This document shows positions 1 to 64,000 of a DNA stretch of 64,000 nucleotides, piece by piece; within the stretch, counting starts at the first letter, position 1; the number at the start of each line of letters is the position of its first letter. The position numbers were made by a program, and so were the translations under genes. The stretch lies in the sequence record PQ850594.1; one strand, 5' to 3'. Under the pieces are notes generated by a model. The model worked only from the letters and a program-made list of their open reading frames with translations. It had not been told where the DNA came from and searched no databases. This stretch comes from Escherichia phage AnnaHegner_Bas87.

Positions 1-50
1 AATAAGTAATGAAACTACTATATCCAAAAGGAAAATGAAAGGAGAAGAAA

Positions 51-269
51 ATGAAAATGATGAAACAGGTAACTTATGGTCTAGCTTGCTTAGGGACAGG
101 TTTTGTGATTTCCACAGCAGTACCTGTAAATGCAGTAGGCTCTCATTCTATTATAGAAGCTCCTGTAGAGAAGCTTAGTTCTCAATGTAAACAAAGGACC
201 ATTCAAAATAATTTGGTTGTTATTTGCCCAGACGCTCAATCTTCAGCTCTGAGAAAAATTCTTCCTTAA
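51..269 (+). CDS. small exported or membrane protein, possible lysis accessory
   Basis: GGAG RBS 5 nt upstream; N-terminal MKMMKQ + hydrophobic stretch + VNA-like cleavage site; sits immediately upstream of endolysin. Confidence 0.3.
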   Translation: MKMMKQVTYGLACLGTGFVISTAVPVNAVGSHSIIEAPVEKLSSQCKQRTIQNNLVVICPDAQSSALRKILP

Positions 270-302
270 TTGACCTAAAATAACAACAAAAGGAGGTCAA
301 AG

Positions 303-794
303 ATGGACGCTATCGCATTGCCGCCTGTACAGATGAGCCTAAGTCCGGCTGGTATGGAGTTTATCATGAAGCATGAAGGCATGAGAACTAAAGCCTATAA
401 AGACTCCGCTGGAATCTGGACTATATGTGTAGGGGCTACGCGCGATATGAATGGGTATCCAGTAAGACAAGGATTAACGTATTCTATAGAGGATTGTCTA
501 GCTCTGCTAGATAGAGACACACAAGACTCTGTTCGTGCTACTCAGAAAAACATAAGAGTTCCTATGCTAGCTCATGAATTTGATGCTGTCACTTCTTTCA
601 ACTTTAATGTTGGTGGTGGTGCTTTGTCAGCTTCAAAACTTAGGAAAGTGATCAACGGAGATGTGAAGGGTGATGTTTACTCAGAGTTCTTACGTTGGGA
701 TAAGATAACTGTTAAAGGTGTAAAGCAGCGGAGTCCGGGACTTCACAATCGCAGGGTTGCAGAAGCAAATCTATACACTACAGGAAAATATTAA
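303..794 (+). CDS. endolysin, T4-lysozyme-like (GH24) muramidase
   Basis: HEGMRTKAYKDSAGIWTICVGAT matches the catalytic E...D...T region of phage lysozymes; RBS AAGGAGG upstream. Confidence 0.85.
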   Translation: MDAIALPPVQMSLSPAGMEFIMKHEGMRTKAYKDSAGIWTICVGATRDMNGYPVRQGLTYSIEDCLALLDRDTQDSVRATQKNIRVPMLAHEFDAVTSFNFNVGGGALSASKLRKVINGDVKGDVYSEFLRWDKITVKGVKQRSPGLHNRRVAEANLYTTGKY

Positions 795-806
795 TGGAGG
801 TGCCTT

Positions 807-1610
807 TTGGCTATCGAAACAACTGCAGTAGTTACTACCGACTTAAACCCTCTGTACCCACGGGACAGGGATTATCTTTATGAAGGGGCTGCCCAGATAC
901 GACTGGTCAAACAAGTCTTAATTAACACTTTCCCTAACATCACAGAGCCGGTTCAACTTGATTCGGATTCTTTCAATATCCTAGCAAACAAGGTCTCTTT
1001 TACTGGAGACTCTATGGATGTTGGTGGTTTGATGATCAAAAACTTAACTCCGGGAACAGGAGACAAAGATGCTGTAACCAAGGGTCAGATGGAAGCTTTC
1101 ATGTTAAACTGGATGCAGAATAAACTCTATCGTATTGGAGCTTACTATATCACTGAAGAAGATATCAACCCCGGAGATTCTAGCTCTCTTGGCTTCGGTT
1201 CTTGGGCTAAAGTAACTGGTGTTGTTATGGGTACTGGTGTTGTTAACCCTGACGGTTCGGTTCCTAACGCCCAGCGTGTGGAATTCCAAGCAGGTGGCAC
1301 AGGAGGTCGAGTATTCAACACAATCCGTGCTGACAATATGCCTCTTACTACAATCAATGGTTCCAGTTTTCAAGTTAGTTCTTATTCTCACTCACATAAT
1401 ATCACGATGGGTCGTGGAGATGCTAGCGGTCACAACAGCAGTCCTAATTGGTACAGTCCGGGTGGTGGTTATACTCAGGTAACTGATACTAACACTCACT
1501 CTCACTCGATTACAGGTTCTGTTAGTTTTGGACGTGATGATGTATCGAGACAACCTATCAACACTTTGCCGCCTTTCAGAGCAGCGCATATCTGGAGACG
1601 TATTAGCTAA
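807..1610 (+). CDS. tail fibre / tail-associated structural protein
   Basis: Gly/Ser/Thr-rich with HSHS repeats, in structural block after endolysin; no enzymatic motif. Confidence 0.4.
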   Translation: MAIETTAVVTTDLNPLYPRDRDYLYEGAAQIRLVKQVLINTFPNITEPVQLDSDSFNILANKVSFTGDSMDVGGLMIKNLTPGTGDKDAVTKGQMEAFMLNWMQNKLYRIGAYYITEEDINPGDSSSLGFGSWAKVTGVVMGTGVVNPDGSVPNAQRVEFQAGGTGGRVFNTIRADNMPLTTINGSSFQVSSYSHSHNITMGRGDASGHNSSPNWYSPGGGYTQVTDTNTHSHSITGSVSFGRDDVSRQPINTLPPFRAAHIWRRIS

Positions 1611-1619
1611 GGAGGAACT

Positions 1620-4600
1620 ATGGCGCTTTATCCAATAAAATCTTTAGGGGCTGTAGGGGTTATTGCTGACCAAGCTCCGACTGATTTAGCACCTAATGCT
1701 TTCACTAATGCTATCAATGCCCGCTTTGTAGAGCAAAGAGTTTTTAAGACGGGGGGCAATGCCCCTCTTTCTTATGTAGAAGAAGATAAAGAGATTACAC
1801 CACTTTCTTTTATATCAATGCCTTTTGACTACTATAGTGCAGGTAATAGCTTTCTGATTGTTGGTACAGACAAAAAGCTATACAAGCTAACAGATGAAAG
1901 TTTGACAGATATTAGCCGAAAGGTTGCTACTGTCACAAAAAGAGCTTCCGCTTCTATTAAGATATATCCGGTTGTTTCTCAGATTGTTCCTAAAGAAACT
2001 TCTATTTCAATGAATTTCAATCAAACTAAAGCCTTGGAAGTTTCTATTCTTCCTGAAGATGCTAATAACACAGCTTTAGTTTGGGAGGTTAGTAATTCTT
2101 CTTATGGTAAAGTAGAAGCTGACACCGAGAACCCTAAAACTGCAACCTTGACGTCTTATGAAAAAGAAGGGAATTTAGTAGTTACTGTATCAACAGCTGA
2201 TAAATCTATTAGTGCTCAGATTGCAGTAAACATCATAGATGGTGATTCTGGTATCTTCTTAAGTCAGGATACAATAACTGTCCGCAAAGGTGGTAACACA
2301 ACGCTAACTGCTGTTACTGGAAAAACTCCTGTAACTTGGGTCTCTAGTAATGCTTCTGTTGTGTCTGTAACACCTAATGCTAATACACTGACAGCTACTT
2401 TGTCTGCTAATGGTGAGGGTACTGTAACAATAACTGCTGATAACGGAACTAAGAGTGCTTCTTGTCAAGTTACTGTTATACCTCAGATAGATAGTATCAC
2501 TCTGAGTCAGACAAGCGTTCAAATGAGCAGGGGTACTCAGTATGTTTTAACTGCTACGGTTAATCCTTCAGATGCTCCCAATAAAAGCATAACTTGGACT
2601 TCCTCTAATCCTACCATTGCCACAGTTTCTGGAAATAGTACAGAAGCGGTAATAACAGGGTTACTAGCTGGGTTTACTGAAATCACAGCTGTTACTCAAG
2701 AGGGTGATAGATCAGCAACCTGTACAGTGAGAGTTGATTTAGCTGGGAGAATGATGCGAACTTCTGCAATGGCTTTATCAGAACCTGTTGTAGATTCTAT
2801 ACAAGAAGAAGAAACCAATAATACTCCTATCGAATCAGAAGAGGTTTTATATTTTGTTAATGAGCCATCTGGAGTTGATACCTCAGGAATGTATGAAGGT
2901 AACAACTTCTATGATTACTCAAACGTCAACGATATGGAAGGTTTTGCACGAGCTGCACTCATGTCCAGCGATACTCCGTTGCAATCTTTATCACTAGATA
3001 TCATCGATGCCTCTCTTGATGTTGGGGAAGATATTGTAATCACAGCCAATGCTTTGCCTGAGGGAGAGTATTTCTATCAGTGGACAGTGGACAAAGCAGG
3101 ATATGTTTCAACCACATCTACTACCGGGAAATCTCTAAAACTGACAGCTATTCGTAAAGGTGAGATCAAAGTTACTTGTACTGCTAGTCAAATGACTCAG
3201 AAAGATTATGATGCTTTTGACGACTATCCTTGGTATCACACCATAATCTCTAACTGTGCAGTGGCTACCACTCACTATGAAACACCACAGGTCAAAGAAT
3301 TTGAATCTGAGTATTTCGTAGATCTTCCGGGATGGGGTGAGCAAACAGTCGTTGATAATGATGGCAACCCTTCTGTTAAGAAATTTAACTGGAAGTGTGA
3401 GCGTATTCGTGCATTCAACAACAGACTTTTTGCTCTGAATATGAGGGAATCTAATGCATCTGGTGTAACTACTCACTACCCTCTAAGACTTCGGTGGTCG
3501 AATTTCGCTAACGAAAACAAAGCTCCATCTCTTTGGGATGATTATGCTTATGATCGTTTAACAACTTCAGACCTATCAGCAAACATTGTTGGTCAAACTG
3601 AGGCTTTGGAAAATGGGTACGCTGGGTATATAGATTTAGCAGATTCTAACGGAAGCTTGATTGATGTACTTCCTCTGAAAGATTACCTTTTTGTTTACAC
3701 GGAGTTCGAAACCTACATTGGCTCTCCAACCAATAACACATATCAGCCCCTTATGTTTAAGAAGCTGTTTAATGACTCTGGCATACTTGCTCCTGAGTGT
3801 GCAGTTGAAGTCGAAGGTGGACACTTCGTAGTAACTCAAAATGATGTGATCTTACATAATGGTGCATCTAAAAAATCTATAGCATCTAACCGAGTCAAGA
3901 ATCTTCTCATTAATGAGATCTGTCTAGTAAACCCTCTAGCTACTAGAGTTCACCTACACCAAGACAAGAAAGAGGTTTGGGTTTTATATGTAGGTCCGGG
4001 AGAGCCTAAAGAGAGTTTTGCTTGTAATAAAGCCGCTGTTTGGAATTATGAGTTTGACACTTGGTCTTTCCGTACAATACCATATGCTCAGTGTATTGGG
4101 TTAGTCGATCCACCAGTTCTTGAGAGAGGTCCAATCTGGGCAGATTTTCAAGAGATCACTTGGGATGATCCCTCTATTAACCAATTAGTCTGGAGAAAGG
4201 ATGCTAATAACTTCCGTCAAAGGATTACAATAGTTGGCTCTTTCCTGAAGGGATTCTATCAAGTGGATGTTGGTGCTCTGGACTACATCTACGATAGAAC
4301 CAATGATAGGATTATAGAAAAACCTTTAGAAATGAGGCTAGAAAGAACTGGTATTGATTTTGATAATGTCACTAATGAGTGGAATCAAAAACATATTAAT
4401 AGATTTAGACCTCAAGTTACTGGTACAGGTACTTATACTTTTGAAGTCGGTGGAAGTCAATTCTCAAACGAGTATGGACACAATCACTCAACTAAAGAGT
4501 TTAGGGTAGGCTCAGATCGTCATGTATCCGTGAGACTGAACCATCCATACCTATTCTATAATGTTATAGATAATGATGTTAACAGTAATGCTTCTATGAA

Positions 4601-4640
4601 TGGTTTAACCATAGAGTTTAGTGTTGGCGGTCGAAGATAA
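1620..4640 (+). CDS. tail fibre or tailspike protein with bacterial Ig-like (Big_2-type) repeats
   Basis: 1006 aa; repeated ~80 aa Ig-like units (e.g. VTITADNGTKSASCQVTV, ITAVTQEGDRSATCTVRV); T7-like tail-fibre style N-terminus. Confidence 0.6.
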   Translation: MALYPIKSLGAVGVIADQAPTDLAPNAFTNAINARFVEQRVFKTGGNAPLSYVEEDKEITPLSFISMPFDYYSAGNSFLIVGTDKKLYKLTDESLTDISRKVATVTKRASASIKIYPVVSQIVPKETSISMNFNQTKALEVSILPEDANNTALVWEVSNSSYGKVEADTENPKTATLTSYEKEGNLVVTVSTADKSISAQIAVNIIDGDSGIFLSQDTITVRKGGNTTLTAVTGKTPVTWVSSNASVVSVTPNANTLTATLSANGEGTVTITADNGTKSASCQVTVIPQIDSITLSQTSVQMSRGTQYVLTATVNPSDAPNKSITWTSSNPTIATVSGNSTEAVITGLLAGFTEITAVTQEGDRSATCTVRVDLAGRMMRTSAMALSEPVVDSIQEEETNNTPIESEEVLYFVNEPSGVDTSGMYEGNNFYDYSNVNDMEGFARAALMSSDTPLQSLSLDIIDASLDVGEDIVITANALPEGEYFYQWTVDKAGYVSTTSTTGKSLKLTAIRKGEIKVTCTASQMTQKDYDAFDDYPWYHTIISNCAVATTHYETPQVKEFESEYFVDLPGWGEQTVVDNDGNPSVKKFNWKCERIRAFNNRLFALNMRESNASGVTTHYPLRLRWSNFANENKAPSLWDDYAYDRLTTSDLSANIVGQTEALENGYAGYIDLADSNGSLIDVLPLKDYLFVYTEFETYIGSPTNNTYQPLMFKKLFNDSGILAPECAVEVEGGHFVVTQNDVILHNGASKKSIASNRVKNLLINEICLVNPLATRVHLHQDKKEVWVLYVGPGEPKESFACNKAAVWNYEFDTWSFRTIPYAQCIGLVDPPVLERGPIWADFQEITWDDPSINQLVWRKDANNFRQRITIVGSFLKGFYQVDVGALDYIYDRTNDRIIEKPLEMRLERTGIDFDNVTNEWNQKHINRFRPQVTGTGTYTFEVGGSQFSNEYGHNHSTKEFRVGSDRHVSVRLNHPYLFYNVIDNDVNSNASMNGLTIEFSVGGRR

Positions 4641-4644
4641 CAAA

Positions 4645-4673
4645 TAGGGGCTTCGGCCCCTTTTATTGTTTTT
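4645..4673 (+). terminator. rho-independent terminator
   Basis: GGGGC-TTCG-GCCCC hairpin followed by TTTTATTGTTTTT directly after stop codon. Confidence 0.75.
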
Positions 4674-4687
4674 AATTGGAGGTACTT

Positions 4688-5656
4688 ATGGGTGCTGGAG
4701 GTTTTCGAAAGAATACTGGTAGAAACAACACCACACTTCCGTACAATGTTGGTTTTCTAAACAATGTGCAGGATACAGAAACTTACAACGTTGCCGTCTA
4801 TGATGAACTACAAAAAGTTAGTACAGCAACTAATCAGATGTTTCAAGCTATTGATGAAATACATGAAGAAATTGATGTTAGGATTAAAGCTCTTAATGCA
4901 ATGAATCTTCAATTTGATGAACTTGAAAACAGAATTACTACAGAGATCGAAACAGCTATTGCTGATATTCAAACACAGATGGGCAATCTGTCCACTGAAG
5001 ATATTTGGGATAATTCAGTACAACCGCCAGTTAAGCTAGAAAGTTCTATGGCAGGGTTTAAAACTTCTATAGAAGGTAATGAGGTTAAGATACAATCTGT
5101 TGAGGGAATCGTAAACCAGCAGGGAGAGGAAATTGGCTTAGTTCAAACAGAGATCTCCAACATTAACAGCAGTCTATCTTCTTATATGAAGCTATCTGAC
5201 TACGAAGCTACGTGGGGAATTAACTCAAATGTCAACGGTAGGTATGCTGGTGTCAAACTAACTAACAACGGCACGAATAGTCAGTTCCAAGTTACAGCTG
5301 ATAAGTTTGTTGTAGGTGATGGTAACTCGGGTAATACACCTTTTGTATTTGAAGGAGGTCGAGCTAAGATAGAGTTTGCTGATATTAAGAACGTCAATAT
5401 CACAACTGCTCAAATTGCTAATGCTCGTATTCAGTTTGCTCAAATAGATAACGTGTGGATTACTGATGGTCAGATTGCCAATCTTACAGCTAACAAGATC
5501 ACTGCTGGCTCTATGAGTGGTTCAAACTGGAGACTTACTGTTGGTGGGGATTTTGTGATGGGTGGCACAGGTGGGGCACAGCTCTGGATGAATGGTAATA
5601 GAATTGATTTCTATGATGGGAGCGGTGCACTGAGAATCAGAATAGGGAGTTGGTAA
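4688..5656 (+). CDS. tail fibre-like structural protein
   Basis: start moved to ATG at 4688 (GGAGG RBS; track ORF begins at in-frame TTG 4676); coiled-coil N-half, Gly-rich C-half. Confidence 0.4.
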   Translation: MGAGGFRKNTGRNNTTLPYNVGFLNNVQDTETYNVAVYDELQKVSTATNQMFQAIDEIHEEIDVRIKALNAMNLQFDELENRITTEIETAIADIQTQMGNLSTEDIWDNSVQPPVKLESSMAGFKTSIEGNEVKIQSVEGIVNQQGEEIGLVQTEISNINSSLSSYMKLSDYEATWGINSNVNGRYAGVKLTNNGTNSQFQVTADKFVVGDGNSGNTPFVFEGGRAKIEFADIKNVNITTAQIANARIQFAQIDNVWITDGQIANLTANKITAGSMSGSNWRLTVGGDFVMGGTGGAQLWMNGNRIDFYDGSGALRIRIGSW

Positions 5657-5657
5657 T

Positions 5658-6689
5658 ATGGCTTATGGAATATGGTGTCAACCTGTAGGACCGGGACCAG
5701 CTTCCCCAGCTCCTCTCTTTATTGATAGCGGAAGCACTTTTCCTCAAATAAAAAATTCAATAAGTGGGAGTTTCAACTTTAACGGGGCTGGTAGATCTTT
5801 TCCTATTAGTGGGTGGGATGGGAGTGGTCAAATAGTGATTGTACCAACAGGCTCTCTTTGTTGGCAATGGGAGGTTCCTCCTAATTTAGTTCCTGATGTA
5901 TATTGTGTCAACAATATCTATGTAGAGAATAACACATCATTCAGGGTTACATTAAACCAAAACCCGGGAAGCAACCCTTTGTTTGACTGTGGTTTCAATG
6001 TATATCAAATCTACCCAAGAGCTGATAGGAACTATGGAATAACCTTCTCTAATACAGCTGATTATTTCTCTATCTCAGATGCTGGGATTGTGGGTCAATG
6101 CATCTGGGCTTGGCAAGGAACTATAAACAACGCTCTACAGATACCTGATATTGGTGGTTTCTATATGCCTAATGCTGTAGTTTTTGCTAACTGGTCTGAT
6201 GGTGGTGTTGGTTTATCTTATACATCAGGAGATAGGGTGATTCGAGTTTATCAAAACAGGTCTTATAACAATGGCAACACTAATGAAGGTGGTTCTGTGT
6301 TTGCTAGGGTTGCTGTATTTTGTAATGGTGCTGGGGTTCCTGAACACAACGGCGGTTTAAATATATACTCTCCCGGAACTACTCAGTGCGTATTCTCTAC
6401 TTATAGGTCTCCTTTTACAGTAGACACTTTCGTAGGCTCAGCAGGTGGAAATACTGGCTTAGCTTATCCTATGATTCCTCTGTCTTCTGGAGTTGGAGCT
6501 ATCAGAGGAAGTGGGAGTGGTTGGTATTATCAACAAATGCGTTCTCATACCATGTCAGGGTCTTCAATAGGAACTGGATATGGTAGATATATGTTCCAAT
6601 GGTCTAACAGTTATGACTTAGGTTCTAATGCTGCTGTTAATATCTCCATCCCTGTAATCAACGCTGCTAAGATTTTTGCAGGTTTATGA
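5658..6689 (+). CDS. tail fibre / receptor-binding-like structural protein
   Basis: Gly/Asn-rich beta-type composition, structural block; no catalytic motif. Confidence 0.35.
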   Translation: MAYGIWCQPVGPGPASPAPLFIDSGSTFPQIKNSISGSFNFNGAGRSFPISGWDGSGQIVIVPTGSLCWQWEVPPNLVPDVYCVNNIYVENNTSFRVTLNQNPGSNPLFDCGFNVYQIYPRADRNYGITFSNTADYFSISDAGIVGQCIWAWQGTINNALQIPDIGGFYMPNAVVFANWSDGGVGLSYTSGDRVIRVYQNRSYNNGNTNEGGSVFARVAVFCNGAGVPEHNGGLNIYSPGTTQCVFSTYRSPFTVDTFVGSAGGNTGLAYPMIPLSSGVGAIRGSGSGWYYQQMRSHTMSGSSIGTGYGRYMFQWSNSYDLGSNAAVNISIPVINAAKIFAGL

Positions 6690-6701
6690 TAAGGAGTTTT
6701 T

Positions 6702-7499
6702 ATGACAAAAATAATGGGAGTGTCAGAGCTTGACCCTTTGGTCCAACAAGCTTCTAAGAAATATGGCATTCCTGCTGCTCTTATACATGCAGTGATTCAG
6801 AGAGAGTCTAATGGAAGACCTTCTGTTGAATCTGGTACAGGACCAGTAGGTTTAATGCAAATCAGTAAGGGGTTGGCTAAAGATTATGGATATAAACTTG
6901 AAGATAGGTTAGACCCTGCAAAGAATATTGACATGGGTGCTAGATATTTAAGAGATAACCTGAAAGCTTTTGATGGTGATGTGAGGAAGGCTTTGGTGGG
7001 GTATTCAGAAGGAACTGGTGGTGCTAAGCAAATGTTTGCTGGTAAGAGAGGGTTTACACCTCAAGCTTTAGATTCAATGAATAATAAGCTGTTCCTACCA
7101 TTCTTTGATAAGAACACAGCAGCGGCACAAGTGGCTAATCCTGTAGGTGCTTTGAAAGCAGTTCAGCCTGTGGACCAGTTTGATTCTAATACGCTGACTA
7201 GAGAAGGTGCTGCAAACGCTCCTACTCAAGCAGAGATAGCTGCAAGCAAGGCTGGAGCTTTAGGTGGTCGTCCTGTAGAGTTTTACTCTGATGAACAATC
7301 TACTGGGGAAAATCAAAAACCTCAACAGAACTTTGGAAATGCTGTATTGGCAGCTGCTTCTATGCTTGCAGGAAAACAGCCTAACTCTCAAACCGTACAG
7401 AGAGCACATGCCCCTACTCAAGCAGGTTCTCGATACAGTCCACAAACACAAGCCGTGCTGAGACGTTTGTCTAGCATAGGTACTGATATTTACAGATAA
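6702..7499 (+). CDS. virion-associated lytic transglycosylase (SLT domain)
   Basis: ESNGRPSVESGTGPVGLMQIS matches the SLT catalytic Glu and GLMQ motif. Confidence 0.7.
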   Translation: MTKIMGVSELDPLVQQASKKYGIPAALIHAVIQRESNGRPSVESGTGPVGLMQISKGLAKDYGYKLEDRLDPAKNIDMGARYLRDNLKAFDGDVRKALVGYSEGTGGAKQMFAGKRGFTPQALDSMNNKLFLPFFDKNTAAAQVANPVGALKAVQPVDQFDSNTLTREGAANAPTQAEIAASKAGALGGRPVEFYSDEQSTGENQKPQQNFGNAVLAAASMLAGKQPNSQTVQRAHAPTQAGSRYSPQTQAVLRRLSSIGTDIYR

Positions 7500-7508
7500 G
7501 GAGGACGT

Positions 7509-8561
7509 ATGTCTCTTTTCGGTTCTGCTCCTAAATCTAAGACTACGGTAGCTCCGTCTTCTCAGGTTGATGCTCTTCTGAAACAGATTGTAGCAAATGC
7601 TCAGGCTATGAATCAAAACGATCAAGGTTTTATTAATCGTAACATAGCAGGTTTTAATGAAAATCAAACAGCAGCTCTTTCTAATTTAGCAAATTCTAAC
7701 ACACTCAACCAACTCAGTAAGATGTACACCCCTAGAACTCAACAAGGGTTGGACCAGATGAATGAGTTGGCTCAGAAATATCAAAACCTAGTTAATAAAG
7801 GTGGTATCACTGCTCAGGATGTTAATAATTTTAGCTCTGGATTGAATAGCTCTGCTTTAGCTAAGTCTACAGGTAAAGCTGCTGCTAATGTATCTCTTGG
7901 TAATGGTTCTGATTCAGGTTCTCTTAGACGTGCTGCTGCTCAAGGTGCTGCTCTCTCTTCAGCGAATACAAACCTTTCTCGTTCTATTCAAGGTAAAAAC
8001 ATGGGTGTTAGCAATCTTATGAATAACAACTCCTATCAGCAAGGTTTGCTCAATGCTCAATCGGGTCTAGCAAATCAGAATCTGAATCTAGGAGCTGCTG
8101 GGGTACAAGCTGGTCAACAGGCAATACAGAATCAGCTCACTGCTGGGAATCTTCAACAACAGCAAGATCAACTCCAAGCTAACAACAATTGGGAGAATGC
8201 TATTGGCAATCAGCAGTATGGTTGGAATCAGCTTAACAACCAGCTTAATGTATTAAACTCAGTAAGCCCAATGGCTGGGTACACCATTACTAACAAAGGT
8301 GCTGCCCCTAATGTTTCACAACAAATCCTTGGTGCTGGGGTTACTGGTCTTGGTATTGCTGGACGTCTAGGTGCTTTTACCCCTAATCAGCAAACTACTA
8401 ATGCTTGGAACTCATACAATGCTTCTGGAGGTCAAGCTGGGATGGCTGGTCCTATGATTGGTGGCTCAAACCTGTCTCAACAGAATGGTCAGAGCAACTG
8501 GTTATCTACCGCAGGAAGTAATATCTTAGGTGGTGTTCTAGGAGCCTTTGGAGCAAATTAA
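7509..8561 (+). CDS. N/Q-rich internal virion protein
   Basis: low-complexity Asn/Gln/Gly-rich; N-terminus MSLFGSAPKSKTT paralogous to next gene. Confidence 0.4.
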   Translation: MSLFGSAPKSKTTVAPSSQVDALLKQIVANAQAMNQNDQGFINRNIAGFNENQTAALSNLANSNTLNQLSKMYTPRTQQGLDQMNELAQKYQNLVNKGGITAQDVNNFSSGLNSSALAKSTGKAAANVSLGNGSDSGSLRRAAAQGAALSSANTNLSRSIQGKNMGVSNLMNNNSYQQGLLNAQSGLANQNLNLGAAGVQAGQQAIQNQLTAGNLQQQQDQLQANNNWENAIGNQQYGWNQLNNQLNVLNSVSPMAGYTITNKGAAPNVSQQILGAGVTGLGIAGRLGAFTPNQQTTNAWNSYNASGGQAGMAGPMIGGSNLSQQNGQSNWLSTAGSNILGGVLGAFGAN

Positions 8562-8570
8562 GGAGGAGCT

Positions 8571-9539
8571 ATGGCTTTATTTGGTAGTGGGAGTAGCAAG
8601 ACTACTTCTAAAATGACAAGACCTGACTACATTCAGTCCTATATTGATCAGTTGGTCAATCAGGTTAATAACACTAGTTCAGGCGATTATGTGTATCGAG
8701 AAAATGTTGGACTTAATCAAAACCAGCAAGAAGCTCTGAACAATCTATCACAATCTGGTGCATTAGGTGCACTTTCTTCTCAGTATATGGATGCTGCTCA
8801 ATCTGGTTTAGGTTATCTAGATAATGCATACTCTGGATATAACAACCTGTCTAACTCTGGTCAAATCACTGGGGAACAGATTGGTGCTCTTGCAGGCCAG
8901 CTCTATGACGACGAGGCTGTGCAAGCAGCTATTGCAGCGAATAATGAACAAACCCAACAGAGTTTGGCTAGGAATGCACTTCCTCAAATCTCTCAGCAGT
9001 TTGCTGGTCAGCAAGGTTCTGGTGCACGTATGGCTAAATCTTTTGCTCAGGGTGATGCTCTGAACCAGATGCAGAACACAGCAACTAATATTACTAACAG
9101 TGCTTATGACTCCGCTCTAACTCAAGCACAGAACATTCTTTCTGGTAATAGACAAACACAAGCATCTGCTTTGGGTGGTTTATCTAACATTGGCTCCAAT
9201 CTTGCTAATCTAGGAAACCAAGCTGGTCAGTTATCACAACAGCAAATGATGAATCAGTGGAATGCAGGACTGCAACAGCAGCAACAACAGCAGTCTGATT
9301 TGAACAATGCTTATGAGAATGCTCAGAATGCCGCTAATTGGGGTTGGCAGGATATTAACAATCAACTAGGTGCTGCCGGGGTTCTTAATGGAGCTTTAGG
9401 GACAACCACAACTACTAAAACATCTGGTGGTAGTGGAGGCTTCCTAGGTGGTGCTGCTAGCGGTGCTGCTGCTGGCTCAGCTTTTGGCCCTTGGGGTGCT
9501 TTAGCTGGCGGTGTTATCGGTGGCTTAGCTAGCTCTTAA
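8571..9539 (+). CDS. N/Q-rich internal virion protein (paralog of 7509-8561)
   Basis: MALFGSGSSKTT N-terminus, QQQQQQ tract, Gly-rich C-terminus. Confidence 0.4.
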   Translation: MALFGSGSSKTTSKMTRPDYIQSYIDQLVNQVNNTSSGDYVYRENVGLNQNQQEALNNLSQSGALGALSSQYMDAAQSGLGYLDNAYSGYNNLSNSGQITGEQIGALAGQLYDDEAVQAAIAANNEQTQQSLARNALPQISQQFAGQQGSGARMAKSFAQGDALNQMQNTATNITNSAYDSALTQAQNILSGNRQTQASALGGLSNIGSNLANLGNQAGQLSQQQMMNQWNAGLQQQQQQQSDLNNAYENAQNAANWGWQDINNQLGAAGVLNGALGTTTTTKTSGGSGGFLGGAASGAAAGSAFGPWGALAGGVIGGLASS

Positions 9540-9553
9540 TTAGGAGAATAATT

Positions 9554-11221
9554 ATGCAACAAACTTCTTATGCGTATCTTCGCAGTCAAGACCCAAGAAA
9601 TCAGATTTATGGTGTTAAACAAGGGGCCGCTTCGGCCTCTCCATACATGGCAAGACCTGCTTATCCAGCTGCTGATGTTTCTATGTATAACCGGAGACCT
9701 CCTGCCTCTCCTGTAGGTTTATCCTCTCTTGTTGCTACTACTCAAGAAGACCAAGAAGCTATGTTAAATCCGGGATTTAGGCAGCGCCTTATGGAAGCAG
9801 AGAATCAAGGGACTCCTACAAGCCTTCAGGGTATTGATATTGGCGAACCAGCTCCTGCTATGAATAACCCAGATCTATCCTCTGATGAGGGTCTACAAGC
9901 TGCTGGGTTGATGCCTAGTGACCCACTTCCTGTTACTCCTCCTCGTAAACCTCTGGAAGAAACAGATAAAGAGTTCTCTCCAGTTCAGGTGGAACAGGCT
10001 CAGAATGTTATTAACACTTTAGCTAATAGTAATCCAGCTCCTGAAGGTATGGCTGGTGCAACTCGTGCTAAAGACCAAGAACGTATTAATAATGATATTA
10101 TGGAAGTAGCTAAAGCTAAAGATCCAGCACAAGCTTGGAATGAGCTTCAGAAGCAACCGTTCTACCAGAAGTCTAGTTTCTATACTGGCTTAATGGGTGT
10201 TGGTCTTTCTATCATGTCAGGTAAATCCCCTATTGAAGCTTTCCAGATTGGTTCTGGCTTAGCTGCTCAGGATGAAACTAAACAACAACTAGAAGCCAAC
10301 CGTGATGCTCTGTTAGAACAAGGCTATTCTCAAGATTCAGTTGCTGCTGCAATTGCTTCGGGAGATCCCTCCCTTCTCAAAATGCGTCAGATTAGTCCTC
10401 AGGAGAAGATGGCTCTTGCTGCTCAGGATGAAGAACGTGCTAATCGTGAGTGGGATAGACGTCAACAGATTCAAGAGAATTCGATGCGGGAACGTGCTGC
10501 TGAAACTCGTCGTGCTGCTGAAGAACGTGCTAATGCTCAGTTCGAGAAACAGAAAGAACTTATTGGATATCGTGATCAAGTTAAAGCAGAGCGTGCAGAG
10601 AAGGCTGCTCAGAGCTTTACTTTCAACCCTAAAGAAGTTCGTCTGGCTCAGAACACAGCAGAAGGTACAGTTGCTAAGCAGTGGGCAGAGAAAGCAGGTC
10701 TGTTCAACCAGTCTCATAAGGACTTGGATTTAGCAGACAAAGCTGTTAAGGATAAGGATTACCAAACTGCTCGTTCTGCTTACATGCAGGCTATTATGAA
10801 CTCCGCAAGGGCAGAAATTGGTGCTAACCGTTCTCTCCAAGCTGATGACTTGGCTCACTTTGCAGAAGACCCGTCAATCTTCGTTAAGGTTGGTAATACT
10901 TGGTCCCTTAAAGCAGGCTATCGTCCTTCTGATGCTGCTCTGTCATATGCTCGTAAGCAGGCAACTGTTGGTGCTACTTCCGCTGAGAAAGGTGTGAAGG
11001 ATGCTAAGAAAGCAACAATTGAGGCATATATCGGTTCTGGTATGGATAAGAAAAGAGCTACAGCTCTTGTCAACCGTGCTATCCCATCTGCTGGTTTCTA
11101 TGACCCATTCGGTACGTTTGAGAGTGAAGCTGAAGCAGCTGTTGGTGGAGATACTACAAATCCTCGCTTAACAGGTGCTCTTTCTTCTTCAGCGGCAGAT
11201 ACGAGTTGGATGTTCCAGTAA
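9554..11221 (+). CDS. internal virion protein
   Basis: 555 aa, charged coiled-coil middle, structural-block position. Confidence 0.35.
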   Translation: MQQTSYAYLRSQDPRNQIYGVKQGAASASPYMARPAYPAADVSMYNRRPPASPVGLSSLVATTQEDQEAMLNPGFRQRLMEAENQGTPTSLQGIDIGEPAPAMNNPDLSSDEGLQAAGLMPSDPLPVTPPRKPLEETDKEFSPVQVEQAQNVINTLANSNPAPEGMAGATRAKDQERINNDIMEVAKAKDPAQAWNELQKQPFYQKSSFYTGLMGVGLSIMSGKSPIEAFQIGSGLAAQDETKQQLEANRDALLEQGYSQDSVAAAIASGDPSLLKMRQISPQEKMALAAQDEERANREWDRRQQIQENSMRERAAETRRAAEERANAQFEKQKELIGYRDQVKAERAEKAAQSFTFNPKEVRLAQNTAEGTVAKQWAEKAGLFNQSHKDLDLADKAVKDKDYQTARSAYMQAIMNSARAEIGANRSLQADDLAHFAEDPSIFVKVGNTWSLKAGYRPSDAALSYARKQATVGATSAEKGVKDAKKATIEAYIGSGMDKKRATALVNRAIPSAGFYDPFGTFESEAEAAVGGDTTNPRLTGALSSSAADTSWMFQ

Positions 11222-11246
11222 TCTAAGACCTAAGTCCTATCTCTTA

Positions 11247-11255
11247 TAATGTATA
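11247..11255 (+). promoter_or_regulatory. TAATGTATA phage-sigma promoter-like element
   Basis: exact TAATGTATA about 37 nt upstream of the 11292 start codon, followed by AAGGAGA RBS. Confidence 0.5.
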
Positions 11256-11291
11256 TAGGAGGTAGGACATTTTTATTTATAAGGAGACGTT

Positions 11292-14200
11292 ATGGCTAAT
11301 TTAAAATCGTGGGAAGAAGCTTCCAAAGCTCCTGCGTATCTGAATGCCTCTCCAGAGCAACAGGCTCAAATGAGAGAACAATACAAGGCAGCAGGGGGCA
11401 CTATTCCTGAGACTCAACCACAAGAGCAACCACAACAAGAAGAACGAGGTGTTATTGGGGAGTTTGCTCAAGGTGTGTCTAACGCTCTTCAATCAGGTGG
11501 TGCTAACATTGCAGCTAGTGCTGCTAAAGGTTTAGGTGGGCTGGTAGAGATTGGTGAAAACCTAACTGGTTCGGAAACAAGCTATGGTAAGCGCATTCAA
11601 GAGAACTCTAAGCAATTGCTGGAAGAACGCTTATCTAAGATAGAAGATGGTTTTGGTAAAACAGCTGGTCAGTATGCTGGTGTTGCTGCTGATATTGGTT
11701 TGACAGTTGCAAACCCTGCTGTTGCTGCTGCTGTTATCGCAGCTCGTGAAACAGGTCGTGCTTATGCTGATCAAACTCCTAAAGAAGATGAAGATAAGTC
11801 AATCTTAGATGCTGCTCTTGTTGGTGGTGCTAACTACGCTGCTCAGAAGATACTTCCGGGCATGACTGGTACAGCTTCTACTACTCTAGGTCGTGTAGGA
11901 CAAAGCGTAGCCTCTAACGCGGTTGCTGGTGCTAAGGGTGGTGCTATTGTTGGTGCTGCTGAAGCTCAGAACAAATATGGAGATGATACTACTCTAGCTA
12001 ATGTCTTAGAAGGGGCTATTGAAGAAGGTGCACTCGGTGCCGCTTATGGTGGGGCGATTGGTGGGGTTCATGGGTTAATAAGTCGTCCTAGTCCTCAAGT
12101 GTTTGATCGTACTCCTGAGCATGTTAAGACTGACATTGCTGCTGAAGATGAGGCTATTCGTAAAGCTGCTAACGCTGATGAACTTCGTGAAGCCTATGCT
12201 AAAGCTGAGAATGCTAATGCTGCCTCTGCTTTAAACCTTCTGGATGAAAATGGTTTCCGAATCACAGATGCAGTTGCTATGGACTCTCCTGCTGTTCAAC
12301 GTATATTAAATACAGATCAAAATCGTGCAGAGAAGGCTGCTACGGTTCAGAAAGATAGTTCTAACGTTCCCGGTCTTAATCCTTTAGCTTCTCCTAAGAA
12401 GACTCAAGGTAAAGCTTTTGCGGACAACGAGTACAACCAGAAACAAGCTGTGGCAATGAAAGATGCAATGGCTGACTACACTAAAGATAACACCAAAGCC
12501 CTTACTGATGTTCTAGACAACCTAGACCGAGAGTTAGTAGCTCTGAGAGCAAGTGGTGATTTTACTGGTAGTGCTATTGACATTAAAAACCGTACTCAAG
12601 CTGATCGTGATTTTATTGATGCTTATAAAACTTTTTACAGTGAAGCTAATCGTTTCAAAGCTCGTGATGGTGAAGACCTAAACAACTTCATTGATAAAGC
12701 TACTCAGTTGCAGAAGCTCTCTGAAAATGTTTCTCCAGAAATGAAGAAGGCCATTGGTGGATTAAAGAAACTAAAAGGTATGCCTGAAGGTTTTAACCCT
12801 ATCCAAGATGCTTTCACTCTGAATAATACAGCTAAGTTCATGAGTAACCAAGACCGTGGTTGGACCTCTCTGACTGATGACGGTTTTCGTGAAGCTCCGG
12901 CTCCTGTGTTAGTTAAGAATCCTCTCGGTGCAGCCAAGTATGTACTTAACCGCTTTACTTCCGATCGTGCTCGTGCTCAACGTGAGAAGCAACAGTCAGC
13001 TAATAGTGAAGCTATCCGCTCTTTGGCTAGGGCTGATTTAGAAGTACAACGAGCTAGAACTCAGGCTGAAGAAGCAAGAGCAAAAATGGAAGAAGAACCA
13101 ACTACAGAAGATATCAAATTCCGTACTCAAAATGATGCACCTTCCGAACCGGTTCGTGAGGAGCCTTCTGCTACTACTGTGACGGAAGAAATTCCTTCCT
13201 CTCCAGCTCCAGCTGAAACACCTCTTACTGCGAGGGATTTGGTTGCTCAAAGACGTGCTCTCCAACAAGCAGAGCTTAGACGTCAAGAAGCTGAAGCTGC
13301 TCAGGCTCAAGAAAGTGCTACATCAGAACCTGAACCACAGCAAGAAGCTCTTACAGCTAGAGAATTAGTAGCTCAGCGTAGGGCTGTAGCAGAGGCTAAG
13401 AAACGTCAAGAGGCAGAGGAAGCAGAACGTGCTAAAGAAGCTCCTGAGGAGGCCGTAGAAGAGCCTAAAGAGAAACCTGAGCCATTACCTGCTCGTGCTC
13501 CTAAAGCTCCTGAGAAGGCTCCTGAGCCTGTTAAACCATCACTCGGTGTAGAGCGTCTGGCTTCTATGTCAACTGCTGCCCGTCAGGCAACAAAAGATCG
13601 TGCTGACCGATTTGCTCGTTCTTTGTATTCGGCTGCTGCTAAAGCTAAAGCTACTGCGGAAAACTTCCTTTCTTATAAAGGAGACCCTAAAGAGCTTATG
13701 CGTCGTATCCGTCAGGAAGACCAAGCAAACAACACACAGCGTCATGAAGAGATGGCTAGAAACCAACTAGCTTCACAGCAAGGCATTGCTTCTGCTAAAT
13801 CTCAACATGTTCGTGCTTCTTTTGCTGATTGGGTGAAAGAACGTGGGTTGCCTTCTGATATTGCTACTAAGGCTTTACGGGCTGAAGAGAAAGGTTTAGG
13901 TGGGAACGTCACAAGTCTAGATTCACTGAAGCGAAGAGCTGAGCGTTTATATCAGAAACAAAGAGATGATGAGTTTGACCGTCTCTATAGAGAGGCTCTG
14001 GAAGAGAATAAAGCTTTTGATAAGAGAGATGCTCCTAAACTGGTAGACCAGAAGAAAGAGCTTCAGGATGAAATTGGTGCGTTGCTTGATGCTGAACCGT
14101 TACGTCCTGCTCAGAAAGATGCTATGCGTAGGATTATGGAAGACTTCGTGGAGAGCAAGTTTAAATCTTCAGAGAAAGCTGGAAGGGTTGAGGCTTTGGA

Positions 14201-15737
14201 AGTTGGTCAGATGAAGGATGTGTGGGATGGGTTTATTAATACCTATAACCGAGAAGTTAACATGTTCAACAAGGCTAACAAGAATTCTCAATACGAAGCA
14301 GCAGCTAAACACTTGCAAGCACGTCAAGAACGTCTTGAGACGCTCCGTAACAGAGCTAAGGCTCGCAGTGATGCTAAGGCAGCCATGGAGGCTGAGAAGC
14401 AGTCCTTGGAGGCTATAGCGGCTCAGAAATCAGAGATAGAGAAGATGTTCAAAGAATTGCCTGAAAGTGTCAGAGAGGCTCAGGAAGGGCGTACTTTGAA
14501 ACAGCTTGCTGCTCACCATGATAAGAACTCTCCAGTACCACCGGAGCGTTTCCGTAGTATTATTGAACGTATCCACAACGCTGAGAGTGATTACCTCGAT
14601 CGCAAACGTCGTTTGACCGAAGCAGAGGAAGATGCTCGTGAAGCTAAGTGGAACAGGATGTATGAACAGGCTGAGGAAATGAACCGTAGGTTTGATATCG
14701 ATGCTAGAGTGAAGAGAGATAAAGCTCTAAAGGAAGCTCAAGAACGAGAGAATGACTTAATGGCAGTTCAACGTCAGCGTGATGACATTCATAAGCGTTT
14801 AGTCAATACTCTGGAAGAGAAGGGAGTTTCTAGGGAAGATGCTGAAGCGTATGCTGGGTCTTACATGGATAATCGGTATGCTTTGTTAGAGAAACCAATG
14901 ACTCCAGTGGAACACCAGAATGCTCGTGCTCGTATTGAATCTGACGTAGAGAAGTTTGTTAAGAAATACGAAACAGCTACTCCAATCGAAAGAGAGATCG
15001 CTAAAGCAACTGGTGATGTAGATGGGAAACCTTCTGACTTAGATGCAGAAACATTAAAAGCTATCGAAGATGCTCGTAAAGTTGATTCCGATTTTAAGAA
15101 ACTCTTAGATGAAGAGAAGGAAATGGAGAAGATTCGTTCAGCTCTACCTGAAGATGAAAGATCTCAGGCGAACTCTGATATTCTGGAAAGTATCAAGAAA
15201 CAGGAAGATGATTTTGCTAGCAAAGCAGAGAAAGCTTTTATTGAAGGGAAGGATTTGCAGGAGTTAGCGAGTGTTGCAGAAGTTCTAGATAGGGTTCATG
15301 GTGCAGACAAGGCTGGTAACAACCGTCGATTTGTACGTGCTCTACAGACTGCTGCCGAGAACAAGAAACGTTATGGGGATAATCCAGTGGCTTGGTTTAG
15401 TGCTGATGATTACTCTGCTATTGCGAAACTTGGTGCTGCTTCGGCAGGTGGTAACAAATCTCGAGCACTTGAGAAAATCTTTGGTTCTACAGCAGAACAA
15501 GCTAAAGGGAAACTTTTAGGGCGGGATGATGTAGCTAAGATTAGGCGTGTGATTGAAGCGAATCCTAATGTTAAGATTCCTTCTTACAAGACAACTACTC
15601 GACAAGAGTACATGCAGTTCTTGGAGAAGTATAATGACGAGGGAGAGTTGAAAGTCAAACGTGGTTCTCTGTCTGACAAGTTGGAGAGAGGTAAGCGTCA
15701 AGCCAAACTCCGTGTTAGAGTTCGAGCTAAAGAGTAA
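11292..15737 (+). CDS. giant internal virion / ejection protein
   Basis: 1481 aa; Ala/Gly-rich N-terminus, long Glu/Lys/Arg coiled coil, internal ~30 aa direct repeat (LTAR-D/E-LVAQRRA). Confidence 0.45.
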   Translation: MANLKSWEEASKAPAYLNASPEQQAQMREQYKAAGGTIPETQPQEQPQQEERGVIGEFAQGVSNALQSGGANIAASAAKGLGGLVEIGENLTGSETSYGKRIQENSKQLLEERLSKIEDGFGKTAGQYAGVAADIGLTVANPAVAAAVIAARETGRAYADQTPKEDEDKSILDAALVGGANYAAQKILPGMTGTASTTLGRVGQSVASNAVAGAKGGAIVGAAEAQNKYGDDTTLANVLEGAIEEGALGAAYGGAIGGVHGLISRPSPQVFDRTPEHVKTDIAAEDEAIRKAANADELREAYAKAENANAASALNLLDENGFRITDAVAMDSPAVQRILNTDQNRAEKAATVQKDSSNVPGLNPLASPKKTQGKAFADNEYNQKQAVAMKDAMADYTKDNTKALTDVLDNLDRELVALRASGDFTGSAIDIKNRTQADRDFIDAYKTFYSEANRFKARDGEDLNNFIDKATQLQKLSENVSPEMKKAIGGLKKLKGMPEGFNPIQDAFTLNNTAKFMSNQDRGWTSLTDDGFREAPAPVLVKNPLGAAKYVLNRFTSDRARAQREKQQSANSEAIRSLARADLEVQRARTQAEEARAKMEEEPTTEDIKFRTQNDAPSEPVREEPSATTVTEEIPSSPAPAETPLTARDLVAQRRALQQAELRRQEAEAAQAQESATSEPEPQQEALTARELVAQRRAVAEAKKRQEAEEAERAKEAPEEAVEEPKEKPEPLPARAPKAPEKAPEPVKPSLGVERLASMSTAARQATKDRADRFARSLYSAAAKAKATAENFLSYKGDPKELMRRIRQEDQANNTQRHEEMARNQLASQQGIASAKSQHVRASFADWVKERGLPSDIATKALRAEEKGLGGNVTSLDSLKRRAERLYQKQRDDEFDRLYREALEENKAFDKRDAPKLVDQKKELQDEIGALLDAEPLRPAQKDAMRRIMEDFVESKFKSSEKAGRVEALEVGQMKDVWDGFINTYNREVNMFNKANKNSQYEAAAKHLQARQERLETLRNRAKARSDAKAAMEAEKQSLEAIAAQKSEIEKMFKELPESVREAQEGRTLKQLAAHHDKNSPVPPERFRSIIERIHNAESDYLDRKRRLTEAEEDAREAKWNRMYEQAEEMNRRFDIDARVKRDKALKEAQERENDLMAVQRQRDDIHKRLVNTLEEKGVSREDAEAYAGSYMDNRYALLEKPMTPVEHQNARARIESDVEKFVKKYETATPIEREIAKATGDVDGKPSDLDAETLKAIEDARKVDSDFKKLLDEEKEMEKIRSALPEDERSQANSDILESIKKQEDDFASKAEKAFIEGKDLQELASVAEVLDRVHGADKAGNNRRFVRALQTAAENKKRYGDNPVAWFSADDYSAIAKLGAASAGGNKSRALEKIFGSTAEQAKGKLLGRDDVAKIRRVIEANPNVKIPSYKTTTRQEYMQFLEKYNDEGELKVKRGSLSDKLERGKRQAKLRVRVRAKE

Positions 15738-15790
15738 ACAAAAAAAGCCCCCAACCTGTAAAAAGGAAGGGGGCTTCTTTATTTCTAGAT
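15738..15790. terminator. bidirectional terminator between convergent blocks
   Basis: AGCCCCC...GGGGGCT hairpin with A-run on the left and T-rich on the right. Confidence 0.6.
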
Positions 15791-15842
15791 GTTAGAATCC
15801 ATCGAATTCATCACACATCCCAATTTTCTTCTTCGAAGTCAA

Positions 15843-16109
15843 TCATAAGACCTCCCAATCATCTGCAAATAAATCACCCTGAGATGGAACCCATCCGGGT
15901 TGCATAATACCCTGAGCATTCTTTAAGTCTAAATGAGGGGCGATAGTGAATCGACCTGTGATGCCAGCTTTTTCATAATCAGAACCCGGTCGAGCTTCTT
16001 CTACTTCATATCCACCTGCTTTGATGACGAACTGATTTGCACCATTCCAACCAGAACGAGCAATCTTCTTACCTTCTTTTACTTTAATAAGTGCTGAACT
16101 AAAATCCAT
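15843..16109 (-). CDS. DUF2829-family protein, Tad2-like anti-defence candidate
   Basis: MDFSSALIKVKEGKKIARSGWNG ... PGWVPSQGDLFADDWEVL matches my recollection of the DUF2829 signature. Confidence 0.55.
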   Translation of the reverse strand: MDFSSALIKVKEGKKIARSGWNGANQFVIKAGGYEVEEARPGSDYEKAGITGRFTIAPHLDLKNAQGIMQPGWVPSQGDLFADDWEVL

Positions 16110-16117
16110 TTGTTCTC

Positions 16118-16420
16118 CTAGATTAAATCATAATACTTAATAATATCGGAGAGCTTAAACTCTCGAATGTCATTCTTGTCGTTGTCCCAAGCGGTCATTA
16201 TCCAACAAGGTTTGCCCCCATTATGATAGCGGGAAGAAGCAACTGAGGTTCGTAAAGGAATAACGGAGCGGTCTGCAACTTCACCTCTCCAATTACGATA
16301 GCTAAAGCGAAGAACTTGTTTCGTAGATACTTGATCATGTGTGTTTTCCTTGTTCATAGATTCAAAGACTTCTCTTTCTTCAGGAGTCTCTAGATTTTTT
16401 AAATTCACGTCTTGCATCAT
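16118..16420 (-). CDS. hypothetical protein
   Basis: AAGGAAG RBS before ATGATG start; no recognisable motif. Confidence 0.4.
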   Translation of the reverse strand: MMQDVNLKNLETPEEREVFESMNKENTHDQVSTKQVLRFSYRNWRGEVADRSVIPLRTSVASSRYHNGGKPCWIMTAWDNDKNDIREFKLSDIIKYYDLI

Positions 16421-16784
16421 TCTCTTCCTTAGTTTTTATCTTATGGCAAGGCTCTTTGCATAAGACTTGAAAACCATCTTTCTCAACTAAAGCCCTCTCG
16501 ATGATTTCATCCCAAGTAGCTTCATGGTCCACTGGAACAATAGGCTCTACATGGTCTACTGCTACGTCTTTAAGAGGAGAATCATTACCACACATGGCGC
16601 ATTTGTAATGCATTGCCAGTTTGCCAGTTTTAGGGTTGATTTTACGTTCTGTCTGAGCCTCTTTGAGAGAATCAAACATAGGTTTCCATTTCCTAGTCAG
16701 AGAACGAATCCCTGACTTAATGAAGGAGTTATAACGTGCTTCAGTCCACTGACCAGAGCATCTTGTCTTCTCAGCTTTCGCCAT
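16380..16784 (-). CDS. HNH endonuclease
   Basis: CAMCG...VAVDHVEPIVPVDHE...LCKEPCHKIK, HNH with Cys pairs. Confidence 0.6.
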   Translation of the reverse strand: MAKAEKTRCSGQWTEARYNSFIKSGIRSLTRKWKPMFDSLKEAQTERKINPKTGKLAMHYKCAMCGNDSPLKDVAVDHVEPIVPVDHEATWDEIIERALVEKDGFQVLCKEPCHKIKTKEENDARREFKKSRDS

Positions 16785-16962
16785 AACCTACATCCATATC
16801 AGCGTCTTCCCAAATGCGTTTATTGACTCGGTGTGATTCTTTATCAGCACGAGGGATACGACCTGTGCGACGATCAAATGCTTGGTGCTTAATCTTTTGA
16901 TCTTTACGAGATTCACGAGTAGAGAAGTTTTCATCATACGAACGATAGTCAAATTTACCCAT
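16771..16962 (-). CDS. hypothetical small basic protein
   Basis: ORF only. Confidence 0.3.
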   Translation of the reverse strand: MGKFDYRSYDENFSTRESRKDQKIKHQAFDRRTGRIPRADKESHRVNKRIWEDADMDVGYGES

Positions 16963-16972
16963 TATAATATCC

Positions 16973-17818
16973 TTATTCCCAAGTTTTATCTAACCATGAC
17001 CAATCAAAGAGGTCACCTTCAGCTTGTCCAACGAAGAGCAATCGAGCGTTTTCTAACATCTTATCTTCTGCTTCTTCCTCGAACCTCTTATAGTATTCCA
17101 TTCGTATAATATGATAAAGAGTCCACTTATCGAATACCTTCTCAATAAGTTTGATTGCAGCCTTGCTACCAATGCCTTTACGACGCATTACTAGATTGCC
17201 ACCCCACATCATTTCAACCTTCTCACCACATCCGGGAATGTTATCTGTGCTATCCCCGATCAGCATCTGGTAGAAGAAGTTCTGCCATGCTACTTCCTCT
17301 GGTACATAGTGGGGAGGTACTTCTTTCTGTCTCTCCCCGCAAGCCCAACGGTAATGCCATCCGGGGGTGATTAACAAATCTTTATCACGGGTGCAAATGA
17401 TAGTGTTCTTATCACGTCTCTGTCTTTCAGCTAAGGCATCATCTGCCTCTCTCCCAAAAACTTCAACGAATTCATAATTCTCTTTAATGTAATCACTGAC
17501 ATTTTGCCAGTGGTGAGGTCTTTCTCCCGGTGGTCGATTAGCTTTATAACCTTGCTGCTTAGCAATATCAAACCGAAAATTACCACCTTCGCTGAAGTAA
17601 AAGATTGTTTTCTCGCAACCAGACCTTGCAATGATTACATCTATTTTATGTTGAAGTCGTTCAATCAAGAATCCATAATCAACTGGAACACGACCTGTGT
17701 CTAGAAAAGGATGCTCTTGTGTAAGAGCACCGACTTCATATCGCAGAACATCTGCATCCACAATTGCTACTTCAGGATAGATTACATCAGACATAGAGAC
17801 CTCTCCGTGTCCCTTCAA
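16973..17818 (-). CDS. 5'-3' exonuclease / flap endonuclease (T7 gp6-like)
   Basis: IVDADVL, READDALA, GDSTDNIPG and GIGSKAA motifs of the FEN/5'-nuclease family. Confidence 0.8.
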   Translation of the reverse strand: MKGHGEVSMSDVIYPEVAIVDADVLRYEVGALTQEHPFLDTGRVPVDYGFLIERLQHKIDVIIARSGCEKTIFYFSEGGNFRFDIAKQQGYKANRPPGERPHHWQNVSDYIKENYEFVEVFGREADDALAERQRRDKNTIICTRDKDLLITPGWHYRWACGERQKEVPPHYVPEEVAWQNFFYQMLIGDSTDNIPGCGEKVEMMWGGNLVMRRKGIGSKAAIKLIEKVFDKWTLYHIIRMEYYKRFEEEAEDKMLENARLLFVGQAEGDLFDWSWLDKTWE

Positions 17819-18383
17819 TAATCCACTCTAAATCCTCAACTGCCTCTTCTACAGAACGGTCATTAAAGAGGAGGTAGGTTGGTAGGTTTGTTCCTTCAAT
17901 ATAAGAACGGGAGTCTCCTTCAAAGGAGCAGCCATCGCGGAGAATCTGAACTACTCGAACATGGAAGTGTTTCTCTAGTTCTTCAACTTCTGCTTTAAAT
18001 CCACCATCAGAGAAGACGATAACATCATTCTGTGATGGGATACGTTGTTGAATACTGCTAACAGCAAGTTTACCCATGCAGGTCTCACCAAACATAGGCT
18101 TCAGGTAATTCTCGCTAGTTGCAATCATCAAGTCTCGAACTGACTTACCGTCCCATTCAGGACGGCTATGTTCTTTCCACTCACGGTCGTTGTACAGCTC
18201 CATGAACTCGTAAAGAGGTAGACCTAATGCAGCAGCAGCCACTCGATACATAGGCTCCTTAAAAGCCTTTACATGCGGCCTAAACTCGGTGTTACCAAGT
18301 GTTTTCTCTAACCAAGAATTAGCGATTGTATCTTTACCACAACCCGGTGGTCCATTCAGAATTACTACTAATGGTTTACTCAT
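17787..18383 (-). CDS. P-loop kinase, putative dNMP kinase
   Basis: Walker A GPPGCGKDT at N-terminus; size consistent with phage dNMP kinases. Confidence 0.5.
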   Translation of the reverse strand: MSKPLVVILNGPPGCGKDTIANSWLEKTLGNTEFRPHVKAFKEPMYRVAAAALGLPLYEFMELYNDREWKEHSRPEWDGKSVRDLMIATSENYLKPMFGETCMGKLAVSSIQQRIPSQNDVIVFSDGGFKAEVEELEKHFHVRVVQILRDGCSFEGDSRSYIEGTNLPTYLLFNDRSVEEAVEDLEWIIEGTRRGLYV

Positions 18384-19033
18384 TATTGAATCATCCCTTG
18401 AAGATCTTCTTTATCAAAGTGCTTCTCTACTACCGCTTCATACAGATCACGATTCTCTGAATAACGACGATAGAAGGTTCCGTGTGAAATTCCCAACTCT
18501 TGCTGGATGTGATCATGTGGGATGCCGAGAAAGAGCATTGAGAACATGCTTGCCATCTTACGGTTTTCCATAATGTCACTCAGGTCTTGGAAGAAGAAAA
18601 AGATTCTAGATTCCAAGAACGGGTCTCCAGTAGAATCATGCTTATCCATCGCAATCTCTAAAGGACTTTCCCATGAATTCATCTCAGGAGGTCTAAACAT
18701 ATCAGCCTCTGGAATAGAGTAGATACGTCGGTCTCCAACTGTCTGACGATTAGAACGAATCGACCAGATGATATTCTTGACACGATAAGTCATGTGCTCA
18801 ATATCTTTTTCATCAGTGAGCAGAAGTTCTTCTTGCTTTGCAAATACAAAACGCCAAGCGTTCAGTAACACTTCCTGAGCAACATCCTCTGCCTCGTGAT
18901 AATCTTTAATGTCATACATAAAATACTTATGCACAACTTTCCAGTTCTCTCGATAAAATTCATCGAAGGTTGGATAATATTTAATAGGAATGCCATGAAT
19001 ACGATAGCGTGTGGGTGTTGTCTTCTTCTTCAT
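18383..19033 (-). CDS. phage-encoded sigma-70-family sigma factor
   Basis: region 2-like [15 protein letters not shown] and C-terminal region 4-like HTH; ATGA overlap with downstream gene. Confidence 0.7.
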
Positions 19034-19057
19034 AAGTCGTCCTTAACTTACTTTATA

Positions 19058-19282
19058 TTAAACTACACAGAACAAATATATTGCTGTGTCAGGACAAGGG
19101 ATGTGATCACTAGGTTGCCTAATTCTATCCCATTCATCATCTTCTGCTATATAATAAGCCCAATAAGACTCACCATCGTTGATGAAGAATTTGAATGTTC
19201 GTCCCCAAATCTGATTATTATGTTCCCATACTGCATGAAATTGAGTAACACCTTCTGGTATTGTAAGTTCCGCTCTGATCAT
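19058..19282 (-). CDS. hypothetical protein
   Basis: ORF only. Confidence 0.35.
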   Translation of the reverse strand: MIRAELTIPEGVTQFHAVWEHNNQIWGRTFKFFINDGESYWAYYIAEDDEWDRIRQPSDHIPCPDTAIYLFCVV

Positions 19283-19578
19283 TGTATTCCTCTCTCCTTG
19301 AGAGCTTTAAGTAAACCATTATGGTTAGCAGCACAGGTTGTATAATTATCCTGATACCACTCAAGTGTTGTTGCAAATGCCACTCCCTGTGCACTCTGAA
19401 GTAAAGGGAGGTCTACATCACATTCAGCTTTTAGGTTTGTTGGTAAGGGCATTAGCTGCCTGCTGTTGTCGCTCATTGAACAAGCCATCAAACTAGAAGC
19501 GAGCAAAATCACCAAACAACTCTTTTGCTTTTTCTTTGTAAGCATTTTCTGCACCTTCTTGAGTGCTATGATAACCAA
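19279..19578 (-). CDS. o-spanin (outer-membrane lipoprotein, Rz1-like)
   Basis: signal peptide KKKQKSCLVILLASSLMAC with lipobox Cys, Pro-rich periplasmic part; true start probably internal Met. Confidence 0.5.
   Translation of the reverse strand: MVIIALKKVQKMLTKKKQKSCLVILLASSLMACSMSDNSRQLMPLPTNLKAECDVDLPLLQSAQGVAFATTLEWYQDNYTTCAANHNGLLKALKERGIQ
19448..19486 (-). repeat. duplicated spanin-junction segment, copy 2
   Basis: encodes GLFNERQQQAANAL in the HNH frame after its stop; near-synonymous copy of the i-spanin 3' end. Confidence 0.7.
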
Positions 19579-19843
19579 GCCAAATTACTTTGTTTTGATA
19601 TCCGATACGAGCACTCCATTTATTAATATCTGACCTGTATCCTACACCTTTTATTCCAGTTAAAGAGTTCTTTTGAACTATTTTATTGGCATTGTTGAGG
19701 ACAGGTGTTGCTTTTCTTAGATTGCTCCAAGAGTTATTAGACTTATCTAAATCTTTATGGTCTATTTGGAAATCGGGAATTTCTCCAGTTTTTATATACC
19801 AAGCAACTCGGTGAGCTTTGTATGTCTTTCTCTGAAAATTCAA
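19493..19843 (-). CDS. HNH homing endonuclease (HNH_3-type with AP2-like DNA-binding domain)
   Basis: HRVAW...IDHKDLDKSNN...NLR and AP2-like KWSARIGY...LGYH..EGAENAY; homologous N-terminal region extends upstream of the track start. Confidence 0.7.
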   Translation of the reverse strand: MNFQRKTYKAHRVAWYIKTGEIPDFQIDHKDLDKSNNSWSNLRKATPVLNNANKIVQKNSLTGIKGVGYRSDINKWSARIGYQNKVIWLGYHSTQEGAENAYKEKAKELFGDFARF

Positions 19844-19974
19844 TGTTACATAACCAGCTTTTGTTTTACACCCTGCAACCTTTCCTGCGAGTCTTGAGTT
19901 CCACTGAGCGCTCTTATCTTTAGAATGTTTCCAGTACAGAAGACCGGAAGCCTCGTCATAAGACAGATATTTAA

Positions 19975-20316
19975 TTAATTCTTTAATTTCAGTGCCTCCG
20001 CTGCTTGTTGTTGTCGTTCATTGAAAAGTCCTACATACTCATCGCTAGCACACACATTGTAAAAAACTGGCTTAGTCTTTTCATAATGCATCTCTTTGTA
20101 AATAGTTTCCGTGTTCTTCTTCCAGTTTGATAAACCAGTTAGAACTTTCTGAGCCACTTCATCAGCAGCCCTAGCCCTCTCAATCTCTATCTCGTGCTGC
20201 TTCTTCTCTTGGTCAAGAGTGTTGCTATCATTTCGATATTGCTCAAACTTCATTCCACCAAAGAAAATAAGAGCTGTGAAAATAAGAAAGCCTATATTGT
20301 TTTGAAGCTTTTCCAT
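19975..20316 (-). CDS. i-spanin (Rz-like)
   Basis: start moved to ATG 20316 (GGAG RBS; track start is GTG 20340 inside terminator hairpin); N-terminal TM, coiled coil. Confidence 0.5.
   Translation of the reverse strand: MEKLQNNIGFLIFTALIFFGGMKFEQYRNDSNTLDQEKKQHEIEIERARAADEVAQKVLTGLSNWKKNTETIYKEMHYEKTKPVFYNVCASDEYVGLFNERQQQAAEALKLKN
19996..20031 (-). repeat. duplicated spanin-junction segment, copy 1
   Basis: encodes GLFNERQQQAAEAL as the true i-spanin C-terminus. Confidence 0.7.
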
Positions 20317-20329
20317 TTTAACTCCAACG

Positions 20330-20351
20330 AAAAAAGCCACCCAAAGGTGGC
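20330..20351 (-). terminator. rho-independent terminator (minus strand)
   Basis: GCCACC-CAAA-GGTGGC hairpin followed on the minus strand by a T-run. Confidence 0.6.
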
Positions 20352-20374
20352 TAAGCTATTACAAGGAGAGATTC

Positions 20375-21115
20375 TTAGAATGGAGAGTCATCCTCTTCAA
20401 AGGTTGATTGCGGCTCTTCATTAATGGTAGGGATGCTTGGAGTAGCATCTTTCTGTTCAGTGTCAGAAGCTTTAGTAACTTCACGACCAGCCAGAGGGAT
20501 ATTCTTAGCATCGTTAGCTTGAGTCAAGAGGCTACGTTGGAATGGGAAGATTGCTTGATAAGCAGCTAAGTTAGCGTCAGTCTCAGCATACGGTTCGAAG
20601 AAGATCAACTCACTACGAGGAGCACCTACCGCGTCACGATATTTAGTCGGGATTGGAGTGATGCTTTTAATGGAGTTTTTCTTCTCACCAGCTTTGTTTA
20701 CATAGGAATTAACCAGAATGTTAACAGGCTGACCTAACAGCATATCTTTAAACCAACCCAAATCACCTTTCAGTGCTTGAACACTTGGGTCGATCATTTT
20801 AATCAGATTTAGAATACCAGAGTTCTTAGCTCGTGGATTTACATCGAAAGATTTAAACTGGCAAGCAGGACGAGGGTCCAGAGGTTTGCCTTCATTATCA
20901 GTCCCTGTTGCATCTACGCCAATCAGCTCAAAAGCTAAGTCCATACGGAAAGCTGGATTCTTAGGAGTAACTGCTTTGGTTTTAGGGTCAATCCAAGGGT
21001 CACGATTGTGAACACCCAAACCTACAACACGAACAATACGTGCTTCGTACTCACCATCAGGGATTACATCGTAGTTGGATTTACGGGATACAGACAGTTC
21101 AGGGATCATAGACAT
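20375..21115 (-). CDS. putative single-stranded DNA-binding protein
   Basis: acidic C-terminal tail ending EEDDSPF resembles SSB/gp2.5 tails; adjacent to replication genes; weak inference. Confidence 0.4.
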   Translation of the reverse strand: MSMIPELSVSRKSNYDVIPDGEYEARIVRVVGLGVHNRDPWIDPKTKAVTPKNPAFRMDLAFELIGVDATGTDNEGKPLDPRPACQFKSFDVNPRAKNSGILNLIKMIDPSVQALKGDLGWFKDMLLGQPVNILVNSYVNKAGEKKNSIKSITPIPTKYRDAVGAPRSELIFFEPYAETDANLAAYQAIFPFQRSLLTQANDAKNIPLAGREVTKASDTEQKDATPSIPTINEEPQSTFEEDDSPF

Positions 21116-21174
21116 ATTAATATTTCCTTATATAGATTTAAGATTGTTGCTCTCTTTGAGCGGTTTGTATACTA

Positions 21175-21183
21175 TATACATTA
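21175..21183 (-). promoter_or_regulatory. TAATGTATA promoter-like element (minus strand)
   Basis: exact motif about 60 nt upstream of the 21115 start. Confidence 0.5.
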
Positions 21184-21245
21184 CACTTATACAGATAAGG
21201 TTCTATTATACTATAACCTTTTTGGTAGTAGATAATGACAAGTAG

Positions 21246-21254
21246 TAATGTATA
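21246..21254 (+). promoter_or_regulatory. TAATGTATA promoter-like element (plus strand)
   Basis: exact motif on the plus strand back-to-back with the minus-strand copy, facing a ~190 nt ORF-free segment. Confidence 0.35.
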
Positions 21255-21448
21255 TATGGTATAGCTAGTAAAGCTATTGCAGGCTTGTATATTGGGCAAT
21301 CATTGTAACCCTTGCAAGTACCGAAGGGCAGGAGACACCTGCGAGATAAAAATAGAGAATTAAGGAAATCCTTGATTTAGGTTGAGGACTCCTAGGACTT
21401 TGATTCTCTATTAAAATCAAAAGAAAACTTAACTTAAAACAATAACTT

Positions 21449-22087
21449 CTACCATTCTAAAAGACCTTTAAAACTAGTTTGTTCTACTGTTCTCTGATAA
21501 GGTAAGTTAGATTCTGCTTGTTTGCTTAACATCTCTTGTACTTTATCAGTAATTGGATAATCTTTTTGTAATAAAGAAGCTATCCACTCTTTCCTACTTT
21601 CCAGTTCTTTTCTAATCTCTTGCAGAGACACAGCTTTGTAATCAATTTGTTCCATAGAGGTACAAAAATATCTCCAATCTTTGATAGTAGAGTTATGAGT
21701 ATGAGCATAGATATTATACTTTCCTCTCATTTCATCAGAGTGAATAGGAATATGAGTTACCCAAAATTCTTTGTATTTATAATCACCACTGATGTGTCTA
21801 AAGACTTTCATCATATCAGGGAGAAGTTCTAATCTGTCATGATTTCCTAAGACAAGATGTTTCTCTCCCTTTACTTCAGCGATAATATCAAGTGCATATT
21901 TCTCAAACACCCAATCACCTGTAAAGAAAGTTTTATCACGTTTAGTAACATGGTCGAACGCTGCTAAGATAGCTTTGTCATGTTCTTCAATACTACTAAA
22001 CTTCTTTCTAAAATTACAGATGTTACGATGGCCTAGGTGACCATCACCTGCAAAATAAACTTCAGCCATTCTCGTATGTGTCCTCAT
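21449..22087 (-). CDS. calcineurin-like metallophosphoesterase
   Basis: GDGHLGH, GNHD and HTHN metal-binding motifs. Confidence 0.65.
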   Translation of the reverse strand: MRTHTRMAEVYFAGDGHLGHRNICNFRKKFSSIEEHDKAILAAFDHVTKRDKTFFTGDWVFEKYALDIIAEVKGEKHLVLGNHDRLELLPDMMKVFRHISGDYKYKEFWVTHIPIHSDEMRGKYNIYAHTHNSTIKDWRYFCTSMEQIDYKAVSLQEIRKELESRKEWIASLLQKDYPITDKVQEMLSKQAESNLPYQRTVEQTSFKGLLEW

Positions 22088-22247
22088 AATATGAGTAGTT
22101 GAAGGATTCAGCTTTCGTTTCAGCCTCCTCCATATCGTCTGTTTCCAGAATCACTTTCCAGCCAGAACCTTCAGGATACTCAGCCCCTTCGTCTAGCCAG
22201 ACTTTATACCGTTTAGATAGTGCAACCATCGCAGATATAATCTCCAC
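22062..22247 (-). CDS. small acidic protein (paralog of 22797-22976)
   Basis: shares Y-K/S-VW...GW.VIL.TDD.EEAE...NYS.YYE pattern with the downstream paralog. Confidence 0.4.
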   Translation of the reverse strand: MEIISAMVALSKRYKVWLDEGAEYPEGSGWKVILETDDMEEAETKAESFNYSYYEDTYENG

Positions 22248-22416
22248 TCAAGGATTCTTGTAAGAGACGAGATTGCTCATCGGCATACAAAGCATCAATT
22301 TCTTCCTTGAGCTTTGCAAGCTCTACAAAGTTGATAAGTTGCCCATAATCTGTCGCATCTGTGATAAATTGAAACAAACCTGTCGCATCATTTTTAATAA
22401 TATATTCATTAGACAT
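22213..22416 (-). CDS. hypothetical small protein
   Basis: ORF only. Confidence 0.35.
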   Translation of the reverse strand: MSNEYIIKNDATGLFQFITDATDYGQLINFVELAKLKEEIDALYADEQSRLLQESLSGDYICDGCTI

Positions 22417-22640
22417 TATAGCAACTCCCTTTGTTTACTGTTGATAACAGTCATCGCTGTTACTGGGTTGTTTGTTCCAAGATATTCTAGAACAGAGACA
22501 CCCTTAGTCGGTTTATCAGCCTCTATGTAATTCTTAACCTTGCCACCAAGAACCGCTAGAGAAGCCTGAGCTTCTGCTTCATCAGTATGAACTCGGTCAA
22601 CTGTTTTCTTTCCAATCGTGTAAGTGTGAACGTAAATCAT
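22416..22640 (-). CDS. hypothetical small protein
   Basis: ORF only. Confidence 0.35.
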   Translation of the reverse strand: MIYVHTYTIGKKTVDRVHTDEAEAQASLAVLGGKVKNYIEADKPTKGVSVLEYLGTNNPVTAMTVINSKQRELL

Positions 22641-22843
22641 TTAACTTCCTCAATATTGACTAATTCAAAACTTCCTATTTCTTCAAGTTTGATAATCTCT
22701 TTAACCTTCTCAACAGCTTTAATAGGGTTTTCTTCTTCTACAACTTTACACCCTGACACTTCAAGACTTCCTGTTCCACGAAGGTATAAATTTAACTTAT
22801 AAACTACTTTGTAGTATTTCATCGTGCTCCCAATTTCTTTCAT
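22637..22843 (-). CDS. hypothetical small protein
   Basis: ORF only. Confidence 0.35.
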   Translation of the reverse strand: MKEIGSTMKYYKVVYKLNLYLRGTGSLEVSGCKVVEEENPIKAVEKVKEIIKLEEIGSFELVNIEEVK

Positions 22844-22976
22844 AATATCCAGAGTTGTAGTTTAGGGCGCATTTCTCGGCCTCTTCTATGTCGTCTGTGT
22901 TTAGGATATTAACCCAACCACCAACTTCATCAAAACCCTCTTCTTCTTCATTAAACCATACGCTGTATTTCTTCAT
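22797..22976 (-). CDS. small acidic protein (paralog of 22062-22247)
   Basis: start moved to internal Met (MKKYSVW) giving ATGA overlap with the upstream small ORF. Confidence 0.4.
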   Translation of the reverse strand: MKKYSVWFNEEEEGFDEVGGWVNILNTDDIEEAEKCALNYNSGYYERNWEHDEILQSSL

Positions 22977-23152
22977 CTTGATAAGACTCTCCCCCAATCC
23001 TTGATGTAACAGCGACCGTCAACCCACTTGGTCTCTGATTTAAACTCTTTTGAGATTCGAGTCTCGCAATCTTCTTTACTGTAATCTCCAAGAGCATCCA
23101 TCGCCCAAAGAAACAGAGCAATTACAATAGACCAGATTAGAAACTTCTTCAT
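22973..23152 (-). CDS. small secreted protein (sub-60 aa, not in ORF track)
   Basis: ATG overlapping the stop of the HAD gene; MKKFLIWSIVIALFLWAMDALG signal-like N-terminus; 59 aa. Confidence 0.35.
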   Translation of the reverse strand: MKKFLIWSIVIALFLWAMDALGDYSKEDCETRISKEFKSETKWVDGRCYIKDWGRVLSR

Positions 23153-23541
23153 CGTATCACCAGAGGCTCTTCAGAGTATACAGGAGAGGCTATTTCTACC
23201 GGAGGTGCTGCTCTAAGGTCATTAAGCCTTACGCCCTTCAGCATACCATCTAGGTGGTCCATTTTAGGGATACCTACAGGGAAGTCATCAATCCAAACAT
23301 CCACAAAGAAACCCAAGCTCTGAGTGACGGAATCCTTCTGAACACCGTTGCAAAAGATAACAGGAATATCTAGACTTGCTGCATCTGCTAGAAGCTCCTC
23401 ATTTGAATACCCATTGGGTTGAGCAAAACGATAGGTGACAATACGTACGTCATGTCCACGAGATTTCATAAGACCTACAATGTGGGTCCACATCTCTTTG
23501 TCCACTGTAAAAGTATCATCATAATCTAAACCAATATTCAT
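23149..23541 (-). CDS. HAD-superfamily phosphatase-like protein
   Basis: N-terminal GLDYDDT (DxDxT) and later VWIDD acidic motif. Confidence 0.5.
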   Translation of the reverse strand: MNIGLDYDDTFTVDKEMWTHIVGLMKSRGHDVRIVTYRFAQPNGYSNEELLADAASLDIPVIFCNGVQKDSVTQSLGFFVDVWIDDFPVGIPKMDHLDGMLKGVRLNDLRAAPPVEIASPVYSEEPLVIR

Positions 23542-23556
23542 ATTAGCCTCTTAGAC

Positions 23557-23580
23557 AAGAAAAGCCACCCGAAGGTAGCT
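23557..23580 (-). terminator. rho-independent terminator (minus strand)
   Basis: AGCTACC-TTCG-GGTGGCT hairpin with G-U wobble on the minus strand, then TTTTCTT. Confidence 0.55.
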
Positions 23581-23822
23581 TATTTATTCTGTGTTTCCAG
23601 TTCGCTGATACGAACTTTCAAACCATTGATTTCAGCCTGAGCGGCTTCTAGCTTAATTAGAGCTTCTTCAGCGTCAGCTTCTGTTTGAAGAACCGCAGTA
23701 GTTAGTTCATACAAAGCCTGACGTAGTGAATCTTTGCCCATAGAATGAATCTGTGCAACAAAGAATTGCTTACCTTCAGTTGTTTCTAGAGTCTCTTTCA
23801 ATTCTTTAGATGTTAAAGTCAT
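23580..23822 (-). CDS. small coiled-coil protein
   Basis: AAGGGAG RBS; heptad-like Ala/Glu/Leu composition. Confidence 0.4.
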   Translation of the reverse strand: MTLTSKELKETLETTEGKQFFVAQIHSMGKDSLRQALYELTTAVLQTEADAEEALIKLEAAQAEINGLKVRISELETQNK

Positions 23823-23824
23823 TA

Positions 23825-23992
23825 TTACTCCCTTTCATAAATTTTGAGAACTGTACCACCATCTGCTTTAATCTGAGCAGCGACTTCATCGCGTTCTTCA
23901 TCAGAATAAACCAGTTGGTTGTGAAATTTTCCTGTAGCATCTTGGAAATATACATTCCATTTTGGAGCAGGTTTACGAATCAAATCCATCAT
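23825..23992 (-). CDS. hypothetical small protein (sub-60 aa, not in ORF track)
   Basis: GAGGAG RBS then ATGATG; 55 aa ORF ending 3 nt before the next start. Confidence 0.35.
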   Translation of the reverse strand: MMDLIRKPAPKWNVYFQDATGKFHNQLVYSDEERDEVAAQIKADGGTVLKIYERE

Positions 23993-24180
23993 TGATCTTT
24001 CTCCTCTCGTTCAACCCATGTACGGAAAAGCTCCCCATACACTTTGGCATCATCAAAACGTCCTTCTTCCTGTGCGAGTTTTTGTTGCTTCAAGCACCAT
24101 TCAGAACTTTTTACTTCTTCCACTTCCTTGTCTCCTTAAAAAGAACTAATCAATAAGACTAGTTCATTTCGTAATACGAT

Positions 24181-24372
24181 TCAGCTCTTCCACGGGAGGT
24201 TGATGGTTAAATTCTTAATGGAGAAATCTTTATCAGGAAACTCTTCCATTAACTCAGCCGCTTCTTGAATAGCTTTTCTTTCTGTGTTATAGATGCAGAA
24301 ATGTCCATTACAGCAAACAATTGCATCTTTTGCTCCCGTAATGGCCCATGTTTCATGTACATGTCTAGTCAT
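24181..24372 (-). CDS. hypothetical small Cys-containing protein
   Basis: ORF only; CCNGHFCIYN. Confidence 0.35.
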   Translation of the reverse strand: MTRHVHETWAITGAKDAIVCCNGHFCIYNTERKAIQEAAELMEEFPDKDFSIKNLTINLPWKS

Positions 24373-24389
24373 TATTCCTCCACTACAAA

Positions 24390-26237
24390 TTAGTGAGTGT
24401 GATTCCAGTTTAACCCAATCTTACAGTCAGATGCCAGAGGGCATTCCATTTTGAGATACTCACCTGCTTTACGAACACACTCTTCAGTGAGGGTACGAAG
24501 TTTGTTAACATCGTCACGATGTACAGTGAACTGGCCTTCATCATGCATGTCAATAACCTTCGCACAACGAACACCATCACGCTCAATCCATTTATTAAGG
24601 AATAGCATTGCATACTTCATAACAATCGCCCCAGCGCTCTGTAAGAGAGTATTTAAGGCTTTATGAACCATAACCTTTCCAGTTGCATCTCTTCTCATTG
24701 TAATACGACGTCCATCCACACCGTAGATGTATCCACTTTGTGCTTTCTCTGTCATACGTTCAATAAGAATTGCAATACAAGGATTCTCTGCTAAGAATCT
24801 TGCCCTCATGACAGCTCCTTCATCAGAGCCACCGCCTACGATGCTTCCTAACTTAGCGTCACCAGCTCCGTAGTTGAATGCGTAGATAAATGTTTTAGCA
24901 TTATCACGAGTAGGAAGGCCAGCAAGTTTTTGGTTATGTGAGTGAATATCTCCTTCTAAAAGAATATCTCTGTACATAACAGCAGAAGCTAGACCGCGTT
25001 CAGCTTCTCGTTTCTTAGCCGGGTTGTTTTCTCGCTCTGCTTCAGCGAGCATCTCACGACACTCTTTAATAAGGTAGTGAGCTAGCATCCTCAGCTCAAG
25101 ACCAGAGCCATCGTAACCTAAGAAGATTTCACGACCAGCAGGAACATAGAACTTATAGGCACCTACAGGTTTGTCTTTCTTGCCCGGTTTTCCCACTTCG
25201 TAGATAGTGTTAGTACCCTTTCGTACGTAACACCCATCAGGGATATGGTTGGTAATGGTGAAAGGATGGTTATGACTATCGTCTGAGGAATAGTCAGATT
25301 GAAAAAGACTGCGGCACTCGTGACCAAACAAACCGCGAGAAGGAATATTAACAACAATGCGATGTTTAAAACGAAATGTCGGAGTAGCGCAGCTATTAGC
25401 TTCGGCGGACAACTTACCATCTTTACGTTCCTTGTCGATAAGCCCGCTAATCAAACCTAGCCTGTGAGCCGCTACAACGCGTCTCTTAAGCAAACTTCCT
25501 ACACCCCCTAGCTCACCCCCAAGCCCTTCTTCAAGAGTCTCCTCAAGGTTTGTAGGGGCTGTAGGCCACTTGTTTGATGTAGCCAAAGCTTTTTTGATTT
25601 CATCAAAGGTTACAGGCTTCTTCCTATTAGGGTTAAGACCTAAACCGCTGACATAGGCTTTCATATAATTGACAGTGTGATAACGGAAGTGCTTATCCAA
25701 AAACCTTCGGATATCAGCATCTATCATCTCTGCTGTCTGTTTCTCTTTAGCGTTACCTCGAATCCAAGCAGAATACCATGCAGAGTATGTACCATACTTC
25801 TTCATAGCTTTACGAATTTCAAAAGTATTCCAAGGTTTCTTAGAATAATTCCACTCTGGAGGTATAAAACCTTCATCCATCAAGGCTTCTTTAATACGTG
25901 CATCTTTTGATGGGTCAAAATCTACATACTCAACGCAAGTAAACGCCCCACCGATATCTTCTCTTTTAAGACCAACCCTATCGCAATAGAGCTGAGGCCA
26001 CTTCTGTAAAGCACCTGACTTCTTAAAAGGCTTAGCATAAGTTGAACCATCCACCCGCATTTTAGGGAGGAGAGGAATCAGTTCTTTATCAATATTGACA
26101 ATAATCTCTTTGAGAAGGTGAACAAACCACCGAGCGTTTCTTCTGTTGAAGTTGACTCCATGCTTCGCTTGTTTTGAGATTATATCAGCGACTGTCATCT
26201 CCGTTATGAAAGGTAACTTATCAGGGTTATCCATCAC
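24390..26237 (-). CDS. DNA polymerase, family A, polymerase domain only (T7 gp5-like)
   Basis: DGSGLELRMLAHY (motif A), RDNAKTFIYAFNYGAG (motif B), VIDMHDEGQF (motif C); no exonuclease domain in this ORF. Confidence 0.85.
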   Translation of the reverse strand: MMDNPDKLPFITEMTVADIISKQAKHGVNFNRRNARWFVHLLKEIIVNIDKELIPLLPKMRVDGSTYAKPFKKSGALQKWPQLYCDRVGLKREDIGGAFTCVEYVDFDPSKDARIKEALMDEGFIPPEWNYSKKPWNTFEIRKAMKKYGTYSAWYSAWIRGNAKEKQTAEMIDADIRRFLDKHFRYHTVNYMKAYVSGLGLNPNRKKPVTFDEIKKALATSNKWPTAPTNLEETLEEGLGGELGGVGSLLKRRVVAAHRLGLISGLIDKERKDGKLSAEANSCATPTFRFKHRIVVNIPSRGLFGHECRSLFQSDYSSDDSHNHPFTITNHIPDGCYVRKGTNTIYEVGKPGKKDKPVGAYKFYVPAGREIFLGYDGSGLELRMLAHYLIKECREMLAEAERENNPAKKREAERGLASAVMYRDILLEGDIHSHNQKLAGLPTRDNAKTFIYAFNYGAGDAKLGSIVGGGSDEGAVMRARFLAENPCIAILIERMTEKAQSGYIYGVDGRRITMRRDATGKVMVHKALNTLLQSAGAIVMKYAMLFLNKWIERDGVRCAKVIDMHDEGQFTVHRDDVNKLRTLTEECVRKAGEYLKMECPLASDCKIGLNWNHTH

Positions 26238-26250
26238 CCACTCCTTATAG

Positions 26251-26604
26251 TTATTGGTATATTAAATCTGTGAATGCTTGGTTGTCTTCAACAATATCTA
26301 AAGCTTCATATGAATCAGCCAATTCATCCACATAAAAGACTGCTGGAATATCTTCTGCTCGTTGTCTACGAGCTTCTCTCCGTTCGTTGCTGTTTCTCTG
26401 AACCTGTGCAAGTTTCATACCCCACACCTGCTCATATAACTCTGGATACTTGTCACTAACCACTACATAGTTTCGAGCTGGTTGGTTTCTATTAATCTTC
26501 GCTGTCAACTCAATAAACTGGCGAAACTCTTGAATAGAGAGGTTGTCATGAATATTATCCCACTTGAGAACGCAGTGACGTTCTAGGCGTTGAGGTACTG
26601 GCAT
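26251..26604 (-). CDS. hypothetical protein
   Basis: ORF only. Confidence 0.4.
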   Translation of the reverse strand: MPVPQRLERHCVLKWDNIHDNLSIQEFRQFIELTAKINRNQPARNYVVVSDKYPELYEQVWGMKLAQVQRNSNERREARRQRAEDIPAVFYVDELADSYEALDIVEDNQAFTDLIYQ

Positions 26605-26607
26605 AAC

Positions 26608-26877
26608 TTACTCCACTGTAGGGAATGGTTTTAGGTTGTTCATGGCTGTACGAACATCAGCACAGACTTCAGGGTCACGATAAGAGAGGAATTTACCATC
26701 CTTACCACGAATCATTACATTAGTCCGTGCTGTTTTATTAGGCAATAAAGAAATCCCTCCAATCAGGTGATTGGTAGGGTGTTGTCCTTGATTAACCTTG
26801 TAGTCATGAGTCTGAGCGTCACCATTAAAGAGATGATCACGAATTTGGATTAAGCTGATCTTCATATTATGCACCAA
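26608..26877 (-). CDS. small protein, tandem paralog A
   Basis: shares KTARTNVMIRGKDGKF...NLKPFP with the adjacent gene. Confidence 0.4.
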   Translation of the reverse strand: MVHNMKISLIQIRDHLFNGDAQTHDYKVNQGQHPTNHLIGGISLLPNKTARTNVMIRGKDGKFLSYRDPEVCADVRTAMNNLKPFPTVE

Positions 26878-27118
26878 AGTTAGGGAAAGGTTTCAGATTT
26901 TCAATAGACTTAGCAATACGCTTAGGAACAATCTTATCACGGAAGGAGATGAACTTGCCATCAGGGCCACGAAGGGCTACATTAGTACGAGCTGTTGTTT
27001 TGTTAAACTGAATCATCTCAACAGAGCTTGTAACATTTTCTACAGGAAAAGTATAACTCTCAGTTGTGTTCAGAGAAGGAAGGAAATCAGTTACAGTGAT
27101 ATAAGTTACTTTAGACAT
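26867..27118 (-). CDS. small protein, tandem paralog B
   Basis: TTARTNVALRGPDGKF...NLKPFP. Confidence 0.4.
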   Translation of the reverse strand: MSKVTYITVTDFLPSLNTTESYTFPVENVTSSVEMIQFNKTTARTNVALRGPDGKFISFRDKIVPKRIAKSIENLKPFPNFGA

Positions 27119-27140
27119 ATTTATTACCTTAGGTTACATA

Positions 27141-27170
27141 AAAGAAAAGGCCACCCGAAATGGGTAGCCT
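27141..27170 (-). terminator. rho-independent terminator (minus strand)
   Basis: AGGCTACCC-loop-GGGTGGCCT hairpin (G-U wobble on minus strand) then TTTCTTTT. Confidence 0.55.
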
Positions 27171-27174
27171 TATA

Positions 27175-27492
27175 TTAACTTGAGCTTAAAGCTCCTTTTC
27201 GACCGCCTGCTGATTTTCCAGCACGATCTCCACTTTTGCCGCCGTTCGAGCGATTTCGAGAGACTGATTCAACACGTAAGTTACTTGACGCATTAGAACC
27301 TCCCGACTTGATTGATCGTTTGTGTCCAACATCTTTACCTCGGACAGCAGCTTTTCCATCGCGCTTTTCAACGATGCGACGTGCACGGTGGCGCTGAGCA
27401 TCTCCGCTCTTGCTACCAACGCCGGTCTCACCCCTTGCGATTGCAGTTCTTCGTTCTTGTGCATAATCACGTTTCGCCTTATCGGTCATCAC
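27175..27492 (-). CDS. basic Gly/Lys/Arg-rich protein, KGG-repeat-like
   Basis: strong TAAGGAG RBS and TAATGTATA motif upstream; preferred over overlapping alternative-frame ORF 27186-27470. Confidence 0.45.
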   Translation of the reverse strand: MMTDKAKRDYAQERRTAIARGETGVGSKSGDAQRHRARRIVEKRDGKAAVRGKDVGHKRSIKSGGSNASSNLRVESVSRNRSNGGKSGDRAGKSAGGRKGALSSS

Positions 27493-27524
27493 AACTCCTT
27501 AACATATCAGTGTACACTAAGGAG

Positions 27525-27533
27525 TATACATTA
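27525..27533 (-). promoter_or_regulatory. TAATGTATA promoter-like element (minus strand)
   Basis: exact motif in the 44 nt gap between the PhoH stop and the 27492 start. Confidence 0.5.
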
Positions 27534-27536
27534 TGT

Positions 27537-28274
27537 TTATGATTTTTCAGATTCCATTGCTTTAACAATAGCTTTACAGAAACCTGAACGAACAATATCG
27601 TCTGATTCACCATCTACTAGAGCGGCAAATTCAAATAACTGGTGACGGTAGATGAAATCAGTAGCCCAATCCAGACCACTCTCACCACGCATATCATGCT
27701 GATTAGTATCTCCCATGCAGAACATCTGAGAGGTTTCACCAAGACGTGTCATGATTGAATATGCTTCATCAGGAGTAGTATTCTGGAACTCATCAACAAT
27801 CACGATGGCGTCATTGAATGATCGACCACGCAGATATTCCAGAGGTACGAACTCAATGTTACCATTACCTACTTGACATTCGTAGAAACCTTTACCGTAG
27901 CGCTGAGTAATAACATCAACGATTGGCATCAGGTATGGTTCAAACTTCTCACGAAGCCCACCGGGAAGTAGTCCAAGACTGTTACCCATACCAACAGCAG
28001 GTCGGCTTAGGATAATCTTCTCAATCTTCCCACTCTTCAGAGCATCGATCACTGTAGAAGTGATTACGAATGTCTTACCACAGCCAGCAGGAGCATCTGT
28101 GAATACAACCTGTTTGGTTTTAATTGCATCAAGCAGCTCACTCTGGAATTGGTTCTGAGGTACTACCGGCTTAGCAAGAACTACTTCTTCAAATTCCCGC
28201 TTTCCTTTCTTGGTGACGAGAGCTTCACGACGTAATTCTCTCCGTGATGCTTTCCGAGATTCTCTACGACTCAT
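27537..28274 (-). CDS. phoH: PhoH-like ATPase
   Basis: Walker A APAGCGKTF and overall PhoH-like layout. Confidence 0.8.
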   Translation of the reverse strand: MSRRESRKASRRELRREALVTKKGKREFEEVVLAKPVVPQNQFQSELLDAIKTKQVVFTDAPAGCGKTFVITSTVIDALKSGKIEKIILSRPAVGMGNSLGLLPGGLREKFEPYLMPIVDVITQRYGKGFYECQVGNGNIEFVPLEYLRGRSFNDAIVIVDEFQNTTPDEAYSIMTRLGETSQMFCMGDTNQHDMRGESGLDWATDFIYRHQLFEFAALVDGESDDIVRSGFCKAIVKAMESEKS

Positions 28275-28452
28275 TTCCTACCTCCGTGTTCTTCATATAA
28301 GAAGCTACAGGATTTACACTCTGAGCAATGGATACCTATAACCTTAATTTCGACAAACTTCTTATTCTTCCCTTTAGTCGGGGAGCCTTTGGCAAGCTCC
28401 CGTATTACTTTCGAGTCCAAATGGAGAAGAGTTGATTCACATTTAAAACATT

Positions 28453-28773
28453 TCAGATTGATTTGTCCTTATGTAAACGGTATACTTCAGTAGCCATACA
28501 AGCTATACGCTCGTCATGAGGAAGATGCATACCAGTGGAGCCATTCCATCCATTGAACTCTGAATCGAAGAATCCAATAGGCTCAGGATACATCTCTTGC
28601 AAGGTGGTTAAGTCATCAGCCACTTGTTGCCACTTATCGTCAGACCAGATTGGGTCATCCAACCAATAATACAAATAGGAGTGGATAAGCATCTGTGTTC
28701 TGTGTCGTTTAATCACTTCAGCAGGACTGATTTCATTTCCGTTACCAGTCCTAAATGTATTATTGTTGATCAT
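28453..28773 (-). CDS. small protein resembling the N-terminal Ia domain of NAD-dependent DNA ligase
   Basis: IHSYLYYWLDDPIWSDDKWQQVADDL...YPE parallels the LigA H.YLY...D.PEI.D..YD..L pattern; no adenylation domain present. Confidence 0.35.
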   Translation of the reverse strand: MINNNTFRTGNGNEISPAEVIKRHRTQMLIHSYLYYWLDDPIWSDDKWQQVADDLTTLQEMYPEPIGFFDSEFNGWNGSTGMHLPHDERIACMATEVYRLHKDKSI

Positions 28774-29249
28774 TCCAAAACCCTTTCTTCTAAATCATAA
28801 AAGATTTGATTTGTCCCATTATTCTCAACAAGCACTGTTCCATTATCTAACAGGGTAGCAACTTGGGAATAAGGAATGTTCTTTAACATCAGAGAGTTGG
28901 TGGTTGGCTTCTTTTTGAAGTAAGCGACAGGCTCAACGTAGAAGGAAATCCCACGACTCCCTTTGATTGGAGTACTCGAAGACAATACCCAAATTGTTTC
29001 TGGATTGCCTACTCCTTTTTCAACACCGACCTCAACAAGAGAGTCAGCAGCGAAACCTACAGGACGCCTAGAAGAACCAAGCAACCGAATATATCCCGGT
29101 AGTTTTGACATATTAGACCAACTGCCAGTGTTTTCATTAAACATAGGTCGTGTATTTCCATATGCCCAAACCTGATTATCACAATCGCGGGCTATGTATT
29201 TGGTCCACTCAGGAACATCATATTCTCTTCCTTCAAAAATAGCTTTCAT
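28770..29249 (-). CDS. hypothetical protein
   Basis: ORF only. Confidence 0.4.
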   Translation of the reverse strand: MKAIFEGREYDVPEWTKYIARDCDNQVWAYGNTRPMFNENTGSWSNMSKLPGYIRLLGSSRRPVGFAADSLVEVGVEKGVGNPETIWVLSSSTPIKGSRGISFYVEPVAYFKKKPTTNSLMLKNIPYSQVATLLDNGTVLVENNGTNQIFYDLEERVLE

Positions 29250-29558
29250 TTAGATAACCTTGTGCTTGTAGGTGTTAGGTTTGTAGTAATGCAACCAGTT
29301 TATGTGTTGCTTCTGTTCAAGGTAGTGCCTGCAATCATGACAAAAAGCATGACCCAAACCTGTTTCCTCGTTCAGCTTGAAATTGATAAGAAGCTTCTTC
29401 TTTTGACAGAAGCTACATACTTTAGTGGGCTTCACGTAGTGCGTCCCATGAGATTGGGAAAAGTTTACGAAGCTCTTCATCAACAGTTGATGCGAATAAA
29501 CGCACTTCGTATTGAGCATGGTCTGACAGACGTTGACGACACAACTCTGACCAACCAA
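29250..29558 (-). CDS. Cys-rich putative zinc-binding protein
   Basis: CSFCQKKK...CHDCRH; start uncertain because it overlaps the ThyX-like 3' end. Confidence 0.3.
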   Translation of the reverse strand: MVGQSCVVNVCQTMLNTKCVYSHQLLMKSFVNFSQSHGTHYVKPTKVCSFCQKKKLLINFKLNEETGLGHAFCHDCRHYLEQKQHINWLHYYKPNTYKHKVI

Positions 29559-30072
29559 ATAAAGACCCTGTCCACACCCACTCAGTGATCATGCCCTGAG
29601 GCAATACGAATCGAGCTTGCTCTGGAGCGATAAACTTAATCAATTCATCATACGACTCAAGAGCTGTTTCGTATGCCCGATTAATCAGAACTAGTGCAGA
29701 GTTTTGTGCTCCTGTGGTGAGGAGATTCCCCGCACCTGCATGGAGGTCCGAAGGTCTTTCAAAAATCTCTTTAGGGATGAAGAGTTCAACTGCTCCATCT
29801 TTATACCGCCGGGACATTTCGTTCCATGAGAATCCAACTTGGTGTTTATTGAGTTGTCTAGCAATTGCAATGGGAGCCTTACACCGAAAGGTGATTTGAG
29901 GGTGTCGAAAAGGAGTCACATGACGTTCCCGAGCTAAGAATTTAATCAACCGCTCGTCACGTTCGTTCAGATCACCATCTCGTGTCACACCAAAGGAAAC
30001 CCTTGCTGCATTGACCACAGATTTGTCGGAACCCATGTGCTCTACCAGTGTTGCTTTTAAAAAATCAGACAT
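29422..30072 (-). CDS. thyX: ThyX-family (flavin-dependent thymidylate synthase-like) protein with divergent signature
   Basis: overall ThyX pattern but the canonical RHR-X7-8-S motif reads KHQVGFSWNEMSRRY. Confidence 0.55.
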   Translation of the reverse strand: MSDFLKATLVEHMGSDKSVVNAARVSFGVTRDGDLNERDERLIKFLARERHVTPFRHPQITFRCKAPIAIARQLNKHQVGFSWNEMSRRYKDGAVELFIPKEIFERPSDLHAGAGNLLTTGAQNSALVLINRAYETALESYDELIKFIAPEQARFVLPQGMITEWVWTGSLFGWSELCRQRLSDHAQYEVRLFASTVDEELRKLFPISWDALREAH

Positions 30073-30532
30073 ACTTCAACTTCTCCTTGTTGTAAACTTC
30101 TTCTGCCTCTTCGCAAGAAGCAAAAGTCCCTAAATGTATATTCTTACCTTTGACGCCAATGATGGCTCGGTATCTATCACCAGAAGTTGTCTTACGAAGA
30201 TACACACCCCTAGGAAGATTTCCTATCTTGCTATCAACATCATACTGCTTTCTGTTATGGCAGTTAGTGGATGGATTTACATCTCTTAGGTTATCAATCG
30301 AATCATTAAGTTTGTTCTGGTCGATGTGGTCAATTTCAAACTCAGGAAACTTTCCATGAACAAAGAACCAAGCAAGGCGACAAGCTCTGTAGCTTTTCCC
30401 TTCATACTCAATATAACGATAACCTAGAGAAGATACATATCCAGCTTGATTCCCTTTAACCCTTCGACCTTTTGTGTTCTTCCAGAAGAAGGCTCCAGTC
30501 TTAGGGTTATATTCCAAGTCATCTTGTATCAT
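30065..30532 (-). CDS. HNH homing endonuclease (HNH_3-type with AP2-like domain)
   Basis: YRACRLAW...IDHIDQNKLNDSIDNLR and AP2-like RYRAIIGVKGKNIHLGTF..EEAEEVY; stop overlaps the ThyX-like start. Confidence 0.7.
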   Translation of the reverse strand: MIQDDLEYNPKTGAFFWKNTKGRRVKGNQAGYVSSLGYRYIEYEGKSYRACRLAWFFVHGKFPEFEIDHIDQNKLNDSIDNLRDVNPSTNCHNRKQYDVDSKIGNLPRGVYLRKTTSGDRYRAIIGVKGKNIHLGTFASCEEAEEVYNKEKLKYV

Positions 30533-30539
30533 CTCTTCC

Positions 30540-30752
30540 TTAATAATAAACTTTTGGTACTACTACAATGAAACCCGCTGCTGTCATATATGCACGGTGG
30601 ATTGAAATCTTCGAATCACGACCCATCTTCTTGAGGGCACGTTTAGTGCATCGTGCAGTTTTACGAGTAGCACACGTGTTAACCCTTGGATACTCCATCT
30701 CTGGATATTCAGAAACAACAGCCCAAAAATACACATCTTTTCCTTGAGTCAT
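30540..30752 (-). CDS. small protein, KVYY family member 1
   Basis: W.VV...TR..AR..KRALK....ISI.....Y ending KVYY; four paralogs in the window. Confidence 0.4.
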   Translation of the reverse strand: MTQGKDVYFWAVVSEYPEMEYPRVNTCATRKTARCTKRALKKMGRDSKISIHRAYMTAAGFIVVVPKVYY

Positions 30753-30767
30753 AATAGCACCTATTCT

Positions 30768-30983
30768 TTAATAGTAAATCTTTTTATAAATCAGGTTGCT
30801 TCCACTTTCTGTTTCAATCCCTTTCTGGATTGTAATCTTAGAAGCACCGGTATTAGCAATTTTTAAAGCTCGTTTAAAGCGGCGAGCCTCTCTCCGTGTT
30901 GTGTATGAGGAGAAGCTAGGGATTGTACTATCAAAATTAAACCACTTAACTACCCAAAAAGTAATCCAAGGTTTCTTTTCCAT
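30768..30983 (-). CDS. small protein, KVYY family member 2
   Basis: TRREARRFKRALK...ITIQK ending KIYY. Confidence 0.4.
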   Translation of the reverse strand: MEKKPWITFWVVKWFNFDSTIPSFSSYTTRREARRFKRALKIANTGASKITIQKGIETESGSNLIYKKIYY

Positions 30984-30984
30984 A

Positions 30985-31260
30985 TTAAATACCTTTCAGA
31001 GCTGTATCTAAAAACGCACGGAGGTTTGATTCAGTTTGCATACCGGACAAGCTGTAGTGAGCACCACTGTTCATGTTAGGAACCACAAAGGCTGGGATAC
31101 TGCGAACACCATATTCAATGGCTCGCTCTCGACCATCACCTTCAGAGATATTTACTTCTTCAACTTCTACGTTGTAATCAGCTACAACTTTCTTAAACAC
31201 AGGAGCCATAGCTGCACATGGAGCACAGGAATTACTATAAAACTTAATTACTTTACTCAT
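30985..31260 (-). CDS. thioredoxin/glutaredoxin-fold protein
   Basis: CAPC active-site motif; start moved to internal Met (MSKVIKF) with AAGGAA RBS. Confidence 0.6.
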   Translation of the reverse strand: MSKVIKFYSNSCAPCAAMAPVFKKVVADYNVEVEEVNISEGDGRERAIEYGVRSIPAFVVPNMNSGAHYSLSGMQTESNLRAFLDTALKGI

Positions 31261-31450
31261 TTTATTCCTTGTTAATAAACAGATTGATATGACGCTGGGT
31301 AGCAGGAACAACAATAAAAGATTTATACTGACCTTTTGCTAAGTCATGAGCAATCTTCTTTGTCTGACCAAGACCCATCACACAGCCACTAACGATAATG
31401 GCATGTGCTTGTAATTCTTCAGGTAGGTTTAGTTTCACTCTTTGGATTCC

Positions 31451-31636
31451 TTATAGCATACAAAGAATAATAACAAGAGGTAGTGTTATAGCAAAATGTA
31501 CCAGAACAACACTACCTAGCTTGATAGCTTTAACATCCTCTTCTGCTGGGTTTTCTTTAATTGCTAAATTTCGAGCTTTATATATAACAGTACCAACTAT
31601 TAACGACCACACGGCCCACACAATCAGTGAAATCAT
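31451..31636 (-). CDS. small two-TM membrane protein (paralog pair)
   Basis: two hydrophobic helices around a KENP loop. Confidence 0.4.
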   Translation of the reverse strand: MISLIVWAVWSLIVGTVIYKARNLAIKENPAEEDVKAIKLGSVVLVHFAITLPLVIILCML

Positions 31637-31645
31637 ATCAAACCC

Positions 31646-31867
31646 TTATGCAGTCAACAGGTGGAGAAGGAAAGGAATGACAACAGAGAAAACTACCAGA
31701 GCAATGCTACCATGTTTAATAGGTTTGGCATCATTTGGATTTTCTTTAAGCATCTGCTTCTGAGCCAGATAAACGATACCACCAACAAGGATTGCCCATA
31801 CAGACCATACGATTGCTGAAAACATACTCATATCCTTATAAAGAAGTTCGCCCCACCTCTTGAACAA
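31646..31867 (-). CDS. small two-TM membrane protein (paralog pair)
   Basis: AIVWSVWAILVGGIVY...KENPND...ALVVFSVVIPFLL. Confidence 0.4.
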   Translation of the reverse strand: MFKRWGELLYKDMSMFSAIVWSVWAILVGGIVYLAQKQMLKENPNDAKPIKHGSIALVVFSVVIPFLLHLLTA

Positions 31868-31888
31868 AGAGACAGGGCGGAGGTTTGA

Positions 31889-32464
31889 TTAGTAAGACAC
31901 ATCACCACTGGAGTGGGACATGTTGCTCTTGACGAAGTAACAGAACTTGCCAAGACCTTCATTAATTTCTTGAAGCATACTCTGGTCCACTGGATAGGTG
32001 CACAAGTCTGAATCAAACTCATCCATCTTCTCAATGATACACATAAGAGTCATGCACATGTCGGAAAGCATACCGTCCATGTCGAGATCAGCGTTACCTT
32101 CTCGGAACCAAGCATGGCCTAAATAATTACTAGCAGTAGCATCCACTTTAACACAATGAAAGCGCATACGCTCTGCTATTCGGTCGCCTGCCTCACGAGC
32201 ATAATCTTCTAGTTCATCGAACATACCATGAACACCTTGGAAACCAGCTCCAGAGACGTTCCAGTGGTAGTTCTTTGCTTTGATGTGTAGAAGTTCAAGG
32301 TTAGCTTGCACACCACACAAGATGTGTTCTAAGCTGTTACCGCTAATCAGTTTATTCATTCCCTCAAGACGAGAGATAGAAGAGTCAGTAGTAGAGAATG
32401 GGTTGCTAGAACCCACTCGTGTTAGTTCTGGTAAGTCGAAGACATTATTATGCATTAGGTGCAT
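31889..32464 (-). CDS. Dps/ferritin-like protein
   Basis: YHWNVSGAGFQGVHGMFDELEDYAREAGDRIAERM matches the Dps ferroxidase-site signature. Confidence 0.6.
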   Translation of the reverse strand: MHLMHNNVFDLPELTRVGSSNPFSTTDSSISRLEGMNKLISGNSLEHILCGVQANLELLHIKAKNYHWNVSGAGFQGVHGMFDELEDYAREAGDRIAERMRFHCVKVDATASNYLGHAWFREGNADLDMDGMLSDMCMTLMCIIEKMDEFDSDLCTYPVDQSMLQEINEGLGKFCYFVKSNMSHSSGDVSY

Positions 32465-32795
32465 CCCCTTCTAAGTTAGTTGAATTAGCTACATTACGAG
32501 CAATGTTATCCATGACCTGCTGGGTAATAACAATGCAATTCTGTGGGTCTACAGACTTAGAACGCCCCATTTCAGGGTCATAAACCTTAACACGCTTGGC
32601 TGTTGAGCCAGTAACTTGCAACACTTTGAGAAGATAACCTTGGTTTCCAATAGACCATGCAACAACATCACGATTCTTGATATAACGACCAAGCATATCA
32701 CGATGATAGAACTGCTGCATAACTTTAGCTTTGCTAATCTCTTCAGATGGCGGGGCCACTTTACTCAAATCTAACATAACTCTCTCCTGTTTCAT
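32448..32795 (-). CDS. hypothetical protein
   Basis: AGGAGAG RBS; AAATGTATA promoter-like variant upstream. Confidence 0.4.
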   Translation of the reverse strand: MKQERVMLDLSKVAPPSEEISKAKVMQQFYHRDMLGRYIKNRDVVAWSIGNQGYLLKVLQVTGSTAKRVKVYDPEMGRSKSVDPQNCIVITQQVMDNIARNVANSTNLEGDAPNA

Positions 32796-32813
32796 ACAAT
32801 ATTCTTATACTGT

Positions 32814-32822
32814 ATATACATT
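32814..32822 (-). promoter_or_regulatory. promoter-like variant AAATGTATA (minus strand)
   Basis: one-mismatch variant of TAATGTATA about 20 nt upstream of the 32795 start. Confidence 0.3.
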
Positions 32823-32847
32823 TGAGAGTTATCATATCTACTACCAA

Positions 32848-33063
32848 CTAGTAATAAACCTTGCTGGATATGAATCCAGCACTGTTATGGATATTTTCAA
32901 TCCAACGATGAATCTCCACCTTTTCAGCGATTCCTAAAGCTTTTGTAGCTTTTATAGTTTTCTTAGCAAGACGAGCCTCTTGTCTTGTGTTGAATAATTG
33001 AATACAATCACCACCAAGAGCTTTGTTAGCCCATTTAGTACGAACTGCCCATAATTTATCCAT
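32848..33063 (-). CDS. small protein, KVYY family member 3
   Basis: NTRQEARLAKKTIK...VEIHR ending KVYY. Confidence 0.4.
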   Translation of the reverse strand: MDKLWAVRTKWANKALGGDCIQLFNTRQEARLAKKTIKATKALGIAEKVEIHRWIENIHNSAGFISSKVYY

Positions 33064-33275
33064 TAGTAATGTACCTTTCCGCTGATATAGAAACGACCTG
33101 ATTTAAAGTCTTGAGCTTTGTGGATAGTGATCTTATTAATTGTGCTTTCACAACTTAACAAGAACTTCTTATGAGCGCGAGCTTCTTGACGGGTATTCCT
33201 AATACCCATTGACTCTGTACCACTGCTCCAGTGAATACGAACTACCCAACGTCTTTTCATTGTTCCAAACTCCAT
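33063..33275 (-). CDS. small protein, KVYY family member 4
   Basis: NTRQEARAHKKFL...ITIHK ending KVHY. Confidence 0.4.
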   Translation of the reverse strand: MEFGTMKRRWVVRIHWSSGTESMGIRNTRQEARAHKKFLLSCESTINKITIHKAQDFKSGRFYISGKVHY

Positions 33276-33466
33276 TATCTGTCAACCAATTTAGGGACAA
33301 ACTGCATTACACAGACCTGACTACGAGGGAGATTTATTTCACAAGCGGCTCTTCTCGTCTCAATCTTAACGCTAGAATCTGGACCAACGTTAGATATAAA
33401 TACTCCCATAGCAAATGCCCCAACTACAAAACCAATAGCTAAGTAAGTAGCTTTTTCTTCTTTCAT
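33275..33466 (-). CDS. small membrane protein
   Basis: single hydrophobic helix LAIGFVVGAFAMGVFI. Confidence 0.35.
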   Translation of the reverse strand: MKEEKATYLAIGFVVGAFAMGVFISNVGPDSSVKIETRRAACEINLPRSQVCVMQFVPKLVDR

Positions 33467-33471
33467 CTTGG

Positions 33472-34005
33472 TTATACACCTTTAGATGCAACTACCCCAT
33501 TGCTGCCATTGTAACGACCCTTCACTGCATAGGAATCATCACCAGCGTGAGAGTGTTCAAACATAACCATCTGACCAACACGCATCCCAGCACGAACTCG
33601 TAAGCTGTGGTTGTGGGTAACGTTATGGAATTCAAAGGTCAGCTTACTGCTGTTAAACCCTGCATCAGCCCAACCAGCATGTAAGTGGTTCAAACCACAA
33701 CGAGCCATTGAGGAGCGAAGTACAAACAGACTTGAGATGTTATCTGGAAGGTTAAACTCTTCCATTGAGTGCGCTAAGAAGAATTGTCCCGGAGTGATGA
33801 CAATACCATCTTCAGGGATTTTCACCTCTTTCCACTTGAGGTTTTCTTTAGCATCAATGTCAACAATGCCGTCAGCCTGTTCTTCAACAAGGATAGTATC
33901 ACCAATACGGATATCCACACTAGCAGCGTTAACATATTTATGCTCCGCATCTAAAAAGCCATTATCAATAACACTGTGTAATTCTTGAGAACCTAAAAGA
34001 CTCAT
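33472..34005 (-). CDS. dcd: dCTP deaminase / dUTPase-superfamily enzyme
   Basis: HAGWADAGFNS...GMRVGQMV matches the dCTP deaminase G.iDpGf...pGmri.Q pattern. Confidence 0.65.
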   Translation of the reverse strand: MSLLGSQELHSVIDNGFLDAEHKYVNAASVDIRIGDTILVEEQADGIVDIDAKENLKWKEVKIPEDGIVITPGQFFLAHSMEEFNLPDNISSLFVLRSSMARCGLNHLHAGWADAGFNSSKLTFEFHNVTHNHSLRVRAGMRVGQMVMFEHSHAGDDSYAVKGRYNGSNGVVASKGV

Positions 34006-35450
34006 GAGTTTCTGTTTCCTTGTACAGATGATGCCAAATTGTTAATCATGTTACGAGCTGTTTCACGAGTCAGCGTAACACCTGCTAAGTTACTATCAAG
34101 TTCACCAACTAATTCACGAGCTGTTGCTCGGAGTTCTGCACCAAGTGTAGTGTTAGAATGAGCCAGACCATTACGACGACCGACAGGTCGAGGAGTATTG
34201 TTAGCATCATTAGCTAAAGATGCAAAACCAATACGAGCAGCTTCACGAGCGGCTATAGCTGCTACCCGATCTTCCGTAGGGGTTGGCAAATCACCAACTT
34301 CTACACGTTCTATATCACTAGAACGTAGACCCTGAACAACAGAGCTAACTGTTTCCCATGAACGACGGGAGCGCTGCAAATCACCCATAGATGGAGAAGA
34401 AGCAGGTCGAACAGTTACTCCACCTGTATCATGAGTGACGTGCCATGTACGAGTACCCATTCCAGAAGAACGGGCACTACCAAAACTACCAGTGAAAGTA
34501 TCACGAGGTGACTCTGTAGCAGGTGCTGCGAATCTTGTCTGTTGCCAAGAGTCACGTCTGTCAGTTCCCGGAGTCCAAGGCTGCGTAATTGCTTCAGCAC
34601 CTATAGTGGTTAATCCGCTAGACCATTCTGTCTGTAGATTAACTTCCTCGTCCAGATAACTACGACCCCTTTCCTGAGGAATGTTTAATATAGTTTCCAT
34701 CATCTTCAGGGTATAATGACGACGCTGATTCTGATATAAATTTACACCAGCCATAGGTCCAACTAAATCACTAATCAGGTGAACTTCTGGCTCACCGAAA
34801 GCTCCCATTGCAAGGTGCATGTATTCAGTAGAACTGCTATAAACTGCAACAGTTGCTTCAGGCCACTTCTTGTGAACATACTTCATTTCACGACTAGATA
34901 CCACAGGAATGTCACGAGTGTATGACATTGCAAACAAACCTTCGTTTGACACATACAGATTACCAAGAGTCATAAACCCTTGACAGATCATAGGAAAGCG
35001 ACGGCTTAAAGTATCCATATCCAAAGGTAGATTAATCATCATCTGGATTTTAACTTGATCAATCTCAATTTCCAGAATCTCTTGGAAAGTGAAAAGCGCT
35101 TCAGCATAGGTTGTCCCGTTAACAGGCTGAATTAGTCGAGATGTAACCTGAAGCCCCTTACTTTCTGTCCAAGATAAGAAGTTGTCAAGGAATAGTGCAG
35201 CATTACCTACGTTAGCAGGGCTGTTTTCTTGACGAGTGTTCCAACGAAGCCCTCCTTGAACTAGGAAGATATCAACATCATTCGGAGTTCTATTTTGAAA
35301 GAACGTATCACGGATAGCACCACCTGCAATAACAGGATAGATGCCATCAGGGACTACGTTATCTCTGATCAAATTACGAATCAGGTCAAGCCCTACACTG
35401 AGGGCTTCTCCTTCTTGAAGGTTCAATTCAGATAGTGGAATCTTAATCAT
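34002..35450 (-). CDS. Pol-beta-superfamily nucleotidyltransferase (CCA-adding/poly(A) polymerase-like head) with low-complexity C-terminal half
   Basis: PVIAGGAIRDTFF...PNDVDIFLV (GG.xRD plus DxD); C-terminal ~200 aa Ser/Arg/Thr/Gly-rich. Confidence 0.5.
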   Translation of the reverse strand: MIKIPLSELNLQEGEALSVGLDLIRNLIRDNVVPDGIYPVIAGGAIRDTFFQNRTPNDVDIFLVQGGLRWNTRQENSPANVGNAALFLDNFLSWTESKGLQVTSRLIQPVNGTTYAEALFTFQEILEIEIDQVKIQMMINLPLDMDTLSRRFPMICQGFMTLGNLYVSNEGLFAMSYTRDIPVVSSREMKYVHKKWPEATVAVYSSSTEYMHLAMGAFGEPEVHLISDLVGPMAGVNLYQNQRRHYTLKMMETILNIPQERGRSYLDEEVNLQTEWSSGLTTIGAEAITQPWTPGTDRRDSWQQTRFAAPATESPRDTFTGSFGSARSSGMGTRTWHVTHDTGGVTVRPASSPSMGDLQRSRRSWETVSSVVQGLRSSDIERVEVGDLPTPTEDRVAAIAAREAARIGFASLANDANNTPRPVGRRNGLAHSNTTLGAELRATARELVGELDSNLAGVTLTRETARNMINNLASSVQGNRNS

Positions 35451-35452
35451 TT

Positions 35453-36001
35453 CTACATTTTCCAGTTGAGAGATGGGGGATTCTTATAATCAAATCCAGC
35501 CATTTGGCAAAGACACATGTAAACCTTAACTGTCAAGTTAACGTCTTGTTCACAATACGTGAACATGTCTTCAGTGAAAGCATCCCATGCTTCTTCCTGT
35601 TCACCATAGTCACCCTTCAGCTCTCCCAGAAATTCGCCCCATTGCTTGAGGCCATGACCGCGAGGTCCGTGTCTAGGGTCGCCTTTGGGATATTCTGGAC
35701 TGTCACCAATACGGTCAGGCTTGAGGTATCGACTCAGGCACAGGGTATCAAAGACATTAAAACGAAAAGGTATCACATGAGAGTAGAATTTAAACAAAGC
35801 AGGAAGGTCAAAATCAATAATATTGTGACCTATTACTACATCAGCTTCTTTCAGTTTGTGTAGTGCTTCTTCAATTTGGTGAGGGCGATACCCCCACCGT
35901 TCTCCAGACAGTACATCAAATATCCATATACACCAGACATTCTGAATACCATCATAGAGGTTATCACCTTCAATATCAAACGCATACAGTTTCTTTACCA
36001 C
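35453..36001 (-). CDS. 3'-5' exonuclease, DnaQ-like (T7 gp5 N-terminal exonuclease homolog)
   Basis: FDIEGDN (Exo I), HNIIDFDLP (Exo II), YCEQDV (Exo III); collinear with the T7 DNA polymerase exonuclease domain. Confidence 0.75.
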
Positions 36002-37785
36002 GGACGTGCCTCCCCTTCTTGTGAAAGTAAGGAAGCTGCATCTTCTCCGTTGGTGACTGTAAACGGATTATCTTCATCAACTTCATGATCTTCTCGTTCC
36101 ACAAGACGACCTGTTTCGTTAATGTATTTGGTATAGCAAACCCCTGTCTGTCCATAGTTACGCTCTTTGAGCAGACGTATGATTGACAAGTTTTTACCTA
36201 ACCCATCCGCTTGTTTATTACGTTCGAAACCGATAATACATTGACACCAGCGCATTAATGAACGTGAGCCAGTAAACTGTACTTCTTTAACCTGACCACC
36301 TTCTTCGTGAGGGGCACCGCCCGCCGGAGCATTCAAGTGAGATAACACAAAAGCAGTGAAGTCTAATTCCTTACACATACCAGCAAGCTCTGAAGCAATC
36401 TTACTGATTTCTGTATTCACTTCGGATGGAGTTAAGTGAGATACCAATGCAGTGATGTTATCAAGAATGATAAATTTACACTGATTCTCAACTACCCAAA
36501 AGCGAATACACTGCTTAATGTCTTCCCATTCGTTCTGCCCAAAGTTGTCATACAAGAAAAACTTATCAGCGTATCGAAGTGCTTCATCTCGTAGCTGGCT
36601 TTCTTCGTACTCAACATCTGGTCGGTGGAAAGGTACAGATGCTGACTTACCTGCAATGTTCTTAACAGACATGCCTACCTTCTCTTCCAAGAAGAAGCCA
36701 CCACCATTAAAACCATGCTCAAGGCAAAGCCATGCTACCAGTTCGTGTGCGATTAAGGTTTTACCTGAACCAACACCACCGCCGATTGCAACCATCTCTC
36801 CCCAACGAATACCGAAAGTCATGTCGTTAAGAGTTTTCCACGGATAAGGGATACCCCACTCCGCTTTCTTCAGAGCATCTTCAAGGCAATCAAAAACTGT
36901 AACAGCGCCGGCAGGAGATTCCCGCTTAGCTGAATATTTCAGATTGTTGAAAAGCTCTTGACCTCTCCCTGCAAGTAACATGTCGTTTGCATCTTTGATT
37001 TCCTTTTCTTGTCCGTTATAAGTGAACGTACCTTTTGGAATTCTTGCAAACTTGACATGTGGGTACAGAGAACGACCTTTAGTCAATGCAATCTCTCCTG
37101 CATCATCATTGTCCATGCAGAGTACAATCTCCTCGAAACCATTAATAAAATCACGATTTCTTGACAACACAGAAGAGATTGAACCTGCACCGAACGGAAG
37201 AGAGACACAAGCAGGTTTGATATTAGTTGCGTTTGTGAACGCAGTAAGTACGTGGAATCCAGACATACAAGAGAGTGGGTCTTCGAAGATGAAGAGCTTC
37301 TTATTGTAAACATCGCCACGTTGTGCTTGAGCCATACCAAATAAGTCGGCTTCTTTCACATTACCTACATAATAGAACTTCTTGCTGTCTAGAAGTTTTA
37401 CTTCATATCCAACAATATTCCCATCACGTTCACGAGGGAAGAAGTAGCTGTCAGGAGTTTGACCATCTGTTTGGCTTAAACCGATACGGCATCCATAACG
37501 TTCAGATACAGCTTTAGGAATTAAGCGACGAGTCAACTCTCCCTGAGGAAGCTCTAAGCAATCGTCTAAGACTTCTCGGAGTTCTTCAGGGGACAGCTCT
37601 TTCTTTTCATTAGGAGTGGGCGTCGTTCCTTTCTCGAAGATTTCATACGCACCACATCTGTTACATGAACCCCACTCCTCACCGGACTCTTCATTTCGGA
37701 AGAGAATCATGTGATTGCGGGTCTTATCACGACCATGAGAGATACACTCTTTACAGCCTGTGTCTCCCAAAATGATCTTTGACAT
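35995..37785 (-). CDS. primase-helicase (T7 gp4-like)
   Basis: N-terminal zinc ribbon CKEC...CNRC, TOPRIM region, DnaB-type Walker [10 protein letters not shown]. Confidence 0.85.
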
Positions 37786-37820
37786 GCTCTATCCTCCTTG
37801 GAATTCCTTGAGCAATCTTC

Positions 37821-38027
37821 TTAATAAAACGATCGTATTTCTTCCCACACGTCATCTTGCAAGTTTCGGAAACCCTGCAAGGTTTGCTTTGTTCTGTGAA
37901 TAAATTCTTCAGAGTGCTTATCAGGTGTGAGCATACTGACAAACTTTTCATAGCGATTAATCTTCCACCGCATCTTTAAGTAGTCAGATTCAAGCTTTCT
38001 TAATTTCTGCCTGTCAGTTACTGTCAT
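37821..38027 (-). CDS. hypothetical small protein
   Basis: start moved to internal Met to limit overlap with the upstream gene. Confidence 0.3.
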   Translation of the reverse strand: MTVTDRQKLRKLESDYLKMRWKINRYEKFVSMLTPDKHSEEFIHRTKQTLQGFRNLQDDVWEEIRSFY

Positions 38028-38445
38028 CCTTCTCACCTGCCAGATATGCTGTCCAGTCACCCGATTCAACCAGAACATCTTGTTCTTCGTCGATGTGATA
38101 AATCCACGCTTCCACAGTTTCGCCGCTGTCCAATAATACTGGAATCAGCGTACGCTTATAAAAGGTGTATGGGTTATCATTGCCACGGTGACCTTCCAGA
38201 CCGTCATATGGGCCTTCCAGACCAGCTTGGGTTGTTTCAAAGACTTCTACACGAACAGGCTTACCATTGCTGTCATGCTCCAAAGATACACTTGGGAAGT
38301 ATGCTGTGCAATACTGATACAGGTTACAGTTGTTTACTGTCCACCCTTCACCAATAGACACACCACCTGCACGAGCATTGATAGCATGGTTGTGTTGACC
38401 TTTTCTCAAGCTTCCGTAAGTTGCAACTAGTACTTTATCAGACAT
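38014..38445 (-). CDS. gamma-glutamyl cyclotransferase-like (AIG2/GGCT fold) protein
   Basis: N-terminal VATYGSLRKGQHNH (YGSL motif). Confidence 0.55.
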   Translation of the reverse strand: MSDKVLVATYGSLRKGQHNHAINARAGGVSIGEGWTVNNCNLYQYCTAYFPSVSLEHDSNGKPVRVEVFETTQAGLEGPYDGLEGHRGNDNPYTFYKRTLIPVLLDSGETVEAWIYHIDEEQDVLVESGDWTAYLAGEKDDSN

Positions 38446-38511
38446 TATATTACCTTTTAGTGTTTCAGTTAAATTCGAACTAGCCTCCTCTTTCGAAGAG
38501 GCTAAAGCAAA

Positions 38512-38697
38512 TCATTCTACTTCGAAGTGTTTGATCACACCAGTCAACACATCAGATTGGAATGTACCCACTAGCTCTGTACCTCGGAAGAAGTTAACAC
38601 TTGTTCCAAGTGATTCAAAGCGATCTGCTTGAATGTCCAGAGATTGAATATTTCCTTCTGCTGACATTGTACGAAACATGATTGTGTATTTATTCAC
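38512..38697 (-). CDS. hypothetical small protein in ligase cluster
   Basis: 61 aa ending in Glu (KHFEVE). Confidence 0.35.
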   Translation of the reverse strand: MNKYTIMFRTMSAEGNIQSLDIQADRFESLGTSVNFFRGTELVGTFQSDVLTGVIKHFEVE

Positions 38698-38936
38698 AGA
38701 CTTGTTACTCCCTTATCTGCTTGTGCAATTGCGATGATACGCTCAGCACATTCCATTGAATATTTATCACCTCGTTTGAGGAAGGTGATGATTGCAGAGA
38801 ACTGATTACCAATCATTCTCTTATTTGTGATACCGAACTCTTCACAGAGTTGGTTGATAGCTTTACGAGAGCCTACAATCAGAGGCTCTTTTTCTTCGGT
38901 CATTCCACGGCTGATCAAATCTTCGATAGACAACAT
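38694..38936 (-). CDS. hypothetical small protein in ligase cluster
   Basis: ORF only. Confidence 0.35.
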   Translation of the reverse strand: MLSIEDLISRGMTEEKEPLIVGSRKAINQLCEEFGITNKRMIGNQFSAIITFLKRGDKYSMECAERIIAIAQADKGVTSL

Positions 38937-38962
38937 TACAAATTCCTTTTTGTTTAATTTAA

Positions 38963-40198
38963 TTACAGAGTTACTGCTACTTCGCTACCTTCAACATTGA
39001 CAGACTCTAACTTGCGAGGGTTATGAATCTGTACCGGATTAACCGGAACGTTCCAACCACTACGGTAGAAGTTACGACCATCACAGAACAAAATGACATT
39101 GGCAGACATTGCATTCGGTTGCAGGTTGTTATGGACATGACGGATATCTGCAATCCAATAACCACGAGACAAAGTGTAACCAGTAGGTGCATTACGAATA
39201 GTTTGAGTATTCATCTGACCTTCCAGTTGCATCTCTTCAGGAACTACATCTACCGAATCAACTGGCTGTGCTACCTGATCTTCCAGTGCAAAGTTTTCAT
39301 CATTAGCGCTTTCGCTGTCATCTACCAACTCACCGTCTCCATCTTCAATCGGAGTCTGGTAAACCACTTTATACTGAGGAGTATAGAGAGGGTTCTGAGC
39401 TTTAACAAACTCAAGGATGTTATGGCGGTAGGTATCCAGAGTTGTACCAGTCAGGCCCGGTGCTGTATTAACTTCCAGTACCCACGCTTCTTGACCTTTG
39501 GTGATAATATCAACTGCACCGAAATCCAGACCCATTGATTCAACAGCTTTCACCGCATTGATCAGAGAGGCGTCATTCGGAGCATCTGTGAAGGAGCTTG
39601 AGTAAACCCAGCCAGTGTGGTGATTACGAATATCTTCACGATAGTTAGGGTCTTCGCGATAACCATTGCGACGAATCTTCTTCTGAACATAGGTGATTAC
39701 ACCTTTGAACACATGGACACGCCACTCACGACGTGGGCCTTGAATGCCTTTAGTGTACAGTTCAGCTCGACCAAGACCATCACCCGGTTCTACAACAACA
39801 ATACCCGAACCAGAGTGACCAGTCAGCTCATGGCGCTCATACACAATATTACCAGTGTTTGACCACTCCTGAGCAGTCTCTTGAACATCTGTGTATTCCA
39901 CAGTTTTAACACCTGCTTGGTCCATCACACTGAAAGCACGACGTTTGTTCGCTGCCATATATAAGGCTGCGGTACGGTTAAGGACGGTTGCAGAACCAAA
40001 GAATGATTCAGGATAGCGACGGTTCCCGTAGTTAACAACCACATCACCTTCACGAGAACGCCAGCGGCTATTCTCTGAAAGAAGACCCATCACGTTAGCA
40101 TTGATGCGTTCATCACGGATAGTATCACTGATAGCAGATACTAGAGCGTTAACAGAATCAGACGGGCCATACGGAAGAACACGGATACGAGTAGTCAT
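38963..40198 (-). CDS. ATP-grasp ligase (RimK/glutathione-synthetase-like) with C-terminal extension
   Basis: EWRVHVFKG ... AWVLEVNTAPGLTG matches ATP-grasp nucleotide-binding strands. Confidence 0.65.
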   Translation of the reverse strand: MTTRIRVLPYGPSDSVNALVSAISDTIRDERINANVMGLLSENSRWRSREGDVVVNYGNRRYPESFFGSATVLNRTAALYMAANKRRAFSVMDQAGVKTVEYTDVQETAQEWSNTGNIVYERHELTGHSGSGIVVVEPGDGLGRAELYTKGIQGPRREWRVHVFKGVITYVQKKIRRNGYREDPNYREDIRNHHTGWVYSSSFTDAPNDASLINAVKAVESMGLDFGAVDIITKGQEAWVLEVNTAPGLTGTTLDTYRHNILEFVKAQNPLYTPQYKVVYQTPIEDGDGELVDDSESANDENFALEDQVAQPVDSVDVVPEEMQLEGQMNTQTIRNAPTGYTLSRGYWIADIRHVHNNLQPNAMSANVILFCDGRNFYRSGWNVPVNPVQIHNPRKLESVNVEGSEVAVTL

Positions 40199-40200
40199 TT

Positions 40201-40431
40201 TTAGATACCTTTTAGTTTAAGAATTTCGTTACGACAGGATTGAATTTTAGCTTCGATTGCCCAATACTCAGCGAACATTTCGTCTTCTTGGGCATCGCTT
40301 GGAGAGTCAATTAAGTTAAAAGCAAACGGATACAGCTTTCGCTGCTCCGTTACCAGTTGTTGAAGTCGGAGTTGTTGATACTCCAGCATTGTCAGGTGAG
40401 GCTTAGCTCCCTTGCTTGACATGAGGCTCAA
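40201..40431 (-). CDS. hypothetical small protein in ligase cluster
   Basis: ORF only. Confidence 0.35.
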   Translation of the reverse strand: MSLMSSKGAKPHLTMLEYQQLRLQQLVTEQRKLYPFAFNLIDSPSDAQEDEMFAEYWAIEAKIQSCRNEILKLKGI

Positions 40432-40636
40432 CTTTAATCCCCTTCATTTTAACATAGTCAGCCAACACGTTATTGATAACGGTTGGAAAAGGGATTTCTA
40501 CTGGAGAGTCAACCAGCTTCCCAATACCTTCTTGCATCCACTTCTGGATTGCTCGGAGGTTATCACATCCTGTGCTTGTCATCGGAATACGGCGGGTAGT
40601 TACCACGTTATCCAACATCAGTTTACGAACTTCCAT
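40403..40636 (-). CDS. hypothetical small protein in ligase cluster
   Basis: ORF only. Confidence 0.35.
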   Translation of the reverse strand: MEVRKLMLDNVVTTRRIPMTSTGCDNLRAIQKWMQEGIGKLVDSPVEIPFPTVINNVLADYVKMKGIKVEPHVKQGS

Positions 40637-40647
40637 AACTATACCTC

Positions 40648-42681
40648 TTAGTGTTTACCTTTACAGTAATCTGAATTACAGATCACCCTGTTTTCTTTGT
40701 TCAGTGAGCAAGTTTCTGCATCACGCCACGGAATTTGTTTATAACAGACTGCACAAAACCCAATTGAAGTCCAGAGGGCTTTTGTAAACTCAGCTGTTCG
40801 TTGTCCATCGTAACTGACAACTGTTTTTCGGAGAGAGGTTGACTTTTCTGGAAATGTCTCCGCTTTCTCAGCGGGTACCTCCTTTGGGGCATTCTTTGGA
40901 CCATAAACAGAGATGGCATAAGTATCACCACCACGTTTTTCCAAATACGAATTAGGAACATCTGCAAGTGTGATGTCCCCTGAACGTTTTGCTGAGCTGA
41001 CCATTACAATCATACGGCTAAGCATACGTTCATCAACACGAACAGCTACTTCAGGACGACGTGGGTTGGTTGTGTCTACTGCTTTAGTCCAAATATAACC
41101 TTCAGATAGAGTAACATTCTTTACTTTATCTTTGATTTCTTTGGAGCAGATATAACAAACGTCTTCACCACGAAGTTTACTCATTTCGTTGTCAAACTCG
41201 AAATCAGTCTTGACTTCACCACAGATAGCACATACACCCAAAGGCACATCTTCTTCCTCTTCAGAGGTTTTAGATAACGCTTCGAAGCATTCTGGATGCC
41301 AGTATGCCTGATAAGCAAACACAGCCTTACGAGCATCTTTCCAGTCAATGTGCTTATCACAACCACCACAGTCACCATGAGAGTGAGATTCCCAGAACTT
41401 ACGAGTGACTTCTACACCATTCTTAGTGATGAAGGAGTCCTCTGCATCAAAAGGGATATCATCATCAAAATCAGCAGTAGTGCTTTGAGGCTCCTTATCT
41501 GTAGCATCAACAAACAGCCCTGAAGTTAGTACGAGGCGAATCATACTGTCCACTTCGGAGATACAAGCGATTGTCCCGCGATATACTACCTTTGGGTTTT
41601 CAAGAGCCTTAAGATATTCATCTTTGGCTACGTTGTGAACATCCCCTTCGACATACTCTTGGGCTTTATCATCGTAGATGTAACCAACCATCTTACCACG
41701 ATCTGTGTTGTTATAAGCATGGAACTCGTGAGGAATAATATCCACACGACCATCACGACGATAAGGAAGACCACGATCGGCAGCCAGTTTGTTCTGGTCT
41801 TCAATCGCTTTACGACGACGAATGTCTCCGCTTGTCACGCCGGGCTTGTCGTCTTTGTTTCCGTAAATGTCGCTTGTGCTGCTGCTTGGTTTGTTTGTCT
41901 GTTGGTTCTGATAAAGAGAGGAGTTCGAGTAATAGCCGCCCCAGCGACTCGTTACCGTAAAAACCGGAAGCTTGTGCTCCACCTCTTGAACCAGAGTCAT
42001 ACGACTGTTAGACACATCAAAGATATACTCAGTTCCCACTTTACACTCGAAGTGGTCATTGATACGGTTCTTGTGGGATTTAGAACGCTCTAAAATCCAC
42101 ATAAGCATAGCTTCTTCAGAAGCCCCAAACCAATCCAAACCACAGCGGGCTAGGTGGAAAGGACGCTCATCATTACGGATAATGTGAAGCGTGTTGTCTT
42201 TAGCATCATGCCAAATCAAAGTGAATGCACCATCCAGTTTTTGGATAGTCTCTGCTGCTCCAATGGTGTTAATTGAGTGGCAGATGTTTTCACTATCAAC
42301 TTCGAAACGCTTACTGTCAGGAAGGAGATCTTGATCTAACAGGGTTCCATTATGAACCAGAGTAATATCCCCGTGAGTAAATGGGTGAGCATTTCGAGCA
42401 TTGACAGCCCCACGAGTGGCATGTCGGCTGTGACCAACAATCCACGAAGGAGGAACTACGTAGTTCGTAAGCCCTTTGGTAATATTTGTATATTCTGTCT
42501 GGAGCATAAAAGCATAAGAAGGAAGAGCTTCTTTATAAGAGAAGACTTGCTTTTCACCTTTACGCTGACCAAACACACCAGTTGAGTGCTGTCCACGGAA
42601 AACACCAGCATACAGAAGTTGGTTGAAAATGTCCAAATCTGCTGAGGTCATGTTGCCGCCAGCTAATACGATACCACAAAT
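40648..42681 (-). CDS. class II glutamine amidotransferase / Ntn-hydrolase-fold protein fused to Cys-rich C-terminal domain
   Basis: GATase-II signature (RGQHSTG, HSRHATRG, HNGTL); upstream in-frame ATT-TGT-GGT-ATC-GTA supplies the CGIV nucleophile, so start set to ATT 42679-42681 with AGGTGG RBS. Confidence 0.65.
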   Translation of the reverse strand: MCGIVLAGGNMTSADLDIFNQLLYAGVFRGQHSTGVFGQRKGEKQVFSYKEALPSYAFMLQTEYTNITKGLTNYVVPPSWIVGHSRHATRGAVNARNAHPFTHGDITLVHNGTLLDQDLLPDSKRFEVDSENICHSINTIGAAETIQKLDGAFTLIWHDAKDNTLHIIRNDERPFHLARCGLDWFGASEEAMLMWILERSKSHKNRINDHFECKVGTEYIFDVSNSRMTLVQEVEHKLPVFTVTSRWGGYYSNSSLYQNQQTNKPSSSTSDIYGNKDDKPGVTSGDIRRRKAIEDQNKLAADRGLPYRRDGRVDIIPHEFHAYNNTDRGKMVGYIYDDKAQEYVEGDVHNVAKDEYLKALENPKVVYRGTIACISEVDSMIRLVLTSGLFVDATDKEPQSTTADFDDDIPFDAEDSFITKNGVEVTRKFWESHSHGDCGGCDKHIDWKDARKAVFAYQAYWHPECFEALSKTSEEEEDVPLGVCAICGEVKTDFEFDNEMSKLRGEDVCYICSKEIKDKVKNVTLSEGYIWTKAVDTTNPRRPEVAVRVDERMLSRMIVMVSSAKRSGDITLADVPNSYLEKRGGDTYAISVYGPKNAPKEVPAEKAETFPEKSTSLRKTVVSYDGQRTAEFTKALWTSIGFCAVCYKQIPWRDAETCSLNKENRVICNSDYCKGKH

Positions 42682-42758
42682 TTTCTAATCCACCTGAAGG
42701 GTAAACCCTTTCATCTAATTAACCTTTAAATGCGCCCTGTATAAGAGCGCCCGTTGTG

Positions 42759-43859
42759 TTACAGTAGTCGTTCTAATTGCATTTCCAGATGGTCTGGAAT
42801 ATAACCAGTGACGTTATCATCACTGCTACCTGATTCACGCATCAATGCAAACATGTGACGAATTTCACGAACCGTTGCGATTCGAGTGCTTTCAATCTGA
42901 GGGGTGTAGTAGGTCATGATCTCTTCGTAGACACTGTTGGCATTACCGCGCACATATCCCAAGAAACCATAGAAGTCATTCATATCACGTAAGTTGATAA
43001 GGACTTCACCATCAGGGCCAGTCTGTTGCACACGAACACGACCAACCAAAGTCACAGATTGCTCACGACAGAAGAGAATATCACGAGCAAGACGATACCC
43101 TTCAGTGAGATCACTGTCTCTTGGAGTATAGTCTAGGGGTAGATGTTGAATCATAGGAGCGAAGCGCAGCTCATTCAACTTCTCAACATAAGCTTCATTG
43201 TCTAAATCTGCATATTCAACAGCCAGTTTCTTGAGAACCAAGAAGCGGTTGACCAGATTCAGAAGTTGGCTCTTTTTCCACTTCGGCTCTGAGATACGGA
43301 ACTCAACAGAACCAAATTGAGATAGAGGCAAAAGATTAAGGGAGGTATATTTATCCCAGCTATTAACAAGAGAGTGGAAGAAAGCTTCCCCGTCTCGGTT
43401 GAACGCTGACGAAGCATTCATAACTTGTGCTTGAACGACAGCAAAAGCTGGACAGAAGTTGCTACGATAGCGATGGTATCCAGAACATTTGAACATCATC
43501 TTTTCATAGAACGTCCATCCAAGAATAACTTTCTTAAGGATGTTACTATCAGCGTCACGCATATCCATATGAACATGAGTGGAGCAGCGCCAAGTTCCCT
43601 CGGCTCCAGAATCCTGTACTGCTTCACTCAGATTGTTAATAGCACGAAGTAATTCTTCACCGTTGTAAGGTCGTGCACATACTAATTCACAACCATCACG
43701 AAGAGAGCCATCTTCAGTACAAACCCACATATCAGCGTCAATGTCAGTTGTACCTTCGACTTCTAACTCAATACCAACACCACACTGAAAAGCAATACTT
43801 GGATGCGGTTCAGATAAGCGAGGGTTACGGTATCCAAAAACTTGTGCTACGGTTGTCAT
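42759..43859 (-). CDS. glutamine-synthetase-like amidoligase (GCS2/YbdK-like carboxylate-amine ligase)
   Basis: GVGIELEVEG N-terminal acidic strand and STHVHMD His motif. Confidence 0.55.
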   Translation of the reverse strand: MTTVAQVFGYRNPRLSEPHPSIAFQCGVGIELEVEGTTDIDADMWVCTEDGSLRDGCELVCARPYNGEELLRAINNLSEAVQDSGAEGTWRCSTHVHMDMRDADSNILKKVILGWTFYEKMMFKCSGYHRYRSNFCPAFAVVQAQVMNASSAFNRDGEAFFHSLVNSWDKYTSLNLLPLSQFGSVEFRISEPKWKKSQLLNLVNRFLVLKKLAVEYADLDNEAYVEKLNELRFAPMIQHLPLDYTPRDSDLTEGYRLARDILFCREQSVTLVGRVRVQQTGPDGEVLINLRDMNDFYGFLGYVRGNANSVYEEIMTYYTPQIESTRIATVREIRHMFALMRESGSSDDNVTGYIPDHLEMQLERLL

Positions 43860-44482
43860 AATGATTCCACCAACTCTACATTATATGATGACAGGTCTGA
43901 AGAAATATGCTTGAACTTCTCCAGAAGGTTTAAAGATTGACGACCATTGTCGCCATAACCAGCTTCAAGAAGCACGTTTCCAACGTAAGCCCCTTTGTAA
44001 TAAACTTTTCCATCGACAGGATTGATATAGATGAAACGAGTAACCAACCCTTCAAACTCTGGATTAAACAGGTTGTACACCAAATCACCCGGAATCGAAC
44101 GTCCGAGAGAAGGTGGAGTACCACGAAGTTTATTCCCCATCAAGCCTTTAGCTCGCTGACGAACAGGGTTGATATGGGTCCAGCTCACCATGTTATTACC
44201 ATGCTGAAGGTATCCTACATCTGGAGACTCCAGAATGAGGCTGTGATCAAACACTGGGATATTACTAACAATCTGACGTTCAAACTGACCTTCGGAGTTT
44301 TTAGTCCAGCGTTCCGCCTCAAACACTAAAGACATTTCAGCGTCGTGTGAGTAGTCGTCAATATCAAAGTTACCTTGCTGACGAACATCAAGCACATATA
44401 GAGGGAGGTTTTTACCATCAGGTGATCGCTGGGCAATCCATGTTCCACAATAATAGTGTTGAAAATCTCTTAACAAGCTCAC
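43856..44482 (-). CDS. hypothetical protein in ligase cluster
   Basis: ORF only; overlaps neighbours by 4 nt. Confidence 0.4.
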   Translation of the reverse strand: MSLLRDFQHYYCGTWIAQRSPDGKNLPLYVLDVRQQGNFDIDDYSHDAEMSLVFEAERWTKNSEGQFERQIVSNIPVFDHSLILESPDVGYLQHGNNMVSWTHINPVRQRAKGLMGNKLRGTPPSLGRSIPGDLVYNLFNPEFEGLVTRFIYINPVDGKVYYKGAYVGNVLLEAGYGDNGRQSLNLLEKFKHISSDLSSYNVELVESL

Positions 44483-44491
44483 AATATCACC

Positions 44492-45298
44492 TTATACAAT
44501 CTGGAGTTTAGAGGAGAATTTATCCGCTTCTTTAACATCGTTACTGTTGATGATGTTGTGAAGCTTTTCAATTGGAAGGCGAGAATGAAGTGACATCAAT
44601 ACTTCCATATCACAGCCTTGAACAACCTTATCAACTTGCTCATAAACAAACTTGCGGGTTGACTTCTCGCCAATCCAGAAGTTAGAAAGAGAACGATATT
44701 CAATACCGTAATCTTTGTAGCGAATGGCAGAAGCCTTTCCGTATAACTCTTTACGACGAGTGTCTTTATCCATGATCACAGCTGGCAAGGACAGGAAGTA
44801 ATCACACAACACACCCAACATCATTTGAGTCTGACGACTAATTTCCAGCGTACCAGTGACGCCAAGGTGAACATGACCGCCAGCAGTACGCAGACCTTTG
44901 TCTGTCGCTACTGGAGATGGGTTTTTCTGACCAGTGAAGGCGTTGAAATCAGGAGTACAACCAAATACAAAAGCTGACGGGTGGAATGATTCAAGCTCTT
45001 CTGAAGTGAACACATGAGAGCTAATCCCAAGCGCTGCTTCCAGACCACGATCATTCAGGATTTTGTTAGTCAGATCAATACCACGCTGAATATTATCATC
45101 AAACGCTTCAAATCCTTTCTGTGGGTTAATATCGAATTCAGCCAGAACGTTGTCTTCTTGAAGACGAACATCAGGGGCCAGATCAATTTTGTTGTCTTTA
45201 GAGCAGCCCAGCTTACCAGCCACAGAGGTGATAATACCAGAAGCAGTACGAACAAACATTTCAGGGTCAGAACCAATAAGGAAAGCACGCTTAGTCAT
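44492..45298 (-). CDS. second amidoligase-like protein (weak)
   Basis: start moved to internal Met (MTKRAFLIGSDPEMF); GSDPEMF acidic strand and GGHVHLGV motif. Confidence 0.4.
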   Translation of the reverse strand: MTKRAFLIGSDPEMFVRTASGIITSVAGKLGCSKDNKIDLAPDVRLQEDNVLAEFDINPQKGFEAFDDNIQRGIDLTNKILNDRGLEAALGISSHVFTSEELESFHPSAFVFGCTPDFNAFTGQKNPSPVATDKGLRTAGGHVHLGVTGTLEISRQTQMMLGVLCDYFLSLPAVIMDKDTRRKELYGKASAIRYKDYGIEYRSLSNFWIGEKSTRKFVYEQVDKVVQGCDMEVLMSLHSRLPIEKLHNIINSNDVKEADKFSSKLQIV

Positions 45299-46241
45299 TG
45301 TAATACTCCACGAGTTCATCAAAAAGGGAAACAACACGAGCACCAGCTTCTTCTGGTGTCATTGAGGAAGGTACTGCTTGCATCAGTCGTTCGATAAAAC
45401 TGCGAACAGTGATTCTGTCCATACGCTGATCTAATACTTCTCGCTTGTGACCTGCACAAGTTGACCAGAGACGCAACCACTCACTCATACTTTCATAATG
45501 GTCAGGGTCTTGGTCACGACGGCGTGCCATACGACGGAGAACTCCATCATTATGGTTTCGTACATAACCATCTCGGTTATCATCAACACCGAACACATTC
45601 TGAACCCATACGTTTTCAGAAAATTCATCAGTGGTGCAAATTAGTGGCAGAAATGCAATTGCACTCATGTCACCATCAAAATAAGTCGCTGCTGACTCAT
45701 CGGTTGAGTCTACGTCATTACTATAACACCAGCGACCAAAGAAGTTACGACTTAAACCAGCTAAGCGTAGAGCTAAACCGATTCGTTGTCGCTTAAGCAA
45801 CTCTTCCTTGTCTTGTACGCCTTCCTGAAGGAACTCCATTCCATTAAAATCACCATCCAAATAACTACGGATGGTCATTAGTCCAGTAAACACCTTGTCT
45901 GCTGGATGGTTTCGAAGGTTCACGGCAATGGAGTTCACCGAAGTGACAGAGAACATATCTTTATAGCAAGACATTGAGTTAAAAATGTCTGTTGCTTCAA
46001 CTAAAGCTCTTTCGATATCTTTAGCCGGCACGCCATAAAAATTGTGAGGCCAGAAGTTAATAACTTCAATTTCTGAAGTTCTGTCACGAAGGCTTGTTCG
46101 GTTACGACTTTCACCGTTAATGTCTGTAACAGAATACATGTGCATACAGTTAAAAGTACCAAAGCAAGCTCTTCCTTTGAACACTGACTCACCGAAATCC
46201 TCTGCCGGTGTTACCGGAGCAATCGATGCGGAGATTGACAT
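45291..46241 (-). CDS. hypothetical protein in ligase cluster
   Basis: ORF only. Confidence 0.4.
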   Translation of the reverse strand: MSISASIAPVTPAEDFGESVFKGRACFGTFNCMHMYSVTDINGESRNRTSLRDRTSEIEVINFWPHNFYGVPAKDIERALVEATDIFNSMSCYKDMFSVTSVNSIAVNLRNHPADKVFTGLMTIRSYLDGDFNGMEFLQEGVQDKEELLKRQRIGLALRLAGLSRNFFGRWCYSNDVDSTDESAATYFDGDMSAIAFLPLICTTDEFSENVWVQNVFGVDDNRDGYVRNHNDGVLRRMARRRDQDPDHYESMSEWLRLWSTCAGHKREVLDQRMDRITVRSFIERLMQAVPSSMTPEEAGARVVSLFDELVEYYND

Positions 46242-46249
46242 ATTCGCCT

Positions 46250-47467
46250 CTATTTATTAAAGAATAATTTTTCCATAATGGTTTCCCACTCTTCTGAGGG
46301 GAGGGTTGAGAACCCGTTTCCGTGAAGCCTGTTTGTCATGCAACTAATAATATTGTACATGTTGTAGCTTCGGGTGGATTCTGTTCCATTGTTCCAGTTA
46401 TAACCGAAAACAATTTTATCGAAGGAGGTTTTATCCGTAGTTACTTCTCGGATGAACTCAACCAAGAGCGATTTCTCTGTGATGACCGCACGTTCACCAT
46501 CTGGCAGATTACAATACTGAGGAAGAAGGATTGGTAAGAACATCGAATTGTTCACTCGACAATCGCGCACACCTTCACTGCGATAGATTAGGCTTGAGAA
46601 GTCTTCATCACGCAGGTGTCCTTCACCTTCAGTGTATTCACACTGTCGCCATTTGGTCTGGCGAGGTTTAACCATTGTACTACCAACGCCTACTGTATAC
46701 AGAGACGCTTGGAAGATACATGAATCGTAATCATTCCCTGTTAAAGCAACTTGCTCATTGCCGAACACATCCACTGAAGAGTTGATCAGTCGGCTGAATG
46801 CAAGAGAGGCTAAAGGGGACCAACCTTTCTTATACATCTTGTTCAACATTTCATACACAGCAGATTTTTCATCATCTGTATAGAATGTACGATTCAGCAT
46901 CAGATAGAACAGAGCGCGATCAGCAGGACAACCATCAGTACAAACACCCATGAATCCTACTTCATGCCATACCAGACATGAGTCAGAATCCTTATCCATG
47001 AATGCTTCAAAGGCTTCCATTACAGCCCTGTCAGTAACATCAGGACGGTTGTTTTCTTCTGCCCATGTTTCTACATGAGAAGGAGGACGAGGGTCTCCAT
47101 TCTCCACCCCTTCGCGGAAATATTGAGTGGTAATAGGCTTTTTATCACCATAACGTTTTACACCATAAGCGGGAAGGTGTGTACCAGAGTTCCAGATGTA
47201 CTTAATTTCGGACATAGGCATCATGTTTTCAAGAACGTTCTCTTCAGCAGTGCCTTGACGAACCATCATATTTTCACTCCACACCTTAATGCGGATATTC
47301 CAGCCGTAGTTGCTGTCATACGTGTTATAATAATCAGGATCACCATCTTCATCTTCATCATAATCACCACCCTGATAGTAACCTGCTTTCAGGAAACCAT
47401 AACAAGGAGGCCAGATGGTTACAACATCATCTGATTCTTTCCAGCTTTGAAGTGTTACAGGGAACAT
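46250..47467 (-). CDS. hypothetical protein in ligase cluster
   Basis: 405 aa ORF, acidic N-terminal patch; no motif recognised. Confidence 0.4.
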   Translation of the reverse strand: MFPVTLQSWKESDDVVTIWPPCYGFLKAGYYQGGDYDEDEDGDPDYYNTYDSNYGWNIRIKVWSENMMVRQGTAEENVLENMMPMSEIKYIWNSGTHLPAYGVKRYGDKKPITTQYFREGVENGDPRPPSHVETWAEENNRPDVTDRAVMEAFEAFMDKDSDSCLVWHEVGFMGVCTDGCPADRALFYLMLNRTFYTDDEKSAVYEMLNKMYKKGWSPLASLAFSRLINSSVDVFGNEQVALTGNDYDSCIFQASLYTVGVGSTMVKPRQTKWRQCEYTEGEGHLRDEDFSSLIYRSEGVRDCRVNNSMFLPILLPQYCNLPDGERAVITEKSLLVEFIREVTTDKTSFDKIVFGYNWNNGTESTRSYNMYNIISCMTNRLHGNGFSTLPSEEWETIMEKLFFNK

Positions 47468-47478
47468 CTTTTACCTCT

Positions 47479-47841
47479 TTACTCTGCTACCAAAAGGCTC
47501 AGAGATTTGCGAATGTAGTCAATACTACGGAAGTTTCGATAGTTCTCTTGGAAGCGCATTTTTTCAAACTCTGCTTCCTGAAGCTCTACCTCTGCTGCTT
47601 TATATCCTGATAAAGCTAAACTTACCACATCCTGAGGTAAGGTATTACGACGGCGAATAAGATATTTATTCGCTTTTAGTTTACCTTGTGCACGAGCCAT
47701 TTTGGCCTTTGCCGCCTTGATACCATGAGAAATCCAAAGCAGTTGCTGTTTCAGATCTTCCTCATCCATACCACCTAAATCATTTGCTACTTTATGAAGC
47801 GTAGACAGGTTCACATGGCCTTTAATGGGGCGTAGGTTCAT
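47479..47841 (-). CDS. hypothetical protein
   Basis: ORF only. Confidence 0.4.
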   Translation of the reverse strand: MNLRPIKGHVNLSTLHKVANDLGGMDEEDLKQQLLWISHGIKAAKAKMARAQGKLKANKYLIRRRNTLPQDVVSLALSGYKAAEVELQEAEFEKMRFQENYRNFRSIDYIRKSLSLLVAE

Positions 47842-48208
47842 AACTTCTCCTGTTTGTCACATTGATTGGTTAGCCAGTTGTAAGACCCTCTGTTATTCTT
47901 GCTTAACTCGCAAGATGCAAAAGAGTACATCCTGACAAACCCCACAGTGGCTAAGCAAATAAAGATTGCTGCCAATAAGAATTTAGCTTTCAACTTATTA
48001 TCCATACAACCTCTTCTTTGAACTTAAAAAAGGACTCTCATAAGAGAGCCAAGCTTTAAGGCCAATTAAATAGATATCACCCAATATCTGTGGATAACCT
48101 GCTCTTAAAATATTCTATCCGACGGATGTTCGAGGATTATTCCTCTCCCTAGCATCGGCCCCATACGGGAAAGATTAAATTAAGATTAGGTTAGTTGAGC
48201 CAGAATAG

Positions 48209-48243
48209 CTCACATAGCCCTCTGATACTCACGAGGGCTATAG
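48209..48243 (-). repeat. conserved hairpin element, copy A
   Basis: CTCACATAGCCCTC-loop-GAGGGCTATA, 9 bp stem, immediately 3' of gene 48247-48498. Confidence 0.6.
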
Positions 48244-48246
48244 ATG

Positions 48247-48498
48247 TTACTCTGTATCTCCGTCGAAGCGGAGGATTGCTGTCGGAACAGGAATAACTGC
48301 CATGTCAATCTCTAAACGGAAGAGATGACCTGTGCTCAACTGAACTGCTGTTACCGGCTTAGCGATACCAGCAACAGAGGCAGAAGGGATTCGGATAAAG
48401 AATTCCCCCGGATATTCAACCGAACGAAACACATCTCCCGGTGTCATATCTTTTACTTGAACAGTAGGCTCAGGAGGTGTTTTATTGGAAATTTGCAT
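48247..48498 (-). CDS. small protein, PGDVFR family
   Basis: PGDVFR...G.LFRLE...VIPVP shared with 53775-54005. Confidence 0.45.
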   Translation of the reverse strand: MQISNKTPPEPTVQVKDMTPGDVFRSVEYPGEFFIRIPSASVAGIAKPVTAVQLSTGHLFRLEIDMAVIPVPTAILRFDGDTE

Positions 48499-48731
48499 TA
48501 CAAACCTTTCTTAGCACGATCTTTGGCAGTCTTGCCAGTGCGAATACGGTGGGAAACATTAACCAGTTCGCCGCCTTCGACGATGGTTACGCTTTTATTT
48601 TTCGCAATATCGAATACAGTCTTCTCTGTACCGCCCAGACGAATCTGTTTAGGTTCGCTGTGGGTCTGAGTTGATTTAGACTGGAACTGGAACGGCTGAC
48701 GGATGGCATCAATTGCGCTAACTTTAGACAT
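48498..48731 (-). CDS. hypothetical small protein
   Basis: ORF only. Confidence 0.35.
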   Translation of the reverse strand: MSKVSAIDAIRQPFQFQSKSTQTHSEPKQIRLGGTEKTVFDIAKNKSVTIVEGGELVNVSHRIRTGKTAKDRAKKGL

Positions 48732-48758
48732 GCTTTATTACCTTACATTAAAGAGAGA

Positions 48759-49187
48759 TTAAACAACAAATTGGAACGCTTCGTATCCAAACTTGTATGA
48801 GAAGTCATGCTTGAATTTCACTACACGACCACGATCACGGAAAGATTTCAGACGACTAATAAAGCCAGCCATCGGCTCAGGGTCAATAGGGCTACGAATC
48901 TTCATAGCTACAGAGTGCAGCTTGAAGCGTTTACCAGTGCTACAGGCCATCATCACATACTCCATACGAGTAGTCCAGATGTTGAGCACCATGCTTGTTT
49001 TCTCCGCTGACCAACCAGTCTTGCGGGCGATTTCTTTATGGACATTAAGCTCCAAAGGAAGAGGGAATTGCTTGTTGAATGAAGCCGGATATAGCTTGAC
49101 CAGAAGGTCAATGTTTTCTTTATACGTTAAGTAAGCCAATTTCTTGCTTACGTTAGGGAATTTCCCAGACATTTTTTGAAGCTCCAA
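48759..49187 (-). CDS. ProQ/FinO-domain-like RNA-binding protein
   Basis: KKLAYLTYKE...YPASF...PLPLELNVHKEIA...WTTRMEYV...GKRFKL parallels the ProQ N-terminal domain. Confidence 0.45.
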   Translation of the reverse strand: MELQKMSGKFPNVSKKLAYLTYKENIDLLVKLYPASFNKQFPLPLELNVHKEIARKTGWSAEKTSMVLNIWTTRMEYVMMACSTGKRFKLHSVAMKIRSPIDPEPMAGFISRLKSFRDRGRVVKFKHDFSYKFGYEAFQFVV

Positions 49188-49371
49188 AACAGCGCCGAAA
49201 AGAGAGGCGTCATAGTAGCTAAAGGGAGGAGAGAAGAGGGATTATTTACTTACCTTTTTCTGTCCATTGATATACCAGATAACTGAACCGTCAGGCTGTC
49301 GTTGACCGAAGCCTTTCAAGTTAACCATTTCTTCTTCAGAGTAGGCACGTTTTCTCACTGAGTTTCTCCTG

Positions 49372-49629
49372 TCAATAGAAGGTGTGTGTAGAGTCATCGT
49401 TCATACATAACCAAACGAAGAAGACAATCACACAGAAAGCAATAACACCGAGAACTGCAAGGATTATAGTGTTAGCTAATGTGGTATCTAACACGCTTTG
49501 CAGGTACATAAAGAATTGTACGATACCACATAACCCTAGCACGACCCCAACGACAATGAGGAGCCAATATGTGCAGAGAAGGACTGCATCTAATAGTGAT
49601 ACATACTTTGGATGATCTTTATGTCTCAC
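49372..49629 (-). CDS. small multi-pass membrane protein
   Basis: three hydrophobic segments. Confidence 0.4.
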   Translation of the reverse strand: MRHKDHPKYVSLLDAVLLCTYWLLIVVGVVLGLCGIVQFFMYLQSVLDTTLANTIILAVLGVIAFCVIVFFVWLCMNDDSTHTFY

Positions 49630-49885
49630 TGATCTTTTCCACTAAATCCAGAGTTGCTGATTCAAATACAACACCAACTACCATATTAGGTGCCATATTA
49701 CGAACGTATCCGCTCTGCATAGACACGGCCCGAGAGTATTCAGAACCGTTAGAACTTTTGTTTACCTTCATGTAAAGGGTTTGCTCTTTATCTTCTTTCA
49801 GAGTAAAGAAAGAGCCGGGAAGAAGCCTCTGAACAGTCAGAGGGATATCTGCAACATGAGTCTTATTGATAGTAAGAACTGTCAT
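49619..49885 (-). CDS. small protein, PGDVFR-family-like
   Basis: LLPGSFFTLKEDKEQTLYMKV resembles the family N-terminus. Confidence 0.35.
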   Translation of the reverse strand: MTVLTINKTHVADIPLTVQRLLPGSFFTLKEDKEQTLYMKVNKSSNGSEYSRAVSMQSGYVRNMAPNMVVGVVFESATLDLVEKISET

Positions 49886-49888
49886 TGC

Positions 49889-50143
49889 TTATTCCTTAAT
49901 AGTTGCTTCAGCTTTAATAGGAATAACAGCAACATCTTTACGAGGTGCGGTCGCTCGACCTGTGTTAAGGCAGGCTACAAGTCTGTGCTCATCCGCACCT
50001 TTAATACACAGTCGAGTTGAGAACTCGGTAGATAGTAAGATGTACAAATCGTCATCTTCACTGTTAGGATACATGAAGCAATCCCCAAGACGCAGAGCGC
50101 TGAGTGGTATTGCGTTCTTACTGGCTGGTTTATTAACTTTCAT
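49889..50143 (-). CDS. small protein, PGDVFR-family-like
   Basis: LRLGDCFMY...VAVIPIKAEA. Confidence 0.35.
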   Translation of the reverse strand: MKVNKPASKNAIPLSALRLGDCFMYPNSEDDDLYILLSTEFSTRLCIKGADEHRLVACLNTGRATAPRKDVAVIPIKAEATIKE

Positions 50144-50419
50144 TTTACCACCTTTAGTTATGGACCAATTTATGAGAGAACTCTCGGAAGAATGCTTTCA
50201 TAAATAGGGGGAGGGGACGAATCCTCCCATATCCTATTAATTAATGTTGCATGTAAGACCTAACAATCCGATGCTGTAGTGGATAGCGTAAAACGCTTAC
50301 CGGCATTAAACCCAGCCCATGAGGGGCTTATGTGATTAAAATGCTCAACATTGAGCGGTTAGTTGATAGGAGATCTGAAGTCCTATCTCAAAGGACTCTC
50401 GTAAGAATCCTTCACGATA

Positions 50420-50674
50420 TCACTTAGTAAGAAAGATTATCAACTTATCCGCTACCCAGCCTATTAACATAAGGACAGGTAAGAAGAAGATAAAGATCAG
50501 CATAAAAGGCCAGAAGAATATCACCGTCCAAATAGAAAGTATATCAGGCTGACCACTCCATGAGCAGTGGAAGAAGTTGTAGAGTGTATTGGTTTTGAAA
50601 CACCATTTAACTGCGATGGCTGCTAACCACCAACCAATAACATAAATCAGGAGGACATACGCTGCTGTAACCAT
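50420..50674 (-). CDS. small membrane protein
   Basis: two or three hydrophobic helices, Trp-rich. Confidence 0.4.
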   Translation of the reverse strand: MVTAAYVLLIYVIGWWLAAIAVKWCFKTNTLYNFFHCSWSGQPDILSIWTVIFFWPFMLIFIFFLPVLMLIGWVADKLIIFLTK

Positions 50675-50901
50675 TCACCGTTCCATTGATAGTTTCGAGT
50701 GACCACGTTTCCGTGGATAAGGAAGTGCTGTCGGCGAAGGATATCTTTAACGTTGTAATAAGCAGCGTTTCCAAGATGACCTTCTTTGATAAGCCAACGC
50801 AGATTACGAATATCAACCAACAACAGTTTTACTTGCTGTTGGCATGAAGTCTTAGCTGCTGTTTCAAGCAACGCTTTCGTATCAGAATAATGACCAGACA
50901 T
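50647..50901 (-). CDS. hypothetical protein
   Basis: ORF only. Confidence 0.35.
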   Translation of the reverse strand: MSGHYSDTKALLETAAKTSCQQQVKLLLVDIRNLRWLIKEGHLGNAAYYNVKDILRRQHFLIHGNVVTRNYQWNGEWLQQRMSS

Positions 50902-50902
50902 A

Positions 50903-51229
50903 TCACCACTCCTTACCCTTTGTTGTTACAGAGCCACTACACTGTACACCACGGGAGATAAAGTCATAACGCGACCAATCACCTTGTGTCTCCATATCAC
51001 GCCCTGCATAAGCCTTCTCATCAACAGCACCGCCGTTGGAACAAGAAGCACCAGCATAACGCATATCAATTTCACCACTAGGAATCTTCTCCCCGCTGTG
51101 CCAACGGGAAACACAGACACCTTCTACCGATAATGCACACCATCCATCAGGACGATGCTGTACGCAGCCTGTAAGAGCTACACAGGCGATAAAGATACAG
51201 GTTAAGGTAATTACACCACCCCAGCTCAT
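50903..51229 (-). CDS. Cys-rich lipoprotein, superinfection-exclusion candidate
   Basis: signal peptide with lipobox LTGC; mature part has 6 additional Cys. Confidence 0.45.
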   Translation of the reverse strand: MSWGGVITLTCIFIACVALTGCVQHRPDGWCALSVEGVCVSRWHSGEKIPSGEIDMRYAGASCSNGGAVDEKAYAGRDMETQGDWSRYDFISRGVQCSGSVTTKGKEW

Positions 51230-51366
51230 GATCCCTCCTGAAGCGCCTTACGGCGGCTATCTCGCCAAGCCATCCATAGGTAGGTTTTGAGTTCTTCTCT
51301 CTCTTCTTCGCTGAATAAAGGAGAAGTAAAGATATCATCAAACCACTCATTAAACTCAGGGGTCAT
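51226..51366 (-). CDS. hypothetical small acidic protein (sub-60 aa, not in ORF track)
   Basis: AGGAGG RBS then ATG right after the tRNA; 46 aa; stop overlaps the lipoprotein start (ATGA). Confidence 0.35.
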   Translation of the reverse strand: MTPEFNEWFDDIFTSPLFSEEEREELKTYLWMAWRDSRRKALQEGS

Positions 51367-51384
51367 ATACCCTCCTACGTTGAT

Positions 51385-51460
51385 TGGTGCACCCTACAGG
51401 ATTCGAACCTGTAACCAACGACTTAGAAGGTCGCTGCTCTATCCATTGAGCTAAGGGTGC
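51385..51460 (-). tRNA. tRNA-Arg (anticodon UCU), with encoded CCA
   Basis: cloverleaf folded by hand: 7 bp acceptor stem GCACCCT/AGGGTGC, D-arm GCTC/GAGC, anticodon loop CUUCUAA, T-arm ACAGG-TTCGAAT-CCTGT. Confidence 0.85.
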
Positions 51461-51469
51461 TGGATTTGT

Positions 51470-51679
51470 TTAACTAAAAATACGCAAGGCCACATCGTGA
51501 CCAATATGACCGGGAACTTTATGCTGCTCTATTTTCAGACAGCGCTTACAGATACGAGATACACGAGACTCTTTTCTCTCAACTGGAGTGTCTTTAGCAT
51601 GAGTGATTTGAAGGTTTTCAGTGATCACCCACTCATGTTTACATTCAGAATCTTCGGGCTTTTTCTTACGAAAGAACAT
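51470..51679 (-). CDS. small zinc-ribbon protein, HEW/CxxC family
   Basis: start moved to internal Met (MFFRKKK) with AAGAGGTG RBS; CKHEW...CKRC. Confidence 0.4.
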   Translation of the reverse strand: MFFRKKKPEDSECKHEWVITENLQITHAKDTPVERKESRVSRICKRCLKIEQHKVPGHIGHDVALRIFS

Positions 51680-51687
51680 AACACCTC

Positions 51688-51852
51688 TTAGATCAGATCT
51701 GTTTTCTTGTGCAGACCACACACTTTACAGCGAGAGTAGATACGCAACCCTTGTCGCTCTCTGTCAGTAAGTTTATTTGTGATCGTCAGTTCATAAGTAG
51801 AAAGATCTTCCCACTCATGGAAATGAAATAGACGTTTGAACCATTTGATCAT
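51688..51852 (-). CDS. small zinc-ribbon protein, HEW/CxxC family (not in ORF track)
   Basis: MIKWFKRLFHFHEW...CKVCG, 54 aa. Confidence 0.4.
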   Translation of the reverse strand: MIKWFKRLFHFHEWEDLSTYELTITNKLTDRERQGLRIYSRCKVCGLHKKTDLI

Positions 51853-51861
51853 AATGATTCC

Positions 51862-52023
51862 TTAGATTACATCACGATGACTAACATCACCACACACCTT
51901 ACACTGAATAACGTAACGTGTGCCCTTGTCATTGTTCCCATCTGAATCCGTATAGACCAGAGGACGGGTGTTAATAATCTTCCAATCATGACAATGGAAG
52001 ACACGCTTTAGCCACTTAATCAT
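51862..52023 (-). CDS. small zinc-ribbon protein, HEW/CxxC family
   Basis: start moved to internal Met (MIKWLKRVFHCHDW...CKVCG). Confidence 0.4.
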   Translation of the reverse strand: MIKWLKRVFHCHDWKIINTRPLVYTDSDGNNDKGTRYVIQCKVCGDVSHRDVI

Positions 52024-52024
52024 A

Positions 52025-52282
52025 TTAAGCACACGCCGGTAATTCAATTAACTGAGGAGTACGACAAGGGCCATCCTCATACACACCTACCAGTGTTGGC
52101 ATGTAAGGCCCAGCGCACTGGTATTCATCGAACAGTTCATTGTAAGTAGGCTTCCACTTCCAAGCCCACACATAACCCATTCGATCAATGGCAATGTAAC
52201 GAGTGTTCAGAGGAACCTGCATCATCACATCACCAACTGCTATTACTTTCGTAATAACTGCTGCTCGGAAGTTTGTCTTCAT
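52025..52282 (-). CDS. hypothetical protein
   Basis: ORF only. Confidence 0.35.
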   Translation of the reverse strand: MKTNFRAAVITKVIAVGDVMMQVPLNTRYIAIDRMGYVWAWKWKPTYNELFDEYQCAGPYMPTLVGVYEDGPCRTPQLIELPACA

Positions 52283-52587
52283 GACTTTGCAGCCTCCATC
52301 ATTTTATTCATTTTAGCCACACCTTTACAGATAAGAGGCATCAATTCATCAGCCAGTTCAGTGGATAAAAGTTCAAGTCCACCTGACTTAATACCATTCA
52401 CTGCATTCTCAACGTCATCCGACAACAACATCATTGTTAACCATGGGGATTTTATTCCCACAGTAAAGCCCGGTTCGTACCGTGAGTGACTATAGGTGAA
52501 ATCTAAATGGGTCACACCGGGCATTTTAGACATTTGAGCACGGATGACTACCTTAGGATTGCAGCGAGTTGAAGATGAAATTGTCAT
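52279..52587 (-). CDS. hypothetical protein
   Basis: ORF only. Confidence 0.35.
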   Translation of the reverse strand: MTISSSTRCNPKVVIRAQMSKMPGVTHLDFTYSHSRYEPGFTVGIKSPWLTMMLLSDDVENAVNGIKSGGLELLSTELADELMPLICKGVAKMNKMMEAAKS

Positions 52588-52835
52588 GGCTTTTTAATCT
52601 CAATCTGAACGTTGACGACGAATACAGTATGGTTTGCACTGTACACTGAAGTGCCTATGATTGGCTTATCATCACTGAGGATTTCAACAGCGTGCTCAAG
52701 GTTAATCTTCAGATGAAGACGCCCTGATTCCATGAAGAAATCACCAGCACGTATCTCACCGAACTTAGCTGGCACACCGATAGAGGGTATCAGTATGTCA
52801 GTGCGACCTTTACGGTCAAATAAACGATTGAACAT
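52584..52835 (-). CDS. hypothetical protein
   Basis: ORF only. Confidence 0.35.
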   Translation of the reverse strand: MFNRLFDRKGRTDILIPSIGVPAKFGEIRAGDFFMESGRLHLKINLEHAVEILSDDKPIIGTSVYSANHTVFVVNVQIEIKKP

Positions 52836-52844
52836 ATCAACCCC

Positions 52845-53054
52845 TTATGTAATATCAACCTCAAACCAACAGGTAAGAGCTTTTTCATTGTTGCGTTTTG
52901 GCTCAAAGGATTTAACAACCGATAATACTCGGCGCTGTTCCCCATCAAACCAGATAGTTTCATCTTTTTCAGGGAGTAGGTTGTGTGCAGCACAAACGAT
53001 TTCACCTAGCACAACCTGTCTGCCATCTTGCTTACGAACTAAACGAATGTTCAT
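52845..53054 (-). CDS. hypothetical small protein
   Basis: start moved to internal Met (MNIRLVRKQ) with AGAGAGG RBS. Confidence 0.35.
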   Translation of the reverse strand: MNIRLVRKQDGRQVVLGEIVCAAHNLLPEKDETIWFDGEQRRVLSVVKSFEPKRNNEKALTCWFEVDIT

Positions 53055-53099
53055 AACAACCTCTCTTGTTAGTTTAAGTAAGAGTTGTCCCTTAATTAA

Positions 53100-53130
53100 A
53101 ACAACAAAGGCCACCCCTAAGGGCAGCCTC
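53100..53130 (-). terminator. rho-independent terminator (minus strand)
   Basis: GGCTGCCC-TTAG-GGGTGGCC hairpin (two G-U wobbles on minus strand) then TTTGTTGT. Confidence 0.5.
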
Positions 53131-53134
53131 TTAT

Positions 53135-53338
53135 TTAAGCGCAAGCACTACGCAGTTTGTTATTCAAGAAGCGATCTTCTGCATTATACAGGAATGCATA
53201 GAACAACTCTTTTGCTACATCCCGATCGCAATTGAGACATTTAGAGATCTGTAACAACAAACCATCACGACTATTAGGATGGTCAATTATCGCAAGACGA
53301 ATAATCTCACGAATACCAATGTCATGCTCAGCCGCCAT
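53135..53338 (-). CDS. hypothetical small protein
   Basis: start moved to internal Met (MAAEHD) overlapping an upstream 46-codon ORF. Confidence 0.35.
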   Translation of the reverse strand: MAAEHDIGIREIIRLAIIDHPNSRDGLLLQISKCLNCDRDVAKELFYAFLYNAEDRFLNNKLRSACA

Positions 53339-53728
53339 AGAACCAATCACCCTGACGTTTACGGATGTTAGTTGTCAGACGAAGCATGGCAGACTCAATC
53401 TTCAGAGCACCATTTGCCACTGCTTCCATACGCTCAGGACGGTTCATACGCTTGGTTGACTTCTTCATAACGTTCTCTCTTTGTTAGTGGAGGCAGTATT
53501 GCCAGTTAATATAAAGGGAAGCCCTACACGTTAAGGCTTCCGCTTGTACAAACTGTCGAGAACTTTCTACCCCTAGATTGTTCTCTATCCCAAACCGATA
53601 CATACCCCTACATATCGGAAAGCTGTTCGAAAATTAACAGGTTTTAGTCTATCACCGGATGTTTGAGACAAGTCTCGCCCTAGCGGTGAGCCATATGGCG
53701 TTGAGATTATAGTTAATTGAGGAACATC

Positions 53729-53763
53729 CTCACATAGCCCTCTGATAAACACAAGGGCTATAA
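53729..53763 (-). repeat. conserved hairpin element, copy B
   Basis: CTCACATAGCCCTC-loop-AAGGGCTATA immediately 3' of gene 53775-54005. Confidence 0.6.
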
Positions 53764-53774
53764 GTCGATGTTAC

Positions 53775-54005
53775 TTAACCATTGATATGAGTTACTTGAA
53801 CATCAGGTACAGGGATGACTTCATGGTCTTCCTGTAATTGGAACAGTGTCCCCTGACTAAGACCAACCACACGACGCATATCGTTAAGGCTAGTGTCTGT
53901 CTTTAGGTAGACATTTTCAGAGTTAGTTGGTAAACGGAACACATCTCCCGGACGTAACTCACTGAGCTTTTTAGTAACAACTACAGAGAAGAGATTAATT
54001 TTCAT
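53775..54005 (-). CDS. small protein, PGDVFR family
   Basis: LRPGDVFRL...GTLFQLQEDHEVIPVP. Confidence 0.45.
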   Translation of the reverse strand: MKINLFSVVVTKKLSELRPGDVFRLPTNSENVYLKTDTSLNDMRRVVGLSQGTLFQLQEDHEVIPVPDVQVTHING

Positions 54006-54178
54006 TTGATTAACACCAAATCAGTACGACGTTCGAAGGAAGGAGAAGATTCACCATTCCACTGAACAAGATAACAGAGAACACCATCAATCGTTGTTCT
54101 CCGACGAATAACACCTGTTTGAGTACCGCCAACAAGGCGAACAGTGTTACCAGTGGTAAACTTAACCTTTGAGCGCAT
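54002..54178 (-). CDS. hypothetical small basic protein
   Basis: start moved to internal Met; overlaps the 3' end of the upstream gene. Confidence 0.3.
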   Translation of the reverse strand: MRSKVKFTTGNTVRLVGGTQTGVIRRRTTIDGVLCYLVQWNGESSPSFERRTDLVLIK

Positions 54179-54467
54179 CCTCTGTTTCCTCATTCTGGCG
54201 TTTAATTTCTTCAGTGAGTTGCTTGTTGAGATCTTGAATACGTTTAATCTCCCAACCCAAAGAAGCCAAACGATCATTACGTGCTTCAATTTGCTCCTGC
54301 ATCTTGAGCAGTTTGGAACGAACATCAGCATTAAAGACTTCCTCTTGCTCAAGAAGGAACTCATAACGACGCTTCCAGCTTGCTGACTTATTACTTAACG
54401 CAATAAATCCTAGAACAGAAATCGTTACGGTGAGTACGAGAAGGAATCTATAAACCTCTAAAGTCAT
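54162..54467 (-). CDS. membrane-anchored coiled-coil protein
   Basis: N-terminal TM (FLLVLTVTISVLGFIAL) then heptad-rich Glu/Lys/Leu/Gln segment. Confidence 0.45.
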   Translation of the reverse strand: MTLEVYRFLLVLTVTISVLGFIALSNKSASWKRRYEFLLEQEEVFNADVRSKLLKMQEQIEARNDRLASLGWEIKRIQDLNKQLTEEIKRQNEETEDALKG

Positions 54468-54668
54468 ATCTTTATCCTCTTAAAGTAAGATATTATAAGA
54501 AATGTTATTTAGAATTTATTATTTCTAAACTTAATTTCTATCAATAATTTTCAGAGGTCTATATACAGTCATTACCTCTGGTCCCAAATCACTTCCACTT
54601 TTTGCAGAGAAAATCATAAGTGTGTGATTTATAAGGAAATTTAGTTTGTCAATCTTGGCACCTATGAA

Positions 54669-55055
54669 TCAATCACGGGCACTATTATTGAACACTAAAT
54701 CACCACAATACATTGGATTGGTATACCACTTTGGCACCCCTTCGCTCTTACTCTGAAAGTATGTACCGCTGTATAAAGGCACATAACCTCTCTTCAGTGC
54801 ACGTCTTGCAAGCCCCTCGCTCTCTCTGATTGACTTCTTTATCAGAGGATTATCATCACGAATCAGCTTTACATAACGTTTAAAAGGTTTCTCCTTCTTT
54901 AATAGGACGGGTATCCACTCGAACTGGTTTCGTTGATTTATAACCTGCTCGGCAGTCAGTTTTCGTTGTGACATTCTGTTTATTACGGTATCCGCAACTA
55001 ATGCTTTACATGCGGTTGGCTGGTTCCCTGCCTCATAATAAATAGTCAATGTCAA
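54669..55055 (-). CDS. SleB/CwlJ-like cell-wall hydrolase domain protein
   Basis: IYYEAGNQPTACKALVADTVINR...QFEW and later ARRALKRGYVPLY..TYF parallel the Hydrolase_2 pattern. Confidence 0.5.
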   Translation of the reverse strand: MTLTIYYEAGNQPTACKALVADTVINRMSQRKLTAEQVINQRNQFEWIPVLLKKEKPFKRYVKLIRDDNPLIKKSIRESEGLARRALKRGYVPLYSGTYFQSKSEGVPKWYTNPMYCGDLVFNNSARD

Positions 55056-55107
55056 AAGTAGCTGGGCCGTTGTTATCAGAACTTACTACCCCCTTGTTTT
55101 ACGGGCA

Positions 55108-55134
55108 TAAAAAAGCCCCATCCGAAGACGGGGC
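55108..55134 (-). terminator. rho-independent terminator (minus strand)
   Basis: GCCCCG-loop-TGGGGC hairpin followed on minus strand by TTTTTTAT. Confidence 0.5.
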
Positions 55135-55373
55135 GACCTGAAAGAGTGAACATGACCTCACTCATTTAAGAATCCTCGTAAAGACTCTTAAAAAAGAGGC
55201 CTCGTTAAAGGCCCGGTCAAATGACCATCCAATAGGGATTGAACCATGCCAATGATTCACAAAGGGAGTTCCCTTTAGGCATCACTAGCTACGCAAAAAG
55301 CCGCACAAAGGCGGCAGACAAAAAGACGCTCAAGAAGAGCGTCATAGTAGTTGACCACTGGTACAGAAGGGGC

Positions 55374-55817
55374 TTACTTAACTCTTGCTGTTTTGATTGG
55401 GTCAATATATTTTTCAACTCCCCATTTATGTTTACTATCAGCGTAGAAAACATCTGGTGCACATTGGCTAGTAGTAGGAAATGCTTTCGGTGGCTTAGTG
55501 CTACCTTTATTCTTCTGCTTACCTTTAGTGCGACCATTACAGAAGATTTCTAAACGTTTCTCTTCTTCTGTTTTCGCTGCACCGTTGGTTAACAAGGAAC
55601 GCTTATGATCAGCAAGAAGAAGCGCATCAGCACGGTGAACACGACGACCTAACACCTTCGCTACGGTAGAAGGTTTATGTTCTTGAGCGGCTTGTTTGAT
55701 AGCTCTTCGTTTAAGGCTACGTTTGCTAATATGGTTAACAGCGGCTGGCTTTTCTTTTTCCAGCTCACTCATAGAGAACACTCGTCCGCCTTTCATGCTG
55801 ATTTTAGATTTAGCCAT
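55374..55817 (-). CDS. hypothetical basic protein
   Basis: Lys/Arg-rich 147 aa ORF. Confidence 0.4.
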   Translation of the reverse strand: MAKSKISMKGGRVFSMSELEKEKPAAVNHISKRSLKRRAIKQAAQEHKPSTVAKVLGRRVHRADALLLADHKRSLLTNGAAKTEEEKRLEIFCNGRTKGKQKNKGSTKPPKAFPTTSQCAPDVFYADSKHKWGVEKYIDPIKTARVK

Positions 55818-55887
55818 TTCTTTATTCCTTTCGCTGATAAATTATATCGTGCAAGCCTTACCATACAGCAAGGCTTAACCAAATAAC

Positions 55888-56097
55888 TTAATCAATTAAA
55901 CTAAATGACTTCCAACTACGTGTAATTGCTACTTTTTCGCCATCAAAGAGAACACTTACAGAGATCAGTTTACCGCGACAACTGGATACCGTGGTAATAC
56001 GTCCGGTTAATGCCTTACCTTTATTCAGGTAGTGATAGCGGACACGACGTCCTAACAAACGAGTAGCTTTCTTCTCTAACGTGCTTAAGCTGGTCAT
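55888..56097 (-). CDS. hypothetical small protein
   Basis: ORF only. Confidence 0.35.
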   Translation of the reverse strand: MTSLSTLEKKATRLLGRRVRYHYLNKGKALTGRITTVSSCRGKLISVSVLFDGEKVAITRSWKSFSLID

Positions 56098-56318
56098 TAA
56101 ATAGCCCCTTTATATTGGAGTGATCTTACACGACGATACATAACAGTTGATGCACTAATCGCCGCTTGTTTTCTTTCGTGCTCATGCTGATTCTTTTTAA
56201 TCTTATCCATCTCGGCATCGTTACGACGACGCTGTAGTATTCTGCTACATTTGCGATGGTTGTTATTAGCACGTGCTTTCTTACAGATAGGGCACAAATG
56301 GGATTGAGTTAAGATCAT
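56097..56318 (-). CDS. hypothetical small Cys-containing basic protein
   Basis: CPICKKARANNNHRKC. Confidence 0.35.
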   Translation of the reverse strand: MILTQSHLCPICKKARANNNHRKCSRILQRRRNDAEMDKIKKNQHEHERKQAAISASTVMYRRVRSLQYKGAI

Positions 56319-56539
56319 TTGCGTAACCCCAGCTTACGAAGGAATCGGCCTAGCTTAGTTTCCTGCGTGATAGTGTAAGTAACAGAGTTTTCAATCAAGG
56401 CTTGTTCTTGAATCGGTGACGGATACCACTCGCCAGTAAGAACGCATTTGCATTCGATTCCGTATTTATCGGTTTTACGATAGGTCATGTTGTTGAGAAT
56501 GTTACGATACATCTTAACTTCTGTTTTCAGTTTTGGCAT
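56315..56539 (-). CDS. hypothetical small protein
   Basis: ORF only. Confidence 0.35.
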   Translation of the reverse strand: MPKLKTEVKMYRNILNNMTYRKTDKYGIECKCVLTGEWYPSPIQEQALIENSVTYTITQETKLGRFLRKLGLRK

Positions 56540-56593
56540 GGTGTTTATCTCTTTTTAGTTTCTTTGATTAGCACACTGAATCAATGCACTAGT

Positions 56594-56627
56594 AAAAGAA
56601 AAAGGCGCTACCCTTTCGAATAGCGCC
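56594..56627 (-). terminator. rho-independent terminator (minus strand)
   Basis: GGCGCTA-10 nt loop-TAGCGCC hairpin followed on minus strand by a T/C-rich run. Confidence 0.55.
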
Positions 56628-56646
56628 CCATGTGTTTTATTGTTGG

Positions 56647-57558
56647 TTATGCTGCCAGTTGACGCGCTGCCATAATCTCAGCGGCCTTGCGCAATACTTC
56701 TTCCTCTTCCTGCGCAGCTTTCTCGTTAGCTTTAACAGTCGAGGCGTTTGAGATACGACCGCGAAGGTTAGATAATTTCTCAGTCATTTCGTTGATCGCC
56801 TTTTCCATTTCATCAGCGTATGAGTCCAGAGATTCAAGCTCTTTAGTCGAGGCATTAATCAGGTAGTCATCGCTGATAGAAACAGTTGAAGCGGTTACTT
56901 TCTTAAGGAGTGAATCGAAAGTTTTCTTAACTTTGCCTACTTCTTCACTCAATGCGATAGTATTGTCAGAAGATGCGCCGTTGCGTTCATCTGCCAGTAG
57001 TGCCGCTTCAATACGGATTGCAGCCAGACGGTCAACCAGTGCATAAATATCCTGATTAAAGTTTTCGTTAACCTTCTGGTTGATCTGGTTTGCTACCGGA
57101 ACGTTGTCGTTGCAACCTTTGTAGAATGCTGGGTTATCAACCTGCACGTCTTCACCTTTAGCAAAGCGTTCAAAGGAATTAGACCAGCGGGCGCGGTTTT
57201 GTTCCATTTTGGCCTTAACTTGTTCCGGTTTAGCATCCTCTTTCGCTTTCGCTTCACCTTCCAGATTAATCCATTTCTTTTTACCGTTCGCCCCGTCGCT
57301 GTTGTACTTGATCGGGGTTAAGAAAGAGATGGCAACCGCAATCACGTCTAAGTCACGATAACGCTCAGTTAACAAGAAATCAACCGCCGCCTGCAATACA
57401 TCCAGTTTCTTACCGTTGGTGCGGAAGTGCTGCAAATGGCCTAACAGGAAGTTAGAAACATCTTGTTTGATTGCCGCGTTGTTGCTACGAATGTTGTTAG
57501 CCAGTGCATTAAAGCCGGATTCGTTAACCAGATTAAAAACTTTAGCCATGATATTCAC
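56647..57558 (-). CDS. hypothetical protein, first long ORF after the ORF-free leader
   Basis: 303 aa; Ala/Lys/Glu-rich helical composition. Confidence 0.45.
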   Translation of the reverse strand: MNIMAKVFNLVNESGFNALANNIRSNNAAIKQDVSNFLLGHLQHFRTNGKKLDVLQAAVDFLLTERYRDLDVIAVAISFLTPIKYNSDGANGKKKWINLEGEAKAKEDAKPEQVKAKMEQNRARWSNSFERFAKGEDVQVDNPAFYKGCNDNVPVANQINQKVNENFNQDIYALVDRLAAIRIEAALLADERNGASSDNTIALSEEVGKVKKTFDSLLKKVTASTVSISDDYLINASTKELESLDSYADEMEKAINEMTEKLSNLRGRISNASTVKANEKAAQEEEEVLRKAAEIMAARQLAA

Positions 57559-57616
57559 CTTTCAATTGTAAGGGCACTATGCCCCGCTCTCTATGAGCTT
57601 TTTAAGTCACTATTGA

Positions 57617-57656
57617 CTTATCAATAATCACTCAATATCAAGTAATTATTGATAAG
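57617..57656. promoter_or_regulatory. perfect 12 bp inverted repeat, operator-like
   Basis: CTTATCAATAAT-16 nt-ATTATTGATAAG about 60-100 nt upstream of the 57558 start. Confidence 0.4.
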
Positions 57657-58468
57657 CGAGGCGGTCTTATCAGGAGTTAACCTTGCCGCCTCCTTATCCG
57701 TGATGTTTCATCTGGTATCTTTAATTAGTCGCTATAAATAAAGCCGACCTGATAGCGATGATCAATCATCACAATAAGGCAGTGCGTCCGACTCTATTTA
57801 ATTACTTTATCGTAACCGTCGGCAATATCGTCTACTTTGCTTTCGCTCCCGCCTATCCTTTTGTACTAACTCTCAATCGCTAACCATCGCCCACTACGGG
57901 AGGTTATTGCGAAAGAGTCATTAGCCGTCTAATACATTGACGTTTTATATCTTTCAGCAGGTTTACTACATAAACTGATTATGTACGCCATCAATAGTGG
58001 CCTCAAATCATTCACATCGTAAACGTTCACACTAAACCTTTTTGTTAAATAGCAATTTGCCACTTTTTAACCATTCACCGCCGCCCCCAATTGGGCGTTA
58101 ATTCGTCGGATTTGCCTACCCTGATAAACTTCTTTCACTGTAGCACCTTGTTAGCGATGGCCGCCGCTACCCTTTAACCGTGGGCGATTAGTTTAGGCCG
58201 TTGCGTGTACTCAATGAATCCGTTTTATCAGTGGTGACGTTTCCAGTTAAGGGATTGTAAAAACTGTTTACCCTGATAATTTAGGGAGTCTTACGCCGTT
58301 TTATCTGGTATGTTTTCCGATGGTTATTATCATCCAACATATTCAACCGATATAGGAGAATGTTTAAATTGTTAAAGAGCGGTAAATCTATCAGTGTGCT
58401 TTCTCACACTATGCAACTGTTAGCCGTTGTTACGCTTTTCTTAAGCGGTGAATTGCTTAAGTGTGCTC

Positions 58469-58497
58469 ATTATGAATCATGCTGTTTTAGCTGTCAA
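58469..58497 (-). promoter_or_regulatory. sigma-70-like promoter (TTGACA-17 bp-CATAAT), leftward
   Basis: on minus strand TTGACA at 58492-58497 and CATAAT at 58469-58474; part of a 38 bp repeat. Confidence 0.45.
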
Positions 58498-58955
58498 CCG
58501 CTTTTTTAATCTTTTTCGTCGTTCCCGCTGTTGGGAAGATATATCAACCAGCTTTGTTTGATTGAAGATTAAGCGGTAAGGCTTAACTTATGATTCATAT
58601 TTTTAAAGAGCGGTGAAGCATTTACAGCTTAACACATCGTGTTAGCTTGTCAACTCTTTTTATCATCTTCTTTTATTCTATTCCCTTATCTCGCTTGAAT
58701 CTTTGCGAAAGGGCAAGATGATAAGTCTGATTTGTCTTTTAGGAATCTAGTGCGCTTTCAAGCATCGACCATTTGAAAGTATCGAACAAATGAGGCTTAT
58801 TTTGTTGCTCATCGTCCGCCTGTTTCACGTATGAATCAGGAATCAATTCTAGTGGTCAACTAAGCGCCTTATAGTAATGACGTCGCCGCCACCTGTAAGA
58901 CAAATCATATTTTTAAAGAGCGGGGATATTTTAAGTCATCGCTGACTGAGTGCTT

Positions 58956-58984
58956 ATTATGAATCAGGCTGTTTTCGGTGTCAA
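58956..58984 (-). promoter_or_regulatory. sigma-70-like promoter (TTGACA-17 bp-CATAAT), leftward, repeat copy 2
   Basis: same arrangement and about 85 percent identical 38 bp block. Confidence 0.45.
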
Positions 58985-59161
58985 TACTATTTTTAAAGTA
59001 TTTTCACTTTCTAGCCTGATTTTTAAAGAGCGTAGCACTTTCATTGTGCGTCTTACTGTCGGTATTCCTACCGCTCCCCGTTGAAGCCTTTTACCGTGAT
59101 GCTAATCACCTATCGAGGAGTTTTTACTACTTGTTGTTACTTACTGCTTACTACGGGATTC

Positions 59162-59189
59162 ATATTACTATACAGGAAAACCCTGTCAA
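59162..59189 (-). promoter_or_regulatory. weaker sigma-70-like promoter within 85 bp duplicated element, copy A
   Basis: TTGACA on minus strand at 59184-59189 with TAATAT-like -10. Confidence 0.3.
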
Positions 59190-59393
59190 TACCCTTTTTT
59201 CAAATTATTTTATATCTCACTGTTTTATAAAGGAATTTATTTTAGGGAGGATAGGAACTACAAAGAAATCAGGAGGTAAAGGAACGTGCACGCGTGATAC
59301 ATCACAAGAAATGGCTTGTAAAGCAATAATAAGCGTCCTGTAACGCATCACAACGAGCTAAAAGGGAGTAAGGCATACAATCACCTTAGAAAT

Positions 59394-59417
59394 GAAAAAA
59401 GCGCCTCAAAAGGGCGC
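59394..59417 (-). terminator. rho-independent terminator (minus strand)
   Basis: GCGCC-loop-GGCGC hairpin followed on minus strand by TTTTTT; directly after stop of 59439-59765. Confidence 0.6.
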
Positions 59418-59438
59418 TTAGAGAGTCTTACGGATTGG

Positions 59439-59765
59439 TTACGGATTGGTGCAAGTGCCGTTACCGGATGATATTTCGTTCATCGACTCATCGAACAACG
59501 TCATTCTAGACCGCATCATGTGATCTATAGTGATTTGCTTTCCGGTAATTTCGTTAACAAGCATCGCATACTTGCCATCAACGACACGATGATCATAGTC
59601 ATTCAGGTCAATCAATACTACCTTGCTAGACTTCTTGCCAGTGTCGTAGTTTTCCATAAGATAGGTGCATTGCAGACCATCTAAACTGGCCTCGTTGAAT
59701 ACGGCAGCATGTGACACGGAAGAAACGGCGAACAAGGCAGCAAATACAGCAAATTTAATTTTCAT
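59439..59765 (-). CDS. small secreted periplasmic protein
   Basis: start moved to internal Met: MKIKFAVFAALFAVSSVSHA signal peptide. Confidence 0.45.
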   Translation of the reverse strand: MKIKFAVFAALFAVSSVSHAAVFNEASLDGLQCTYLMENYDTGKKSSKVVLIDLNDYDHRVVDGKYAMLVNEITGKQITIDHMMRSRMTLFDESMNEISSGNGTCTNP

Positions 59766-59857
59766 GATCCAACCCTTAAGCGGAACGTGCAACAAAGAAA
59801 AACAAGTCATAGATAAATGCTATGATACAGAGAACTAACAGACAATGCAAAAAATAC

Positions 59858-60133
59858 TTATGTAACATTACTCACCACTTTATCTAGATGATCATCGAAC
59901 GTTTCACAAATGGATTGCACTTCGTCAATATCTAATAGCAGACCGTGACGGGCAAAGAATTGAGCTAACTCAAGATAATCCGCACCAATAAGCATGACAC
60001 CATTGAAAGGGGCGATCTTAACATCTTGAGATGTTACCAATAATAAATTACCAATATCAGCAATAGCGTCATAATTCAGTGTAACGCCTACGCCGTAATT
60101 ATGTGTTTCAATAATGGCGATAGTTTCCATCAT
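59858..60133 (-). CDS. hypothetical protein
   Basis: ORF only. Confidence 0.35.
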   Translation of the reverse strand: MMETIAIIETHNYGVGVTLNYDAIADIGNLLLVTSQDVKIAPFNGVMLIGADYLELAQFFARHGLLLDIDEVQSICETFDDHLDKVVSNVT

Positions 60134-60396
60134 TAGTTATCCTCGATAGTCAATAACTCTTCCAGCGATAAGCCAGATTTAACCAGCAAATCACGATACT
60201 CGTTAGCATCCATCGGATCAAGGCCGGACAACTGAGCGATAGTCATGCGTGCACGTAATGAAGATAAAGACACTAGCGCACGGATAGGGATCAGTACAAG
60301 CCCATATTTACCGCTGATAACTAAATCACCATGCTGGATGCACATGTAGGCGTTTATCACGGTTGCAAATGATTCGTTCATTGAATAGCCTCGCAA
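60133..60396 (-). CDS. hypothetical protein
   Basis: ORF only. Confidence 0.35.
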   Translation of the reverse strand: MRGYSMNESFATVINAYMCIQHGDLVISGKYGLVLIPIRALVSLSSLRARMTIAQLSGLDPMDANEYRDLLVKSGLSLEELLTIEDN

Positions 60397-61238
60397 TTAG
60401 CAAAGTTAATAAAGGTTGTATAAACTGCTACACCGTCATTGTAAGCAGTGGTAGCGAGTACAGTTTCACTCACATCACCATAACTAACGAGATTAGTTAC
60501 AAACTGTAATTTCTCTTTCTCAACCTTCTGGTAAAGAGAATACGTCACCATATCACGATCACTATCAGCACGTTTCAATTTAATAACTGATTGAATGCCT
60601 GATTTCTCGTCCAACGGGGTAAGAGTGACACGAACATCTTTTACGGTTACAGAGTTAAAATGCACCTTCCAGAATGAATCATTACCATCACTGCCAACGT
60701 CACGGCAGACCATATCAGGAGCATTCTTAAACGTGCTAACAAAGGATTGCAGACCAGTAGAAAGAGAGTCTTTTGCCTGAACATTGGTAGCGATAGCACT
60801 AACACCGATAGCTGCAACCAGTGCATAAGAAGCCAGATTAACAGACTTCATAATCTTATTTGCAATAGAAGGCTTGCTATCTTTCTTCTTGTTCTGAATA
60901 GCTTCAACCATAGCAGACAAGCGGGCTAATACTGCGTTAACATCGCGGCAAGATTCAGGCCAATCCTTTTGAGTCCAACTATCTAAATTAGCCTGAATGT
61001 AACAGTTGATAGCATCTTGCATATCGGTAAAACCATTCTCTTTCATCGACTCTTTATCTTCACACTGTAAGGCGTTCGCGGTGGAATCAATGATAAGGCA
61101 AGCCAGAATGACAGAGTTTTTGAAGCTGGTACGAGCTTGCTGATTATCCATCCATTGAGAAGGCACACCAACGGAAAGACCTAACGAAGAAAGTACATCA
61201 TTTGCTTGATTCAAGTATTTAATTGCTAACTTTGACAT
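60378..61238 (-). CDS. membrane protein with central signal-anchor-like helix
   Basis: 286 aa; central MKSVNLASYALVAAIGVSAIATNVQA segment between two soluble domains. Confidence 0.4.
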   Translation of the reverse strand: MSKLAIKYLNQANDVLSSLGLSVGVPSQWMDNQQARTSFKNSVILACLIIDSTANALQCEDKESMKENGFTDMQDAINCYIQANLDSWTQKDWPESCRDVNAVLARLSAMVEAIQNKKKDSKPSIANKIMKSVNLASYALVAAIGVSAIATNVQAKDSLSTGLQSFVSTFKNAPDMVCRDVGSDGNDSFWKVHFNSVTVKDVRVTLTPLDEKSGIQSVIKLKRADSDRDMVTYSLYQKVEKEKLQFVTNLVSYGDVSETVLATTAYNDGVAVYTTFINFANCEAIQ

Positions 61239-61283
61239 TTCATTAATCCTTTCGGTTGATGTGAACTACAAACTACGATTGCA

Positions 61284-61311
61284 ACTATATATTAAAGGAA
61301 AAACCTGTCAA
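61284..61311 (-). promoter_or_regulatory. sigma-70-like promoter (TTGACA-16 bp-TATAGT), leftward, within 85 bp element copy B
   Basis: about 45 nt upstream of the 61238 start. Confidence 0.45.
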
Positions 61312-61424
61312 CTACTTATTTTCAAACTATTTCATAACTCACTGAATATAAAAGGAATTTAATTTACTAAACTTTCTTGTTCAGAGGAATGACTAACTAA
61401 AAGAATGTTACTTTATAACACTTA

Positions 61425-61975
61425 TAGAACGGGTAGCAGACCAACGGGATAGATAGATGGGTAAGACGTGCCGCATAGGTTAGCCAATGGGTAAGAAGCC
61501 TAACGAGGAAGGGGAAACGGGTGGGATATAATGTAAGTTAGTTACAGGTAACAGGTCAGACCATGCGGTAATAAATTACCAGTCAAAAATCTACTCATCA
61601 AAAGAAAAAAGAAACGCTGAAAAAGAAAAGAATAAAAGAAAGAATAAAAATAATAACTAAAGTAAACAACTACCAGTCTAAACATACATACATCAATAAT
61701 CCACTCATGAATAATCACATAAGTTATTACATTCAAACTATGGGGGATGGTCATCAATGGTATAGTTGCATAGTGTTACTAGTAGTTATCATAGGTTATC
61801 ATTAGCCTGATCATAGTCACTATTATAGCCCCTTAACAGAGGCTAGCCTTTCATCCTTCCTTAACATGAGTAAGAGAAATACGGGTAGGAAATCACTGGT
61901 TAGATATACATGGGTAAATAATGCATGTGTAATATCAATGGGTAGGGTATTTATGGGTAGGGATACCACTGGTAG
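61425..61975. repeat. iteron-like array 1 of (A/C)(T/C)GGGTA-type motifs
   Basis: at least 8 dispersed copies (e.g. GATGGGTAAG, AATGGGTAAG, CATGGGTAAA, AATGGGTAGGG, TATGGGTAGGG) in ORF-free DNA, separated by a purine-rich A tract. Confidence 0.6.
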
Positions 61976-62184
61976 CAGGTAGGCTAGGGCTTAGAGCTTA
62001 AAGGCTGATTGATTTCCTAAAGGCAATTGCATTGGTAATAACCCTTTTTTAAATGAGGACTCCCCCTTTTTAGGAAACGCGCTCGGAGAGGCTAGGTCCA
62101 TCCGGTCAAATTGAAATTTTAAACTCTTATATATAACTATATGCCCCAACGTTAGTTGTGGATTTAAGAATAAGGAACTATTTT

Positions 62185-62349
62185 ATGTGGAATATTAAGT
62201 TACTAATTAAGCAATTCAAATGTCAACACGAATACTACCCGATACGAATATCGAGAGGTGATGAACGGTTACACGCTTATTACAAGAGTACTTGGAGATG
62301 CGCAGACTGTGGTAAGGTTAGGAATAGTAAATGGGTGGATAGGCCTTAA
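62185..62349 (+). CDS. small zinc-ribbon protein, HEW/CxxC-family-like
   Basis: start moved to ATG 62185 with AAGGAA RBS (track start is GTG 62158); FKCQHEY...WRCADCGK. Confidence 0.4.
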   Translation: MWNIKLLIKQFKCQHEYYPIRISRGDERLHAYYKSTWRCADCGKVRNSKWVDRP

Positions 62350-62460
62350 TGGGTATGCCTTAATGTGGGGTAGCCTTTATGGAGTCCCTTTACTTCAGCG
62401 TACATGGGTTAGTACATGGGTGGGCCTTTAGATGAGTACGCCTTTATGGGTTGATCACTC
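62325..62460. repeat. iteron-like array 2 of ATGGGT(A/G/T) motifs
   Basis: 6 further copies, the first inside the 3' end of ORF 62185-62349. Confidence 0.55.
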
Positions 62461-62484
62461 TCTTATATCAGAGGAGATATAAAA

Positions 62485-62751
62485 ATGATTCTAGACTTTT
62501 TATCAGAGTTGATTCCTTACTTCCGCACTGAAAAATGTGCATTTAAAGTTGAAGAAGTTGGGGACACTGAAGTAATAACTTGTTTGGGTAGATTAGTAGA
62601 CCTAGACGATGATGAAGATTTTGATGTTACAATAGACCTGAGTTCATTGGGCTGGTTGTACATGAGATTTTGCATAACCTACAAACCTGAGACTTATAAA
62701 GACTATCGTTATAGTGATAACACTGACACTGAAGGAGAGAATGATGAATAA
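62485..62751 (+). CDS. small acidic protein
   Basis: GGAG RBS; Asp/Glu-rich, acidic C-terminus. Confidence 0.4.
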   Translation: MILDFLSELIPYFRTEKCAFKVEEVGDTEVITCLGRLVDLDDDEDFDVTIDLSSLGWLYMRFCITYKPETYKDYRYSDNTDTEGENDE

Positions 62752-63397
62752 TATGACAGGAACTAATACACTGAATGCAATCTATGAGAACATGGGATGT
62801 AAAGGCGAGGTTGTTTATAATGGTGGTCTCCGTCCTTTATCAGAGGACACTTTCTATCTGAATCGTGTTCATGAAACTACTGGAGGTAAATCCCGAGTTG
62901 AGATGGTAAAACAACTGGCTCATGGTTCTGTGTATGGTTATGCTCCTTCAACCCGTGAATTATGGGAAGGTTTGATTTCTCATACAGAAGCTAAGGATGT
63001 GAAAGATTATTTCACTGTAGCGAAAGAGGTTAAACGTAAACTTCCTTCCAGTTTAGAAGTTGTTCCGTATGTATCCGACAAACATGCACACCTACCGGAC
63101 TATGCCCGTGAGATGATTGAGATGATAGAAGAGGCTGAGTATGAAGCTCTGAATAACTATCTCAACTCGAAAGATCAATGGTCACGTAATGTAGTAATTG
63201 ATGAAGAAGGTAATGAAGTTGTAACGTGGGTGCATGTTAGTGAACAAGCTCTGGACCCCGAGCTTGAAGAATACAAAAAATTTTTGGCGTCCTCTTCTTT
63301 TGATGTAGAGAATGACAAATCTGTTCCAGTTAGCTGGGAAGGTGAAACTGTAGCTCTCCAGACTTTGTTCAACCTACACGTAGGTGATGTAGACTAA
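62744..63397 (+). CDS. hypothetical protein
   Basis: start moved to ATG with AAGGAG RBS at 6 nt spacing; overlaps upstream stop. Confidence 0.4.
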   Translation: MNNMTGTNTLNAIYENMGCKGEVVYNGGLRPLSEDTFYLNRVHETTGGKSRVEMVKQLAHGSVYGYAPSTRELWEGLISHTEAKDVKDYFTVAKEVKRKLPSSLEVVPYVSDKHAHLPDYAREMIEMIEEAEYEALNNYLNSKDQWSRNVVIDEEGNEVVTWVHVSEQALDPELEEYKKFLASSSFDVENDKSVPVSWEGETVALQTLFNLHVGDVD

Positions 63398-63408
63398 TAA
63401 AAGGTGTT

Positions 63409-63433
63409 GCCTCCTCTCGTGGGAGGCTTTTTG
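63409..63433 (+). terminator. rho-independent terminator
   Basis: GCCTCC-7 nt loop-GGAGGC followed by TTTTTGTT. Confidence 0.6.
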
Positions 63434-63462
63434 TTATAACGATAATGTAGAAGGAGTATAAG

Positions 63463-63933
63463 ATGTTTGGAGAAAAAGGAGAACTCACGCCTGCACAGGT
63501 AGCTGAGATTACAGGAAGACTGCCCGGAGTAACGGAAGAACTTGAATCCAAGGGCATGGAACCAAGCACAGGGAAGTTCACTAAAGGTAATAAATTTGGA
63601 CGTCCCAAAGGTAGTAGAGGTAAATTGACACAGCTCATGCTCGATCGTGTTGCTGCTAGTCATCTGTCTCCCGATGAAGTGTTGATTCAGATTTATGAAG
63701 ATCCAAGTATTCCACCCGATCTTAGATTCAAGGCTGCAAGTAAAGTCGCTGATCTGGTATATCCTAAGGCAGCTTCTGTTGAGGTTAAGATTGAGGAAGA
63801 GAATGTAATCAATGAAGAATCACTGAACGCACAGATTCGAGACTTCTTGACTGGTGCACTGAAAGTGGATGTGCTACCTCCAGAGGACTCTGAGGACGCT
63901 GAAAAGGAGGAGGAGGAAGCGGACGAGAGTTAA
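63463..63933 (+). CDS. putative DNA-binding protein, possible small terminase subunit
   Basis: GGAG RBS; basic KGNKFGRPKGSRGK patch and acidic C-terminal tail; position ahead of the missing packaging genes; weak. Confidence 0.3.
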   Translation: MFGEKGELTPAQVAEITGRLPGVTEELESKGMEPSTGKFTKGNKFGRPKGSRGKLTQLMLDRVAASHLSPDEVLIQIYEDPSIPPDLRFKAASKVADLVYPKAASVEVKIEEENVINEESLNAQIRDFLTGALKVDVLPPEDSEDAEKEEEEADES

Positions 63934-64000
63934 TAGGAATAAAGGGGGAGGGTTCTTTTCGCGAGGGATCTCTCCCTTTCTTATTTTATTGGAGGAATAT

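Follow-up and report, generated by a model that had tools for sequence, protein, structure and literature searches.

Tad2 proteins form a family of phage anti-defense proteins whose founding member, SPO1 Tad2 (Gp34.65; 8SME/8SMF/8SMG), sequesters 1''-3' and 1''-2' gcADPR. In this protein, 1''-3' gcADPR is contacted directly by W25, N26, W73 and D79, T78 forms a hydrogen bond with the adenine, I63 and T65 provide non-polar contacts, and D67, H71 and S76 act through water (10.1101/2023.05.01.538930). ModTad2, encoded in a prophage of Myoviroides odoratus (9EIB/8V3E), sequesters His-ADPR of type II Thoeris as well as the Pycsar signals cUMP and cCMP, and HgmTad2/AcrIIA7 and SptTad2 (8KBI-8KBM, 8WJD) bind cyclic dinucleotides (CDNs) in addition to gcADPR. 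The gcADPR contacts of HgmTad2 are W21, N22, G23, M76, A78, T82, V84, W87, L88, S90, T92 and D93, and its CDN pocket involves a 41 aa insertion between beta2 and beta5, with R31, S47, F70 and N85 as validated contacts (PMC10680739). The ligands of Tad2 homologs thus range over 3'cADPR, His-ADPR, N7-cADPR, cyclic dinucleotides and cUMP/cCMP, and family membership alone does not fix the ligand (PMC12393519). Type I Thoeris was inhibited by four out of five tested Tad2 homologs, and only about 1% of Tad2 proteins are predicted to be non-functional for gcADPR binding. Among sponge homologs that have been tested, 65 out of 84 inhibited at least one system and 19 inhibited none of seven. A further 3'cADPR sponge family, Sequestin, was discovered through its fusions to Tad2 and Acb4, and 10 of its 13 tested members inhibit type I Thoeris by sequestering 3'cADPR (PMC12265669).

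Here we describe a Tad2-like gene in Escherichia phage AnnaHegner_Bas87 (PQ850594.1), a Gordonclarkvirinae (phiEco32/SU7-like) E. coli podophage; the whole stretch of DNA that was analyzed, 64,000 nucleotides in length, is called the window. The region at 13-20 kb is 95.9% identical to Bas86 and 92-97% identical to SU7, PAS59, NC-B, EK010 and E20-1. A literature search that combined Tad2 with Kuravirus found no papers.

The Tad2-like gene and its family

The gene and its ribosome binding site are located as follows.

15843..16109, minus strand, stop codon included: Tad2-like (PF11195/DUF2829) gene for an 88 aa protein, based on the ORF, Pfam, PDB sequence matches, AlphaFold2/Foldseek and dN/dS
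16115..16118, minus strand: GGAG Shine-Dalgarno of the Tad2-like gene, 5 nt upstream of the ATG, read from the sequence

The first G of this GGAG is also the final base of the TAG stop codon of the upstream gene. From its ATG, the ORF specifies the 88 aa product MDFSSALIKVKEGKKIARSGWNGANQFVIKAGGYEVEEARPGSDYEKAGITGRFTIAPHLDLKNAQGIMQPGWVPSQGDLFADDWEVL, and the two motifs that had been quoted in the preliminary description are present in it, together with the ORF and the product length given there: F3..A6L7..V10K11.G13K14K15.A17R18.G20W21 at the N-terminus and P71GWVPSQGDLFADDWE86 at the C-terminus. Pairwise Nei-Gojobori comparison with the orthologs of Bas86 and NC-B gave a dN/dS of 0.14-0.16, and the gene is under purifying selection at a ratio of about 0.15. 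Given these ratios and the presence of PF11195 in all 84 homologs recovered from 5.8 billion proteins, this is a real, maintained coding sequence and not a chance ORF. In the GenBank records of relatives the protein is labeled "hypothetical protein," its PHROGs assignment (phrog_1048/872) reads "unknown function," and the UniRef cluster of one homolog is already titled "Thoeris anti-defense 2-li…".

The assignment to DUF2829/Tad2, proposed earlier from the motifs, is borne out by profile, sequence and structure comparisons. A search with the DUF2829 profile, fixed beforehand as the test of this assignment, returned a strong match to PF11195 ("Thoeris anti-defense 2-like domain," formerly DUF2829; E 2.2e-23, 83 bits against a curated cutoff of 25 bits), spanning positions 1-73 of the 73 in the profile and residues 1-88 of the protein. 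With phmmer, the protein matched the PDB sequences of SptTad2 and ModTad2 (both E 2.4e-9), HgmTad2/AcrIIA7 (8kbi, E 1.7e-8) and SPO1 Tad2 (E 5e-8), and the AcrIIA7 entry 9kzr was matched by sequence at E 3e-7. An AlphaFold2 monomer model built from 68 clade sequences (mean pLDDT 95.5, pTM 0.82) places a helix at residues 3-11, five or more strands and a helix at 77-81, which predicts the Tad2 fold with its N-terminal helix, antiparallel beta-sheet and short C-terminal helix between the last strands. When this high-confidence model was compared with the PDB by Foldseek, all 24 matches at E<=1e-3 were Tad2 structures (TM 0.67-0.80), the 25th match reaching only E 0.88. By sequence and by model, membership of the Tad2 family is hence as secure as computation allows. 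The family is a large one, since an exhaustive HMMER search yielded 2,584 cluster representatives (50% identity) at E<=1e-3, and the 88 aa protein is an ordinary additional member that Pfam identifies at once and that would not surprise a specialist.

The signal pocket

Contact residues known from the solved structures were mapped onto the 88 aa protein by HMMER alignments, with the following correspondences.

SPO1 W25, HgmTad2 W21: Bas87 W21, conserved
SPO1 N26, HgmTad2 N22: Bas87 N22, conserved
no SPO1 contact, HgmTad2 G23: Bas87 G23, conserved
SPO1 W73, HgmTad2 W87: Bas87 W73, conserved
SPO1 S76, HgmTad2 S90: Bas87 S76, conserved
SPO1 D79, HgmTad2 D93: Bas87 D79, conserved
SPO1 T78, HgmTad2 T92: Bas87 G78, changed
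SPO1 I63, HgmTad2 M76: Bas87 L62
SPO1 T65, HgmTad2 A78: Bas87 N64
SPO1 D67, no HgmTad2 contact: Bas87 Q66
SPO1 H71, HgmTad2 V84: Bas87 Q70

The canonical core is found in both of its parts, W-N-G in the beta1-beta2 loop and W..S..D in the C-terminal segment, and compared with SPO1 Tad2 there is an extra residue, P71, before the pocket tryptophan. In the 68-sequence clade alignment, W21, N22, W73, S76, D79 and W85 are invariant, and G23, N64, Q66, Q70, P71, G72 and G78 are conserved in at least 90% of the sequences. At the position of the threonine that contacts the adenine (SPO1 T78, HgmTad2 T92), at least 90% of the clade thus have a glycine, Gly78 in the Bas87 protein. This replacement bears on ligand specificity and not on membership, as the threonine is not strictly family-defining given that the His-ADPR binder ModTad2 has a serine there. 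Judged from these alignments, the canonical pocket core is intact, and the lining around it is a stable signature of the clade rather than a lesion.

Proposed function and ligand

We consider it likely that the protein is a Tad2-family sponge of a TIR-derived, ADPR-based signal, homotetrameric and with 3'cADPR as the first ligand to be considered, that prevents activation of the Thoeris effector. By analogy with solved members of the family, four copies would assemble into a homotetramer carrying two pockets at the interface between non-dimeric protomers. Each pocket, to which the beta1-beta2 loop (W21-N22-G23) and, near the C-terminus, W73-x-x-S76-x-x-D79 are predicted to contribute, would sequester one molecule of an ADP-ribose-derived alarm signal produced by a TIR protein, the likeliest being 3'cADPR (1''-3' gcADPR) of type I Thoeris, with His-ADPR (type II Thoeris) or N7-cADPR (type IV) as alternative or additional ligands. 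With the signal sequestered, the Thoeris effector would stay unactivated and the infection would proceed. The wording "candidate sponge" of the preliminary description is pitched at the right level for this, with family membership speaking for it and the function itself argued from characterized homologs.

Many of the closest proteins recovered by the exhaustive search have two domains, with a Tad2-like domain joined to PF21825 (Sequestin); in P0048, P0086 and P0089, the Tad2 domain is 75%, 72% and 58% identical to the Bas87 protein, respectively. These fusions tie the clade to the sequestration of immune signals, and they could mean that its Tad2 half covers a different ligand. A scan of 94 small ORFs of the window found 31 families, and among the 25 listed there was no homolog of PF21825 or Acb4 and no other sponge family. 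Because of Gly78, the clade's own lining (N64/Q66/Q70/P71) and the repeated fusion to Sequestin, we raise the tentative and rather doubtful idea that the QPGWVPSQGD clade of enterobacterial phages may bind a ligand distinct from that of SPO1 Tad2, be it His-ADPR, N7-cADPR, or an undescribed TIR or other signal. If this were true, the protein could serve as bait for isolating the signal from infected Enterobacteriaceae.

The binding of cyclic oligonucleotides of CBASS, also suggested at the outset, receives no support from conservation of a pocket of the HgmTad2 type. The beta2-beta5 insertion comprises about 27 aa, against 24 aa in SPO1 Tad2 and 35-41 aa in CDN binders, and R31, F70 and N85 of HgmTad2 correspond to A31, I56 and P71, so that three of the four validated CDN contacts are changed; the fourth, S47, falls in an unaligned part. 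With its short insertion and these differences, a pocket of this type is ruled out by the alignment, which places the protein outside the long-insertion, CDN-binding subtype represented by HgmTad2 and SptTad2.

CBASS is more frequent than Thoeris in E. coli. This frequency, the clade-specific pocket lining with Gly78, and the existence of close relatives joined to a 3'cADPR sponge, in which two halves with the same 3'cADPR ligand would duplicate each other, would all suit a Tad2-fold sponge acting mainly on CBASS cyclic dinucleotides, on cCMP/cUMP of Pycsar or on an unknown signal, possibly via a second pocket at the dimer interface. Individual Tad2 homologs do inhibit CBASS or Pycsar, and ModTad2, which is equal in size and the top structural match, binds cUMP at the dimer interface despite a short insertion (PMC12393519). 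We nevertheless regard a principal ligand of this kind as unlikely, given the CDN contacts and insertion length described above and a canonical ADPR-signal pocket core that is invariant in the clade, which argues for a pocket in use.

Genome context and transcription

The gene stands at the end of a leftward block that encodes, in the order of transcription, a sigma factor (gp36 homolog), a dNMP kinase, a 5'-3' exonuclease, a 63 aa ORF, an HNH endonuclease, a 100 aa WYL-domain protein and the Tad2-like protein. The features that surround it are as follows.

15741..15780, bidirectional: intrinsic terminator hairpin (dG -25.8 kcal/mol, z -4.19, by RNA folding)
15788..15814, minus strand: mini-ORF of 8 codons, MNSMDSNI and stop, its start overlapping the previous stop (ATGA)
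15811..15846, minus strand: mini-ORF of 11 codons, MIDFEEENWDV and stop, its ATG overlapping the Tad2-like stop (ATGA)
16118..16420, minus strand: 100 aa stand-alone WYL-domain protein, the upstream neighbor (PF13280, E 3.6e-6)
16964..16992, minus strand: weak sigma-70-like site TAGATA-17-TATTAT (9/12), a consensus match only, coinciding in position with an annotated SU7 promoter
21175..21183, minus strand: exact TAATGTATA, a putative promoter corresponding to the phiEco32 gp36-type middle/late element, upstream of the block of the Tad2-like gene

The terminator hairpin is common to the minus-strand operon and to a convergent plus-strand gene for a 1481 aa protein that ends at 15737, and the SU7 record shows a terminator on each strand at the equivalent site. 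A consensus terminator scan missed the hairpin, presumably owing to its internal loops; folding confirmed it. The earlier statement that the Tad2-like gene is the last of the minus-strand operon is essentially right, as the terminator follows downstream, but two conserved tiny ORFs of 11 and 8 codons lie in between, and the gene is better described as the last one of any size in the leftward cluster of middle genes. The convergent gene (11292-15737, plus strand) encodes a highly charged, Ala/Glu/Lys-rich protein, probably a virion or ejection protein, which the records of relatives name "hypothetical" or "putative liver stage antigen."

The mini-ORF region is conserved in all Gordonclarkvirinae relatives examined, regardless of what precedes it, and the mini-ORFs are candidates for a micro-peptide, a translational-coupling device or an RNA element. 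The SU10 version reads MNIQTSEENWDV before its stop, that of Bas86 has an in-frame deletion of 6 nt and a GTG start, and in ShigP1 the stop of the Tad2-like gene is lost, with readthrough fusing the Tad2-like protein to the first mini-ORF. An origin of the mini-ORF as a remnant of an SU10-type DUF7438 gene was rejected, since SU10 possesses both the DUF7438 gene and a copy of the mini-ORF. An Rfam scan of 15600-16500 gave only sub-threshold sRNA matches that overlap the terminator hairpin. Between the terminator and the mini-ORFs, E20-1, SU7 and ECBP2 carry a non-coding insert of about 114 nt (insertion point at about 15790 of the window), which the window, Bas86 and UKE3 lack and which occurs independently of the Tad2-like gene.

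The upstream WYL-domain protein lacks an HTH and is present in every relative examined, and it has only 17 homologs in the collection of 5.8 billion proteins. A PDB sequence search with it gave chance-level matches only; the top PDB matches of its AlphaFold2 model (pLDDT 78, above 85 for residues 35-100) are the WYL domains of PafBC, BrxR, CapW and DriD. These regulators respond to ssDNA or ligands, and BREX, CBASS and DNA-damage responses are under their control. Speculatively, a bare WYL domain encoded beside a sponge could act on such regulators as a decoy or as a sink for their ligands. Its start is overlapped by 41 nt by the HNH endonuclease gene (16380-16784, minus strand, 134 aa, phrog_3106), which several GenBank records wrongly label "terminase small subunit."

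The leftward cluster of phiEco32 that contains the sigma factor and the genes of nucleotide metabolism belongs to the middle class, transcribed by the gp36 holoenzyme from promoters that consist of a single element, tAATGTAtA (PMC8948821). Exact copies of TAATGTATA occur four times in the window, at 11247 (+), 21175 (-), 21246 (+) and 27525 (-), against about 0.5 expected by our own arithmetic with equal base frequencies; copies with one mismatch are not enriched in the window (25 found, 20 expected), and only exact copies were used as evidence. The elements at 21175 (-) and 21246 (+) point away from each other at a distance of about 70 bp, the one at 11247 (+) lies 45 nt upstream of the 1481 aa gene, and these positions are in keeping with reports of conserved promoter positions in phiEco32-like phages. 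Between the 21175 motif, the sole exact gp36-type motif upstream of the block, and the Tad2-like gene there is a terminator-like hairpin at 20335-20352, which may interrupt the transcript, and the sigma-70-like site at 16964-16992 could act as a proximal promoter of the last four genes. Because this hairpin and this site lie in between, the transcript that carries the Tad2-like gene is one that we infer. The position of the gene in a phiEco32-type leftward cluster suggests that it would be expressed alongside the middle genes, and its place in a predicted middle cluster, not an early one, was counted against the sponge explanation.

A variable cargo slot

When a 1 kb query centered on the gene was compared with related records, 8 of about 102, representing seven phages, covered the gene fully: EK010 (twice), E20-1, Bas86, NC-B, TH43, Bas88 and ShigP1, with the protein of E20-1 being identical to that of Bas87. 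In the relatives examined, the slot, whose fixed upstream edge is the WYL-like gene, differs in content.

UKE3, ECBP2, SU7: no gene annotated
PAS59: 167 aa HNH_3 endonuclease
ShigP1: Tad2-like gene (63% identity) and 121 aa HNH endonuclease
SU10: 53 aa DUF7438 protein

Many Kuravirus records with a span of about 930 bp probably share the SU10-type slot, and the interval that separates the WYL-like gene from the mini-ORFs is a hot spot for cargo genes in Gordonclarkvirinae. Alignment with relatives that lack the gene delimits a clean presence/absence segment of 263 nt with GGAG repeats at both ends, the upstream one being the gene's own ribosome binding site (16115..16118) and the other lying within the gene.

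15852..15855, minus strand: second GGAG, inside codons W85-E86, at the downstream edge of the 263-nt segment absent in UKE3/SU7/ECBP2-type phages

The second GGAG serves also as the ribosome binding site of the downstream mini-ORF, and phages without the Tad2-like gene keep its last 13 nt (GGAGGTCTTATGA). Either loss or gain of the segment fits the alignment, and recombination at the 4-nt GGAG repeat would account for the gain and loss of an optional cargo gene in this slot. Exchange between phage lineages is shown by a copy with 83% identity in the unrelated 42 kb Murrayvirus phage sortsyn, saturated in synonymous divergence and again the last operon gene before a convergent gene. When 5,426 complete E. 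coli genomes were searched with the gene by blastn, none matched, and the search gave no evidence at the DNA level of an E. coli prophage source.

Sporadic occupancy of a hot spot under purifying selection is typical of anti-defense cargo, and the slot also hosts selfish HNH genes. Since selfish endonucleases occupy the same slot, most relatives lack the Tad2-like gene and 19 of the 84 tested sponge homologs showed no activity, one may ask whether a Tad2-fold protein without a current anti-defense role, as hitch-hiking, decaying or co-opted cargo, would explain the locus. In addition, Bas86, the closest relative, was isolated on a K-12 host whose known defenses had been partly removed (PMC11990801), and the gene would therefore be dispensable for growth on that host; the BASEL paper makes no mention of Thoeris or CBASS (PMC11990801). 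Such an explanation is distinctly improbable in view of the distribution just described and of a dN/dS of about 0.15, an intact ORF, a good ribosome binding site and pocket residues that are invariant in 68 homologs, which indicate a maintained ligand-binding function.

To our knowledge, E. coli has type I and not type II CRISPR-Cas, and we know of no plausible Cas9 target in this host. Together with a published re-test this host biology led us to reject, as hardly credible, an AcrIIA7-type anti-CRISPR that inhibits type II-A Cas9: AcrIIA7 proteins share the domain and match in sequence (8kbi, E 1.7e-8; 9kzr, E 3e-7), but HgmTad2/AcrIIA7 and other homologs were without anti-Cas9 activity when re-tested in vitro and in vivo (PMC10680739), and the group that discovered Tad2 came to the conclusion that proteins with DUF2829 act against Thoeris and not against CRISPR.

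A sponge of a TIR-derived signal, the reading that we prefer, would add a confidently assigned Tad2-family candidate to Gordonclarkvirinae, abundant E. coli podophages of therapeutic interest that are reported to be highly resistant to tested defense systems and whose anti-defense genes are essentially unannotated. A public collection holds natural presence/absence pairs, Bas86 and Bas88 with the gene and Bas90 and Bas91 with a slot of about 930 bp of the SU10-group type (DUF7438 in the SU10 group), and the role of signal sponges in host range is therefore directly testable in E. coli. The protein leaves the current understanding of the Tad2 family unchanged, and the altered pocket of its clade is a reasonable candidate in the search for determinants of Tad2 specificity.

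Comparison with known Tad2 proteins

The Bas87 protein resembles SPO1 Tad2 in Pfam family, size (88 vs. 89 aa), fold (TM 0.67-0.74), an identical VPSQ segment, a short beta2-beta5 insertion (about 27 vs. 24 aa) and the pocket residues W25/N26/W73/S76/D79, which correspond to W21/N22/W73/S76/D79. It differs in overall sequence, with an identity of about 30%, in the change of T78 to G78, and in having L62, N64, Q66 and Q70 in place of I63, T65, D67 and H71; moreover, the host lineage is that of a Gram-negative podophage, whereas SPO1 is a Bacillus myophage. ModTad2 ranks first among the structural matches (E 3.7e-8, TM 0.76) and shares first place by sequence (E 2.4e-9); it has the same length and the invariant W/N/W/S/D core, and likewise lacks a threonine at the adenine-contact position, with serine in ModTad2 and glycine in the Bas87 protein. 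However, the two are only 32% identical, the C-terminal segment reads TWTPSVSD in ModTad2 and GWVPSQGD here, and the pocket lining differs.

With HgmTad2/AcrIIA7 and SptTad2 the protein has in common the family, the core of the gcADPR pocket and the spacing before the pocket tryptophan (G-x-x-x-x-G-W), in contrast to the insertion of their CDN pocket (35-41 aa vs. about 27 aa) and to R31, F70 and N85, which are A31, I56 and P71 in the Bas87 protein. The Tad2-Sequestin fusions (PF11195+PF21825) all carry the QPGWVPSQGD signature of the clade, but the Bas87 protein is a stand-alone domain. In architecture its closest counterparts are SPO1 Tad2 and ModTad2, the short stand-alone forms of the family.

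Follow-up and report, generated by a model that had tools for sequence, protein, structure and literature searches.

How does a phage with T7-like replication genes read its middle and late genes if a sigma factor stands in place of a phage RNA polymerase? The question is raised by a single open reading frame (ORF) in Escherichia phage AnnaHegner_Bas87 (PQ850594.1), of which a stretch of 64,000 nucleotides, referred to below as the window, was analysed. We conclude with high confidence that this ORF encodes the phage's own promoter-specificity subunit, an ortholog of phiEco32 gp36. Orthology, conservation of contact residues, orthology and position of the promoters, presence of the partner gene and the failure to detect an RNA polymerase (RNAP) gene are the direct results of the analysis. 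The features discussed are collected in Table 1.

Table 1. Features of the sigma factor system in the window, in order of position
Feature	Coordinates	Strand	Evidence or context
Hairpin enclosing the P26 -10 element, 15 bp, followed by a U-run	11234..11268	+	Folding energy
Late promoter, P26 ortholog, TAATGTATA	11247..11255	+	Predicted start ~11262; next start codon 36 nt away
Phage sigma factor gene, phiEco32 gp36 ortholog	18383..19033	-	ORF, PHROG 1740, PDB 9m7y_F
Terminator-like hairpin with T-run, directly after the gene 40 homolog	20335..20352	-	Consensus scan only
Middle promoter, P40 ortholog, TAATGTATA	21175..21183	-	Predicted start ~21168; 59 nt before gene 20375-21115
Px, candidate seventh gp36-type promoter, GGTAGTAGATA + 11 nt + TAATGTATA	21224..21254	+	Predicted start ~21261
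Conserved non-coding region	21261..21412	+	14-genome alignment, consensus folding
Middle promoter, P58 ortholog, TAATGTATA	27525..27533	-	32 nt before gene 27175-27492
Middle promoter, P68 ortholog, GGTAGTAGATA + 11 nt + AAATGTATA	32815..32845	-	Before gp68 homolog, ATG near 32776
gp79 homolog, 80 aa	38694..38936	-	tblastn, PDB 9m7y_G, PHROG 8339
Late promoter, P6 ortholog, TAATGTAGA	63443..63451	+	Upstream of gene 63463-63933; preceded by a terminator hairpin

Genome context

The window derives from a phiEco32-like podophage (Gordonclarkvirinae). Over 20 kb around the sigma gene its identity is 97% to Phage NC-B and about 95% to EK010, SU7 and phages related to these, and all 98 matching records are phiEco32-like podophages of E. 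coli or Shigella from the same subfamily. Collinearity with phiEco32 extends from ~14,797 via the genome end to ~2,237, and the ~12.6 kb of the genome beyond the window are the counterpart of phiEco32 structural genes 7-16. Genes lie on the plus strand at both ends of the window, up to ~15.8 kb and beyond ~62.1 kb, and on the minus strand in between. Non-coding DNA makes up 9.4% of the window.

A sequence-only reading of this DNA had described the sigma gene as lying among T7-like replication genes, and a family A DNA polymerase, a DnaB-like primase/helicase and an exonuclease were indeed found there. No RNAP domain was detected among the 17 largest ORFs scanned (the 10 largest with Pfam, further mid-sized and large ones with PHROGs), and these searches returned no phage-type RNA polymerase family, either T7-like single-subunit or N4-like. 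Host RNAP serves phiEco32 throughout (PMC12276001). Given the collinearity with that phage and the lack of an RNAP domain in the scanned ORFs, the description of a sigma factor in place of a phage RNA polymerase is apt.

The sigma factor and its contact residues

The sigma gene encodes 216 amino acids and starts with an ATG, 6 nt downstream of the Shine-Dalgarno sequence AAGGA; at its other end, the TAA stop shares bases with the ATG of the following gene. The boundaries proposed from sequence are exact; the strand is corrected here to minus. The protein matches PHROG 1740, 'RNA polymerase sigma factor', with E = 1e-43, and chain F of PDB 9m7y, phiEco32 gp36, with E = 1e-117 across residues 1-215. 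Its global identity to gp36 is 80.4%. Proteins 100% identical to it are encoded by four GenBank phages, where the gene is labelled 'hypothetical protein' or is unannotated.

Curated sigma profiles recognise the protein only below their cut-offs. The Pfam model Sigma70_r2 reaches 19.1 bits where 24 are required, and TIGR02937 (sigma70-ECF) 20.6 where 42.9 are required, the latter with a sub-threshold alignment that spans residues 23-191. All NCBIfam ECF models fall far below their cut-offs. The Sigma70_r4 profile gives no match, and residues 148-201 show only weak helix-turn-helix-like matches to DUF1492 and TetR_N. Regions 2 and 4 had both been called recognisable in the protein; this holds only at sub-threshold scores. 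The placement in the sigma70 family is therefore based on the homolog with 80% identity whose structure has been solved.

In the cryo-EM study of gp36 (PMC12276001, 2025), the sigma2-like domain at the N terminus is placed on the clamp helices, the linker follows a path like that of sigma3.2, and the sigma4-like domain at the C terminus is placed on the flap tip helix. The protein reads AATGTA through base-specific contacts, and transcription is lost on mutation. The study lists the residues touching the clamp, the -10 and -35 elements, the flap tip helix and gp79, and 22 of these 23 residues are identical in the window protein, the sole change being the conservative substitution of M138 by L. 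Identity covers the acidic patch for the clamp helices (D44, E47, E49, D50, E54), the -10 contacts (E79, H80, Y83, R84, W90, S91, S94, N95), the -35 contacts Y186 and R187, for which the C-terminal numbering is shifted by +2, and, apart from position 138, the groove residues for the flap tip helix and gp79. With contact residues conserved to this degree, the same promoter specificity is expected of the window sigma factor. From the solved structure of gp36 we infer that the sigma2-like and sigma4-like folds of the window protein would likewise occupy the clamp helices and the flap tip helix. The 20% sequence difference from gp36 could in principle shift the specificity, though the DNA-contact residues all match.

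Promoters of the phage sigma factor

Promoters of phiEco32 were reportedly mapped by Pavlova in 2012. Later papers count six mapped gp36-dependent promoters in this phage, those of the late genes 6, 13 and 26 and of the middle genes 40, 58 and 68. The consensus tAATGTAtA precedes the start site by 6-8 nt (PMC8948821, PMC4281155, PMC4331800), and the sequence-only reading, which had taken the motif for that of the phiEco32 sigma factor, was right on this point. Table S3 of PMC8948821 gives P6 as TAATGTAgA, P68 as aAATGTATA, and P13, P26, P40 and P58 as TAATGTATA; exactly these were located in the phiEco32 genome. Orthologs of five of them (P6, P26, P40, P58 and P68) are present in the window, with the same published 9-mer variants at syntenic positions, and P13 lies outside it. 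The -10 contacts put the 9-mer at positions -15 to -7, and the predicted +1 nucleotide is a purine at every site.

Exact copies of TAATGTATA occur four times in the window, at 11247 (+), 21175 (-), 21246 (+) and 27525 (-). The shuffle control gives an expectation of 0.67 copies, and one of 100 shuffles reaches four. All four copies fall in gaps that are unannotated in relatives, for which random placement has a probability of about 8e-5 at the 9.4% non-coding share. Enrichment disappears when one mismatch is allowed (25 sites against 20 expected), so the signal sits in the exact copies and their location. Comparison with the published phiEco32 promoters identifies three of the four exact copies as the orthologs of P26, P40 and P58. 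These three are co-oriented with the genes they precede, 32-59 nt before the start codon, in agreement with the earlier view that the motifs stand upstream of structural and middle genes; the copy at 21246 (+) departs from it.

The gene downstream of the P26 ortholog is a virion gene of 1481 amino acids (11292-15737), and the context of this promoter is identical in phiEco32, where it is found at 26014. The hairpin around its -10 element has a minimum free energy of -21.2 kcal/mol (z = -3.9) in the window and -22.8 kcal/mol (z = -4.6) in phiEco32, and its stem is kept between the two phages despite differing sequence. It looks like a terminator for transcripts arriving from upstream. The terminator-like hairpin after the gene 40 homolog has a 7-bp stem with five G-C pairs and a TTTTTCG tail.

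The orthologs of P68 (32815, minus) and P6 (63443, plus), each with one mismatch to the exact motif, had been missed in the sequence-only reading. The TAATGTAGA of the P6 ortholog is the variant published for P6. The P68 ortholog likewise has the 9-mer variant of the published P68, and its G-37 and A-34 agree with what R187 and Y186, respectively, contact in the cryo-EM structure. Other near-matches were rejected as promoters. A minus-strand TAATGTAGA at 43875, 15 nt before a start codon, is attributed to chance and has no counterpart in phiEco32; TAATATATA at 61286 (minus) lacks the essential G at -11; one-mismatch matches inside coding DNA were dismissed.

Promoters aligned by their 9-mers gave a set of 16 sequences, including versions of P40 and P58 whose upstream sequence is non-homologous between lineages. 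A-34 is present in 16 of 16 and a purine at -37 in 15; T-38 is present in 12 of the 13 sequences of the window and phiEco32 sets. The conserved A-34 and the purine at -37 fit the cryo-EM contacts, in which Y186 meets the T opposite A-34 and R187 meets N7 of the -37 purine. The supposedly single-element gp36 promoters may, as a weak and post hoc generalisation from these alignments, have a common minimal -35 signature, consisting of T-38, a purine at -37/-36 and an invariant A-34.

The partner protein gp79

The window encodes a homolog of the gp36 partner gp79, 76% identical to the phiEco32 protein by tblastn, with E = 5e-37 to PDB 9m7y_G and E = 1e-48 to PHROG 8339. Read from the alignment, its gp36-contacting residues are still hydrophobic (L6I, L9, V10I, M14). 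In phiEco32, gp79 displaces region 4 of sigma70 and so turns host and early promoters off; it also stabilises the C-terminal domain of gp36 and raises transcription from P26 and P68 3- to 4-fold. The co-factor had not appeared in the sequence-only reading. Most deposited relatives call both the sigma gene and the gp79 homolog 'hypothetical protein', which makes the present identification useful mainly for annotation.

Px, a seventh promoter candidate

The fourth exact copy of the motif, at 21246 (+), faces away from the neighbouring P40 in the 333-bp gap (21116-21448) that separates the gene 40 homolog from that of gene 41. The element to which it belongs, designated Px, points against the middle genes and has no gene downstream in its own orientation. 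It carries the same -35 box, GGTAGTAGATA, as P68 at the same 11-nt spacing, with G-37 and A-34 at the contacted positions. This bipartite pattern occurs twice in the window, in Px and P68, against 0.03 occurrences expected even with three mismatches. An independent case is provided by ES17-type phages, where P40 itself has GGTAGT at -37 to -32. In an IMG/VR scan for the pattern, mainly phiEco32-group contigs were recovered, and the one outlier (L007), which has no similarity to the window, was set aside as a chance match.

The arrangement is the same in phiEco32, at 36704 (plus). All 14 relatives compared, which represent both genera and 12 distinct sequences, retain both boxes of Px, two of them with the variant GGTAGTATATC. 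At Px, only TGGTAGTA-AT (-38 to -28) and TAATGTATATA (-15 to -5) are invariant across the 14 genomes. The spacer and the flanks vary, and the distance to P40 is 52, 62, 63 or 183 bp. Px fits the extended consensus TAATGTATATA better than P6, P58 and P68 do. It is not among the six promoters of Table S3 of PMC8948821 and later papers, and our literature search turned up neither a transcriptome nor an antisense report for these phages. Px is a candidate whose function as a promoter is probable but unproven.

The DNA downstream of Px is conserved. From the predicted start it contains, in order, a hairpin, a swappable module that exists in two unrelated versions, and a block of ~95 bp with almost no variation between genera that share only ~75% identity in coding DNA. 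The hairpin has two compensatory pairs and G-U pairs workable on the plus strand only, and 100% of its alignment cells are paired. Consensus folding of the region is more favourable on the plus strand (-31.5 kcal/mol) than on the minus strand (-23.6 kcal/mol), and the first hairpin forms on the plus strand only. Most of the 98 related records match the gap as a whole at 82-100% identity, and two at 60-80%. A mechanically called ORF overlapping the gap is spurious, as relatives differ by indels of 1, 2 and 1 nt in the ~95-bp block, which exclude coding, and by the swapped module. A search of the gp40-gp41 gap with Rfam at gathering and relaxed thresholds assigned it to no family, the only hit being a sub-threshold 6A RNA (E = 0.63).

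On the minus strand, the same DNA contains a long stem followed by TTTTTAT, so that it may also serve the gene 41 operon as a terminator. This bears on an alternative in which Px is a passive relic, kept as upstream sequence of P40 or as DNA of the minus-strand terminator, and silent in vivo. We regard this as quite possible, only somewhat short of an even chance. It accords with the position of Px outside the six experimentally mapped promoters and with the lack of a co-oriented downstream gene, and a consensus scan of 20900-22400 found neither a plus-strand terminator for a Px transcript nor a convincing sigma70 promoter. Conservation of the whole gap also means that part of the conservation of Px may be hitch-hiking. 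Against this, the boxes are kept in all 14 genomes while the sequence around them varies and the distance to P40 changes more than threefold, and the -35 box stays at a fixed 11 nt from the -10 box in each. A relic would, moreover, match the extended consensus better than three of the orthologs of mapped promoters, carry the exact -35 box of P68, whose contacts are essential in vitro, and be followed by a consensus structure that favours the plus strand, the direction of Px.

The reading of Px as a functional, previously undescribed seventh promoter of the phage sigma factor, which makes a conserved, structured non-coding RNA of ~150-190 nt or primes a replication origin, is put forward tentatively, at distinctly less than even probability. 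An RNA initiated at ~21261 would run antisense to the upstream operon, across its 3' end and terminator region. As another possibility, Px might prime DNA replication at a transcription-activated origin, as in T7. GC skew in the window follows gene orientation and gives no origin signal. A tRNA was rejected as the target of Px, the only one in the window, Arg-TCT (51385-51460, minus), being far from it. If functional, Px would extend a model system credited so far with exactly six phage-sigma promoters by an antisense or non-coding transcription unit, or by an origin, and would be a second natural example of the -35 contact seen by cryo-EM. It is the only possibly new element here, and together with its downstream conserved non-coding region it forms the sole lead.

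A model of transcription

Core RNAP binding, promoter use and timing can be proposed for this phage from published work on phiEco32. By that analogy, the host sigma70 holoenzyme would transcribe in the early phase, after which the sigma protein and the 80-aa gp79 homolog would be made. The gp79 homolog, bound to the clamp of host RNAP, would eject region 4 of sigma70, turning off host and early phage promoters, and would also prop up the C-terminal domain of the phage sigma factor. The sigma2-like N-terminal domain on the clamp helices would read AATGTA at -14 to -9 and melt the DNA from -11, and the sigma4-like C-terminal domain on the flap tip helix would touch the -35 region at -37 and -34. 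Transcription would then be directed from P6 and P26 on the plus strand (late, virion genes) and from P40, P58 and P68 on the minus strand (middle genes). With the phage sigma directing host RNAP to the phage promoters, no RNA polymerase of the phage's own would be needed.

That TAATGTATA instead serves the host sigma70 holoenzyme, for instance as a TG-extended -10-like element, the ORF being a transcription factor or an anti-sigma, is very improbable: the motif is rich in A and T and has TG ahead of TATA, the protein scores below the curated sigma cut-offs, and the SU10 paper speculates that sigma70 may also read middle genes, yet the register of TGTATATA does not fit TGnTATAAT, gp36 occupies the sigma2, sigma3.2 and sigma4 positions on RNAP and reads AATGTA, on whose contacts transcription depends, through residues that are all identical in the window protein, gp79 shuts off the sigma70 holoenzyme, and transcription by core RNAP and gp36 in the absence of sigma70 has already been demonstrated for phiEco32.

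Comparison with known systems

The primary replication origin of T7 consists of the phage promoters phi1.1A/B followed by an AT-rich stretch. The Px locus resembles it in combining a candidate phage-specific promoter, T7-like replication proteins and a conserved non-coding region that ends AT-rich. The likeness is an analogy only, and GC skew follows gene orientation. In T4, AsiA/MotA and the late proteins gp55/gp33 are likewise small phage proteins that re-target host RNAP and remodel or replace region 4 of sigma70, and T4 late promoters are dominated by a -10-like element. The proteins are unrelated, however, and T4 middle transcription keeps sigma70 on the enzyme, whereas the window encodes a complete replacement sigma factor with both sigma2-like and sigma4-like domains.

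Salmonella phage 7-11 has a phage-encoded sigma factor, gp47, a phiEco32-like genome and similar promoter positions (PMC8948821). [quoted passage not shown] The window clearly belongs to the phiEco32 subgroup and not to that of phage 7-11.

The closest known system is gp36/gp79 of phiEco32 (Savalia 2008; Pavlova 2012; Xu et al. NAR 2025; PDB 9m7y, 9m7z). It is already known in detail from genetics, biochemistry and a 2025 structure, and the main finding here is the re-identification of a textbook-level phage strategy, a replacement sigma factor combined with a sigma70-displacing co-factor. The likeness comprises the 80%-identical sigma factor, the 76%-identical gp79, matching 9-mer variants at syntenic positions, the lack of a phage RNAP, and late genes on the plus strand with middle and early genes on the minus strand. 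The differences are that phiEco32 is a Kuravirus, whereas the window falls in the Suseptimavirus or NC-B-like branch; that the linker of the window sigma has a 2-aa insertion relative to gp36 (residues ~118-119); and that different genes lie between the sigma gene and gene 40. Nothing in the window is different in kind from phiEco32.

Promoter elements of the gp36 type

The gap between the homologs of genes 40 and 41 contains a seventh site of the type served by gp36, the sigma factor of phiEco32. This candidate promoter, Px, carries an exact TAATGTATA together with a −35 box of the P68 type, and is missing from the six published gp36 promoters (P6, P13, P26, P40, P58 and P68). Px points away from P40, opposite to the direction of the genes, and is followed on its 3' side by a conserved, structured non-coding region.

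The surroundings of Px are variable among relatives. In ES17-type phages a 120-bp insertion, with a small annotated ORF inside it, separates P40 from Px and equips P40 with a GGTAGT box of its own, at −37. Downstream of Px, a separate swappable module of approximately 45–70 bp exists in two versions, one shared by ECBP2, ES17 and EcM-vB1 and the other present in the remaining genomes.

The 'single-element' gp36 promoters bear a weak −35 signature, as indicated by base counts in the promoter sequences tabulated from the window, phiEco32, ES17 and another related genome (L014). Position −34 is A in all 16 sequences and position −37 a purine in 15 of 16, while T occupies −38 in 12 of the 13 promoters of the window and phiEco32. 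The signature agrees with the cryo-EM contacts. The late promoters P13 and P26 have TAAGACCTA in common at −38 to −30.

Coordinates of promoter-associated features and neighboring genes
Feature	Window	Strand	Counterpart or remark
Px and downstream non-coding region	21224-21412	+	phiEco32 36682-36870
Insertion between P40 and Px	aligned to 21184-21245		ES17 13063-13245; also EcM-vB1
−38 to −34 region (examples)	Px 21223-21227; P68 32842-32846
Hairpin enclosing P26 −10 element	11234-11281	+	phiEco32 26001-26048
Intrinsic-terminator-like hairpin	20335-20352	−	7 bp, 5 G-C pairs, T-run
P6 and start of gene 6	63443-63465	+
Genes between sigma gene and gene 40	19058-19843	−
tRNA-Arg, anticodon TCT	51385-51460	−	early region

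Hairpins and transcript starts

The −10 element of P26 is enclosed by a 15-bp hairpin, followed by AUUUUUAUUUAU, with folding z-scores of −3.9 for the window and −4.6 for phiEco32, and the stem is preserved although the two sequences differ. This terminator-like structure would fold in transcripts arriving from upstream; those initiated at P26, with a start near 11262, have their 5' end within the 3' arm and would avoid the hairpin. Since a good intrinsic-terminator-like hairpin immediately follows the gene 40 homolog, P40 may yield mainly monocistronic transcripts of gene 40. Expression of the sigma gene, which lies 1.3 kb past this second hairpin, would require read-through or another promoter.

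Only 11 nt separate the end of the P6 −10 9-mer from the annotated ATG of gene 6, leaving a predicted leader of about 5 nt, with the AGGAG Shine-Dalgarno upstream of the predicted start site. phiEco32 shows this layout too. The implication is either nearly leaderless translation of gene 6 from P6 transcripts or a wrongly assigned start codon for this gene.

Comparison with phiEco32

The early regions of both phages carry one tRNA-Arg (TCT). The interval from the sigma gene to gene 40 differs in gene content from that of phiEco32: in the window it includes a 116-aa ORF that looks, by eye, like an HNH/AP2-type homing endonuclease, and in phiEco32 it holds the macro-domain gene 37.

Follow-up and report, generated by a model that had tools for sequence, protein, structure and literature searches.

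An HNH-AP2 endonuclease gene in the dual-coding overlap of two phage spanin genes, probably a cassette that repairs both genes

We analyzed a stretch of 64,000 nucleotides from Escherichia phage AnnaHegner_Bas87 (PQ850594.1), which is called the window below and is phiEco32-like (Kuravirus/Gordonclarkvirinae) coliphage DNA. The initial annotation had placed in it an i-spanin gene, an HNH endonuclease gene and an o-spanin gene, together with a repeated segment. Open reading frames, PHROG and Pfam matches and three-frame reading located all of these elements where they had been described, on the minus strand. The features are listed in Table 1.

Table 1. Features of the spanin locus and their coordinates in the window
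Feature	Coordinates	Strand	Remarks
i-spanin gene	19975..20316	(-)	113 aa, N-terminal transmembrane segment; PHROG 1152; body resident sequence, final 20 codons = copy 1
o-spanin gene	19279..19545	(-)	88 aa; signal peptide MLTKKKQKSCLVILLASSLMA; lipobox Cys22 (codon 19482..19480)
Insert relative to HNH-less relatives	19488..20032	(-)	545 nt; alignment columns 316-860
HNH-AP2 ORF	19493..19987	(-)	164 codons from ATT 19987; Pfam HNH_3, AP2
Copy 1, i-spanin tail borne by the cassette	19975..20034	(-)	VGLFNERQQQAAEALKLKN, then stop; stops in the o-spanin frame
Copy 2, resident overlap sequence	19424..19489	(-)	three-frame reading; 62/66 nt identical to 4E8
Fossil of the ancestral o-spanin start	20031..20084	(-)	+1-frame MKRLSQFFTMCVLAMSM, then stop; three-frame translation
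HNH/o-spanin overlap	19493..19545	(-)	53 nt, two frames coding
GGAGG, Shine-Dalgarno-like motif	19995..19999	(-)	7 nt upstream of ATT 19987

The i-spanin matched the 'Rz-like spanin' family with E=1.3e-33 and carries the hydrophobic stretch NIGFLIFTALIFFGGM close to its N-terminus. It agrees in this with an i-spanin, a small Rz-like protein with an N-terminal transmembrane segment and a periplasmic domain. It is orthologous to the i-spanins of HNH-less relatives as far as ...DEYV, after which the protein of the window ends in ...VGLFNERQQQAAEALKLKN. The o-spanin belongs to PHROG 2425, as does the o-spanin of phage 4E8, and is homologous to those of the phiEco32 group. Its n-region contains lysines and its VILLASSLMAC fits the PROSITE-type lipobox pattern, so it is a predicted lipoprotein. 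The phiEco32 and ECBP2 homologues have been given as spanins (Kongari 2018, PMC6139136). Counts in a promoter and terminator scan of 18900-20700 were not above those of shuffled sequences; the sole clear feature was a terminator-like hairpin upstream of the i-spanin gene.

The ORF between the two genes matched Pfam HNH_3 with E=6.5e-14, which is above the curated cut-off, and also AP2. Its alignment with PHROG 99 spans residues 2-163, and tblastn matches to phage HNH genes span residues 2-164. By sequence, no solved structural homologue was found at E<=0.01.

The arrangement in relatives that lack the HNH gene was then compared with that in the window. Nine HNH-less relatives were compared, among them 4E8, ECBP2-, phiEco32-, LAMP-, NJ01- and KBNP1711-like genomes, VTCCBPA_211, and a distant contig whose i-spanin is 51% identical. 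In every one of them the two genes overlap by 116 nt, the o-spanin starting within the i-spanin gene and being read in its +1 frame, and a common native signal peptide is found in all, including the distant contig. The initial annotation had supposed an ancestral overlapping pair with the HNH gene inserted into the overlap, and this comparison bears out the supposition. Within the locus, conservation is highest in the native overlap (GATGAGTATGTCAGCTTGTTCAATGAGCG): mean pairwise identity is 92% there and 82-83% in the rest, and invariant columns make up 81% there and 58-63% in the rest. No copy of the native 29-mer junction was present within 3 mismatches anywhere in the window.

The window keeps a trace of the overlapped arrangement. 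A 17-codon remnant of the ancestral o-spanin start, the fossil of Table 1, lies inside the i-spanin gene; it has no lipobox cysteine and is ended by a TAG created at the insertion junction. The intact homologue in 4E8 reads MKRLSQFFTMCVLAMSMSAC... As read from these sequences, the outgroups and the fossil show that the change ran from overlapped to separated genes and was caused by the endonuclease insertion.

The HNH gene and the pieces that accompany it, which we call the cassette, were found as two types, A and B, whose HNH proteins are 66% identical. Both occupy one site, in eight genomes of differing backbones (6 phages among 95 matching records, the window, and one metagenome contig), while the non-carriers are collinear without HNH at this site. 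Type B occurs in phiEco32-like as well as in ECBP2-like backbones. The metagenome contig, of type B, is the one carrier that a metagenome scan gave, the other loci there being 32-46% identical (judged by identity alone), and IMG/VR gave no additional carriers.

Several recombination signatures were seen at the cassette. The genomes E20-1 and EK010 change lineage there: with the 4E8/ECBP2 lineage they share 90% identity in the i-spanin body, and with the phiEco32 lineage 96-99% in the mature o-spanin, in a genus whose genomes are generally mosaic. The window and Bas86 have 0 mismatches over 20043..19476 and one more up to 19392 (about 650 nt), although the flanks are about 10% different. Both signatures would fit homing, but since further tracts of 100% identity between these two genomes exist elsewhere, ordinary recombination could yield some of the mobility signatures. 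Taken together, the genome comparisons show that the cassette is distributed sporadically among lineages and that recombination breakpoints coincide with it.

The repeated segment was analyzed next to these results. The best local alignment between the i-spanin tail and the region after HNH scored 38, whereas 2000 shuffles gave a mean of 14.9, an SD of 2.2 and a maximum of 26. Thus the similarity that had been noted survives alignment, and a chance likeness is ruled out by this test and by the homology of the copies to the single native copy. The repeat had been given as 19448-19486; a second copy is indeed there, but that extent is too short. In the i-spanin frame each copy extends as far as a stop of its own (copy 1, 20034..19975; copy 2, 19489..19424). 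Over their first 15 codons the copies are identical at 32/45 nt. As the initial annotation had stated, they differ mostly at synonymous positions in the i-spanin frame, where 8 of the codon differences are synonymous and 2 are non-synonymous. The corresponding values for the o-spanin frame are 0 and 9, with stops in copy 1.

Copy 2, read from 19486, gives GLFNERQQQAANAL (TNKPKS, then a stop) in one frame; the +1 frame, that of the o-spanin, gives (M)ACSMSDNSRQ. Its reading in the old i-spanin frame is DGLFNERQQQAANALTNKPKS followed by a stop, and this frame is the continuation of the HNH frame past its TAG. At present copy 2 is used only for the o-spanin lipobox and the mature N-terminus.

Which copy is the newcomer was clear from comparison with the HNH-less 4E8 allele. 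Copy 2 is identical to it at 62/66 nt (94%), and copy 1 is identical to the native tail at 31/45 nt. Among 50,697 phage records, copy 1 was present in HNH carriers only, and no HNH-less genome with a copy-1 tail was found. Because copy 2 is close to native while copy 1 is diverged and confined to carriers, copy 1 is the foreign one, moving along with the endonuclease, and copy 2 is resident. The second copy had been thought to come from a related allele; these values reverse that assignment.

Because the flanks of the insert are repeated, each of its borders can be placed only to within about 20 nt. An extension of copy 2 leftward to GCTAGC is plausible, the type B sequence being identical to native at 24/31 nt in a hand alignment, and it would mean that the last HNH codons and the stop derive from former i-spanin codons. 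Such an extension is inseparable from microhomology or chance, and we therefore kept the cassette borders at ±20 nt.

With two copies of the overlap segment, neither spanin loses its complete reading frame. To that degree the claim that the duplication leaves both intact is correct. However, the o-spanin also needs a signal peptide that is mostly encoded within the HNH gene, which had been missed. The start codon of the o-spanin is ATG 19545, inside the HNH gene, and the DNA from there to 19493 is read in two frames: one encodes the HNH C-terminus (..AYKEKAKELFGDFARF, then a stop), and the other, +1, encodes signal-peptide residues 1 to 17 of the o-spanin. When aligned with HNH-less relatives, the insert parts the signal peptide of the o-spanin from its lipobox cysteine, with a right border uncertain by about 20 nt. 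The type B cassette is arranged likewise, and in both types the new signal peptide obeys the lipobox rule. Within type A there are no synonymous HNH-frame changes in this overlap, whereas dS is about 0.5 elsewhere. The HNH C-terminus contains FGDFA, which is the conserved motif at the end of AP2 in this family; the HNH frame is thus the older of the two frames. The anatomy described here, and purifying selection on each piece, are shown by these comparisons, and the rebuilt spanins are presumably functional.

From the above results we think it quite probable that a free-standing HNH-AP2 homing-endonuclease gene came to lie within the 116-nt dual-coding overlap as a cassette that repairs both of the genes it interrupts, and that the insertion is tolerated because of this repair. 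On its 5' side the cassette would bring a diverged version of about the last 19 i-spanin codons with their stop, and the probable ribosome-binding site (GGAGG) and first codons of the endonuclease would be embedded in this copy 1. On its 3' side, the last 17 codons of the endonuclease, read in the +1 frame, would give a start codon, a lysine-rich n-region and a hydrophobic core, which would be joined to the resident lipobox and cysteine to form a new o-spanin signal peptide. The outcome would be that an overlapped spanin pair becomes a separated pair.

As to its spread, we propose by analogy that the cassette moves by intronless homing, as do the seg and mob genes of T-even phages. Homing, co-conversion, and the overlap of homing-endonuclease ORFs with upstream genes have been reviewed (PMC2988022). 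In a mixed infection the enzyme would cut genomes lacking HNH, within the highly conserved overlap or close to it, and repair off the HNH-carrying genome would copy the cassette together with some flanking sequence. As regards the target and self-immunity, two observations favor this: the strong conservation of the overlap and the lack of any near copy of the native 29-mer junction in the window. Copy 2 is still largely native, however, and the carrier would lack immunity should the enzyme recognize a site entirely on the downstream side of the insertion point. We infer the endonuclease activity, the homing and the cleavage site from the features of the locus.

It may also be that the enzyme is no longer active, that is, that the cassette is real but its endonuclease is decaying or poorly translated, and that it spreads only by homologous recombination among co-infecting kuraviruses. 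The full-length HNH frame begins upstream of its first canonical start and overlaps the i-spanin tail. In type A the full-length protein has no canonical start, but only ATT or CTG, and the first canonical one, TTG 19843, would give 116 aa; the type A enzyme could be poorly expressed or N-terminally truncated, and the truncated starts chosen by annotators differ. The other long identical tracts shared with Bas86, as a sign of general mosaicism, also fit such passive spread. Against it, all carriers have an intact 164-codon frame, whose dN/dS is 0.09-0.11 in the core and 0.18-0.23 in the 48 codons preceding TTG, and the motif IDH..SNN..NLR..N is invariant in 5 cassette sequences (DH..NN..N being the HNH residues). 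The GGAGG falls within the i-spanin tail codons A-E-A, is conserved in Bas86, SU7 and PAS59, and from its position 7 nt before ATT is the probable ribosome-binding site of the endonuclease, with initiation presumably at ATT 19987. In addition, the lineage switch of E20-1 and EK010 and the identical Bas86 tract coincide with the cassette. We therefore regard an inactive enzyme as rather unlikely. A programmed -1 frameshift from the i-spanin into the HNH frame was also considered; by inspection, no X XXY YYZ slippery site was seen in the tail.

If the HNH gene instead lay inside a self-splicing (group I) intron of the i-spanin gene, the spliced RNA would again contain the overlapped pair. The GenBank 'Rz-like spanin' CDS of Bas86 is in fact a two-piece join across HNH, and removing exactly 20033..19491 (543 nt) restores in-frame ...DEYVGLFNE... 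and the lipobox M-L-A-C. This restoration, however, occurs because of the repeat. Over 18900-20700, no intron or other relevant family of Rfam was found at E<=10, and 495 of the 545 nt belong to the HNH frame, leaving about 50 nt, which is no room for a ribozyme core. Moreover, the i-spanin reading frame stays open across a homologous, selectively maintained tail and closes at a stop of its own. Copy 1 is open and synonymous-biased in the i-spanin frame, and the replacement signal peptide and its start are conserved in both types. Both would be needless if the insert were spliced out, and we consider an intron very improbable.

The reverse direction, in which separated spanins with HNH are ancestral and the overlap arose by deletion of HNH, can draw on the fact that recombination between copies 1 and 2 would remove HNH and leave an overlapped pair, and that the direction in the T5 family was left unresolved (PMC6139136), but it is hardly credible in view of the overlap and native signal peptide in all HNH-less relatives, down to the contig of 51% identity, the few and scattered carriers, the stop-interrupted homologue of the native signal-peptide ORF that carriers hold, the +1 frame of copy 1, which is a decayed o-spanin N-terminus and thus also a fossil of an overlapped ancestor, and the failure to find copy-1 type tails at HNH-less loci in the phage records.

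The cassette reading can be compared with known systems. In the T5-like phages Shivani and phiR201, a GIY-YIG homing endonuclease lies between the spanin genes, and the T5 pair is overlapped (Kongari 2018, PMC6139136). Shivani thus resembles the window in having an endonuclease gene and separated spanins where relatives have overlapping ones. Compared with T5, its i-spanin differs only at the extreme C-terminus and its o-spanin only in the signal sequence (PMC6139136). Our alignment of Shivani and T5 showed a 718-nt insert with a short flanking repeat, CTTGGAGTACTG / CTTGGAATACTG. In Shivani, too, the i-spanin tail overlaps the start of the endonuclease, and the o-spanin start overlaps its 3' end. 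The enzyme is GIY-YIG there and HNH-AP2 here, and the spanin and phage families are unrelated. Shivani has only 4 new o-spanin codons (MHKI for MFNW), whereas in the window 16-21 residues of the signal peptide are replaced, 17 of them by residues read from within the endonuclease gene. The duplication spans about 60 nt in the window and about 12 nt in Shivani. Finally, the direction in the window is settled by the fossil ORF, and two diverged cassette types are seen; Kongari 2018 left the direction open and did not describe duplication or frame sharing. The locus of the window is thus a new and cleaner example; a similar case has been published in T5-like phages, and this kind of element is already known.

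The free-standing seg and mob genes of T-even phages are like the window gene in having no intron or intein, in occurring sporadically among close relatives, and in showing co-conversion-like tracts and a conserved target sequence (PMC2988022). segC, segF, mobA and mobC overlap their upstream gene by 11-24 bp (PMC2988022), and the HNH gene of the window does so by 13 nt when counted from ATT. Unlike the window gene, the T4 seg and mob genes are mostly intergenic (PMC2988022). mobE in nrdA of Aeh1 and mobA in gene 39/60 split one protein into two polypeptides (PMC2988022). In contrast, two different overlapping genes are separated in the window, each with an end supplied by the cassette, and the enzyme is a predicted one.

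The HNH protein of the window is 41-43% identical over its whole length to members of the PHROG 99 HNH-AP2 family (T5 hegI/hegJ and phiEB49 gp51), which have the same domain order, namely an N-terminal region, HNH_3, and AP2 ending in FGxFA. It stops 2 residues past FGDFA, whereas the two HNH-AP2 proteins of Shivani that were aligned with it, CPT_Shivani38 and 49, extend about 7 and about 17 residues. Unlike this family, its last codons run into former i-spanin-frame sequence, and type A has no canonical start codon.

The n- and h-regions of the new o-spanin signal peptide are a case of overprinting, since the HNH codons that supply them by their +1 frame are conserved and older. Unlike the overprinting of whole proteins, a short, low-information targeting peptide has been grafted here onto a pre-existing mature domain. 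No paper joining 'overprinting' with 'homing endonuclease' was found in the searchable library, and no description of the locus was found in the SU7 paper, the BASEL paper or work on Kuravirus spanins and HNH genes. The cassette might represent a third route, besides introns and inteins, by which a homing endonuclease can reside inside coding DNA. That is, it would invade a dual-coding overlap, with substitute ends for both genes written in alternative frames of its own 5' and 3' ends and the signal peptide mostly overprinted anew on the AP2 domain. Overlaps would then perhaps be preferred homing sites, in which escape mutations are difficult. On this wider idea our own opinion is evenly balanced.

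For one family, the question left open by Kongari 2018 (PMC6139136) is settled as a change from overlapped to separated genes. The cassette reading would also explain how such an insertion is tolerated: a selfish gene with replacement ends enters DNA that encodes two proteins and kills neither. Furthermore, the locus offers a small and datable case of a signal peptide apparently born by overprinting. Since E. coli K-12 whose O-antigen has been restored is a host of Bas86 and its relatives (PMC11990801), homing, the cleavage site and spanin function are directly testable.

The annotation of such loci is inconsistent. The spanin of Bas86 is given as a joined, 'intron-like' gene, HNH starts are truncated, and o-spanins are begun from an internal methionine; these annotations can now be corrected.

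The window phage is a phiEco32-like podovirus (Kuravirus/Gordonclarkvirinae), and the approximately 1.8 kb around its spanin/HNH locus show 95% identity to Escherichia phage OliverMaurmann_Bas86 (Bas86) and about 91% to SU7 and PAS59. The spanin and HNH genes all lie on the minus strand. The i-spanin ends with VGLFNERQQQAAEALKLKN and a stop codon. Past the HNH stop, one frame of the DNA reads DGLFNERQQQAANALTNKPKS and a stop, and the +1 frame, that of the o-spanin, reads MACSMSDNSRQLMPL.... When these two copies of the overlap segment (copy 1 upstream and copy 2 downstream of HNH) were aligned locally, the score was 38, whereas 2000 shuffles gave a mean of 14.9 and a maximum of 26. Thus the duplication flanking HNH, which the initial annotation had described, is real.

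Features of the spanin/HNH locus and of nearby regions (window coordinates)
Feature	Coordinates	Strand	Description
Terminator-like hairpin	20335-20352	minus	strong, with T-run (AGCCACCTTTGGGTGGCTTTTTT); directly upstream of i-spanin start
i-spanin	20316..19975	minus	113 aa; N-terminal hydrophobic segment; PHROG 1152 'Rz-like spanin', E=1.3e-33
Fossil start of old o-spanin ORF	20084..20031	minus	+1 frame of i-spanin; MKRLSQFFTMCVLAMSM, ended by a TAG made at the junction
Copy 1	20034..19975	minus	i-spanin tail
Extra nucleotides relative to 4E8	20032..19488		545 nt, right after ...GATGAGTATGT
HNH reading frame	end at 19493	minus	Pfam HNH_3, E=6.5e-14; AP2
o-spanin	19545..19279	minus	88 aa; signal peptide MLTKKKQKSCLVILLASSLMA, then Cys22; satisfies PROSITE-type lipobox rule
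Copy 2	19489..19424	minus	downstream of HNH
Variable slot	19058-19282		just 3' of o-spanin
Second HNH-type ORF	16380-16784	minus	134 aa; ...VDHVEPIV...
Stretch missing from Bas86	22640-23000		about 320 nt
Small ORF	22637..22843	minus	68 aa
Small ORF	22797..22997	minus	66 aa

HNH is missing from most relatives. We compared the locus with nine HNH-less relatives, namely 4E8, VTCCBPA_211 and LAMP from the phage collection, five IMG/VR genomes (ECBP2-, phiEco32-, KBNP1711- and NJ01-like, and one other contig), and one distant contig whose i-spanin identity is only 51%. In all nine, the o-spanin start lay within the i-spanin gene and in its +1 frame; the overlap was 116 nt in all eight close relatives. 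Their native o-spanin signal peptide has the form MKRLSQFFTMCVLAMSMSAC; phages of the phiEco32 lineage have MRKLNQFFIMSALVMSMSAC instead. The alignment of the window with 4E8 puts the insertion between the o-spanin signal peptide and the lipobox, with an uncertain right border. The window also retains a truncated remnant of the old o-spanin start, the fossil ORF. Fossil and outgroups together settle the direction: the spanins overlapped at first and were split by the insertion later, as the initial annotation had proposed. The reverse direction, in which separated spanins with HNH are ancestral and the overlap is secondary, is contradicted by the fossil ORF and by the HNH-less outgroups, all of which are overlapped.

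Copy 1 was identical to the native tail at only 31 of 45 nt, and it was confined to HNH-carrying genomes among 50,697 phage records. Its i-spanin frame showed 8 synonymous and 2 non-synonymous codon differences; read as o-spanin, the 9 codons that differed were all non-synonymous, and stops were present. These results indicate that copy 1 evolves as i-spanin only. Copy 2 was identical to 4E8 at 62 of 66 nt; it is the resident sequence, now needed for o-spanin only. Since it is copy 2 that is native-like, the earlier idea that the downstream copy was imported from a related allele has to be reversed.

Two types of cassette, each consisting of the endonuclease gene and substitute gene ends, occupy the same insertion site, and their HNH identity is 66%. 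Type A (window, Bas86, SU7 and PAS59) has the i-spanin tail VGLFNERQQQAAEALKLKN and the o-spanin signal peptide MLTKKKQKSCLVILLASSLMAC. Type B (E20-1, EK010, KM01 and metagenome contig MAVA01000022.1) has the tail VSLFNQRQEEAKRVLKSKE, with two residues different in KM01, and the signal peptide (V/M)HIKKKLLSCTGILLAFSLSAC.

The HNH C-terminus is ...AYKEKAKELFGDFARF, and FGxFA marks the conserved AP2-domain end of both aligned Shivani HNH-AP2 proteins. In the +1 frame the same terminal codons give MLTKKKQKSCLVILLAS, which leads on to SLMAC and the mature o-spanin; the signal peptide thus has its n-region and most of its h-region overprinted on older endonuclease codons. The 17 HNH codons shared with the o-spanin had zero synonymous changes within type A, against a dS of about 0.5 elsewhere in the HNH gene, which is what dual coding predicts. 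The view that duplication keeps both spanins intact thus held in part: the segment is present twice, but the o-spanin appears to be rescued by a signal peptide in the HNH +1 frame. Beyond the TAG, the HNH frame of either cassette type passes into the former i-spanin frame of copy 2, and of the 31 nt surrounding the HNH stop in type B, 24 were identical to native i-spanin sequence (hand alignment). From these two points it is plausible that the HNH stop and the codons just before it derived from former i-spanin codons. The cassette borders are uncertain by about 20 nt.

Neither cassette type is confined to a single genus or backbone. KM01 and contig MAVA01000022.1 have phiEco32-type spanins on both sides. 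In E20-1 and EK010, the i-spanin body shows 90% identity to the 4E8/ECBP2 lineage and 80% to the phiEco32 lineage, while the mature o-spanin shows 96-99% to phiEco32 and 76-77% to 4E8/ECBP2; the lineage switch lies at the cassette. Between 20043 and 19476 the window and Bas86 had 0 mismatches, and extending the comparison to 19392 added a single one; divergence in the two flanks is about 10%. Conservation of the locus among HNH-less phages is highest in the overlap (92% pairwise identity against 82-83% elsewhere; 81% invariant columns against 58-63%). The native junction 29-mer was not found in the window with 3 mismatches allowed. Taken together, the distribution, lineage switch, identical tract, conserved target and lost junction fit intronless homing with co-conversion by a putative homing enzyme; these genomes are, however, mosaic in general and share further tracts of 100% identity.

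The spanin pair of E20-1 and EK010 is chimeric and poses the question whether i- and o-spanins of different lineages can still interact. The stretch missing from Bas86, a small indel between very close genomes, contains two small ORFs.

An intron within the spanin CDS, from which HNH would be spliced out, is the reading implied by the Bas86 record (PQ850622.1, 33217-34109), where an 'Rz-like spanin' CDS is joined in two pieces across HNH. This reading is not supported: no intron model matched within 18900-20700 (Rfam, E<=10), the insert has no room for a ribozyme core, and both copy 1 and the new signal peptide have been preserved. Several records start the o-spanin only at an internal methionine (57 aa) and so omit its signal peptide. 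Both kinds of call look like annotation errors.

The initial annotation of where HNH begins needs correction. The full-length frame opens after TGA 20020..20018, and in the window it has no ATG, GTG or TTG before TTG 19843. The 48 codons upstream of this TTG align with the N-termini of HNH family members (PHROG 99, residues 2-163; tblastn, residues 2-164; Shivani HNH-AP2 genes also align there), and their dN/dS against SU7 and PAS59 was 0.18-0.23, compared with 0.09-0.11 for the core. The dN/dS and the family alignment argue that these codons are probably translated. The best candidate start would be ATT 19987; GGAGG (19999..19995), within the i-spanin tail codons A-E-A, ends 7 nt before it. 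Twelve codons farther into the frame, type B cassettes carry a GTG or ATG. Free-standing endonuclease ORFs typically overlap the upstream gene by a short stretch and have weak signals for initiation (PMC2988022). The lack of a canonical full-length start in type A might also mean that the endonuclease is an inactive passenger, which we consider improbable.

In comparison with SU7/PAS59, HNH (19493-19987) had a dS of about 0.5-0.6, which appears far above the divergence of the spanin genes on either side (approximately 8-9% of nucleotides), and a hypervariable patch was seen at HNH codons ~41-56. These observations suggest that the cassette and its host genomes have had different histories.

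The closest reported case is that of the T5/Shivani spanins. According to Kongari et al. 2018 (PMC6139136), the T5 spanins overlap by 70 bp, and in Shivani and phiR201 a putative GIY-YIG endonuclease gene lies in the roughly 700 bp that separate the two. The authors remarked that a lipoylation signal has to survive any such event, and the direction was left open. Our alignment of Shivani (KP143763, 24382-25827) with T5 showed a 718-nt GIY-YIG insert flanked by a 12-nt imperfect direct repeat (CTTGGAGTACTG / CTTGGAATACTG). The i-spanin tail overlaps the endonuclease start by 20 nt, and the o-spanin start (first four codons) overlaps its end by 13 nt. The principle is the same, but the window case concerns another endonuclease family and an unrelated phage and spanin family, its duplicated segment is much longer, and it swaps essentially the whole signal peptide via frame sharing with the endonuclease. 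Our literature search found no paper describing the Kuravirus spanin/HNH locus and none joining overprinting with homing endonucleases. The event is of a published kind, here with unusually clear evidence on direction and rescue mechanism. The initial annotation was largely right, with corrections to the choice of foreign copy, the means of o-spanin rescue and the HNH start.

The hairpin upstream of the i-spanin is also present in 4E8, where it is annotated as a terminator. The second HNH-type ORF is unrelated and is in both the window and Bas86 (Bas86_0024, 'HNH endonuclease'). In the slot 3' of the o-spanin, the window, 4E8, Bas86 and SU7 have a 74-aa ORF, E20-1 and EK010 a 112-aa ORF, and KM01 and MAVA01000022.1 a macro-domain (Appr-1-p processing) ORF; the slot is empty in LAMP and VTCCBPA_211.
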